A stretch of 41,124 bases of DNA from Chthoniobacteraceae bacterium. Its GTDB lineage: Bacteria; Verrucomicrobiota; Verrucomicrobiia; Chthoniobacterales; Chthoniobacteraceae. Shown piece by piece: positions 1 through 41,124 of this stretch (positions are counted from its first letter, which is position 1; the number at the start of each line of letters is the position of its first letter). The stretch covers positions 1 to 41,124 of the forward strand of contig JANNWY010000297.1 of the NCBI GenBank assembly GCA_031409335.1, read 5' to 3'. Both the position numbers and the translations under genes were made by a program. Under the pieces are notes generated by a model. The model saw nothing but the letters and a program-made list of their open reading frames with translations. It made no database searches and had not been told where the DNA came from.

Positions 1-137
1 CCTATGATCGGTTCTGGCGACCGTTTCTGAGGTTACTCTGCCGATTCGCGCACTCTGCGCGCTTTGGCCGCGAATATCTCCAATCCCAGCAAGGCTACCC
101 TCTGTCCGCCGCCGCTTGAGGGTTTTTCAACAGACTG
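1..137 (+). mobile_element. Right end of an insertion sequence (IS5/IS1182-like): open frame ending ...YPLSAAA* at 119, then terminal repeat GGGTTTTTCAACAGACTG (120-137)
   Basis: TTTTTCAACAGACTG resembles IS5/IS1182-type termini; HsdR similarity starts abruptly at 138 (TTAACG...) and there is an in-frame TGA at 117-119. Confidence 0.6.
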
Positions 138-419
138 TTAACGGACGACGAGATCGCCTTCTATGACGCCCTCGCCGCCAACGACAGTGCCGTGCAAGCG
201 ATGGGCGACGACAAGCTCAAGCTGATCGCGGCGGAGCTGATCACGCAGGTGAAGAAGAGTGTCACCATCGACTGGACCCTCCGCGAAAGCGCCCGCGCCA
301 AGATCAAAGTGATGGTGAAGCGCATCCTGAACAAACACGGCTACCCGCCGGATTTGCAGGAGGAAGCTGTGAAGACCGTGCTCGCGCAGGCGGAGCTACT
401 GTGCGCGGAGTGGGTGTGA
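138..419 (+). pseudogene. hsdR: 3' fragment of type I restriction enzyme R subunit (DUF3387 C-terminal domain), cut off by the IS
   Basis: [28 protein letters not shown]...[46 protein letters not shown] is the typical HsdR C-terminus. Confidence 0.85.
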
Positions 420-680
420 GCGTTTCGTCACAAGCTCGGCCATGACACGATGACGTTCGTGCCCGTCTCGGTGGGGTAAGCCTAAAAACCGCGATAGGAG
501 TTACCGCGGAAGGTGGTGAGGACACGGAAAACGCGGAAGTGCAGCGGTTTGATTGGCAAACCCGCCATGAAGCGCCTCTCACACAATGGGTGAATGCGAT
601 CTAGCGCACCGCCCGGCATCGAGAGTCTCTCCTCCTCCGCGTTCTTCGCGGCAATATCCACCGCCGCTCGTAGGGTAAGC

Positions 681-773
681 GATTTTAGGTCGCGGATTTC
701 GGATTTCAGAGGGAAACAAGCGGCGCGTGTCCGGCACTTCCAATCTGAAATCTGAAATCCGCGATCTGAAATC
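681..773. repeat. Inverted repeat built from GATTTC(A/G) heptamers (family D); arms 681-710 and 744-773
   Basis: gattttaggtcgcggatttcggatttcaga vs reverse complement gatttcagatcgcggatttcagatttcaga, 27/30 identical. Confidence 0.9.
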
Positions 774-2070
774 CAACATCCCGCTCTTCATCGCCTTCCG
801 CGTGCTCTTTAATGCGCGCTGGTACTATCCCGTGCTCGCGGTGCTCTTCATCGACTTCGGGCTGACGATTGAGCAATACGCGCTGCTGAATGTGGCGTGG
901 GCGGCGGCGATCGTGGGGCTGGAGGTGCCGTCGGGCGCGCTCGCGGATCAGATCGGGCGGAAACGCATGGTCGTTTTCGCGGCGGCGCTGATGGTGGTGG
1001 AGATGGCGGTGTTCGCCTTCGCGCCGCGCGGAGCGGCGTGGCTGTTTTGGGTCTTCCTGCTGAATCGTGTGCTGAGCGGCGCGGCGGAGGCGAGCGCGAG
1101 CGGCGCGGATGAGGCGCTCGCGTACGATTCGCTGGCGGAGGAAAGCCACGCGCAGGAATGGCCGCGCGTGCTGGAGCGACTGATGCGCTGGCAGTCGGGC
1201 GGCTTCTTCGCGGCGATGCTGATTGGCGGCGCGGTATATGACGCGCACACTTGGCGGTGGCTCGGCCTCCCGCTTTCACAGGAAACGACGATGCGTTTCC
1301 CGATCTATCTCACGCTGCTCAATGCCGTGCTGTGCCTGCTCGTGACGCTCCGCCTGCGCGAACCGGGGAGCGCGCGCACGCACACTTCCGCCGGCGCGAC
1401 CTGGCGCGCGACCGTTGCCGCAGGTCGCTGGATTCTTCAGACGCCGACTGCGCTTGTCGTGATCCTCGCCGGTCTGTGTTTCGATAGCATCATCCGCCTC
1501 TTCCTGACGCTCGGCGGAAATTACTACCGCCTCATCAAACTCCCCGAAGCCTCATTCGGCGTCATCGGCTCGGGCTTTGCGCTCATCGGTTTTTTCACAC
1601 CGCGCCTTTCGAAGTGGCTCGTCCAGCACAGCTCGAAGCGCGTGAATTTCAGCATCGTCGCCGCGCTCACGATGGCTGGTCTCGTTGGCATTGCATTCGC
1701 ATGGCCGCTGTGGGGTGTGCTGCTCGTCGCGCCATTCGGCATCGCGATGTCGATGCTCGGTTTTTTCATCTCGCACTATCTCAACGAAGCGGTGACGGAC
1801 TCCGCCCAACGCGCCACAGTCCTAAGCTTCCGCGGCCTCGCCTTCAATCTTGCCTACGGTGCCGTCGGCCTGATGTTCGCCGGCCTATCGCGCTCGCTGA
1901 GCGATGCGGGAACGCAGGAGGCGATCTTCGCGCAAACGCTGCGCTGGCTGCCGTGGTATTTCGCGGGAACGCTGATCGCCCTCGCGCTGGCGGCAGCGCG
2001 GCTCGCGAGTCAACGCAGTGGTTCGCAGCCTGGCTCCGGCCCGGGTGGATCGAGTTCCACGCCGACATAG
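727..2070 (+). CDS. MFS transporter
   Basis: About 12 hydrophobic segments and EVPSGALADQIGRK MFS motif A; start codon uncertain (GTG in hairpin loop). Confidence 0.85.
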   Translation: MSGTSNLKSEIRDLKSNIPLFIAFRVLFNARWYYPVLAVLFIDFGLTIEQYALLNVAWAAAIVGLEVPSGALADQIGRKRMVVFAAALMVVEMAVFAFAPRGAAWLFWVFLLNRVLSGAAEASASGADEALAYDSLAEESHAQEWPRVLERLMRWQSGGFFAAMLIGGAVYDAHTWRWLGLPLSQETTMRFPIYLTLLNAVLCLLVTLRLREPGSARTHTSAGATWRATVAAGRWILQTPTALVVILAGLCFDSIIRLFLTLGGNYYRLIKLPEASFGVIGSGFALIGFFTPRLSKWLVQHSSKRVNFSIVAALTMAGLVGIAFAWPLWGVLLVAPFGIAMSMLGFFISHYLNEAVTDSAQRATVLSFRGLAFNLAYGAVGLMFAGLSRSLSDAGTQEAIFAQTLRWLPWYFAGTLIALALAAARLASQRSGSQPGSGPGGSSSTPT

Positions 2071-2621
2071 ACTTCGCGCAGCGAGATCTCGCAGCCGAGC
2101 GAGGAAAATGGCACCTGCGATTCCATGCCGGAGTAGCCGTCGAAGCGCCAGATGCCGTCGGGTTGCCGCGTGTATTTGTCCACGCGCACATCGACCACGC
2201 TGACGAGCGCGATTTCCACCACCGACGGCAGCGCCATGTAAAGCGCGAGCTTGCGCCCGCGGTCGAATGCTTCCGTGCTTTTCGAGAGCACCTCGACGAT
2301 GAACGACGGGTTGAGCAGCACGTCGTGCGTGTCGTCGAGATACTCGGGGCGACCGCACAAACCGGAGACGTCGGGATAGCAAACGCGATTGTTTTCGCAG
2401 ATGCGCAGCTTCATGTCGGAGTTGAAAACTACGCCGCCTTTCGCCTTGGCGAAATTGCGCAGTTCGGTCGTGAAGTTCACCGCGACCTGCGAGTGCGGCC
2501 CCGTGCCACCTGCCATCGCGACGATCCGCCCGTCGTGATATTCGCTCTTGGTTTGTGCCGCCCGTTCGATCGCGAGGTATTCCTCAGCGGAGAGGTGCGG
2601 AGTTTGTGCGGCAGCGGACAT
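2010..2621 (-). CDS. Uma2 family (DUF820) PD-(D/E)xK endonuclease
   Basis: EYHDGRIVAMAGG..H, YPDV, IVEVLSKSTEAFDRGRK motifs. Confidence 0.9.
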   Translation of the reverse strand: MSAAAQTPHLSAEEYLAIERAAQTKSEYHDGRIVAMAGGTGPHSQVAVNFTTELRNFAKAKGGVVFNSDMKLRICENNRVCYPDVSGLCGRPEYLDDTHDVLLNPSFIVEVLSKSTEAFDRGRKLALYMALPSVVEIALVSVVDVRVDKYTRQPDGIWRFDGYSGMESQVPFSSLGCEISLREVYVGVELDPPGPEPGCEPLR

Positions 2622-2627
2622 GGGCGC

Positions 2628-2655
2628 AGGATACCGCTGAGTTCAGGCGATTCAA
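2628..2655 (-). promoter_or_regulatory. Putative sigma70 promoter for a leaderless Uma2 mRNA
   Basis: TTGAAT-N16-TATCCT-N6-ATG on the minus strand. Confidence 0.55.
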
Positions 2656-2675
2656 GCCCGCCCCATTTCCCCCAT

Positions 2676-3197
2676 TCACTTCGGCAGCGCGTCGAGCGCC
2701 TTGATGACGTCCGCGGCGTGCGTCTCGGTGGACGTACCTTTCAGCATGTTCCAAACGACCTTGCCGTCCTTGACGAGAAACGACTGGCGCTTCGTCAGGC
2801 CGGCGACCGGGATCATATCGACGCTAAACGCCTTTGCGACTCTACCATCGCTATCGGCGATGAGCGTGTGGGGCAGCTTGTATTTCTCCTGAAATTTCTT
2901 CTGCGCCTCCGGCTTATCCTCGCTCACGCCGAGCACTTGGATTCCCTTTGCCTGCAAGTCGGCCCAGCCATCGCGGATGCTGCATCCCTGCTTGGTGCAG
3001 CCGGGCGTGTCGGCTTTTGGGTAAAAATAAACGAGCGTCGGGCCTTTCGCGTACACGGCTTTGAAATCGATCGCCTTTCCATCCTGATCGACCGCGGAGA
3101 TTTCCGGCGCGGGTGCGCCGACGGCGAGCGGATCGGCTTTGGCAAATGCGGTGAGGCCGAGGAAGGTGAGGAGGCTCATGCGGATGGTGGCTTTCAT
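2676..3197 (-). CDS. Peroxiredoxin, BCP/PrxQ type, with probable signal peptide
   Basis: YFYPKADTPGCTKQGC (PxxxTxxC plus resolving Cys); hydrophobic N-terminus ending AKA. Confidence 0.9.
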   Translation of the reverse strand: MKATIRMSLLTFLGLTAFAKADPLAVGAPAPEISAVDQDGKAIDFKAVYAKGPTLVYFYPKADTPGCTKQGCSIRDGWADLQAKGIQVLGVSEDKPEAQKKFQEKYKLPHTLIADSDGRVAKAFSVDMIPVAGLTKRQSFLVKDGKVVWNMLKGTSTETHAADVIKALDALPK

Positions 3198-3222
3198 GGT
3201 GTGGAGTGGATCGGTGCGGTGG

Positions 3223-4017
3223 CTACTTTCTTAGCGGGAGCCAGTCGAGCACGCGCTGGATTTGCGCGTCCCAATACTCCCACTCGTGCTCGCCGGGCCC
3301 TTCTTCGTAGGTATTTTCGAGCTGAACGCTGTCGAGCTGTTTTCGAAAGTCACGGCTATCGGAAAGCAGTTCGTCCCCGGTGCCGCAGCAGAGGTAGAGC
3401 TTTGGCTTGGAGCCTGCGGACGACGCCACTTTTTGCGCGAGCGCGAAAAGATCGGCGTCGGTCCCCGCGCCCTTCAACTCCGCGCCAAACATGCCCGCCC
3501 ACTCGGCGCGGCTCATTCGCGAGCCTTCCTTTCCGACTTCGCGCAGACGCTTCGCGAGATCGAGCGCGCCGCTGAGACTAGCGACGGCGGCGAATTTATC
3601 GGGCCGTCCGAGCCCGAGCCGCAGCGCGCCGTAGCCGCCCATCGAGAGCCCGGCGGCGAAGTTGTCTTCGCGCGCGGCGGACAGCGGGAACCATTGCTGG
3701 CACAGCGCGGGCAGCTCTTCGCTGAGGAAGGTCCAGTAGTTCGGCCCGCTCGCCATGTCCTGATAGAAGCTGCGCGCGACCGCGGGCATCACCACGGCGA
3801 TGTTTTTCTCCGCCGCGTAGCGCTCGATCGAAGTGCGCCTCAGCCAGATCGTGTGATCGTCGCTCAGACCGTGGAGCAAATAGAGCGTCTGGTATTTTTC
3901 GCGCCGCTCACTGCAGCTCGTGGCGATCTCGCGCGTGGATTCTTGCGGCAGTAAAACGTAGAACGCCACAGACAAGCCAAGTGCCTCGGAAAAGCAGTGA
4001 ACGTCGAGAAAAGCCAT
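3223..4017 (-). CDS. Alpha/beta-hydrolase esterase (putative acetylesterase/tributyrin-esterase family)
   Basis: LLHGLSDD, GLSMGG nucleophile elbow, GEHEWEYW. Confidence 0.9.
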   Translation of the reverse strand: MAFLDVHCFSEALGLSVAFYVLLPQESTREIATSCSERREKYQTLYLLHGLSDDHTIWLRRTSIERYAAEKNIAVVMPAVARSFYQDMASGPNYWTFLSEELPALCQQWFPLSAAREDNFAAGLSMGGYGALRLGLGRPDKFAAVASLSGALDLAKRLREVGKEGSRMSRAEWAGMFGAELKGAGTDADLFALAQKVASSAGSKPKLYLCCGTGDELLSDSRDFRKQLDSVQLENTYEEGPGEHEWEYWDAQIQRVLDWLPLRK

Positions 4018-4024
4018 GCGGCGG

Positions 4025-4052
4025 ACGCTATCCGGGTGGCAGACTGGGTCAA
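4025..4052 (-). promoter_or_regulatory. Putative sigma70 promoter for a leaderless esterase mRNA
   Basis: TTGACC-N16-TAGCGT-N7-ATG. Confidence 0.55.
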
Positions 4053-4161
4053 GATCGCGCCACCCGGCCGCGCTCCATTTTCCCCCTGCGTGGCGCGCCC
4101 CTCGCTTTCCCGCCGGGAACCATAAGATTGACTTCGCGCATAAAATTCACAGAGTCACCCC

Positions 4162-5028
4162 GTGAAAGTTCCCCTGCACATCGTCCAGGCTCGCCGCGAT
4201 CGGCTCGCTCAGGTCATCGAGCAGCATCGCTACCTTCCAGTGAAGGAACTCTGCTCGCGGCTTGGAGTATCGGAGGCCACCGTCCGGCGCGATTTGGCGG
4301 CGCTGGTGCGGGAAAAGAAGATCACCCGCACCTATGGCGGTGCGCTCCACGAGTTTAATGATCGGTTCCCGTCATTTAGGGAAAGGCAGCGCCAGGCCTC
4401 GCGAGGCAAGGCCAAAACCGTGCGGATGGCGCTCGCGCTCTTCCAGCCGAACCGCACCTACTTTTTCGATTCCGGCACGACGATCTTCGCCCTGGCCGAG
4501 GCCTTTCGCGATCATCCTGTGACGCCCGTAACGATCGTCACGTCAAATCTGCCAGTCGGGGAAATGCTCGCGTCGATCCCCGGCGTGCAGGTTTTCCAAC
4601 TCGCCGGGCAGCTCCTCCACCTGCAATCCACCCTGCTCGGCGAGACGGCGCAAAAGAGCCTCGAGTTTTGGAGTTTTGACCTGGCTTTCCTTTCCGCCGA
4701 GGGCATGGACGCGCAGGGTCTCTGGAATTCGCAGGCCGCCATCGTTGAGCAGCAAAAGGTCGTCCTCCGTCGCTCGAAGCGAACCGTATTTTGCATCGAT
4801 GGATCGAAGCTGAACCGGCAGGCTCCGCATTTCCTGCTGCCGTGGGGCGCGGTGGACCTGCTCATCACTGACCTCCCGAACGCCAAACTCGTCCGCGCCG
4901 GAATCCACCTCGAAGAAAGCCGGCGCGTGCCCGCCCTTGATTTGAAAACCCGCGCGACAACCACGCCCGAATCACCCCATTCGCCAGACTCCGCATCCGA
5001 GGGGGAATACCCGATCCGCATCTTATGA
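4162..5028 (+). CDS. DeoR/GlpR family regulator of the BMC locus
   Basis: LGVSEATVRRDL HTH, RTYGGA, FFDSGTT sugar-phosphate sensor motif. Confidence 0.92.
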   Translation: MKVPLHIVQARRDRLAQVIEQHRYLPVKELCSRLGVSEATVRRDLAALVREKKITRTYGGALHEFNDRFPSFRERQRQASRGKAKTVRMALALFQPNRTYFFDSGTTIFALAEAFRDHPVTPVTIVTSNLPVGEMLASIPGVQVFQLAGQLLHLQSTLLGETAQKSLEFWSFDLAFLSAEGMDAQGLWNSQAAIVEQQKVVLRRSKRTVFCIDGSKLNRQAPHFLLPWGAVDLLITDLPNAKLVRAGIHLEESRRVPALDLKTRATTTPESPHSPDSASEGEYPIRIL

Positions 5029-5061
5029 GCGATGTCCGTCTTAAAAAGATGAAAGTTTTTG

Positions 5062-5106
5062 TTGACCAGCCAGCGCAGATTTATATGATCGCATTCAGTC
5101 ATATAA
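5062..5106 (+). promoter_or_regulatory. BMC operon promoter (TTGACC-N16-TATGAT) overlapped by palindromic operator TTATATGA-N10-TCATATAA
   Basis: -35 at 5062-5067, -10 at 5084-5089; perfect 8-bp inverted repeat 5081-5088/5099-5106 in an AT-rich patch. Confidence 0.65.
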
Positions 5107-5122
5107 CTTTCCCCGCCCCGAA

Positions 5123-5797
5123 ATGAGTTTCACCGAAGCCCCTGCCCGCCCCGTCGTCGAAGCGCTCGTCCGCGCATCGCTCGCCCGGCAACTCGGCAAG
5201 GAAGTGCGGACGGAACCGGCCCCGACGCTCGTGGTCAACAGCTCCGCCCGGCACATGCACATCTCGCCGGAAAATCTGGAGACGCTCTTCGGGCCCGGCG
5301 CGAAACTGACCGTCCACAAATGGCTCTATCAGGAAGGCCAGTTCGCTTCCGAGCAGACCGTTACGTTGATCGGACCGCGCCGCCGGGTCATCCCGAGCCT
5401 GCGCATCCTCGGCCCGTGTCGGAATCTCACCCAAATCGAACTCGCCATCACCGACTCCATCCAGCTCGGGATGGAGATTCCCGTCAAGATGTCCGGCGAC
5501 ATTCAAGGAACCCCTGGCGGCTACGTGATGGGGCCGAAAGGGATGCTGGAAATGAAGGACGGCATCATCCGCGCCGCGCGGCACGTCCACATGTCGCCAG
5601 CCGACGCGAAATTTTACAGCGTCAAACACCTCGACCGCATCACGCTCAAGGTCACCTCCCCGTTCTGCGACACCCGTTTCGACGACCTCATCGTGCGCGT
5701 CGATCCCAGCTTCAAACTCGAAGTCCACATGGACACCGACGAAGCCAACGCCTGCGACCTCGAACGCGCGACGAAGGTCGAACTGTTCAAGAGCTAG
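5123..5797 (+). CDS. pduL: Phosphate propanoyltransferase (PduL-type phosphotransacylase) with N-terminal encapsulation-peptide-like helix
   Basis: SARHMHIS, RILGPCR, AARHVHMS, EVHMDTDEANA motifs. Confidence 0.95.
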   Translation: MSFTEAPARPVVEALVRASLARQLGKEVRTEPAPTLVVNSSARHMHISPENLETLFGPGAKLTVHKWLYQEGQFASEQTVTLIGPRRRVIPSLRILGPCRNLTQIELAITDSIQLGMEIPVKMSGDIQGTPGGYVMGPKGMLEMKDGIIRAARHVHMSPADAKFYSVKHLDRITLKVTSPFCDTRFDDLIVRVDPSFKLEVHMDTDEANACDLERATKVELFKS

Positions 5798-5881
5798 GCC
5801 CGCGAGATATGCGAAAAGACGCAAAATTTACCTCTCACTAAAATCAAAACCCTTTCGCGCCTTTCGCGTTCTTCGCGGGCC
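5797..5881. repeat. Inverted repeat of CGCGAA(A)-containing 9-10-mers (family B, copy 1)
   Basis: ggcccgcgagatatgcgaaaagacgcaaaa vs reverse complement ggcccgcgaagaacgcgaaaggcgcgaaa; begins in the pduL stop codon. Confidence 0.8.
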
Positions 5882-5906
5882 GAATCTAACCAAACCAAAT
5901 AACTAA

Positions 5907-6176
5907 ATGAGCGAAGCAATCGGACTAATCGAAACTCGCGGCTACGTGGGCCTGGTGGAAGCCAGTGATGCCATGGTCAAGGCCGCGAACGTGCAACTCG
6001 TCAAATCCATCCCCATCGGTGGAGCCTTGATCACCACCATCGTCCGCGGCGATGTCGGCAGCGTGAAAGCCGCCGTCGAAGCTGGGAAGGAAGCCGCCAA
6101 GCGCGTCGGCAATCTCGTCGCGTCCCACGTCATCGCCCGGCCCACGCCGGAGCTGCTAAAATTCTTCACCAACTAA
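5907..6176 (+). CDS. BMC-H shell hexamer protein
   Basis: AIGLIETRG, DAMVKAANV, GDVGSVKAAV, HVIARP. Confidence 0.95.
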   Translation: MSEAIGLIETRGYVGLVEASDAMVKAANVQLVKSIPIGGALITTIVRGDVGSVKAAVEAGKEAAKRVGNLVASHVIARPTPELLKFFTN

Positions 6177-6197
6177 CTTAGCAACCTACTTACCTAT

Positions 6198-6503
6198 ATG
6201 GCTGGACAAGCAATCGGAATGATCGAAACCAAGGGCCTCGTCGCGCAGTTCGAAGCAACTGACGCCATGACCAAGGCCGCGAATGTAGAACTGATCGGCT
6301 GGGAAAAAGTCGGCTCGGGCTACGTCACCGTCTTTGTCAAAGGCGACGTTGCCGCGGTGAAAGCCGCCGTCGAAGCCGGCGCAACCGCCGCGACGGCGAT
6401 CGGCGAAGTCGTCGCCGTCCACGTGATCCCACGTCCGCACGACGACCTGCACCTCCTCGGAAAATTCCTCGGCGGAAAGCCCGCGAGCGCACCCGCGAAA
6501 TAA
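6198..6503 (+). CDS. BMC-H shell hexamer protein
   Basis: [35 protein letters not shown]. Confidence 0.95.
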
Positions 6504-6546
6504 GTTACATAAGTCACATAGGTCCCATGGGCCGTATGCGACCTAT
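6501..6546. repeat. 9-mer tandem/palindromic element TA(A/G)GT(C/T)(A/C)CA (family C)
   Basis: taagttaca taagtcaca taggtccca followed by an inverted copy (tgggccgtatgcgacctat), centred on CCCATGGG; starts at the stop codon. Confidence 0.7.
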
Positions 6547-6554
6547 CCGAACCC

Positions 6555-7739
6555 ATGACGCCCAACAACATCCTCGTCGCCAACATCGGCAGCACTTCGT
6601 TCAAGTTTCGCTTGATCGAAATGCCCTCCGAGCGCGTCTTGGCGAAGGGTGGCGTCGAGCGGATCGGCAGCGCGGAATCGACCTATAAGTATCAGGTCGG
6701 CACCGACGCGGAGCAGAAAGGCGTGGCCGCATTGCCAGACCACGCCGCAGCCATCGCGCTCGTCGAGAAAGCGCTCGGCGGATTCAGCGGCCTCGCGGCG
6801 GTCGGCTTCAAGCCCGTGATGGCCCGCGGCATCTCCGGCACGCAGGTGCTCGACGAGCCGGTGCTCCGCGCGATGGAGGAAATCAACACCCTTCTCCCCG
6901 CGCACAACCCACCCTACATCGCCGCCGTCCGCAGTTTCGCAAAATCGCACCCGAGGCTGCCGTGCATCGGCACTTTCGAGACCGCGTTTTACGACGAAGT
7001 CCCCGTGGAAAACACGCGTTACCCAGTGCCGCGCGAGTGGGAAACCAAGCATGGCATCCGCCGCTACGGCTTCCACGGCGCGAGCCATCGCTTCGTCTCG
7101 CAACGCTGCGCCGAACTGCGCGGCACAGACAAGCTCCGCATCATCTCCTGCCACCTTGGCGGCAGCAGCTCAATCGCTGCGGTGCGTGATGGGAAAGCCA
7201 TCGACTCAAGCTGGGGCATGACCCCGCAAAGCGGTCTCCCGCAAAACAATCGCGTCGGCGACTTCGACGTCTTCGCCCTCATCTACCTCGCCCGCGATCT
7301 CGGACTCGGAATCGACGCTGTCGAAAAGGCACTCACATCGCAGTCCGGCCTCAAAGGCATGTCCGGGCTCGCGACAGGCGACGTGCGCGACATTCTCGAA
7401 GCTGCGGTGAAAGGCAATGCCGATGCTCGAATCGCCCTCGACGTTTTTGTTGGCGCGATCCGCAAATACGTCGGCCAATTTCTCGTCGAACTGAACGGCG
7501 CGGACGTGCTCATCTTTACCGCTGGCATCGCCGAGAATAACCCGATCCTGCGCGAGAAAATCTGCGCAAACCTCGACTTCTGCGGCCTCGAACTCGATCG
7601 CGAAGCCAACCACAAGACCGGCGCAGTCGAAGCCATCATCTCCACGCCAAGTTCGAAGATCGAAGTGCGCGTGATCCCTACCTACGAAGAAATCATCATC
7701 GCCCGCAACGCGTGGGCCAAACTCTCAACACTCAACTAA
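6555..7739 (+). CDS. ackA: Acetate/propionate kinase
   Basis: NIGSTSFKF, PAHNP, FETAF, RRYGFHGASH, CHLGGSSS, FTAGIAEN. Confidence 0.95.
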   Translation: MTPNNILVANIGSTSFKFRLIEMPSERVLAKGGVERIGSAESTYKYQVGTDAEQKGVAALPDHAAAIALVEKALGGFSGLAAVGFKPVMARGISGTQVLDEPVLRAMEEINTLLPAHNPPYIAAVRSFAKSHPRLPCIGTFETAFYDEVPVENTRYPVPREWETKHGIRRYGFHGASHRFVSQRCAELRGTDKLRIISCHLGGSSSIAAVRDGKAIDSSWGMTPQSGLPQNNRVGDFDVFALIYLARDLGLGIDAVEKALTSQSGLKGMSGLATGDVRDILEAAVKGNADARIALDVFVGAIRKYVGQFLVELNGADVLIFTAGIAENNPILREKICANLDFCGLELDREANHKTGAVEAIISTPSSKIEVRVIPTYEEIIIARNAWAKLSTLN

Positions 7740-7756
7740 AAAACCAACCTAATTAT

Positions 7757-8038
7757 ATGGCACAACAAGCAATCGGAATGATCGAAACGCGCGGACTCGT
7801 CGCACTCGTCGAGGCGACTGACGCGATGCTCAAATCGGCCAACGTCGAACTCGTCGGCCCTATCACCCAGGTCGGCAACGCCATGGTGACCGTCTGCGTC
7901 ACCGGCGACGTCGCCGCCGTCAAAGCCGCCACCGAAGCCGGCAAGACCGCTGCGCAATCGCTCGGCGAAATCGTCAGCGTCAGCGTCATCGCACGCCCGC
8001 ACAGCGACCTCGTCGCCGTCCTCCCGAAGGCCAAGTAA
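7757..8038 (+). CDS. BMC-H shell hexamer protein
   Basis: [13 protein letters not shown]...DAMLKSANV...VIARPH; start placed at ATG 7757. Confidence 0.95.
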   Translation: MAQQAIGMIETRGLVALVEATDAMLKSANVELVGPITQVGNAMVTVCVTGDVAAVKAATEAGKTAAQSLGEIVSVSVIARPHSDLVAVLPKAK

Positions 8039-8057
8039 GCATCACGGTTCTCCAACC

Positions 8058-8366
8058 ATGATTCTTGCGCGAGTCGAAGGCAGTGTCGTCGCGACGAAGA
8101 AGAACGCGAAGATGACTGGGCAGAAATTTCTGCTCGTCCGTCCTCTCGTGATCGATTCGCCCACGGCAAAAGAGTGGAAGCCCGGCACCAGCACGCTGGT
8201 CGCCGTGGATACCCTCGGCGCGGGTGAAGGCGAGATCGTGCTCGTCGTGCAAGGCAGTTCTGCGCGACTCGCCGCGGACGATAAGAACGCACCCGTCGAT
8301 GCCGTTGTGATTGGCATCGTGGACACCGTCGATCTCGGCAAAACCATCCTTTACAAAGCGCAGTGA
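8058..8366 (+). CDS. BMC-P shell pentamer (EutN/CcmL family)
   Basis: MILARVEGSVVATKK, AVDTLGAGEGE, GSSAR, PVDAVVIGIVD. Confidence 0.95.
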   Translation: MILARVEGSVVATKKNAKMTGQKFLLVRPLVIDSPTAKEWKPGTSTLVAVDTLGAGEGEIVLVVQGSSARLAADDKNAPVDAVVIGIVDTVDLGKTILYKAQ

Positions 8367-8369
8367 ATT

Positions 8370-8467
8370 GAACTCCGAACTTCCAAACCTGAACGTCCAA
8401 CTTCGAATCAACGCCGCGAACGCGAACACTTCTGCGATCGGTGTTGAGGTTTCGATGTTCGGCGTTC
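8370..8467. repeat. Empty heptamer inverted-repeat cassette (family A, copy 1)
   Basis: gaactcc gaacttc caaacct gaacgtc caacttc; right arm 8440-8467 reverse complement gaacgcc gaacatc gaaacct caacacc. Confidence 0.9.
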
Positions 8468-8481
8468 CCCTCTAACTAGAC

Positions 8482-9912
8482 ATGGCAACGATTGACGAAA
8501 GACTAGTATCCAAAGTGGTGAGCGAAGTGCTCGCCCGATTGCAGACGCAGACGAAAGTCGCGTCTTCAGGAGCAAGCAGCTTCGGCGTGTATGAAGACAT
8601 GGACGCAGCCTGCGAGGCCGCACACCGCTCGTTTGAAAAACTCCGCGACCTCGGCGTGTCCGCGCGCCGCAAGGCGATCCAGGTCATCCGCAAGCTGGTT
8701 GTCGCGAAGGCCAAGGAATGGGGCGAGATCGAATTCGCGGAGACAAAGATCGGCCGGCTCGATCACAAGATCGAGAAGCTCAAGATTTGTGGCGACCTTG
8801 TTCCCGGCGTCGAGTTTCTCGAGCGCATGGCTTTCAGCGGCGACTTCGGACTGACGATCATCGACTTCGCGCCATGGGGCGTTATCGGTGCGGTGACGCC
8901 TTCGACCCACAGCGTCCCGACGCTCACTGGGAATGCGATCAACATGATCGCCGCGGGTAACTCGGTCGTCTATAACACCCATCCCGCTGCGGCAAAATGC
9001 GCGGCGATTGCGATTCGGGCTTACAATGAAGCGATCTTTCAGGACATAGGTATCTCCGACCTGCTAACTACCGTCATCAAGCCCACGCTCGATACCTTCG
9101 ATGTGATGTGCAAGCACCCAAAGGTAAAGCTGCTCTGCGTCACCGGCGGTCCCGCAGTCGTCGCAGCAGCGATGAAGACTGGCAAGCGAGCCGTGTGCGC
9201 CGGACCAGGCAATCCGCCCGTCGTCGTCGATGAAACCGCCGATCTTGATGTCGCGGCGAAGTCAATCATCCAGGGCGCGAGCTACGACAACAATCTGCTC
9301 TGCATCGGCGAAAAGGAAGTCTTTGTCGTCGAAGCGGTCGCCGACAAACTCATCGCCGCGCTCAAGCGGGCCGGGGCTGTGCAACTCGACGCACGACAAG
9401 TCGAGGCACTCGCGGATAAAGCATTCGTTTTCCCGCAGGGTAAAGGCGCAGGCTGTCCACATCCGGTCGTGAATCGCGACTTGGTTGGGCGCGACGCCGC
9501 AGTGCTCGCCAAGGCGATCGGCCTCGACGTTCCTCCCGCGACGCAGTTGCTCTTTGGCGAGACGAAAGCCGATCACATCTTCGTCGATGAAGAGCAAATG
9601 ATGCCCTTCATCCCGGTCGTGCGCGTGCCGAATGTCGATGCCGGTATCGAAGCCGCCATCCACGCCGAGCACGGTTACAAGCACACCGCGATCATGCACT
9701 CGCAGAACATCCGCAACCTCACCAAAATGGCGCAGGTCGTGGATACCACGCTCTTCATCAAGAACGGCCCGTGCATGACCGGCCTCGGCCTTGGCGGCGA
9801 AGGGTTCCTCAGCTTCAGCGTCGCCACGCCGACCGGTGAAGGCGTCACGACACCCATGACTTTCACACGCTCCCGGCGGTGTGTGATGGTGGAGAATTTG
9901 AACCTTTTCTGA
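8482..9912 (+). CDS. BMC CoA-acylating aldehyde dehydrogenase (EutE/PduP-like) with N-terminal encapsulation peptide
   Basis: IDERLVSKVVSEVLARL peptide; TGGPAVV, AGPGNPP, DNNLLCIGEKE, EQMMP, ATPTGEG. Confidence 0.95.
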   Translation: MATIDERLVSKVVSEVLARLQTQTKVASSGASSFGVYEDMDAACEAAHRSFEKLRDLGVSARRKAIQVIRKLVVAKAKEWGEIEFAETKIGRLDHKIEKLKICGDLVPGVEFLERMAFSGDFGLTIIDFAPWGVIGAVTPSTHSVPTLTGNAINMIAAGNSVVYNTHPAAAKCAAIAIRAYNEAIFQDIGISDLLTTVIKPTLDTFDVMCKHPKVKLLCVTGGPAVVAAAMKTGKRAVCAGPGNPPVVVDETADLDVAAKSIIQGASYDNNLLCIGEKEVFVVEAVADKLIAALKRAGAVQLDARQVEALADKAFVFPQGKGAGCPHPVVNRDLVGRDAAVLAKAIGLDVPPATQLLFGETKADHIFVDEEQMMPFIPVVRVPNVDAGIEAAIHAEHGYKHTAIMHSQNIRNLTKMAQVVDTTLFIKNGPCMTGLGLGGEGFLSFSVATPTGEGVTTPMTFTRSRRCVMVENLNLF

Positions 9913-10356
9913 ACGCCGAACTTCCAAACCTGAACTCTGAACATCGAATGAGTTTATGCCGCGCTTTGACCTTGAGGAACGACTTCTCGACTACGCGGCG
10001 GATGTTATTCGGATCACCAGAACTTTTGAATCAAGCAATGCAGGAAGTCATGTTGCCAACCAGCTATTGCGCTCGGGTACTTCTCCGCTCGCCAATCATG
10101 GCGAAGCGGAATCTGCCAAGTCGAAACGCGACTTTCTGCACCGGCTCCGCACATGCCTGCAAGAGCTTCGCGAATCGTCGCGATGGCTCAAACTCGCAGA
10201 ACGAGTGCCCCTCACCGATCAGCGTGAACCACTCACCAAGCTCATCAAAGAAACGGACGAACTCATTCGCATCTTCTTCGCCAGCATCCGAACAGCAGAA
10301 AGCGGCAACGATGCATGATTCGATGTTGAGCGTTGAGGTTTCGAAGTTCGGCGTTC
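9911..10356. mobile_element. Heptamer inverted-repeat cassette (family A, copy 2) enclosing a four-helix-bundle gene
   Basis: 39-bp arms 9911-9949 and 10318-10356, 35/39 identical; mobility is inferred, not shown. Confidence 0.6.
9956..10318 (+). CDS. Four helix bundle protein (23S rRNA intervening-sequence protein / TIGR02436-like)
   Basis: DLEERLLDYA, QLLRSGTSPLANHGEAESAKSKRDFLHRL, ELRESSRWL, ETDELIRIF. Confidence 0.9.
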   Translation: MPRFDLEERLLDYAADVIRITRTFESSNAGSHVANQLLRSGTSPLANHGEAESAKSKRDFLHRLRTCLQELRESSRWLKLAERVPLTDQREPLTKLIKETDELIRIFFASIRTAESGNDA

Positions 10357-10375
10357 TTCCGAATTCTTCAATTCA

Positions 10376-10639
10376 ATGAGACTAGCCACGATTAAGGGTC
10401 ACGTTACCGCGACGATGAAGCACAAGAGCCTCAATGGCTGGCGGCTGCTCATCGCGATTCCTGACAGTCCCGATCTGGCTCCGCAGATCGTGCTCGACCC
10501 GCTGGGTGCAGGCATTGGGCAAAAGGTGATGATCTCCAGCGATGGTAGCGAAGCGCGCAAGATCGTGGGAGACGAGCGGAGCCCGGCGCGCTGGACTGTG
10601 CTTGGAATCATTGATCCGGAAAGGACGCTCGCGCTATGA
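10376..10639 (+). CDS. BMC-P shell pentamer (EutN/CcmL family)
   Basis: MRLATIKGHVTATMKH, DPLGAGIGQKVMISSDG, GIID. Confidence 0.92.
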   Translation: MRLATIKGHVTATMKHKSLNGWRLLIAIPDSPDLAPQIVLDPLGAGIGQKVMISSDGSEARKIVGDERSPARWTVLGIIDPERTLAL

Positions 10640-10914
10640 GAATGGGGACCGTAATCGGTCGAGTGACGCTTTCCGTTCGTTCGCCGAAATACATTGGCGA
10701 GCGGCTGCTCATCACGCTGCCTTGGAAGACGGATACCTTTACCGGTGCGGAGAGATTCGACCCAGCCATCGTGGTCTATGACCAGCTCGGCGCGGGGGTC
10801 GGACAGCAGATCGCCATCAGCGAAGGCCGCGAAGCCGCCTGCCCATTTGAGAAGCCAACCCCCGTCGATGCCTACTGCGCTGCGCTCGTCGATGAATTTT
10901 TCTACAAGGAGTAA
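10636..10914 (+). CDS. BMC-P shell pentamer (EutN/CcmL family)
   Basis: MRMGTVIGRVTLS, DQLGAGVGQ, SEGREA, PVDAYCAALVD; ATGA overlap with previous gene. Confidence 0.92.
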   Translation: MRMGTVIGRVTLSVRSPKYIGERLLITLPWKTDTFTGAERFDPAIVVYDQLGAGVGQQIAISEGREAACPFEKPTPVDAYCAALVDEFFYKE

Positions 10915-10917
10915 ACT

Positions 10918-11982
10918 ATGCAATTGATCGCCCAAAAAGAAGCCGCTGAGTTTGTGAAAACCGGCGCGAAAGAGTTTCGTCAGAACTCAGAAATCCGCCT
11001 CACGCCTGGCGCTAAGGACATCTTTACGGAAAGCGGAATCAAGGTTGTCTTTGACTCCGGTGCCGCCGCGCCCGTGTCGTCGCCCGCTCCCGCCACAAGC
11101 AGCGCACCGGGCAACTACAGCGCGGATGACGTGCGACTTTTCGCCTCAAAGGAGGCCAACGAAATCAAAGAGCAAATCTGCGACATCGGACGCCGCATCT
11201 GGGCTCGCGAGTATTGCGATGGCAATGGCGGTAACATCTCCGCGCGCCTGGGGCCGGATCGTTTTATCTGCACGCCGACGGGCGTTAGCAAAGGCTTCAT
11301 GACGCCAGCGATGATGTGCATGGTCGATGGCAAGGGAACCCAGTGCGGGGGAACTTGGAAGCGCTCGAGCGAGATCACGACCCACATGGCCATCTTTCAC
11401 TCGACGCCGGAAGCCATGAGCGTTTGCCATGCGCACCCATGCCATGCAGGTGCCTTCGCGATCAAGGGAATGCAGCCACCGCCGCGATTGATTCCTGAGT
11501 TGGAAGTCTTCGTCGGCACGGTGGCCTACACGCCTTACAAGACACCGGGTTCGCCAGAGATTGCGGCGGAGATTTTCCCGCTTGCGCCGAAACATCAGTC
11601 GATCCTCATGGGTAACCACGGCGTCATCTGCTGGGGCAAATCGGTCGAGGATGCCTACTTCAAAATGGAGATCACCGATGCCTATTGCCGCACGGTTATC
11701 CTGGCGCAGTCCATTCCCGGTTCGGCATCGATCCCGTGCGACAAGCTGCCGGAGCTGCTCAAAATTAAGAAAAGCCTCGGCCTTCCCGACGATCGCTACG
11801 AACTCAAGCCAGCGGGGCTTTGCGAAGTCGATCCGTGGACGCAGATGTGCGGCTCGCATGGCTGCTCGTCGCCAGTGACGCCATTCAATCCGCTGACCAA
11901 CGGCGCTACCACGAGCGACGCCGATCTCGAAGCGTTGGTGCAAAAACTCACCGACGAAATCGTTGCCAACCTCTCCAAATAA
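10918..11982 (+). CDS. Class II aldolase/adducin family (FucA/RhaD-like signature enzyme) with extra N-terminal module and C-terminal encapsulation peptide
   Basis: GNGGNISAR, TPTGVSKG, SSEITTH, HAHP, MGNHGV; C-terminal DLEALVQKLTDEIVANL. Confidence 0.92.
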   Translation: MQLIAQKEAAEFVKTGAKEFRQNSEIRLTPGAKDIFTESGIKVVFDSGAAAPVSSPAPATSSAPGNYSADDVRLFASKEANEIKEQICDIGRRIWAREYCDGNGGNISARLGPDRFICTPTGVSKGFMTPAMMCMVDGKGTQCGGTWKRSSEITTHMAIFHSTPEAMSVCHAHPCHAGAFAIKGMQPPPRLIPELEVFVGTVAYTPYKTPGSPEIAAEIFPLAPKHQSILMGNHGVICWGKSVEDAYFKMEITDAYCRTVILAQSIPGSASIPCDKLPELLKIKKSLGLPDDRYELKPAGLCEVDPWTQMCGSHGCSSPVTPFNPLTNGATTSDADLEALVQKLTDEIVANLSK

Positions 11983-11987
11983 TTATG

Positions 11988-12062
11988 GCCCTCGAAAAAC
12001 GCGAAATGACGCGAAAATTCTGGCAGAAAATCCTTTCGCGTTGTTTCGCGCCTTTCGCGGGC
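11988..12062. repeat. Inverted repeat of CGCGAAA-containing units (family B, copy 2)
   Basis: gccctcgaaaaacgcgaaatgacgcgaaa vs reverse complement gcccgcgaaaggcgcgaaacaacgcgaaa. Confidence 0.85.
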
Positions 12063-12078
12063 AACAAAAAATCCTGAT

Positions 12079-13005
12079 ATGAAAGTAGCAATCATTGGCG
12101 GCGGTGGCCGCGTCGGTTCTTGCGCGGCGTTTGCGCTGCAATGCAGCGGTGTCGTCCGCGAGCTAGTCATCCTCGATGCCAACCAGGCGACTGCGGAGGG
12201 CGAGGCACTCGACCTTTTGCATGGCGCGGCGTTTTGCAGCGACCAGGTGATCCGTGCGGGTAACTTTGCGGATTGCGCAGATGCGGACATCATTTGCATC
12301 ACGGCGGGACTTCGCCGGAAGCCAGATGAATCACGGCTCGATCTGATCAACCGCAACGTGTCCCTCTTTCGCGGAATCCTCGCGAGCCTCAAGAGCGCGG
12401 GGATCAAGAAGGACGCGATCATTTTTGTCGTCTCGAATCCGGTCGATATTCTTACCTATCTCGCTTGGAAGGAAACGGGCCTGCCGGAAAACCAGGTCAT
12501 CGGCCTCGGCACGATGCTCGATACCTCGCGCTTCTGCTCGCTGATCGCCGACTCGATCAAGCTCCCACCCACCCAAGTCCGCGCGATGATCCTCGGCGAA
12601 CACGGCGACTCGATGGTGCCGATCTGGTCGTCCGCGACCGTCGATGGTTTCCCGCTCACGAAATTCGCCGGAGTCACGCCGACTTTCCAAACGCAGATCT
12701 TCGAGCGCACGCAGAAGAGCGGCGCGGAAGTCATCTCGCGCAAAGGCGGCGCGGGCTGGGCGGTCGGCGTCGCAATCCGCGAAGTGATCGACTGCATCGC
12801 ACTGGATCGTCGTCGCATCCTGCCCGTGTCGGCCTTGGTCAAAGGCACCTATGGCATCCGGGACGTGTCGATCAGCGTGCCGACCGTGGTCGGTCGCGCG
12901 GGCGTCTTGCAGCAGATCGAGATCGAGCTGTGGCCAAAGGAACTCAACGGCCTGCAAAGCTCGGCGAAGGCGCTCAAGGACACGCTCAGCAAGGTGCAGG
13001 GCTGA
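12079..13005 (+). CDS. L-lactate/malate dehydrogenase family protein
   Basis: IIGGGGRVG, TAGLRRKPDESRLDL, SNPVD, GTMLDTSR, LGEHGDS. Confidence 0.93.
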   Translation: MKVAIIGGGGRVGSCAAFALQCSGVVRELVILDANQATAEGEALDLLHGAAFCSDQVIRAGNFADCADADIICITAGLRRKPDESRLDLINRNVSLFRGILASLKSAGIKKDAIIFVVSNPVDILTYLAWKETGLPENQVIGLGTMLDTSRFCSLIADSIKLPPTQVRAMILGEHGDSMVPIWSSATVDGFPLTKFAGVTPTFQTQIFERTQKSGAEVISRKGGAGWAVGVAIREVIDCIALDRRRILPVSALVKGTYGIRDVSISVPTVVGRAGVLQQIEIELWPKELNGLQSSAKALKDTLSKVQG

Positions 13006-13010
13006 GGAAT

Positions 13011-13108
13011 GAACGCCGAACTCCCAAACCTGAACGTCGAACTTCGAATTCACAGTTCGGACGCTTTTTCTTCAGCGTTCGGAGTTCAGGTTTGGGCGTT
13101 CGACGTTC
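13011..13108. repeat. Empty heptamer inverted-repeat cassette (family A, copy 3)
   Basis: gaacgcc gaactcc caaacct gaacgtc gaacttc; right arm reverse complement gaacgtc gaacgcc caaacct gaactcc gaacgct. Confidence 0.9.
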
Positions 13109-13115
13109 GCTAAGG

Positions 13116-14294
13116 ATGCAGAAGTCGCTCGACCAAAAGATCGCCGACATCCGGGCGAATCCCTCGGGGAGCAAGGCGTTCATCATTGCCGATGCGAAGG
13201 ATGCGGACATGGCATTTGGCATCACCGCGCCGGGACAAAAGCGCCCGCTCAATCCTGAGCGCGTGCTCAAGTCGGAGATCCGCTGGAAGACGCTCGCGGA
13301 ATACCGGCGGCAGATTCGCGAGGTGGTGCAGCAGGGACTTATCGACATCATGCTTTGCTCGGCGTCGAACGTGGAGCAACTGGCGATCAACGAAGGGCTC
13401 TTCGAGAACTCGCACATCACGCCCGCCGCCCGCGCCAACGACGCCACCGACATCTGGGTCATCCGCGGCGCCGAATACATCCAGCAGCCCTCGCGACCCT
13501 TTCGCACCGCGACCATCGACCACATCAAATGCGGCCAGATCGACTGCGATCCCGCGGCCCCGCACGTCGGCGCGGACCTTGGCCTTTACTCGGTCACGTT
13601 CACCAACGACCTCGATCGCGACTACGAAACGCTGCGCGCCTTCAAGGAATTCCGGGAGGAGGCGGAGCGGAAAAACTTCCGTTACTTCCTCGAAGTGTTC
13701 GACCCGAACGTCGATCCCGGCATTTCCGCCGAGATGGTCGATGGCTTCATCAACGACCACATCATCCGCAGCCTCGCCGGCGTGACCGAGCGCGGGCGTC
13801 CGGTGTTTTTGAAAATCGTCTATCGCGGCCCAAAGGCGATGGAGGAACTCGCCGCCTACGATCCGAACCTCATCGTCGGCATCCTCGGCGGCGGCGCGGG
13901 CACGACCTACGACGCCTTCAAGCTCATCGCCGAAGCGCAGAAACACGGTGCGCGCGTCGCCCTCTTCGGACGCAAGATCAACCAAGCCGAGCACCCGCTC
14001 GCCTTCATCGAAATGCTGCGTCGCATCGTCGAGCACGAGATCACCCCCGAGGAAGCCGTGCGCGCCTACCACAGCGTGCTGCTGGCCAGCGGCATCGCGC
14101 CTTTGCGCAAACTCGAGGACGACCAGCAACTCACCTCCGGCATCACCAGCTACGGTGGCACTGGCGCGAAGATCGTAAAACCGGCTGGCGTGCCAGCAGT
14201 GAAAACAGGCGAAACCATTTCCGCCGAAAACACCGCCGCGCGCACCCGCCTCGACGCGCAGCTCGCGCGGCTGCGCAGGCGGCTTCCCGAATAG
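13116..14294 (+). CDS. Conserved hypothetical protein, probable class I (Schiff-base) aldolase-like TIM barrel
   Basis: Start ATG 13116 after TAAGG; FLKIVY (candidate Schiff-base Lys), ILGGGAG and LFGRKI resemble DhnA/LsrF motifs. Confidence 0.65.
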   Translation: MQKSLDQKIADIRANPSGSKAFIIADAKDADMAFGITAPGQKRPLNPERVLKSEIRWKTLAEYRRQIREVVQQGLIDIMLCSASNVEQLAINEGLFENSHITPAARANDATDIWVIRGAEYIQQPSRPFRTATIDHIKCGQIDCDPAAPHVGADLGLYSVTFTNDLDRDYETLRAFKEFREEAERKNFRYFLEVFDPNVDPGISAEMVDGFINDHIIRSLAGVTERGRPVFLKIVYRGPKAMEELAAYDPNLIVGILGGGAGTTYDAFKLIAEAQKHGARVALFGRKINQAEHPLAFIEMLRRIVEHEITPEEAVRAYHSVLLASGIAPLRKLEDDQQLTSGITSYGGTGAKIVKPAGVPAVKTGETISAENTAARTRLDAQLARLRRRLPE

Positions 14295-14325
14295 GCCGCA
14301 GTGACCAGGGCGCGCCCGCCCCCGC

Positions 14326-15651
14326 TTACTCGCGCGCGCTGAATTCCGCCCTGACCCAGTCCATTGCCTCATCCGCCGTTTTCAGCGTGCCTTCGAGCTG
14401 GCGCGATTGCACGGCTTCGAGGATTTCCGAAAAGCGCGGGCCGGGTGCAAAACCAATGGCCATCAGGTTTCGCCCGGTGATGAGCGGCTTTGGGATCAGC
14501 GGCTCGCTCGCGAACTCCTCGCGCTTTGCTTTTAGAAAATCGTAGTTGTCCAGCGCCCCGTGGCTGCTCGTGCAATCGACCCGGTGCAGCTCCATCTCCT
14601 CGTCGAAATGCGGCCGCGCCATGAAGCGTTTCAGCTTCGCCACGCGCATCTGCTGCACGTCCTTGAAGACCATGTGATTCGCGACAGCCGCGACCGTCGC
14701 TTCGATGTCCGCGCGGGTGAAACGCAGCCGCGACATCAGCGCCTCCGTCATCTCCGCGCCGATTTTGTCGTGGCCGTTGAAACGGATGCGACCGTCGGGA
14801 TCGACGACGAAAGTCGGCGGCTTGCCGATGTCGTGAAAGAGCACGGACATCACCAATGGCAGCGTCACTTCGCGTGGCAGCAGACCGAGCATGATGCGGG
14901 TGTGGACGAACACATCGCCCTCGGGATGAAACTGCGGCGGCTGCTCGCAACCCTTGAGCGCATCGAGCTCCGGCAGCACTTCATTCATTAGCCCGCTCGC
15001 ATCCAACAGATCGAAACCACGCACGCGATTCGGCGAAAGGAAGATTTTCACCAGCTCCTCGCGGATGCGCTCCGCGCTGACCTCGTGAATAAACGCGGCG
15101 CTTTCCCGCACCGCCGCCCAAGTCGCGGGCTCGATTTCAAACTCCAGCGTCGTCGCAAATCGCACCGCGCGCAGCAGCCGCAGGCGGTCCTCGCGAAAAC
15201 GCGCAGCGGGATCGCCGATCGCGCGCAGCACCTTCGCCGCGAGATCGCGCTGGCCGTTCACATAGTCCACGAGCTGCTCGCGGATCGGGTCGTGGAAAAG
15301 GCCGTTGATCGTGAAATCGCGCCGCTGCGCGTCCTCTTCCGGCGTCGCAAAAGTCACGCTCTCCGGATGCCGCCCGTCGAGATACACACCGTCCGCGCGG
15401 AACGACGCGACCTGAAATTGATCCGACGCATAGACGACGACCACGACGCCAAAATGCGCGCCGACCGCAAACGTGCGATCGAACAACGCCTGCACCTGCT
15501 CGGGCCGCGCGCTCGTCGCGATGTCGTAATCGTGTGGCTCGACGCCCATCAATTTGTCGCGCACACAACCGCCAGCGAAAAGCGCGGTGTGGCCAGCTTC
15601 CTGAAGGCGCTGGACGACACGGCGGGCGGATCTGGCGAGAGTGGCGGACAC
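14326..15651 (-). CDS. CCA tRNA nucleotidyltransferase / poly(A) polymerase family with HD domain
   Basis: AGGCVRD, DYDIAT, RRDFTING, EDRLRLLRAVRF, HPEGDV, FHDIGK. Confidence 0.93.
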   Translation of the reverse strand: MSATLARSARRVVQRLQEAGHTALFAGGCVRDKLMGVEPHDYDIATSARPEQVQALFDRTFAVGAHFGVVVVVYASDQFQVASFRADGVYLDGRHPESVTFATPEEDAQRRDFTINGLFHDPIREQLVDYVNGQRDLAAKVLRAIGDPAARFREDRLRLLRAVRFATTLEFEIEPATWAAVRESAAFIHEVSAERIREELVKIFLSPNRVRGFDLLDASGLMNEVLPELDALKGCEQPPQFHPEGDVFVHTRIMLGLLPREVTLPLVMSVLFHDIGKPPTFVVDPDGRIRFNGHDKIGAEMTEALMSRLRFTRADIEATVAAVANHMVFKDVQQMRVAKLKRFMARPHFDEEMELHRVDCTSSHGALDNYDFLKAKREEFASEPLIPKPLITGRNLMAIGFAPGPRFSEILEAVQSRQLEGTLKTADEAMDWVRAEFSARE

Positions 15652-15707
15652 GCGTCCGAGTAGAGCAGTTGCGGCGTTGACTTCCAGAGCGGAAGGCGGC
15701 GCGCGGG

Positions 15708-16229
15708 CTAGCGGAACTTCGGAGTGCCTGCGGGCTTTACATCCGGCTCGGGCGCGGCATCCGCGGGTGCCGCGGGGAGTGTTTGCGAAATGTCGTCCGC
15801 GGGATCGGTCGTATTCGGACCTGTCGAAAAAATGCGGTAAGTCGGCGGATCGCCCGGCAACTCTTCAAAGACGTAGGCATGTCCCCACGGATCGCGCGGG
15901 ACATTCGTCCGCAACTTTGGCCAGAAAATTTCCGGCGCCATGCCCGCCGGCCTTTCCACCAGCGCGTCGAGCCCTTCCCTGACCGTGGGATAGCGTCCCA
16001 CACTTTTCCGAAACACGCCGACCTGCGCCGCCATCGTCGCGATCTCGGATTGCGCCGCTGCGTTGGGCATCGGTGCGGAAATGAGCGGCGTGGAATCGGG
16101 CACGACAAGTATCCAGATCAGATAGCCGCATCCCGCCAGCGCGATGGCTGCCATGCTGAAGAAAAGCAGCGACGCGCCAACCCGGCGTGGCGGTGGCGGG
16201 AATGGATTGCGAATCGGAGGGCGTTCCAT
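15708..16229 (-). CDS. Type II secretion GspG-like pseudopilin-domain protein
   Basis: N-terminal TM, GRYPTVREGLDALV, PRDPWGHAY, STGPN; no canonical G/FxxxE prepilin site. Confidence 0.75.
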   Translation of the reverse strand: MERPPIRNPFPPPPRRVGASLLFFSMAAIALAGCGYLIWILVVPDSTPLISAPMPNAAAQSEIATMAAQVGVFRKSVGRYPTVREGLDALVERPAGMAPEIFWPKLRTNVPRDPWGHAYVFEELPGDPPTYRIFSTGPNTTDPADDISQTLPAAPADAAPEPDVKPAGTPKFR

Positions 16230-16302
16230 GATCAGCGGGCGTGCCTTGGGGATTTCATGGGCGCGAATTCTACCCGCCCGCGCGATGTCGGCAAGTGCGT
16301 CG

Positions 16303-17370
16303 TCAGAACGTGATCGGGATCACGTGAATCCTGCCGTAGTCAGGCCATTTCCCCGACTTGTCGCGCGCAGGCTGGCCAGTGGCGCCGGCGAGGAAAAGCG
16401 TCGTTCCATCCGCGCTGAAAAGACTGCGCGTCACGCGTGACTTCGTGTCGAGCGAGGTGATCAGTTTTCCGTCGGTCGCGGAAAAAAGCGCGGCATTCCA
16501 GGTGCCCTGCGCCTGCCGTCCGGCCATGAGAAATGCGCTGCCGTCCGGGAAATGCGCGAGCGTTTCCATGAGGCCGGTGCCGTGTTCGCCGTCGCGGATT
16601 TGCTCCAGCATTTTCGGCGGCGTGTCGCGCCACGCCCAGCGCTGCCAGGTTTGTTTTCCATTGCCGGCCATCGGATCGCCCATCGGTCCCATGCCGCAGC
16701 AGAGCAGGCTCGCGCCGTCGCGGGCAAAGGTGAGGTCGTAGATTCCGCCAAGGTAGTGAGGGCTTTTGATGATGCCCCAGCTCGTGAAATCCTGCGTCTT
16801 GAATTGCGCGACGTGCGTGCCGGAAACCACGTCCCACACGCTCACTTCGCCCATCATATTCGCCGCGGCGACGTGCCGGCCGTCGGGCGAAAACGCGACG
16901 CTCAGCACCGGCGGCATGTGCGAAAAAGCCTGCAAAAGATCGCCGGTCTGCGTGTCGTAAATTTTCACCGTCGACTCCGCGGCGGGCGCGGGTTCGTATT
17001 TTTCGCTGCCGACTAAAAATTGTCCGCTGACCGTCGCGACGCGTCCGCCATCCGGCGAAAGCGCGATTTGCCACGACCAAAAATCGTGCGCTTTCACCCG
17101 GCGAAAAGTCTGCCGCGTTTCCACATCGTGCCAGAGCAGAAAGCCATCGTAGCCAGCAGAGATCAGCGTTTTCCCATCCGGCAGCAGCACGCAGCCGGAG
17201 GCGTAGCTCGCGTGTTTTTCGGTGAACGCCATCGATGCCCCGCTGGCGGGATCGACTTCAAAAATCCGCCCGTCCATGCACGCGGCGAAGAGACGCGAAC
17301 TGTCGGCGGACGAAGCGAGGCCAAGCGCGCCGGTCGGCAGCGAAATGTGGCGGGGCTTTTCGAGTTTCAC
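16303..17370 (-). CDS. WD40 repeat beta-propeller protein
   Basis: Repeated motifs LISAGYDG..WH, VAFSPDG...VSVWD. Confidence 0.85.
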   Translation of the reverse strand: MKLEKPRHISLPTGALGLASSADSSRLFAACMDGRIFEVDPASGASMAFTEKHASYASGCVLLPDGKTLISAGYDGFLLWHDVETRQTFRRVKAHDFWSWQIALSPDGGRVATVSGQFLVGSEKYEPAPAAESTVKIYDTQTGDLLQAFSHMPPVLSVAFSPDGRHVAAANMMGEVSVWDVVSGTHVAQFKTQDFTSWGIIKSPHYLGGIYDLTFARDGASLLCCGMGPMGDPMAGNGKQTWQRWAWRDTPPKMLEQIRDGEHGTGLMETLAHFPDGSAFLMAGRQAQGTWNAALFSATDGKLITSLDTKSRVTRSLFSADGTTLFLAGATGQPARDKSGKWPDYGRIHVIPITF

Positions 17371-18683
17371 GCGAGCACCTCCGCGATCGGCTGCGCGCGA
17401 TCTTCCACGCGATGAAATGTGGGAAAACCTGGCAGATCGTATTCCGCATACGGATCGATCCCGAGCGCGCGGAAGATCGTCGCAAAAAGATTCTGCTCAT
17501 GGAACGAGCGCCCGTCGGGATCGACGCCATCCGCATCCGTGCCGCCCACGATCACGCCGCGCTTCAGGCCACAACCGGTCATCATCATGCTCCACGCATT
17601 CGGATAGTGATCGCGCCCGCGCGACGCGTTCAGCCACGGCGTGCGTCCGAATTCACCCATCGCGATGACGAGCGTGTGATCGAGCATTCCGCGCTCCTGC
17701 AAATCGGTGATGAGGCAGTGCAGGATGCGGTCGAGTTCCGGCACGAGCATCTGGTGGATTTCGTGCTGGAAGACGTGGTTGTCCCAAGGCATCCCGTTCG
17801 CGACCATCACAAATGGCGCGCCTTTCTCCACGAGATTTCGCGCCATCAGCGTGTGCATCCCGAACGTGCCCGGCCCGTATCGCGCGCGATCTTTTTCCGG
17901 CAGTTTCGCCATGTCGAAAAGGTCCGCGCTCGCCATCAGCCCCTTCACTTTTTCAAAAGCCGCGTTCTGTCCCGCAGCCGTGCGGCTCTGGCGTTCGTTC
18001 TCATATTTCCGCGCGAAAAAACGGCGCAAAGCATCGCGCGCCTCGCGGTCATCCGAGAGCGCATCCGCCGCGCGACCGAGCTGCGTGTAACTCCCGCCAA
18101 GCCGCACCGGGGCATGTTCCGGCCCGAGCCAGCCCGCGAGATCACCCGCCTTGTATTCCTTGAATTCGTTCCCTTCGGGATTCGGATCGAGCAGGATGAA
18201 ACTCGGCAACGCCGTATCGAGCCGGCCCAGCGCCGCGGAGATCGAAGAGCCAAGCGTGGGCCGCGTGAAGCCCGCGCGATCGGGATTCCCGCGCGTCAGC
18301 AGATTGATCGCCTGCAAATGCTCGCTCTGCTTCGTGTGCATGCAGCGGATGATGTTCAGTTGATGCGCGATCGTCGCGCAGCGCGGCATGAGCGAGGAAA
18401 AATGCACGCCGGGAATCGAAGTCGGGATGCTGCCAAACGGCCCGCTGCTCGGCCGCCCATCCTTCGGGTCCCAAGTCTCAAACTGACTCGGCGCGCCGCA
18501 CAGCCACAGCAGGATCACATTTTTCTGCGCCCGCTGCGCCGCCTGCGCGAAGACGGGGTGTGTAAAAAGTCCCGTGAAGCTCGTCACCGCCGCCACACCC
18601 GATGCGGCCAGTCCTTTCAAAAAAAGACGCCGATGCAGGACGTGCTCGTCGGGCGTGCAGGAGCCGGGTGGGATCATATTCAT
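17367..18683 (-). CDS. DUF1501 family protein with Tat-like signal
   Basis: RRLFLK, GAPSQFETWDPK, WDNH, GEFGRTP, GRDHY; start placed at ATG 18683. Confidence 0.88.
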   Translation of the reverse strand: MNMIPPGSCTPDEHVLHRRLFLKGLAASGVAAVTSFTGLFTHPVFAQAAQRAQKNVILLWLCGAPSQFETWDPKDGRPSSGPFGSIPTSIPGVHFSSLMPRCATIAHQLNIIRCMHTKQSEHLQAINLLTRGNPDRAGFTRPTLGSSISAALGRLDTALPSFILLDPNPEGNEFKEYKAGDLAGWLGPEHAPVRLGGSYTQLGRAADALSDDREARDALRRFFARKYENERQSRTAAGQNAAFEKVKGLMASADLFDMAKLPEKDRARYGPGTFGMHTLMARNLVEKGAPFVMVANGMPWDNHVFQHEIHQMLVPELDRILHCLITDLQERGMLDHTLVIAMGEFGRTPWLNASRGRDHYPNAWSMMMTGCGLKRGVIVGGTDADGVDPDGRSFHEQNLFATIFRALGIDPYAEYDLPGFPTFHRVEDRAQPIAEVLA

Positions 18684-18766
18684 TTTGGCGCGACCGCCTT
18701 TCGCTTCGGTCGAAATGACAATGGTTGGTTGCGGCTGCGCCGCGGTTGTTGTTCCGCGTTCATCGT

Positions 18767-20641
18767 TCAGTGATTCGTCAAAAATTCCGGCCCCGCCGCG
18801 AGTGCCCAAAGCAATTGCCCGGCGGCGACCGCTGGTTTGTCCGTACGCGCTTTCAGAAACTCGATGCCTTGCGCCAGCTCCTCCGCATCCGGCTTGCGCG
18901 TGAGCGTGAGTTGAAATGCTTCGAGCACGCGTTCCTCGACCGTCGGCAGATTGCCGAGTCGTTCCGCCGCGGCACCGGCTTCCGGCGCGTAGAGCGCGGA
19001 AAATTTGTCGCTGTTCGCGAGCAGCATCGCCTGCTGGATCGTCGTGCGCAGCACGCGGGGCAGCACGTCGGGGAATGTCTCGGCGAAAGTCTTGCGCAGC
19101 GCATCGTCATCCGGCGGGCGACCGCTCGCGATGCGCGCGGAGCGGGCGATCATCTCGGCAGTCAGCGGTTTTTCCGCACTCACGGCGAAAGCGGCGGGTT
19201 CGGATGAAGTGCCGGCGGAAAGCTGGTAGCCACGACTCAGCACGATCGCGCGCACGAGCCGGCGCGGCGCGAATCCGTGTGACGCGAAATCTGCGGCGAG
19301 CCAGTCGAGCAGCTCGGGATGACTCGGCGGATTTTTGGAATTCATCTCATCCACCGGATGCACGATGCCGCGCCCCATCAGGATCGCCCACGTGTGATTC
19401 ACAAATGCGCGCGCGAGCAGCGGATTTTCCTTCGTCGCCGCCTCCGCCAGCGCCGCGCGCCGCGAAAATCTCGGCACCTTCACCACCGCCGCCGGATCGA
19501 CGTAACCTTCCGGTGAATCCTCCTGCTTCACATCCGGCGCAGGCCGCGTTTCCTCGATCATGCGGCCCGTCAGCATCGCCATCACTGCGGGCTGCGATTC
19601 CTTTTTCAAATTGGTGAAATTCACAAACCCACCCACGGCCGATTCGCCCACCGCGGGCGCGCCTTTCTCGATATTCTTGCTGCGGTTAAAAGCAGCAACG
19701 AGGCCCCAGTAGTGCCCCTGCTTGATCTCCCGCGCGAGCGGATGATCGTGGCACTGCGCGCAGTCCACGCGCGTCCCGTAGATCACCGGCGCGACCGCTT
19801 CCGCCATCTGCTGGAACTCATTTTTCCGCTCGTACAAAAACCACAGCGCTCCTTTGTCCTCCGGCTTTCCGGGTCGCGCCGTGATCATCTCGCGGACCAC
19901 TTCATTCCACGATCGGTCCTGTTTGAAGGCAGCTTCCAAATAATCGAACCATCCATTCTCGCGCCGCCGCTGCTCGCGCCTTCCCGCATTGCGTCCCATC
20001 AGCAGCGCGTCCCAGATTTCGCGGAAAGTGCGCGCGTATTCGTCGCCCGCGAGCAGCCGGTCCACGAGCGCCGCGCGATCGTTCCTTTCAAAAAAGGCGG
20101 ATGCCTCAGCGCGCGTCGGGATGCGTCCCGCGAGATCGAGATACACGCGCCGCACGAACGTGCGATCGTCGCAAAGCGGCGCGGGCGTGATGCCGCGAGC
20201 CTTCCATTCCGCTTCGAGAAAATGATCGATCGCCTCGTGCGGCGCGGTCGCGGGAATCGGAGTCACGGGCGGTGTCTTGCCCGTTGCGGGCATCGCGTTT
20301 CCCAGTGCCGCGATCCATGCGCGCACCTTCGCGATCTCATGCTCGGCGAGTTGTTTTTTCGGCGGCATGTGCGGATCGGCGTCTGATGCGAGAGTCGCGA
20401 GCAGCGGGCTTTCATCCGGCTTCCCCGGCACCACCACCAAGCCGTCCTCATTTCCTTTCAGCACCGCCTCGACGGTATCGAGTTCCAGCCCGCTCTTCTT
20501 TTCCAGGGGCCCATGACATTTCACGCAGTGCTGATCCAGCAACGGCTGCACGCCGCCGCTCCAAAGCGCACGCGCATCATCCGCTCCGAAAAGTGGAGCT
20601 GCGGCAATGAGGCTCGTCAGGATGAAAATGAAACGCGGCAT
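18767..20641 (-). CDS. Planctomycete cytochrome c / DUF1549 / DUF1553 protein
   Basis: Signal peptide, CVKCH and CAQCHDH, RRVYLDLAGRIP, NPPSHPELLDWLA, EFLTNH; start ATG 20641. Confidence 0.9.
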   Translation of the reverse strand: MPRFIFILTSLIAAAPLFGADDARALWSGGVQPLLDQHCVKCHGPLEKKSGLELDTVEAVLKGNEDGLVVVPGKPDESPLLATLASDADPHMPPKKQLAEHEIAKVRAWIAALGNAMPATGKTPPVTPIPATAPHEAIDHFLEAEWKARGITPAPLCDDRTFVRRVYLDLAGRIPTRAEASAFFERNDRAALVDRLLAGDEYARTFREIWDALLMGRNAGRREQRRRENGWFDYLEAAFKQDRSWNEVVREMITARPGKPEDKGALWFLYERKNEFQQMAEAVAPVIYGTRVDCAQCHDHPLAREIKQGHYWGLVAAFNRSKNIEKGAPAVGESAVGGFVNFTNLKKESQPAVMAMLTGRMIEETRPAPDVKQEDSPEGYVDPAAVVKVPRFSRRAALAEAATKENPLLARAFVNHTWAILMGRGIVHPVDEMNSKNPPSHPELLDWLAADFASHGFAPRRLVRAIVLSRGYQLSAGTSSEPAAFAVSAEKPLTAEMIARSARIASGRPPDDDALRKTFAETFPDVLPRVLRTTIQQAMLLANSDKFSALYAPEAGAAAERLGNLPTVEERVLEAFQLTLTRKPDAEELAQGIEFLKARTDKPAVAAGQLLWALAAGPEFLTNH

Positions 20642-20726
20642 ATTGGGCCAATCGAATGAACCCCGGCGCGGTGCGGAAATTAACCGGGTTTTGCAAATTG
20701 CGACCGGCCTCGCGCGGGGAAAAAAT

Positions 20727-21965
20727 CTAACGCGCGATGAATCGCTCCAGCGCCCCACCGAAAAGATCGCGCACATCCCGCTCGATCTCCGCGCGCGTGG
20801 GCTCCCAGCCGGTGGCGGCGAGGTCTTCGTATTTTTCGGCGAGCACTTTCGCGATGATGCCGCGGGAGTGGCTCCATTTATAGACGAGCTGATCGAGCAC
20901 GCGGCAGTCGCTGTGCTGCGGCGTCATGCTCAGGCCGATGAGTTCCAGGCGCATCCGCGTCATCGTTTCGATGATCGACGGATTGTTCAGGAACCACCAG
21001 CAGCCAAAGACGTGGAGGTTGCGAAACTTGCGCGCGGCGACGCAAAGCTCGTGCTGATTTTCCAGCGAGAGCATGGTGCAGAGGAATTTGTTTTCGGGAA
21101 ATTGCGCGCAGAGATTTTCCACGGCGGTGATGTCCGCGCGGCCCACGCTGTCGCCCGCGAGGCGGAGCCGCGGGTTCACGTTGCGCTTCACGCCGATCAT
21201 CATCGCGAAGGCCTGATTGTGATCGCGACCGTGTGGCAGGATCGCGTGTTCGATGAGTTGCGCGGTGTCCGTTTTTGCGGGAAAAGCGAAGTCGGGCGTG
21301 AGCGAGACCATGCAGTATTGGGCGTCGATGCGCTGCGTCCAGTCGGCGAGGAAACGGCGGACTTCATCGAAGGTGCGGGCGGAAAGATCGGCGCGCACGT
21401 CGTAGCCCCGCGCGCTGAGTTTCGGCGCGGTGTTTTCCCAATCGAGCAGCAGCGGATCGATGCGCAGCGCGGCGACAAAACGCGGATCGCGATCGAACCC
21501 GCGCTCCCACACGGGCCGCTCCAAATCGTCGAACGGCGAATTCGTCATGCAGACTTTGCGGACGTTCGCGAGGTCGAGGCAGCGCGTGGTGAAGTCGGCG
21601 ACATTCCACTTTGCAAAGTGCGAACGCAGCGCGGGCAGATCGCGCTTTTTCACATCGAGCCCGAGCGCATTCAGCACCGTGAGCACGCCCCGGCAGGCCT
21701 CCGAAATCGGCGAGTGCTCGACGAACAGCGCGTTCCAGATTGCGTCGGCCTGCTGCGTTTTCGTCATCGCCCAAAACCTCTCGTAAGGCAGATCGAACTG
21801 CCGGAATCCCTCGGCGATGAGGTAGTGATAGGTCAGCAGTTCGTCGATGCCCCAGAGCAGCAGTTCGCCAAAGGCGGGATCGTAAAGATGGGTGTGAATG
21901 TCGAAGACCGGAGTGGTTTCGACGATGTCGGCGACCACGGTGCGGAGGGCGGCTTGGGTTTGCAT
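20727..21965 (-). CDS. Uronate (glucuronate) isomerase, divergent amidohydrolase type
   Basis: DIHTHL, ELLTYHYL, MTNSPFD, FGCWWF, QHSDCRVLDQLVYKW; start ATG 21965. Confidence 0.85.
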   Translation of the reverse strand: MQTQAALRTVVADIVETTPVFDIHTHLYDPAFGELLLWGIDELLTYHYLIAEGFRQFDLPYERFWAMTKTQQADAIWNALFVEHSPISEACRGVLTVLNALGLDVKKRDLPALRSHFAKWNVADFTTRCLDLANVRKVCMTNSPFDDLERPVWERGFDRDPRFVAALRIDPLLLDWENTAPKLSARGYDVRADLSARTFDEVRRFLADWTQRIDAQYCMVSLTPDFAFPAKTDTAQLIEHAILPHGRDHNQAFAMMIGVKRNVNPRLRLAGDSVGRADITAVENLCAQFPENKFLCTMLSLENQHELCVAARKFRNLHVFGCWWFLNNPSIIETMTRMRLELIGLSMTPQHSDCRVLDQLVYKWSHSRGIIAKVLAEKYEDLAATGWEPTRAEIERDVRDLFGGALERFIAR

Positions 21966-21968
21966 GTC

Positions 21969-22113
21969 AATTGACTCAAAAGAAATGACACTGGGGGCGA
22001 TGTCATCAAAAATGAGCCAGAGCACGACGCGGGAAGTGATCTTGAAAATGCGGGAACGCTATGGGCGGGAAGGGCGCAGCCACCCGCTGGACGAGCTGTG
22101 CGAGCTATGCGGG
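21969..22113 (+). pseudogene. IS remnant: probable left end plus truncated transposase N-terminus (ISNCY/integrase-core type)
   Basis: MSSKMSQSTTREVILKMRERYGREGRSHPLDELCELCG resembles the R.RY...K..LDE.C...GY.RK start of these transposases; preceded by TTGACTCAAAAGAAATGACAC. Confidence 0.55.
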
Positions 22114-22197
22114 ATGGGCTTCGATTTGCGGTGCCAGACCTGTTTCCGCCCCAGCTTCCATGTGGCTGTCCGCACAGCAAAACCGCACCGTGCGCGG

Positions 22198-22500
22198 CTA
22201 CTTGGGCCCGCCTTTGTCGCCGCCCGGCGCGCCCGGCAATTCGGGCGCTTTCGGCTTTTTCACGAACCGATACCCGATCAGCAAAAGGATCGCGCCAACC
22301 GTGGCGATGAAGATGCCGCCGAGGTCGAACGATTCGACTTTTCCCACACCGATAAACGACCCGAGGAATCCGCCGAGCACTGCGCCCACGATCCCGATGA
22401 GGATGGTGACGATGAACCCGCCAGGATCTTTTCCGGGCATGATGAATTTTGCGAGCGCGCCGGCGACGAGGCCGAGGAAAATCCAGGAAAAGATGCCCAT
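22198..22500 (-). CDS. GlsB/YeaQ/YmgE family stress-response membrane protein
   Basis: WIFLGLVAGALAKFIMPGKDPGG..TILIGIVGAVLGG. Confidence 0.9.
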   Translation of the reverse strand: MGIFSWIFLGLVAGALAKFIMPGKDPGGFIVTILIGIVGAVLGGFLGSFIGVGKVESFDLGGIFIATVGAILLLIGYRFVKKPKAPELPGAPGGDKGGPK

Positions 22501-22540
22501 AGTGTTAGGTCGGTGTGTGGTTGCGAATTCGGACGGCGGT

Positions 22541-22990
22541 TTAGTCGAGAAGATCTTGCGGCACTTTGCCGCCATTTTCCGCGAGCTTTTTGAGCACGGC
22601 TTTGTGCAGCCAGACATTCATCGCGGCGGAATCGTTTTTATCGCCGGGATAGTGCAACTCGGCGGCAAGTTCCTTGCGGTCAGCGAGGCCGCTGTCCATG
22701 CCGACGAGCTTCATCAGATCGACGATGGAGCGTTTCCAATCGAGCTTCTCCGTGCTCTTTTTGGCGAGCCCGTCGAGGATCGCAGTGACATCGACGGCGA
22801 CCGGCGCGGGCGGTGCAGCAGCAGGGGCGGGCGCGGAAGATGGCACCGATCCGGCCGCAGCCACAGTTGGCGCGGGTGACGCCGAAGCTGGGGGCGCGGG
22901 GTGCACCGAACCTACGGGCGCTGGTGAAGCCACTGGAGCTGCGGGTGCGTGGCGAAAGATTTTGGACATTAAGTTGGAGAACATTCCCAT
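22541..22990 (-). CDS. DUF3597 domain protein
   Basis: Ala/Pro linker then LDWKRSIVDLMKL...RKELA.EL.Y..D...SA.MNVWLHK.V..KLAENGG. Confidence 0.85.
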   Translation of the reverse strand: MGMFSNLMSKIFRHAPAAPVASPAPVGSVHPAPPASASPAPTVAAAGSVPSSAPAPAAAPPAPVAVDVTAILDGLAKKSTEKLDWKRSIVDLMKLVGMDSGLADRKELAAELHYPGDKNDSAAMNVWLHKAVLKKLAENGGKVPQDLLD

Positions 22991-23115
22991 AATTTTTGAG
23001 CGTGAGGGTTGCCGTTTTGCAGCACAACGGTTTTTTAGGGCCGCTCGTGAACGCGGGGTGATGGAAAGTGGGGCGCTGCGCGCGTTGGTTGGATTCATGC
23101 GGAGGGCCGCCTGAG

Positions 23116-24441
23116 CTACAGGGCTGCTGCTGCCGCGACGTGCCCGCGCTTTTCGTCGATGAATAGCGTGATGACCGCGCCGACGATGAGGAAGGCCGCG
23201 AGCACGAGTAGCGCGGCGGGCGTGCCGACGGTGTCTTTCATCCACGCGAACGGGAACGTCATGATCGCGGCGAGTTTGAACATGAGTCCCCACAGGCCAA
23301 AGACTTCGCCCGCGCGACTCGGCGGCGCGAGGAAGCCGACGAAGGCGCGGTTCGACGCGCCGAGTGAGCCGAGGCCGAAGCCGAGCAGATTGCCGATGAT
23401 CCAGAGCGGCCACGTGGGGAAAGGCGCGGCGCCGGGCGTGCGGACGTGGACTTCGGCGAGGTAGGCGTAGAGCGCGAAGGCGATGGATGTGGCGATCCAG
23501 ATGGCGAGATAGAGCAGCGTCGAGCGGCGGTGGCCCATGCGGTCCTGATAGAGCGTCGGGAGGAAAGTGCCGACGATGCCCGAGACGGTGATGACCGCGA
23601 CGAAGACGACGAGATTCACCTGGGAAAAACCGAATTCGCCCGCGAGTTTGCTGGCGAAAAAGATGACGACGCTCATGCCGGTGCCGTAGAACAACGAGGC
23701 GACGAGCAGCAGCGCGAGATCGCGAAATTGCGCGACGTTGCGGATGCTTTCGCCGATGCGGACGAAGCCGGCTGTGAGCAGGTTTTTCCCCGCGTGAACG
23801 GAGTGCGGAATCGCGGGTTCCTTCAGCCAGAGCGCAGTCGGCACGATGAAGGCGAGAAACCACAGTCCGGAGAAAACGAAGAACGTGCGCCATTGATCGG
23901 GCGCGTTTAGCCCGGCGGCGACCATCACCGCCGCGGTGCCGATCAGCAGCAGCAGCGCGGCGGCGTACGCGCAGGCCCACGAGAAGCCGCTGACGCGCCC
24001 CATTTGATCCTGCCGCGCGAGACCGGGGAGGAAGCTGGAGAGGAAATTTTCCCCGATGGAAAAGGCGAAATTCGCCGGGATGTAGAGCAGCGCGGCGAGC
24101 CAGATCTGGCCGGGCTGGATGAAGGCGAGCGCGCAGGTGAAAAGCCCGCACGCGATGCCGGTGAAAATGAGGCTGCGCTTTTTCCACGCGCGCTCATCCG
24201 CCATCGCACCCGCGATCGGCGAGAAGAGCGCGCAGAGCAGCATGCTGCTGCCATACGTGAGCGCCCACAGCCGGTCGTCGATCGCGTCGTTTTTCACGAC
24301 GACTTCCGAAAAGAAGATCGAGAAAAGCAGCGTGTTGATGATCAGCGTGAAGGACTGATTCGCGACATCGAAGGAGATCCACGACCAGAGCTGCCGCTGT
24401 TGCGGGAAGCCATCGAGCGGGTAGAAGCGGCGGAGATTCAT
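23116..24441 (-). CDS. MFS transporter (UMF1/Atg22-like)
   Basis: SWISFDVANQSF, SPIAGAMADE, about 12 TM segments; start ATG 24441. Confidence 0.85.
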   Translation of the reverse strand: MNLRRFYPLDGFPQQRQLWSWISFDVANQSFTLIINTLLFSIFFSEVVVKNDAIDDRLWALTYGSSMLLCALFSPIAGAMADERAWKKRSLIFTGIACGLFTCALAFIQPGQIWLAALLYIPANFAFSIGENFLSSFLPGLARQDQMGRVSGFSWACAYAAALLLLIGTAAVMVAAGLNAPDQWRTFFVFSGLWFLAFIVPTALWLKEPAIPHSVHAGKNLLTAGFVRIGESIRNVAQFRDLALLLVASLFYGTGMSVVIFFASKLAGEFGFSQVNLVVFVAVITVSGIVGTFLPTLYQDRMGHRRSTLLYLAIWIATSIAFALYAYLAEVHVRTPGAAPFPTWPLWIIGNLLGFGLGSLGASNRAFVGFLAPPSRAGEVFGLWGLMFKLAAIMTFPFAWMKDTVGTPAALLVLAAFLIVGAVITLFIDEKRGHVAAAAAL

Positions 24442-24457
24442 GGCGGGCGAGAGTGGA

Positions 24458-24551
24458 GAGGGAAATGACCAGTTGCCAATGACCAATGACCAATGACCAG
24501 TTGCGGACTCCGGCATCGGTCATTGGTCATTGGCAATTGGTCATTTCCCTC
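24458..24551. repeat. Inverted repeat of AATGACC heptamers (family E) between the divergent MFS and mutS genes
   Basis: 34-bp arms 24458-24491 and 24518-24551 with one mismatch. Confidence 0.92.
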
Positions 24552-24554
24552 CGC

Positions 24555-24583
24555 TTGCCCCTGCCGGTTCGCCCTCCTACTCT
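24555..24583 (+). promoter_or_regulatory. Putative leaderless mutS promoter
   Basis: TTGCCC-N17-TACTCT-N7-ATG. Confidence 0.55.
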
Positions 24584-24590
24584 CCCGCCC

Positions 24591-27146
24591 ATGTCCGAAA
24601 CCCTGACCCCGATGATGCAGCAGTACCAGGGCATCCGGCGCAGTCTGCCGCCGGATACGCTGCTGCTTTTTCGGCTCGGGGATTTTTATGAGATGTTCTT
24701 TGACGACGCGGTGCAGGGCTCGCAGATCCTGAACATCGCGCTGACGAAGCGGAATCTCGTGCCGATGTGCGGGCTGCCATTTCATGCGGCGGACAATTAC
24801 ATCCGGCGGCTGCTGAAGGCGGGGCGGCGTGTGGCGATTTGCGATCAAGTGAGCGAGCCGGTGAAGGGGCAGATCGTGCAGCGTGAGATCACGCACATTG
24901 TGAGTCCGGGGACGGTCGCGGATTTGCAGATGCTCGATGCGAAGCGGAATAATTTTCTCGCGGCGATTCGGCCTCGGGAAAAAAGCGCGGGTTACGGGTT
25001 TGCGTTCATCGACCTGACGACGGGGGATTTTCGCGTGACGGAACTGGGGGATGACAAGGAACTCGCGGACGAACTGGCGCGCGTGCAGCCGGCGGAAATC
25101 CTGATCGCGGAGGAGGACGCGCCGCGTTTCACGGAGCTGCGCGGGCTGGTGCGGCGCGATGGCTACACGTTTCTGCACGACCAGGCGTACTACGCGTTGC
25201 GCGAGCATTTCAAAGTGCAGTCGCTCGATGGCTTCGGCGCGGAGACGCTGCCGGCGGCGGTGGGCGCGGCGGGGGCGATCGTGCATTATTTGAAGACGGA
25301 GCTGCGGCGTTCGCTCGGGCATGTGTCGCGGCTGACGGTGTATCGGAATTCGCAATTCATGATCGTGGACGCGGCGACGCAGGCGAATCTGGAACTCGTG
25401 CAGGCGCGCGGCGGCGGGCGCGATACTTCGCTGCTCGGCTCGCTGGATCGCACGGTGACGCCGATGGGCGCGCGGAAACTGCGCGACTGGATTTTGCATC
25501 CGATCTGCGACCTCGCGGAGCTGCGCGCGCGGCAGCAGCTCATCGGCGAATTGCTCGGCGAATCGTTTTTGCTCGGGAGCATTCGCGACACGCTGAAGAC
25601 GATTCGCGACCTGGAGCGGACGGTCGGGCGGCTGACGCAGACGGGCGGGAATGCGCGCGATTTGATGGTGCTGCGGACGGGCTTGGAAGTGATTCCGAAT
25701 TTGCGCGCGGACCTCGAAGCACTGCAAAGTGGCACGGGCTTTCAGCCCGTGATGCCCGCGCCCTCACAGGCAGAAAGCCTGTGTCACACTATCCTCACGG
25801 GTCTGCACCCGCTGCCGCATCTCGTCGAGTTACTGACGCGCGCGATCGTCGATGAACCGCCCGCGGTTACGAAAGAAGGCGGGATGATTCGCGACGGATA
25901 TTTCGCGCAGCTCGATGAACTCCGCGCCGCGTCGCGCGAGGGGAAGGACTGGATCGCGCAGCTCCAGCAGCGGGCGATCGAGGAGACCGGGATCAAGTCG
26001 CTGAAGGTGCGCTACACCGGCGTGTTCGGGTATTTCATCGAAGTCACGAAATCGAATCTCGGCGCGGTGCCGCCGACGTGGCATCGCAAACAAACCGTGG
26101 CGACCGGTGAGCGGTTCATCACGCAGGAGTTGAAGGAGATCGAAGGAAAAATCCTCGGCGCGGACGAGCGATCGAAAGCGCTGGAGCACGAGCTTTTCCT
26201 GCAAGTGCGCGATGAAATCCTGCGCGATCTCGCCGCGTTGCAATCCACCGCGCAATCCGTGGCCACGCTCGATGTGATGTGCGCGCTCGCGGAGACCGCG
26301 CGCCTTTTCAACTACTGTCGGCCGACGCTGCACGAAGACCTGCGCATCGAAATCACCGACGGGCGGCATCCCGTGCTCGACCAGTCGCTCGTGGAGGAAA
26401 AATTCGTCCCGAACGACGTGCTGCTCGACGGCGAAAAAAACCGCCTGCTCATCCTCACTGGCCCGAACATGGCGGGGAAAAGCACCTACATCCGGCAAGT
26501 CGCGCTGCTCGTGCTGCTCGCGCAAATCGGCTCGTGGATTCCCGCCGCGGAGGCAGAGATCGGGATCGCGGACCGCATCTTCACGCGCGTCGGCGCAAAC
26601 GACGATCTTTCGCGCGGACAATCGACGTTCATGGTCGAGATGAATGAAACCGCGAACATCACGAACAACGCCACCGACCGCAGCCTCGTGATCCTTGATG
26701 AAATCGGCCGCGGCACTTCCACTTTCGACGGCCTCTCGATCGCGTGGAGCGTCGCGGAATATCTGCACGACACGGTGAAAGCGCGGACGCTTTTCGCCAC
26801 GCACTACCACGAACTCACCGAACTCGAAATGACCCGCAGCGGCGTGCGCAATTACAACGTGGCCGTGCGCGAATGGAACGAGCAGATTATTTTCCTGCGC
26901 AAAATCGTGAAGGGCGGCGCGGACAAAAGCTACGGCATCCAGGTCGCGCGGCTCGCCGGCCTGCCGCCGGAAATCATCGCGCGCGCGAAGGAAATCCTGA
27001 GCAACCTCGAACAACACGAACTCAACGCCGAAGGCCGCCCCACGCTCGCCGAAGCCCCGCCGCCGCCGAAGCACGGCAAGCCGCGTGGAAAGAAAGCGGC
27101 GGAGCAGGCGAAGGCGGAGATGAAGCCGCAGATGACGCTGTTTTAA
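24591..27146 (+). CDS. mutS: DNA mismatch repair protein MutS
   Basis: TPMMQQY, GDFYEMF, TGPNMAGKST, STFMVEM, DEIGRGTST, ATHYHEL. Confidence 0.97.
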   Translation: MSETLTPMMQQYQGIRRSLPPDTLLLFRLGDFYEMFFDDAVQGSQILNIALTKRNLVPMCGLPFHAADNYIRRLLKAGRRVAICDQVSEPVKGQIVQREITHIVSPGTVADLQMLDAKRNNFLAAIRPREKSAGYGFAFIDLTTGDFRVTELGDDKELADELARVQPAEILIAEEDAPRFTELRGLVRRDGYTFLHDQAYYALREHFKVQSLDGFGAETLPAAVGAAGAIVHYLKTELRRSLGHVSRLTVYRNSQFMIVDAATQANLELVQARGGGRDTSLLGSLDRTVTPMGARKLRDWILHPICDLAELRARQQLIGELLGESFLLGSIRDTLKTIRDLERTVGRLTQTGGNARDLMVLRTGLEVIPNLRADLEALQSGTGFQPVMPAPSQAESLCHTILTGLHPLPHLVELLTRAIVDEPPAVTKEGGMIRDGYFAQLDELRAASREGKDWIAQLQQRAIEETGIKSLKVRYTGVFGYFIEVTKSNLGAVPPTWHRKQTVATGERFITQELKEIEGKILGADERSKALEHELFLQVRDEILRDLAALQSTAQSVATLDVMCALAETARLFNYCRPTLHEDLRIEITDGRHPVLDQSLVEEKFVPNDVLLDGEKNRLLILTGPNMAGKSTYIRQVALLVLLAQIGSWIPAAEAEIGIADRIFTRVGANDDLSRGQSTFMVEMNETANITNNATDRSLVILDEIGRGTSTFDGLSIAWSVAEYLHDTVKARTLFATHYHELTELEMTRSGVRNYNVAVREWNEQIIFLRKIVKGGADKSYGIQVARLAGLPPEIIARAKEILSNLEQHELNAEGRPTLAEAPPPPKHGKPRGKKAAEQAKAEMKPQMTLF
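25729..25787. repeat. REP doublet (REPIN-like) inserted in frame in mutS
   Basis: GTGGCACGGGCTTTCAGCCCGTG (25729-25751) and inverted CACAGGCAGAAAGCCTGTGTCAC (25765-25787), each an internal palindrome. Confidence 0.8.
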
Positions 27147-27348
27147 GGAACCGCGAATCCAGAGCCTGTGCATTCCCCCAACCGGGTCTTTGCAGACGGG
27201 GCCGGAGTTGCCCGGCGCGGTGTATCGCGGGATGGGCGGGGCGCGGGATGAGTGATGTCGCGCGGATGCATGGGCGGCGGCGGGAAGTAACAATTGCGAG
27301 GCGGCGCACCCTCTGGTATATCGACCGCTTTTCCTGCCGGAAACACCC

Positions 27349-27684
27349 ATGCCGACCTACGATTACCATTGTGAAAAGTGCGACAGGAATTTTGAAACCA
27401 CCCAGTCTATGAAGGACGATGCGCTGCGGACTTGCCCGAAGGAACTTTGCCAGCGCAAAACGTGGGGCAAGGGCAAGGTCAAGCGGCTCATCGGAACCGG
27501 TGCGGGTTTGATTTTCAAAGGCACGGGCTTTTACATCACCGACTATCGGAGCGAGGGATACAAGGCGGCGGCGAAGAGTGATTCGAAGAGCGCTGAGCCC
27601 GCGAAGACCGAGACAAAAGCCGAGACAAAAACCACGCCCGCGGAAAAGACGGCGGCACCGAAACCCACACCCAAAAAAGACTGA
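27349..27684 (+). CDS. FmdB family zinc-ribbon protein
   Basis: MPTYDYHCEKC...CP...FKGTGFYITDY plus low-complexity tail. Confidence 0.9.
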   Translation: MPTYDYHCEKCDRNFETTQSMKDDALRTCPKELCQRKTWGKGKVKRLIGTGAGLIFKGTGFYITDYRSEGYKAAAKSDSKSAEPAKTETKAETKTTPAEKTAAPKPTPKKD

Positions 27685-28457
27685 TGGCCTCTTCCCCTTC
27701 CGGACCCACCCTGACGTGCTCGCAGTGCAGCTTCGCGAATGAAGCCGAGCGCGTCTATTGCCACAACTGCGGCGCAAAGCTCGATCGCTCGCTCCTTCCC
27801 AAAGTGGAGGAGACCAACAAGGAATCGCTCGAAAAGGCGCGCAAGCGCGTGAAGAAAATGACGAATCCCGGAGGGGCCAATGTGTTCCGGGAATTCAAGG
27901 CGCTGGGGAGCTGCATCGTTTATGGCGCGCTGGTGGCTTTGATCATCGGCCTGGTGCGCGAGCCGGACGGCGTGCCGCCGCTGAAGCCGAAGGAAGCCGA
28001 ACTGCCGCGGATGATCGGATCGGACCTTGCCGAGGCCGCCGAATCGCCGCAGGCGCGCGTGCTTCAATTCACCGAAGGCGAGGCGAACATTTATCTGCGC
28101 ACCGCGCTGAAATCGAAAGTCGCCGGCATGCTGCCTGGGGTCGATTTCGACCGGGCGTTCGTCGCCTTCGCGCCTGGGACGGTCAATGTTTGCGTCCAGC
28201 AATCGCTCTTCGGCTTCCCGCTCTACTCCGGCGCGCGCTACCGCATCGGCGTGAAGGACGGGAAGTTTTTCGCGGAGAACAAGGGTGGAAACATCGGGCG
28301 CATCAGCATCGATCCGGCCGTGATGAAATACGCCGTGACCGCGTTTCAGCCGATGTGGAAGGCGCTCAAGCGGGAGAGCGATCAAATCCACGGAATGCAA
28401 AGCGTCACCGTGGAAAAGGGGCAGATCCAGCTCATCACCAAGGGCCGGGGCAGATGA
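27684..28457 (+). CDS. Zinc-ribbon, single-TM hypothetical protein
   Basis: CSQCSFAN...YCHNCG then one hydrophobic segment; TGATG coupling to previous gene. Confidence 0.75.
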   Translation: MASSPSGPTLTCSQCSFANEAERVYCHNCGAKLDRSLLPKVEETNKESLEKARKRVKKMTNPGGANVFREFKALGSCIVYGALVALIIGLVREPDGVPPLKPKEAELPRMIGSDLAEAAESPQARVLQFTEGEANIYLRTALKSKVAGMLPGVDFDRAFVAFAPGTVNVCVQQSLFGFPLYSGARYRIGVKDGKFFAENKGGNIGRISIDPAVMKYAVTAFQPMWKALKRESDQIHGMQSVTVEKGQIQLITKGRGR

Positions 28458-29758
28458 ACCGCCGCCATCTGCTGCTCATCGCCGCCCTCGCGGCGACGGT
28501 GCGGGCGGATGCGGCGCCGCCAAGTCCCGCCACGCGCAGCGTGACTGGTGGCGGGCAATTCATCATCTACTGCCCGGACGCCGCGCTCCGCCGGCAGATC
28601 GTGAGCCTCGCCGAGGAGGTGGAGGTGGACGTCCTCGAGTTGCTGGGCGACCCTCGCGATTCGTGGAAAGCGCCGATCGTCATTTCGCTCCGCACGCCCG
28701 TCGGCAGCGGCTATCGGCCGCCCGTGGTTTTGCAAATGATCGCCACGCCCGAGGGGACGAAAATCGACATCGACGTGGAGATCCGTGGCGACCTCGCCGT
28801 GATCAATCTTCGCAAACAAATCGTGCGGGCGATGCTGCTGGAATTTTCCTACCGCAACCGGCCGCCGATCCGCGGCGGCGAGGCCTACCGGGAAGCGCCG
28901 TGGTGGCTGGTCGATGGGGCGATCGAGATTTTTCGGCGGCAGGATGTCGGCGTGGATTCCGAGCTGTTTCGGCGGCTCGTCGAAAACAACAAGATGCCGA
29001 CCATCGAGCAGTTTCTCGAACTGCGCGCCGACGGGCTCGGGGCCACGGCGGAGGCGATCGATGCGGCGTGCGCGATGGGCCTCGTCCAGTCGCTCCTCGA
29101 ACAGCCAAACGGCCGCGCCAATCTCGCCCGGCTCGTCCGCCGCTGGCCGGAAACCGGCGGCGAACCGATGGCCGCGTTGAAGAAGGATTTTCCCGCGCTC
29201 GGCGAGGGCGGCGCATCGCTGCAAAAATGGTGGACGCTGAATCTCGCGCGCCTCGCCGCGGCGGATCGTTTTCACGGGTTTTCGCTGGAGGAGACGGATA
29301 AGAAACTCGCCGCGCTGCTGGAGATCGAACTCATCACCGACACGGCGGGCACCAAGGAAAAATTCCAAATCGCGGAATACCCGCGCTTCATCAAACTGCC
29401 GGGCGCGCGGGCCGCGCTCACTGCGCGCCGGGCCGAGATTTTCACCCTCGGAGCGCAGGCCAACGCATTGCTTCGCCCGGTGGTGGTGGAATACGAGGAG
29501 ATCGTCGCCCTGCTCGCGCGCGGCAAGGTGCCGAAGCTCGCCGCGCGCATCGAAGACCTCGAATTTTACCGCAAGACCGTGCTGCATCGGATGGACAAAA
29601 TCGCGGACTACCTGAACTGGTACGAAGCCACGCAATTCGGCACGCGGACGAACGCGTTCGACAGCTATCTGAAGGCTGCGAAAGAAGTCTTGCGGGAGGA
29701 AAACCACCGCTTCGAGCCGATCACGCGGTATCTCGATTTGATCGAGAAGGAATACTGA
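28454..29758 (+). CDS. Hypothetical exported protein
   Basis: ATGA overlap; MNRRHLLLIAALAATVRA signal-like N-terminus; protein-like composition. Confidence 0.75.
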   Translation: MNRRHLLLIAALAATVRADAAPPSPATRSVTGGGQFIIYCPDAALRRQIVSLAEEVEVDVLELLGDPRDSWKAPIVISLRTPVGSGYRPPVVLQMIATPEGTKIDIDVEIRGDLAVINLRKQIVRAMLLEFSYRNRPPIRGGEAYREAPWWLVDGAIEIFRRQDVGVDSELFRRLVENNKMPTIEQFLELRADGLGATAEAIDAACAMGLVQSLLEQPNGRANLARLVRRWPETGGEPMAALKKDFPALGEGGASLQKWWTLNLARLAAADRFHGFSLEETDKKLAALLEIELITDTAGTKEKFQIAEYPRFIKLPGARAALTARRAEIFTLGAQANALLRPVVVEYEEIVALLARGKVPKLAARIEDLEFYRKTVLHRMDKIADYLNWYEATQFGTRTNAFDSYLKAAKEVLREENHRFEPITRYLDLIEKEY

Positions 29759-29804
29759 TGCGCGGGCTGCTTGCGTTCACCATGCCCGGCGGTAGCGTGC
29801 GCCC

Positions 29805-30377
29805 ATGAGCACAGCGACTGCATCGACGCCTTGGATCAGCCCGGACGATTACCTCAAGGGCGAGCTGTTGAGTGAAGTCCGGCACGAGTATTTTGCAGGC
29901 GGAGTTTTCGCGATGGCCAGAGCGAGCCTGAATCACAATCGAATCGTCGGGGACATCTTCCTCGCGCTCCAATCCCACCTTCGCGGGAAAAAATGCGAGT
30001 CTTTCACGAACGACATGAAGGCGCACATTCAAAGCGAAGGTGACGATTGGTTCTACTATCCCGACGTGATGGTGAACTGCGATCCAGCCGGCCAGCACCA
30101 GTATTACTGCGATACGCCGACGGTGATCGTGGAAGTGCTTTCGCCGGACACCGAGGCGACAGACCGCCGCGAGAAGCGGCTCGCTTACGAGAAGATCGCC
30201 GCGCTCCACACGTACATCCTCGTCGCGCAGGACCGGCGCGAACTGTTGATCTTTCGGCGCAAGCCCGGCGGCGGCTGGTTGCGCGAGGTTTTGCCGGAGG
30301 CGGGCGATGCGCTGCGAATCCCGGAGTTGGACTTCGTTTTGCCGCTCGACGCCATCTACGCGCGCACCGGTTTGTAG
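29805..30377 (+). CDS. Uma2 family endonuclease
   Basis: RHEYFAGGVFAMA, YYPDVMV, IVEVLSPDTEATDRREK; preceded by TTGCGT-N16-TAGCGT-N6-ATG. Confidence 0.9.
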   Translation: MSTATASTPWISPDDYLKGELLSEVRHEYFAGGVFAMARASLNHNRIVGDIFLALQSHLRGKKCESFTNDMKAHIQSEGDDWFYYPDVMVNCDPAGQHQYYCDTPTVIVEVLSPDTEATDRREKRLAYEKIAALHTYILVAQDRRELLIFRRKPGGGWLREVLPEAGDALRIPELDFVLPLDAIYARTGL

Positions 30378-30434
30378 CGCGGGTTTTCCGCTTTGCGCGC
30401 GCGCGCAAATGCGTTTCAACTGGGGGCCCATTTG

Positions 30435-31748
30435 ATGAAAGTTTCTGACCTGCGCGGCATCCTTCAGTACGTCCCGAGATTTCGGGATCGGATCTTCGTG
30501 GTCGCGATCGATGGCGAGATCATCGGCTCGCCGAATTTTGCCAATATCCTGCTCGATCTCGCGGTGCTGCGTTCGCTCAGCATCAAGGTCATCATCGTCC
30601 ACGGCGCGAGCGCGCAGATCGCGAAACTCGCCGCGGAGCGCGGGCTGGCGATCACCAATGCCGACGGCACGGGCATCACCGACGACCTCACGCTGAAGAT
30701 CGGCATCGAGGCGGCGACGAACATTCTCAACGAAGTGATGCAGGGCCTCACCGCCGTCGATCTGCGCGCTGTGTATGCCAATGCGATCATTGCGCATCCG
30801 GCGGGCATCCTCGGTGGCGTCGATTTTCTGCACACCGGCCGCGTCGAGCGCGTGGATACGAAATCGCTCCACCTCTTTCTAAATGAAGGCATCACGCCGG
30901 TCATCCCGCCGATGGGCTTCGATGGCGAGGGGCGGACCTTTCGCGTGAACTCGGATGGCATCGCGCTCGAAGTCGCCGAGGCAGTCCAGGCGATGAAGAT
31001 CATCTACCTTTCCGCAGGCGATGGCGTGGCCGTGAATGGCGAGATCGTGAAACAGCTCTCGATCGGCGAGGCCGAGGACATGGTGAAAAAGCGCAAGCTC
31101 CCGCTGGCGGTCGGCACCTACTCGAAGCTCGATCACGCCTCGCGCGCCTGCCGGCTCGGCGTGCCGCGCGTGCATTTGCTCGATGGGCTGCTGGATGAAG
31201 CGCTGTTGAGCGAGGTCTTCAGCCACGACGGTATCGGCACGATGATTTACTCGAACGAGTACCAGCAAATCCGGCGCGTTTTCAAAAAGGATGTGCGCGC
31301 GGTGATGGCGCTCATCCGCGAGTCCGTGAACAGCGAGGAACTCGTGCGCCGCACGCGCGCGGACATCATCGCGCGGCTCGAAGATTACTGGGTGATGGAA
31401 CTCGACCGGAATCTCGTCGCCTGCGCAGCGCTCCATATTTTTCCCGAAACGCAGCAGGCAGAGCTCGCCTGTCTTTACGTCGCGAAAGGCCACGAGGGCC
31501 AGGGCTACGGCCGCAAGCTGATGGCCTTCACCGAGCAGCTCGCGGCGGAAAAAGGCGCGCGCGAAATCTTCGCGCTCTCGACGCAGGCGTTTAATTATTT
31601 CCAGCAAAAAGGCGGCTACGCGGATTCGACGCCCGACATTCTCCCGTCCGAGCGCCGCAAGAAATACGACGCGAGCGCGCGCAACTCGAAGGTGCTGGTG
31701 AAACGCACCGCGGCAGTCGCGGCATCCGAGGCTTCGCGCGCCCGATAG
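30435..31748 (+). CDS. argA: Amino-acid N-acetyltransferase (N-acetylglutamate synthase)
   Basis: N-terminal AAK domain (VHGASAQI, DFLHTGRVERVD) plus GNAT domain (AELACLYV, QGYGRKL, RNSKVL). Confidence 0.9.
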   Translation: MKVSDLRGILQYVPRFRDRIFVVAIDGEIIGSPNFANILLDLAVLRSLSIKVIIVHGASAQIAKLAAERGLAITNADGTGITDDLTLKIGIEAATNILNEVMQGLTAVDLRAVYANAIIAHPAGILGGVDFLHTGRVERVDTKSLHLFLNEGITPVIPPMGFDGEGRTFRVNSDGIALEVAEAVQAMKIIYLSAGDGVAVNGEIVKQLSIGEAEDMVKKRKLPLAVGTYSKLDHASRACRLGVPRVHLLDGLLDEALLSEVFSHDGIGTMIYSNEYQQIRRVFKKDVRAVMALIRESVNSEELVRRTRADIIARLEDYWVMELDRNLVACAALHIFPETQQAELACLYVAKGHEGQGYGRKLMAFTEQLAAEKGAREIFALSTQAFNYFQQKGGYADSTPDILPSERRKKYDASARNSKVLVKRTAAVAASEASRAR

Positions 31749-31911
31749 TCGCAGGCTGGCTTGGCTGGATGCGGTCGCGGAAATCAGCGCAACCGTTTTC
31801 TTCGGTTCGCACGCGCGCAGGCCGCTTTCACTTCGATTTTTGTTCAGCCCCGCGCAGCGGTCCTTGAAATCGGGACGCGCCTTCGGACCGCCGAGGCGCC
31901 TGCGGCGAGCT

Positions 31912-31953
31912 GAACATCGAACTTCCAACGTCGAACATCGAACATCGAACGCG
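31912..31953. repeat. Solo arm of GAACATC-type heptamers (family A-related)
   Basis: gaacatc gaacttc caacgtc gaacatc gaacatc gaacgcg. Confidence 0.8.
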
Positions 31954-32015
31954 GAGTGTTTCCGCCTTCTTCGATTTTCTCGACATGTGCGGGGGCCGCC
32001 GGTGAAGTCCCGCGC

Positions 32016-33644
32016 ATGAATGGAATCGCCATCGATGCGCTCGTTATCTTCGCCTACTTCGCGATCATCATCGGCATCGGGCTGGCGCAGCGCTCGAAGA
32101 GCGGGAGTGTCGAGGGCTTCGCGCTGGGCGACCGGCAGACGCCGTGGTGGGCCGTGCTCGCGAGCATCCTCGCCGCGGAAATCAGCGCGGCGACTTTCCT
32201 CGGCGCGCCCGAGAGCGGCTACGTGAAGGGGAACTGGACCTACGCGCAGTTCGCCATCGGCACGATCCTCGCGCGCATCATCGTCAGCTTTTTGTTCATC
32301 CCGCTGTTTTACCGGCACGGCGTCATCTCGCTGTATGAATACCTCGGGACGCGCTTCGGCTCGCGCTCGCGGACATGGGCGTCGGCGACTTTTCTGGTCA
32401 CGCGCGTGCTCGCGATGGGCACGCGGCTTTACGTCAGCGCGATCATCCTCGTGCTCGCGTGGCAGCTCTGGCGCGGCGTCGCGGTCAGCCCGTGGGAGAA
32501 ATTTTGGATCTTCGCCAGCGCCGTGCTGCTCGTGACGGTGATGACCGCGATCTACACTTCCGTCGGTGGAATCCGCGCGGTCATCTGGACGGATTTCATC
32601 CAGGTCGGTGTGCTGGTCGCCGCGCTCGGGTTCTCGGTTTTCTTTCTTCTCGGCAAGCTGCCAAACGGCTGGGCGACGGCCACGGAGCACATGAAGGAGC
32701 CGTATTTTTGGAATTTCGCCAAACCCGCGGCGGACCCCGGCGCATGGGCGTGGATCAAGAACGTGCTCACTTCCGAATACACGATTTGGGCCGCGGTCAT
32801 CGGCAGCACTTTCGTGACGATGGCCACGCACGGTATCGACCAGGACACCGTGCAGCGAATGCTCACCGCGAAGAACCGCCGCGAAAGCGCGCGGGCGACG
32901 ATCCTCTCCGGCTTCGTGGATTTGCCGGTCGTCGGCTGCTTCATCCTCGTCGGCATTTTGGTGTCCGCGTTTTATCAAACCAGCGGAGCCACGCTGCCCG
33001 CGGGCGTCGTGCCGCGTGAGGCATTCCCGTTTTTCATCCTCACGCAAATGCCCGCCGGGATGCGCGGGCTGGTGATCGCGGGCATCATGGCCACCGCGAT
33101 GGGATCGCTCAGCACGGCGCTGAACGCGCTTGGGACCAGCTTCGCGCGGGATTTCGTCATTCCGTGGCGCGAGCGCCGTGGCGCGGTGACGGAAGACGAG
33201 CGCGTGCGCGCGCTGCGCTGGAGCACGGTGCTTTTCGCCGGCTTCATCGTCCTCGTCGGCACCGCCACCGCGTACTACATGGCGCACAATCCGACGGCGG
33301 CGATCATCCCGCTCGTGCTTGGCATCCTCGGCTTCACGTTCGGTTCGTTGCTCGCGCTCTTCTTCGTCGCCATTTTCACGCGGACGCGTGGCAACGATCT
33401 CGGCAACATCATCGCCATGATCTGCGGTTTCGCCGCGGTGGTTTTCTTCAGCAGCGGCGATCTGCAAAAGCTAATGGGCTTTACGATCCCGGGTGCGGAT
33501 GGCCAGCCCGCGCCGCTGCTCGTGCTGGCGTTTCCGTGGCGCATCACGCTCGGCACGCTGGTCACATTTTTGGTGGCAATCTGTTTTCGGACGAGCGCGG
33601 TGAATGTGGAAAAAATGCGCGTGGCGAACGCCGCGGTCGCGTAG
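32016..33644 (+). CDS. Sodium:solute symporter (SSS family)
   Basis: ISAATFLGAP, GGIRAVIWTD, DQDTVQRML, AMGSLSTALN; start ATG 32016. Confidence 0.9.
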   Translation: MNGIAIDALVIFAYFAIIIGIGLAQRSKSGSVEGFALGDRQTPWWAVLASILAAEISAATFLGAPESGYVKGNWTYAQFAIGTILARIIVSFLFIPLFYRHGVISLYEYLGTRFGSRSRTWASATFLVTRVLAMGTRLYVSAIILVLAWQLWRGVAVSPWEKFWIFASAVLLVTVMTAIYTSVGGIRAVIWTDFIQVGVLVAALGFSVFFLLGKLPNGWATATEHMKEPYFWNFAKPAADPGAWAWIKNVLTSEYTIWAAVIGSTFVTMATHGIDQDTVQRMLTAKNRRESARATILSGFVDLPVVGCFILVGILVSAFYQTSGATLPAGVVPREAFPFFILTQMPAGMRGLVIAGIMATAMGSLSTALNALGTSFARDFVIPWRERRGAVTEDERVRALRWSTVLFAGFIVLVGTATAYYMAHNPTAAIIPLVLGILGFTFGSLLALFFVAIFTRTRGNDLGNIIAMICGFAAVVFFSSGDLQKLMGFTIPGADGQPAPLLVLAFPWRITLGTLVTFLVAICFRTSAVNVEKMRVANAAVA

Positions 33645-34078
33645 CGCGTTCGCGAAGTCGCGTCACTCCAACGGCGACCGAGCGTCAATCAAAAGATTCG
33701 TCGAAACGAAAATTTAGTTTGCCGGAATCGCGTTTTTTTCTTGAGCAGTTTTTCACGGGAAAATAGGCTGCGCCTGCGCGGCGGAAGCAAGGAATTGCAG
33801 CTGTGAATAACTTGTGAACATCAATCAAAAAAAGAACGAGAGAGAAGAGAGTTTTGACGGGCCTGCCTCTGTGGAAGCGGGATTGCGGCGAACTTCGGCA
33901 GCATCGGTGTTCCACATCACTTGCACTCGGAATGCGCTTGGCGTGAGGGTCTTGCAAACGCCTCAAAGTTTTGTTTCACGCGCGAATTTTTTCGCTCGTC
34001 TCTGAGTGGCGGTCGCTTCAGTTAGCTCGGCGCTTCATTTTTTCTCCCCAAAACTAAACCTAAAATCACTGTGGATAA
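33645..34078. other. Candidate oriC / dnaA promoter region with DnaA boxes
   Basis: AT-richer 430-bp gap; TGTGAATAA 33802-33810 and TGTGGATAA 34070-34078 match TTATNCACA; degenerate boxes near 33813 and 33908. Confidence 0.55.
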
Positions 34079-35429
34079 ATCACCGACAACTATCGACTTG
34101 CGCGCCGTCTGGTCGCAGATCACCGAGAACGTAAAAAATGGCGTCGGCGATGACGCATTTTCCCGCTGGTTTCAGGACGCGGAACTGCTGTCGCTCAGCG
34201 ACCAGGAACTCATCGTCTGCGTGCCAAACAACATCCATCAACTGTGGATCGAGACGAACTACATGCCGCTGCTGCACTCCGCGATGGTGCTCGTGCTCGG
34301 AAAGATTCGCGATGTCCGCTTCGTCTGCTCCGGCCAGACGGCGACGCCGCAGCCGCCGGAGGAGATTCCGGCGCAGAAAGATGGCAAACCGCGCCCGACC
34401 GCGCCCGCCATCGGGATGAATCCACGCAACACCTTCGATGCATTCGTCGTCGGCAAGAACAGCGACTACGCGCACGCCGCCTGCCTCGCCGTCGGCAATG
34501 CGCCGGGTCGCACTTACAATCCGCTCTTCCTCTACGGCGGCGTCGGCCTGGGAAAAACGCACCTCCTCCACGCGATCGGCCAGCACATCGCCGCGACGAA
34601 GAAAAACTCGAAGGTCGTCTATATCTCCAGCGAGCAATTCACCAATGAGTTCATCGACGCGATTCAGAATTCGGCGCTCATGAAATTTCGCAAGCGCTAC
34701 CGCCTCGCCGACGTCCTGCTCATCGACGACATCCAATTCCTCGCCAACAAGGAACGCTCGCAGGAGGAATTCTTTCACACCTTCAACGCGCTCTTCGACG
34801 GTCACAAACAAATCGTCCTTTCCTCAGATCGCCCGCCCGCCGAAATCGGCGATCTCTCCAGCCGCCTCGTCTCGCGATTCGAGTGGGGCCTCACCGCGGA
34901 ATTGCAGCCGCCCGATGTCGAAACGCGCACCGCCATTCTCCGAAAAAAAGCCGCGGAAACCCAGGTAACTCTCGACGCGCGAGTCATCGAATTCCTCGCC
35001 GCGCGCATCCGCTCGAACGTCCGCCGGCTCGAAGGCGCGCTCGTGCGCGTCGCAGCATTTGCGTCGCTGAATCAGGAGATGCCCTCCGAGGAAAAGATCG
35101 AGCAAATCCTCAAGGACATCCTGCAGGAGGAAGCGCGCCGCGCGATCAGCGTCGAACAAATCCAGAAACGCGTCGCCGAACATTTCGACGTGCGCATCGC
35201 CGACATGACGAGCAAACGCCGCCCCGCGAACATCGCCTTCCCGCGGCAGATCGCGATGTATCTCGCGCGGGAGCTGACGAAGGGCTCGCTCAGTGACATC
35301 GGCGATCAATTCGGCGGGCGCGATCACGGCACCGTCCTCCACGCGCACCGGCTCGTGAAAAAACGAATGAAGGACGACGAGAAAGTGCGGCAGATGGTTT
35401 CCTTCCTCGACGGGCAGCTCAATCGGTAG
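34071..35429 (+). CDS. dnaA: Chromosomal replication initiator DnaA
   Basis: YNPLFLYGGVGLGKTHL, LLIDDIQFL, QEEFFHTFN, FGGRDHGTV. Confidence 0.98.
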   Translation: MDKSPTTIDLRAVWSQITENVKNGVGDDAFSRWFQDAELLSLSDQELIVCVPNNIHQLWIETNYMPLLHSAMVLVLGKIRDVRFVCSGQTATPQPPEEIPAQKDGKPRPTAPAIGMNPRNTFDAFVVGKNSDYAHAACLAVGNAPGRTYNPLFLYGGVGLGKTHLLHAIGQHIAATKKNSKVVYISSEQFTNEFIDAIQNSALMKFRKRYRLADVLLIDDIQFLANKERSQEEFFHTFNALFDGHKQIVLSSDRPPAEIGDLSSRLVSRFEWGLTAELQPPDVETRTAILRKKAAETQVTLDARVIEFLAARIRSNVRRLEGALVRVAAFASLNQEMPSEEKIEQILKDILQEEARRAISVEQIQKRVAEHFDVRIADMTSKRRPANIAFPRQIAMYLARELTKGSLSDIGDQFGGRDHGTVLHAHRLVKKRMKDDEKVRQMVSFLDGQLNR

Positions 35430-35487
35430 GCGAGGCTTCGAGGCTGGCTTTTCTTGAATCCATCGCGCTGGCCCATCGTCTCGTGCC

Positions 35488-36885
35488 ATGAGCGCCTGCA
35501 CCGTCAACGACATCCACTCGGCACTGAACGCAACCCGGGTCGCGCGAGTGTGCGAGCCCGCGGGACTTGATGCGCTCGCCGCCATCGTCCGCGAGGCGCG
35601 CGCATCCGGCGCGCAACTTTCGCTCTGCGGTGGCCGCCATGCGATGGGAGGCCAGCAGTTTGGAGAAAACACCTGGCTCATCGACCTGCGCCGTCACGCG
35701 AGCATTCGCGCATTCGATCAAGAGCGCGGCCTGGTCGTCGCCGACGCGGGCATTCAATGGCCCGAACTCATCGCTGGCTATCTTGAGCGGCAGCGACCGG
35801 ATTTTCCCGCGTGGGGCATTCGCCAAAAACAAACCGGCGCCGATCGTCTCACGCTCGGCGGTGCGCTGGCCGCCAACGTCCACGGGCGCGGCCTGCGCCA
35901 GCCGCCCATCGTCGGCGATGTCGAAGCCTTCACCCTCCTCGACGTCACGGGTGAAGTGCGCCAGTGCAGCCGCACGGAAAACGCCGACCTGTTTCGCCTC
36001 GCCATTGGCGGCTACGGCCTCTTCGGGATCGTGGTCGATGTCACGCTGCGGCTCATGCCGCGGGTAAAAGTCGAGCGCCGCGTGGAGGTGCTCACGCTCG
36101 CTGAGCTGCTGCGCGTCCCGGAGGAACGCGACACGGGCGAGTGGCTCTTCGGCGATTTTCAATTCTCCATCGACGAAGGCTCGCCGGACTTCCTGCGCGT
36201 CGGCGTCTTTTCCGCATATCACCGCCTCGACGACGATCTGCCCATGCCCGCCGAACCCCGTAAATTGCGCGGCGACGATTGGCAGCGACTGCTCCACCTC
36301 GCGCACACCGACCGTGCGCGCGTCTTCGACGAGTATGCCGCCTATTATTTGTCCACTGACGGCCAGCGCTACTGGAGTGACACGCATCAGCTCGGCACCT
36401 ATCTCGACGGTTACCACGAGGAGATCGACCGGCACCTCGGCGCGTCCCATCCGGCCAGCGAGATGATCACCGAAATCTACGTCCCGCGTCCCGCACTTGG
36501 CGCGTTCATGAATCGCGCGGCGGAACTGCTCCGTCGCGGCGGTGTCCCCGTGATTTACGGAACGATCCGCTTGATCGAGCGGGACGACGAAACCTTCCTC
36601 GCGTGGGCGCGCGAGCCCTGGGCCTGCATCGTTTTCAATCTCTGCGTTGCCCACACGCCCGCTGCTCTGGCATCCGCGCAGACGGTCTTTCGCGGGCTGA
36701 TCGACCTCGCGATCGAGTGCCGCGGCAGCTACTACCTCACCTACCACCGCTGGGCCACGCGTGCGCAGGTCGAAGCGTGCCACCCGCGCTTCCGCGAATT
36801 CCTCCGCCTCAAGGAAACGCACGATCCGCACGAATTTTTTACCAGCGACTGGCACCGCCACCACCGCGCGCTCTTCACCGAATGA
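35488..36885 (+). CDS. FAD-linked oxidoreductase (VAO/ALO/DprE1-like fold)
   Basis: GGRHAMGGQQF, TLGGALAANVHGR, IGGYGLFG, GSYYLTYH. Confidence 0.85.
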   Translation: MSACTVNDIHSALNATRVARVCEPAGLDALAAIVREARASGAQLSLCGGRHAMGGQQFGENTWLIDLRRHASIRAFDQERGLVVADAGIQWPELIAGYLERQRPDFPAWGIRQKQTGADRLTLGGALAANVHGRGLRQPPIVGDVEAFTLLDVTGEVRQCSRTENADLFRLAIGGYGLFGIVVDVTLRLMPRVKVERRVEVLTLAELLRVPEERDTGEWLFGDFQFSIDEGSPDFLRVGVFSAYHRLDDDLPMPAEPRKLRGDDWQRLLHLAHTDRARVFDEYAAYYLSTDGQRYWSDTHQLGTYLDGYHEEIDRHLGASHPASEMITEIYVPRPALGAFMNRAAELLRRGGVPVIYGTIRLIERDDETFLAWAREPWACIVFNLCVAHTPAALASAQTVFRGLIDLAIECRGSYYLTYHRWATRAQVEACHPRFREFLRLKETHDPHEFFTSDWHRHHRALFTE

Positions 36886-37505
36886 CGATCCACGAGCCCG
36901 CGACGCTCGCGACCGATTACCTGCTCGCGCTGCTCGCCGGGTGGTGCGGCTGGCGTCTCGGTCGCCGCGCAAATCCCCCGCAACGCTGGTGGAGCCGCGC
37001 GCTCTGCCTCACTGCCGCGTCCGCTGTGATCGGCGGCACGCATCACGGTTTCGGCCCGCTGCTTGGCGAGGGATCGAGCGTCGCGCTTTGGCGCGCGACC
37101 TTGCTGTGCATCAGCCTCACGAGTGCCGCGATGTCCATGGCTTTCGTGGAAGAACTCGCCCCGCCCGCGCGGCGACTCCTCTGGCAGCGGATCGTCTGGA
37201 TCAAGTTCACCGGCTTTGCCGCGCTCGGCCTCGCGCTACCTATCTTCCTCGTCGCCGTCGCCGACTACGGCCTCGCGATGTTTGCGCTGGCCTTCCTGGC
37301 GCACATCACCGCCCGCGCGTGGCGCGCTCCGATGCTTGCCGCCATCGCCCTCTCGGCACTCGCCGCCGTCGTGCAACAAATGCACTGGGGTCTCTCCGCG
37401 CGCTTCAATCACAACGATGTCTATCACCTCATTCAAGGCACGGCCGTTTTCCTCTTTTATCGCGCCGGGAAGAAATTGGCGGGCAATGCGAAGTCGGGAA
37501 AATGA
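36882..37505 (+). CDS. Polytopic membrane protein (DUF6962-like)
   Basis: ATGA-coupled to the oxidase; about 7 TM segments; EP.T..TDY, GGTHHG, FNHNDVYH. Confidence 0.7.
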   Translation: MTIHEPATLATDYLLALLAGWCGWRLGRRANPPQRWWSRALCLTAASAVIGGTHHGFGPLLGEGSSVALWRATLLCISLTSAAMSMAFVEELAPPARRLLWQRIVWIKFTGFAALGLALPIFLVAVADYGLAMFALAFLAHITARAWRAPMLAAIALSALAAVVQQMHWGLSARFNHNDVYHLIQGTAVFLFYRAGKKLAGNAKSGK

Positions 37506-37632
37506 TCGCGCAGTGAACCGTTGAGGACGGAGGTCTGCATATGCGCACTTTTTGCGCGCGATTCTTCCATTGGGGAAAAAACATTGCGTCACTTCGCGCA
37601 ATCATTCATCTAACGCTCTCCCTTGAAATCGT

Positions 37633-38727
37633 ATGAAATTTAGCGTTAGCAAAGAGAAGCTCCTCGAAGGTCTGCAGACTGTTCAAAACGTGGTTGGCAC
37701 GCGCACGACGCTGCCGATTCTCTCGAACGTCCTGCTCCAGGCCGAGGATGGCCGCCTGCGTCTCACCACCACCGATCTCGATGTCGGCGTGAGCAGCAGC
37801 ATCGACGTGAATGTGGAGAAACCCGGTGCCACCACGCTGCCCGCGCGCCGTCTCGCCACCATCGTCCGCGAGCTTCCGGCCAGCGAAATCATCTTCGAGG
37901 TCGATTCAAAAAACTGCGCTTCGATTCGTTGCGGACAGAGCTTTTTCAAAATCCTCGGCTTGCCCGAGGAGGAGTTTCCGCCGCTCCCGAGTTTCAGCGA
38001 TGCGAAGGTGTTCACGCTCGGCCAACTTCAGTTGCGCGATGGCTTGAAAAAAACCTCGTACGCCATCTCCACCGATGAGACGCGCTATGTCCTGAATGGC
38101 ATCCTGTTTTCATTCAAGGACAACAAACTCACGATGGTCGCCACCGACGGTCGCCGCCTTGGGCTGGTCGATATCGAAGTCGAATTTCCGCGCAGCCAGG
38201 AAACCGAAATCATCGTTCCGACGAAATGTGTCACCGAGCTTTCCCGCCTGCTCGGCGACGGCGGCGAAGTGAAAATGAGCGTCGGCGAAAACCAGGTCGC
38301 GTTCGACATCAACGGCACGCTGCTCGTGTCGAAATTGATCGAAGGCAACTACCCGAATTACCGCCAGGTCATCCCCGGCGAATGCAAGGAACGCATCTCG
38401 CTCGAGCGCGAAACATTCCTCAACTCAGTGCATCGCGTCTCGCTGCTCACCAACGACAAGGCGAACTCGGTGAAGCTCACCTTCTCGAAAAACAACATCG
38501 ATATTTCCGCGAACACGCCCGATGTCGGCGAGGCGCGCGAGTCCGTCGCGGTCGCCTACAAGGGCAAGGAATTCTCGATCGCGTTCAATCCCGAATTCCT
38601 GATGGCCCCGCTGAAAAATCTCTCCAACGACGAAGTCTTCCTCGACCTCATCGACGAAATGAGCCCCGGCGTGATCAAGATTCAGAGCCCGTTTCTCTAC
38701 GTGCTCATGCCGATGCGCGTCGGCTGA
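37633..38727 (+). CDS. dnaN: DNA polymerase III beta sliding clamp
   Basis: TLPILSNVL, VATDGRRL, SKLIEGNYPNY, IAFNPEFL, YVLMPMR. Confidence 0.98.
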   Translation: MKFSVSKEKLLEGLQTVQNVVGTRTTLPILSNVLLQAEDGRLRLTTTDLDVGVSSSIDVNVEKPGATTLPARRLATIVRELPASEIIFEVDSKNCASIRCGQSFFKILGLPEEEFPPLPSFSDAKVFTLGQLQLRDGLKKTSYAISTDETRYVLNGILFSFKDNKLTMVATDGRRLGLVDIEVEFPRSQETEIIVPTKCVTELSRLLGDGGEVKMSVGENQVAFDINGTLLVSKLIEGNYPNYRQVIPGECKERISLERETFLNSVHRVSLLTNDKANSVKLTFSKNNIDISANTPDVGEARESVAVAYKGKEFSIAFNPEFLMAPLKNLSNDEVFLDLIDEMSPGVIKIQSPFLYVLMPMRVG

Positions 38728-38815
38728 CGCGGACGATTTTCCCGGGCAAAAATCCCGTTGCTTTTGCACGGGCCATCTGCGAATCGTCTCCCCCTCCGAA
38801 ACCGGGGGAACTTTT

Positions 38816-38896
38816 GCTCACGTGGCGAAATGGCAGACGCGTACGACTCAGAATCGTATGGGGAAACCCGTGGAGGTTCGAGTCCTCTCGTGAGCA
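38816..38896 (+). tRNA. tRNA-Leu (anticodon CAG), CCA not encoded
   Basis: Acceptor GCTCACG/CGTGAGC+A, anticodon arm TACGA-CTCAGAA-TCGTA, long variable arm, T arm GGAGG-TTCGAGT-CCTCT. Confidence 0.95.
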
Positions 38897-38920
38897 TCTC
38901 ATTGATTTTCAATGAGATGC
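38894..38920. repeat. Perfect 12-bp inverted repeat overlapping the tRNA 3' end
   Basis: GCATCTCATTGA-TTT-TCAATGAGATGC. Confidence 0.85.
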
Positions 38921-39068
38921 GTTTTGAAGATCACCCGGCATAATACTTTCGCATAACAACGCCGCCCGTGTCACTCGTCGCCAGTCGTGTTTGCGCGTGT
39001 CACGATTCGCCAGGATTTTTCGCCTTCCCCCCGTTGACTCATGCGCGCGGGAGATGCACTTTCGCGAC

Positions 39069-39245
39069 GTGAGCAAACCAAAAAAGCCCGTCGCAAACAC
39101 GAGGGAGAAAAAAACTCCGGGAACGGTCATCGTCGAAAAGTATCGGCCCGCGATGAACAAGCTCACCGATGCCGAGTGCGAAAAATTGATGGCTCGCGCA
39201 ATGGTTACGATCTACGGCCAGCCGGAAAATGCTGGTCGCCGTTGA
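39069..39245 (+). CDS. Small protein, probable antitoxin
   Basis: Directly upstream of and overlapping the PIN gene; TTGACT-N17-CACTTT-N6-GTG; alternative ATG at 39054. Confidence 0.55.
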   Translation: MSKPKKPVANTREKKTPGTVIVEKYRPAMNKLTDAECEKLMARAMVTIYGQPENAGRR

Positions 39246-39780
39246 TACCAACGTCCCGCTCGATCTCGCGAATGAAGTCGCGGATGTGGTGGATGCACTG
39301 GCCGTGATTCGCGAGCGCATCGCGGGCGCGCGGCTCATCGTCCCGCCCACGGTCGCGCTCGAACTGGCCTACCTCAGCGAGTTCGCCGATGAAGCCGGCG
39401 TGCGCGCCGCCGCGCAGACCGCCCTCCGTTCGCTCGCGTCGAAATGGGGCATCCAGCCCGTGAACCTTGTGCCGGTGGGACACGGCATCGTGGACGCCAT
39501 TGCCGCAAAAATCCGCGCGCGCGGCTTGCTGCCCGGTGAGGAGAAAAACGATGCGTTCACTCTCGCGGAAAGCGCCGTGCTCGAATGCTCGATGCTGCTC
39601 ACGAGCGACGCGCATCTGCGGTCGGTCGATCACGAAAGTCTCGCGCTCTTGCTCAACGCCTCGCACGTCGCGTCACCGATCATCGCCACGCCGCGCGAGA
39701 TTGTGCGGAAGCTCTGCCGCTCACGCGCGCCGCGTGCGTGCTGTTTGTGGCTTGCGACTGGTTCTACGGCACCTACCTGA
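39229..39780 (+). CDS. PIN domain (VapC-like) toxin
   Basis: VAVDTNV, VALEL, KNDAFTLAES, LLTSDAHL acidic PIN motifs. Confidence 0.8.
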   Translation: MLVAVDTNVPLDLANEVADVVDALAVIRERIAGARLIVPPTVALELAYLSEFADEAGVRAAAQTALRSLASKWGIQPVNLVPVGHGIVDAIAAKIRARGLLPGEEKNDAFTLAESAVLECSMLLTSDAHLRSVDHESLALLLNASHVASPIIATPREIVRKLCRSRAPRACCLWLATGSTAPT

Positions 39781-41099
39781 TGCCCTGTGCTGCCTTGCCC
39801 GTGAGTTCCTCGGTCTCCTTCGCCATCTCCTCCGCCTCGCTTTCCAGTGCCGCCAGCTCCTTCGCCAAACCCTCGATGTGCCGCCTCACCGTCTCGTCGA
39901 AAAACGCCGGGGTCTGCGTCGTCAGCCGGTGCAGCTCGTAATCGGGGCTCTCCCTGAGCGCATGGCCCGCCTCCAACACGCGGATGATTTCCAGCTCGAT
40001 GCGAGTCCACAGCCGGCGTAGTTGCGCGATCTCGCGCTCTTCGCCGAAGTCGAGCGCCGCCCAGCCTTGCCGCAGGATGAAGCCGTGCGGGTCTTCCGCG
40101 ATGCGGCGCAGCGTGGCCAGATCGCCGTGGTCCTTCGCGTGGTTAATCGCGGCGGTCAGCTTGTGATACGTCTCCTGCTTCTCCGGCTCGTGCGCGAAGC
40201 GGTCGGGGTGAAACAGCTTCACCAGCTTCCGCCAGAGCTGGCTCACCTCGGCGGCTTCCCCGGCGGTGAGTTCCTGCTTCTCCGCCAGCGCCGCCGCCGT
40301 CTCCGCAATTTCTCGATCACGATGCGCGCTCGCCTGCCGGTATTCCTGCGCGATCTTTCCGGCCTCTTCCTCGCCCTGCCGCACGAGCGATTCCAGATAC
40401 TTCCGCCGATAGCCGATGACCAGCCGCAGCCGGTCGCGCCGTTGGAAATGCTCGCGCAGCCGGGCAAACAGCCGCGCCTTCATCGCCTCCACCTTCGCCT
40501 TTTCGATCGTGAAGCCCGCTTCCAGTTCCGCCAGCCGCGCCCGCGCCGTGTCCACCAGCGCCCGCAGCCGCTGCAACTCCGGGTTCACGTAAAGCACCAG
40601 GCCCCGGCCCGCGACGGCCACGGCCGCCGGGTCGCGCGCGCACTCCCAGGCGACGAACCGCGAGGGTTCCGCCGCTTCCTCCAGGCTCCGCAAATACCAG
40701 CGCCCCATCCTCGCGTTGCGCGCGTTGGCGGATTGCGCCAGACCGTCCAGCCAGCGGCGCAACCCGGCGTCGGTGCGTGCCTCCGCGATGGACCTGCCCT
40801 TGCGCTGTCCGAAGGCGGTGCGCGACCGAACCCATTCCTCGGCGGCATCGGCCGCAAGCTGCGCCTACGTCTCCCGCCCGCGCTGCTCCGCGATCGGGCG
40901 CAGCACCGTCGCGAAAAGATCGGCCACCGTGCCGACATCGCCCAGCGCCGTGTGAGCGCCGCGTTCCGGCAGGCGGTAATACTGGCGCAGGGTTTGCAGC
41001 TTGCAGTTCCCGGCGGGCACCGGATCGAGGAGCCGCTGCGCCAGCCGCAACGCGCAAAACCCGGCGCGGCCAATGGGTGCGATCCCCAGCCGCCTCCAT
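39773..41099 (-). pseudogene. Decayed DEDDh 3'-5' exonuclease / coiled-coil / J-domain-like fusion
   Basis: ExoIII motif AHTALGDV and KLFHPDRF lie in one frame split by TAG at 40865-40867; the frame is closed again just upstream of 41099. Confidence 0.75.
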
Positions 41100-41124
41100 C
41101 TCGATCAAACGCCGAGCGCCGACA

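Follow-up and report, generated by a model that had tools for sequence, protein, structure and literature searches.

A four-helix-bundle gene between inverted heptamer arms in a microcompartment operon, a candidate gene-bearing member of a dispersed repeat family

How does a small gene enclosed between two inverted arrays of seven-base repeats come to lie between two genes of a bacterial microcompartment (BMC) operon? The question is raised by a contig of a Chthoniobacteraceae bacterium (JANNWY010000297.1, assembly GCA_031409335.1), of which the whole stretch analysed here, the window, comprises 41,124 nucleotides. The operon encodes a DeoR regulator, PduL, shell proteins, an acetate kinase, an aldehyde dehydrogenase, three EutN/CcmL proteins, a class II aldolase and a lactate/malate dehydrogenase, and we take it to be of the PV-BMC type. 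A preliminary description, made from the sequence alone, had proposed that the gene and its arms form a cassette without encoded transposase, working as an mRNA analogue of the intervening sequences (IVS) found in 23S rRNA. The features of the junction are the following.

8482 to 9912, plus strand: BMC aldehyde dehydrogenase (aldDH), the upstream host gene
9910 to 9949, plus strand: left arm, five heptamers and a partial sixth; the TGA at its start is the aldDH stop codon
9956 to 10318, plus strand: four-helix-bundle gene (TIGR02436 / PF05635), 120 aa, co-oriented with the operon
10318 to 10356, minus strand: right arm, an inverted copy of the left arm (35/39)
10357 to 10374, no strand: tail 3' of the right arm, up to the eutN start region, 18 nt, missing together with the block in relatives
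10376 to 10639, plus strand: EutN/CcmL (BMC-P) vertex protein, the downstream host gene

Re-measurement gave the geometry that had been described. The inverted arms (9911-9949 and 10318-10356) are 39 nt each, 35/39 (90%) complementary and 368 nt apart; they surround the 120-aa gene, the left one reads gaacgcc, gaacttc, caaacct, gaactct and gaacatc followed by gaat, and no transposase is encoded between them. Both arms also start inside a stop codon, as had been noticed, the left one at the G of the aldDH TGA (9910-9912) and the right one at the A of the passenger's own TGA (10316-10318). The arm is not a chance sequence, since matches of at least 27/40 occur at 102 sites of the genome and at 0-2 sites for each of five shuffled arms. 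In the predicted fold of the 486-nt RNA the arms are paired (z -5.2), and 0 of 100 shuffles were equally stable. Neither a sigma-70-like site nor a terminator-like site was found at the arms, and Rfam gave no match at gathering level over positions 4000-15000, its three matches all lying far below the gathering scores.

The product scores 80 bits against TIGR02436 (cut-off 24) and 47.2 bits against PF05635 (cut-off 33.8). An AlphaFold2 model based on a 96-sequence alignment has four helices (pLDDT 95.4), and its best structural matches are BT_0352 (2RLD, Z 15.7) and Xcc0516 (2GSC, Z 15.6), with Foldseek TM values of 0.81 to both and of 0.66 to 4DWL. The 2RLD and 2GSC entries contain five chains each, and the protein is predicted to be a homopentamer, judging from the solved homologs and from the account given in PMC4990558. 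Residues Q36 and E70 are invariant and R9, R39, S43, E73, W77 and E99 nearly so; we recognised no nuclease or transposase motif among these conserved residues. Sequence comparison indicates that the protein is under purifying selection.

Is this cassette a stable part of the operon? The aldehyde dehydrogenase was found in 21 of the 61 genomes searched, this genome included, and the junction 3' of it measures at most 32 nt in 15 of the 20 relatives; in the two closest ones, G003 and G028 (85-86% at the nucleotide level), the aldDH stop directly abuts the next start. In the other five, this junction is occupied by different elements: G046 has a four-helix-bundle gene bearing heptamer arms, G031 a GxxExxY gene (family confirmed) with 10-nt-period arms, G008 a gene-less AATGACG doublet (i.e., a pair of inverted arms), G029 a remnant of 333 nt with a single arm of the cassette's subfamily, and G012 an unrelated inverted repeat. 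G096 likewise carries the cassette between aldDH and eutN. Among contigs from public DNA runs, one joins 9910 to 10375 with one letter between them, i.e., an empty junction, and others come from relatives without three of the operon's gene-less pairs; the joint across the block (X3) and the loose ends that fit it (X1, X2, X5) most likely stem from relatives and not from the source strain. One X1 contig, not placed at any junction, has both arms with 30 other letters replacing the gene. A contig from another study bears the cassette at the aldDH-eutN site with 63 differences over 575 nt; the ORF changes listed (n = 22) fall at third positions in 17 cases and leave the amino acid unchanged in 16 of 20 codons.

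We also compared 17 element sites with relatives, reading them by eye, and 15 of them had usable flanks. G003 is without the element at 8/8 comparable sites, including the second cognate gene cassette of this genome (on contig C205). No target duplication was seen at the 15 comparable junctions, where flanks are ragged and replaced; an old duplication could have been erased, because relatives are only ~70-90% identical there. Hence the presence and absence with sharp boundaries that the preliminary description had in mind is half right: gene and arms come and go as a block, but the boundaries are ragged. A DDE-type insertion sequence or MITE fits poorly, as neither target-site duplications nor sharp ends are visible at these 15 junctions. 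When a single origin of the three cassettes at the BMC junction was set against several insertions (AU p 0.49 and 0.57), the tree test did not reject one ancient insertion followed by losses (AU p 0.49).

The arms are not unique to the cassette, and the operon contains two gene-less twins of it that had been overlooked, together with doublets of another type.

8369 to 8467, no strand: gene-less doublet of the cassette's arm subfamily, between eutN (BMC-P) and aldDH; missing in the relatives G003 and G028
13010 to 13109, no strand: gene-less doublet of the cassette's arm subfamily, in the dehydrogenase / aldolase-like gap; missing in G031 and in contigs of relatives
5798 to 5881, no strand: gene-less doublet whose arms have a 9-10-nt period, like those that surround the GxxExxY gene in G031
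11983 to 12067, no strand: second gene-less doublet of the 9-10-nt-period type

The left arms of the cassette and of its two twins are mutually 34-37/40 identical, and the match within a pair is best in the gene-bearing one (35/40, versus 27 and 31 in the two gene-less pairs). Doublets resembling those at 5798-5881 and 11983-12067 occur at other junctions of the operon in G025 and G031. Between a shell gene and the acetate kinase, positions 6500-6546 form a 9-nt-period array pair that resembles the arms of a longer four-helix-bundle gene on contig C41, and G028 is similar at that junction. Elsewhere in the window, we noted an AATGACC doublet (24464-24545), a lone GAACATC array (31911-31951) and AATCTG-type arrays (693-773). 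As to the operon itself, in G028 and G022 the aldolase is followed by another gene and a further shell gene, and the dehydrogenase is absent, which is a variant microcompartment layout (L023, L024).

How far do such elements extend over the genome? Arrays with a period of 7 number 332, compared with 8-18 at periods 4, 5, 8, 10, 11 and 13; the high counts at periods 6, 9 and 12 probably reflect codon structure, and 14 is simply twice 7. With a less strict threshold, which gave 374 arrays, we counted 74 inverted versus 7 direct neighbouring pairs of one unit, and in 66 of these 74 inverted pairs the spacer is shorter than 100 nt, with a mode of ~32; there is also a 65-nt spacer class, in which some pairs face outward around another palindrome. 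The 186 AAC-type arrays consist of exactly five units in 98 cases, of fewer in 74 and of more in 14. Gene-less doublets thus far outnumber the gene-bearing form, which the preliminary description had not seen either, and three array families of this genome (19, 16 and 15 arrays) have no matching gene that we could find. The spacers of the doublets are largely unique and ragged; that they might be captured DNA or gene remnants was rejected, the best 40 of the 117 non-self matches being only short ones, other doublets' arms and one other repeat. Among 56 inward-facing doublets, 36 are at co-directional and 7 at divergent junctions, none is at a convergent one and 13 could not be called, i.e., 0/43 at convergent junctions versus a base rate of 17% obtained with identical crude gene calls; an arm overlaps the upstream stop in 8 of the 36 co-directional cases.

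Several individual elements can be described besides. By eye, one spacer end looks like the end of the C205 cassette. In many AAC arrays, the arms are often fused to a separate GC-rich palindrome half (e.g., C11:14783-14919 and C91:18296-18438). The result is a mosaic element that recalls BIMEs, its two arms facing outward from a middle of 65-66 nt. One doublet lies in frame within a long coding sequence (L152:6803-6926, in this genome C195, ~97300), the gene being uninterrupted in G003 and G001. Another one, of the cassette's subfamily (L159:1830-1945, C236:20836-20941), appears to provide the start and the N-terminus of the next gene; it is common to G001 and missing in G004 and G028.

What, then, links the arrays to the gene? 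We identified eight TIGR02436 genes in this genome (three of which were recovered by a first iterative phmmer search), seven with inverted arms by eye, whose units are mostly of 7 nt but also of 6 and 9, and one with direct arrays. The 20 closest homologs examined, out of 21 (one partial match was dropped), all have arm scores of at least 13, while the maximum in 199 control windows is 11; 18 of the 21 records carry the label of Verrucomicrobiota or of one of its subgroups. In a broader set of 114 genes, from which short, duplicate and three weak hits were excluded, the arm score reaches at least 12 in 95 of the 107 homologs with full flanks versus 1 of 92 matched controls. At all three scales, members of the family generally bear inverted arms, in line with the preliminary description.

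Moreover, the sequence of the repeat unit tracks the protein clade and not the host. Clades were assigned from a quick tree of the 114 rows, in which the query's clade comprises 34 rows (SH-aLRT 85); the unit AAC-N-Y-Y-S is found in 30 of the 32 called rows of this clade versus 2 of the 80 rows outside it, and other protein clades have units of their own. Protein pairs of at least 80% identity differ by at most one base in their unit in 59 of 59 cases, as do ~1% of the pairs below 40%; unit distance drops steadily with rising protein identity, and the unit is retained across 50-60% protein identity and many sites. On the other hand, genes of one genome share a unit in 4 of 61 pairs, and in 0 of 33 pairs below 40% identity. 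The query's clade occupies at least 10 unrelated junctions (some labelled by eye from their flanks) and is often at one junction across genera, so that it would move rarely and stay long. The two cognate genes of this genome are 56% identical, and a search for near-identical gene-bearing copies at different sites found none. Arms of a comparable kind also surround a gene of another family in this genome, a GxxExxY gene lying within inverted 9-nt-period arrays (C155:8916-9257), three weaker GxxExxY hits having a short hairpin 5' instead.

We then asked whether gene and arrays are associated at the level of genomes, array abundance being counted in 100 relatives with a pattern of three tandem cognate units. 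At least 15 matches were found in 7/13 genomes with the cognate gene, 3/87 without it and 2/33 with only other clades, and at least 40 in 5/13 cognate-gene genomes versus 0/87; p values at the genome level are overstated for these counts, because kin are not independent and the thresholds were picked after the counts were known. With a second unit, GGATGAR, a gene armed by it is present in each of the three richest genomes and, as far as seen, absent from the fourth, while the AAC-richest genomes without a GGATGAR-armed gene have 0-1 matches. However, a strict dependence of the arrays on the matching gene is contradicted by the gene-less array families and by array-free carriers: 3/13 cognate-gene carriers are without any dispersed-array pattern match, and three second-clade carriers have zero dispersed arrays of their unit. 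A Y1/RAYT helper was considered and set aside; the flanks of these genes are other palindromes, and 9 of 11 Y1_Tnp hits were inspected, none with heptamer arms. Short Y1 transposase genes do lie within multi-hairpin inverted repeats of their own (C83:95998-96333, C229:38185-38520 and C188:1349-1690), and a repeat like these sits in a BMC operon junction of G029.

The reading that we favour, and to which we give about an even chance, is a partnership of the RAYT/REPIN kind, in which the cassette is the gene-bearing member of a selfish repeat family that also includes the gene-less doublets. It starts from what is observed, namely the presence and absence of the block, the arms on most homologs, the tracking of unit and clade, the many doublets, their enrichment with the matching gene and purifying selection. 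It is likely, from these patterns, that the protein binds its own heptamer and that the element moves as DNA. A ring of five subunits, as predicted, would read its own heptamer, each subunit taking roughly one of the five units of an arm. The protein would hold the paired arms, and a postulated host enzyme would copy, insert or remove the doublet at the DNA level, insertions falling mostly just 3' of stop codons inside operons. The gene-bearing form would move seldom and then persist, as RAYT genes do. Cutting of the transcribed stem by RNase III would be a side effect, tolerated as in rRNA-resident members, and not the route of spread. The link between unit and clade could also come from simple co-inheritance. 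The avoidance of convergent junctions suggests that transcription or translation plays some part, which the partnership leaves unexplained.

A rival reading, which builds on the preliminary description, is an mRNA intervening sequence whose arms are kept for pairing in the transcript, so that RNase III cuts the passenger out, the cassette spreading perhaps via an RNA intermediate with the Avd-like protein assisting a reverse transcriptase. Doublets are 3' of stops in co-directional junctions and avoid convergent ones, the predicted stem is strong, and in the Coxiella IVS, where heptamers precede the S23p ORF, RNase III cuts at the first repeat (PMC4990558). We nevertheless regard this reading as unlikely. 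RNase III cleavage alone would not spread a cassette, because there is no religation. If pairing in RNA were selected, an excess of G-U pairs on the sense strand could be looked for, but the counts are 65 versus 60 in 100 cassettes, a weak test if single pairs matter little, and 16 versus 19 in the doublets (n = 36), and arm mismatches are strand-symmetric. The fold of the protein resembles Avd (Z 12.5, rmsd 2.5, 106 aligned residues, 12-14% identity), and homology of Avd with PF05635 is stated in PMC10053308, but a de novo designed bundle scores higher (Z 13.3). Co-occurrence does not favour a reverse transcriptase as helper either: neither of the two array-richest relatives, G061 and G083 (each 94% complete), gave an RVT_1 match, and G008 has 23 RVT_1 matches and the cognate gene, yet no strict-pattern array match.

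Alternatively, the gene could be a passive passenger: hairpins would spread by slippage, template switching or a nuclease acting in trans (e.g., GxxExxY), the gene would have been captured in a loop, and the doublets would be deletion relics. This is less likely again, although it would fit the array families of this genome that have no matching gene and the largely unique, ragged spacers. Against it stand the retention of the unit at 50-60% protein identity over many sites, the purifying selection on the protein, and the peak at five units, unlike what slippage gives. GxxExxY genes are armed in a like manner, with units of 9-10 nt, and are present in all five array-richest relatives, but as they occur in 64/101 genomes they are too widespread to discriminate, their presence is uninformative, and they were dropped as helper candidates. 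We consider it more improbable still that the protein is an RNA-binding host regulator which acts on translation or mRNA stability through the arrays as its operators and autoregulates its own gene. Doublets do lie near gene ends within operons and avoid convergent junctions, and a regulatory role has been suggested for the TAACTGA heptamer repeats of Beggiatoaceae (PMC4679880). However, the elements turn over fast and lineage-specifically (as in G003), the genes they would target have no function in common, a coding sequence is interrupted in frame by one of the doublets, and a single junction carries different arm types in different genomes.

The partnership reading could explain where the 7-base repeats found in many bacterial genomes come from, intergenic repeats that PMC4692102 and PMC4679880 call poorly studied, and it connects three puzzles, i.e., a widespread protein family with solved structures and no function, the origin of ORF-bearing rRNA IVS, and the intergenic excess of 7-base repeats. 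A bolder version, which we hold as possible but doubtful, is that TIGR02436 proteins in general are sequence-specific five-subunit readers of tandem heptamers, each clade driving the copying of its own hairpin doublets without a transposase of its own. If so, they would form a new class of selfish replicators accounting for the bacterial heptamer excess, of which ORF-bearing rRNA IVS would be a special case and GxxExxY nucleases with their 9-10-nt units a parallel branch. If binding is clade-specific, the family would supply small natural repeat readers of many specificities. The present window adds one junction at which the armed cassette varies from genome to genome, the genome-level match of gene clade with array abundance, and two negative results, one on RNA wobble bias and the other on reverse transcriptase dependence. 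In a literature scope without most subscription papers and bioRxiv supplements, where an earlier description is therefore possible, we found no paper joining the TIGR02436/PF05635 family to dispersed heptamer doublets.

Among known systems, diversity-generating retroelements have an adjacent reverse transcriptase, a template repeat and a variable gene, none of which lies beside the cassette, whose neighbours are BMC genes; the two RVT_1 genes of this genome are on other contigs. The GGGAATC repeats of Xanthomonas resemble the arrays described here: each genome contains ~185 heptamer arrays, and convergent inverted pairs, 70-75 in number, lie near stop codons (PMC4692102). Their modal number of units is four and not five as here. 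They are read as G-quadruplex formers, 'four helix' having 0 occurrences in the main text of that article, and in its S2 table one GGGAATC array stands immediately 5' of XCC0516 (2GSC), without comment; no inverted partner is listed after that gene, which counts against the partnership reading.

The S23p IVS of Coxiella burnetii, as reported in PMC4990558, is a PF05635 ORF within a terminal inverted repeat forming a long stem, with heptamers before the ORF. It thus shares with the cassette an inverted repeat and heptamers around a PF05635 ORF, a size of ~430-460 nt and the lack of a transposase. On the contrary, it lies within 23S rRNA, while the cassette is between the protein-coding aldDH and eutN, overlapping a stop codon and not within an rRNA gene. 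Its ORF is reported as decaying, whereas the one here is under purifying selection, and the cassette is accompanied by dozens of gene-less doublets. In design the cassette is like an ORF-bearing IVS, with inverted stem, ORF and heptamers matching the Coxiella element, but by location it is not one.

Finally, REPIN-RAYT systems, on the account of PMC3337134, differ in that their REP cores are palindromic while the arms here are direct tandem heptamers, and in that the partner is an HUH Y1 transposase and not a TIGR02436 four-helix-bundle protein. Whole REPIN doublets are excised within a population; the joints described here come from contigs of diverged relatives. Like the elements of this genome, however, they are intergenic inverted doublets with unique spacers of a preferred length, patchy among close relatives, and they are accompanied by a rare partner gene that is itself flanked by the repeat.
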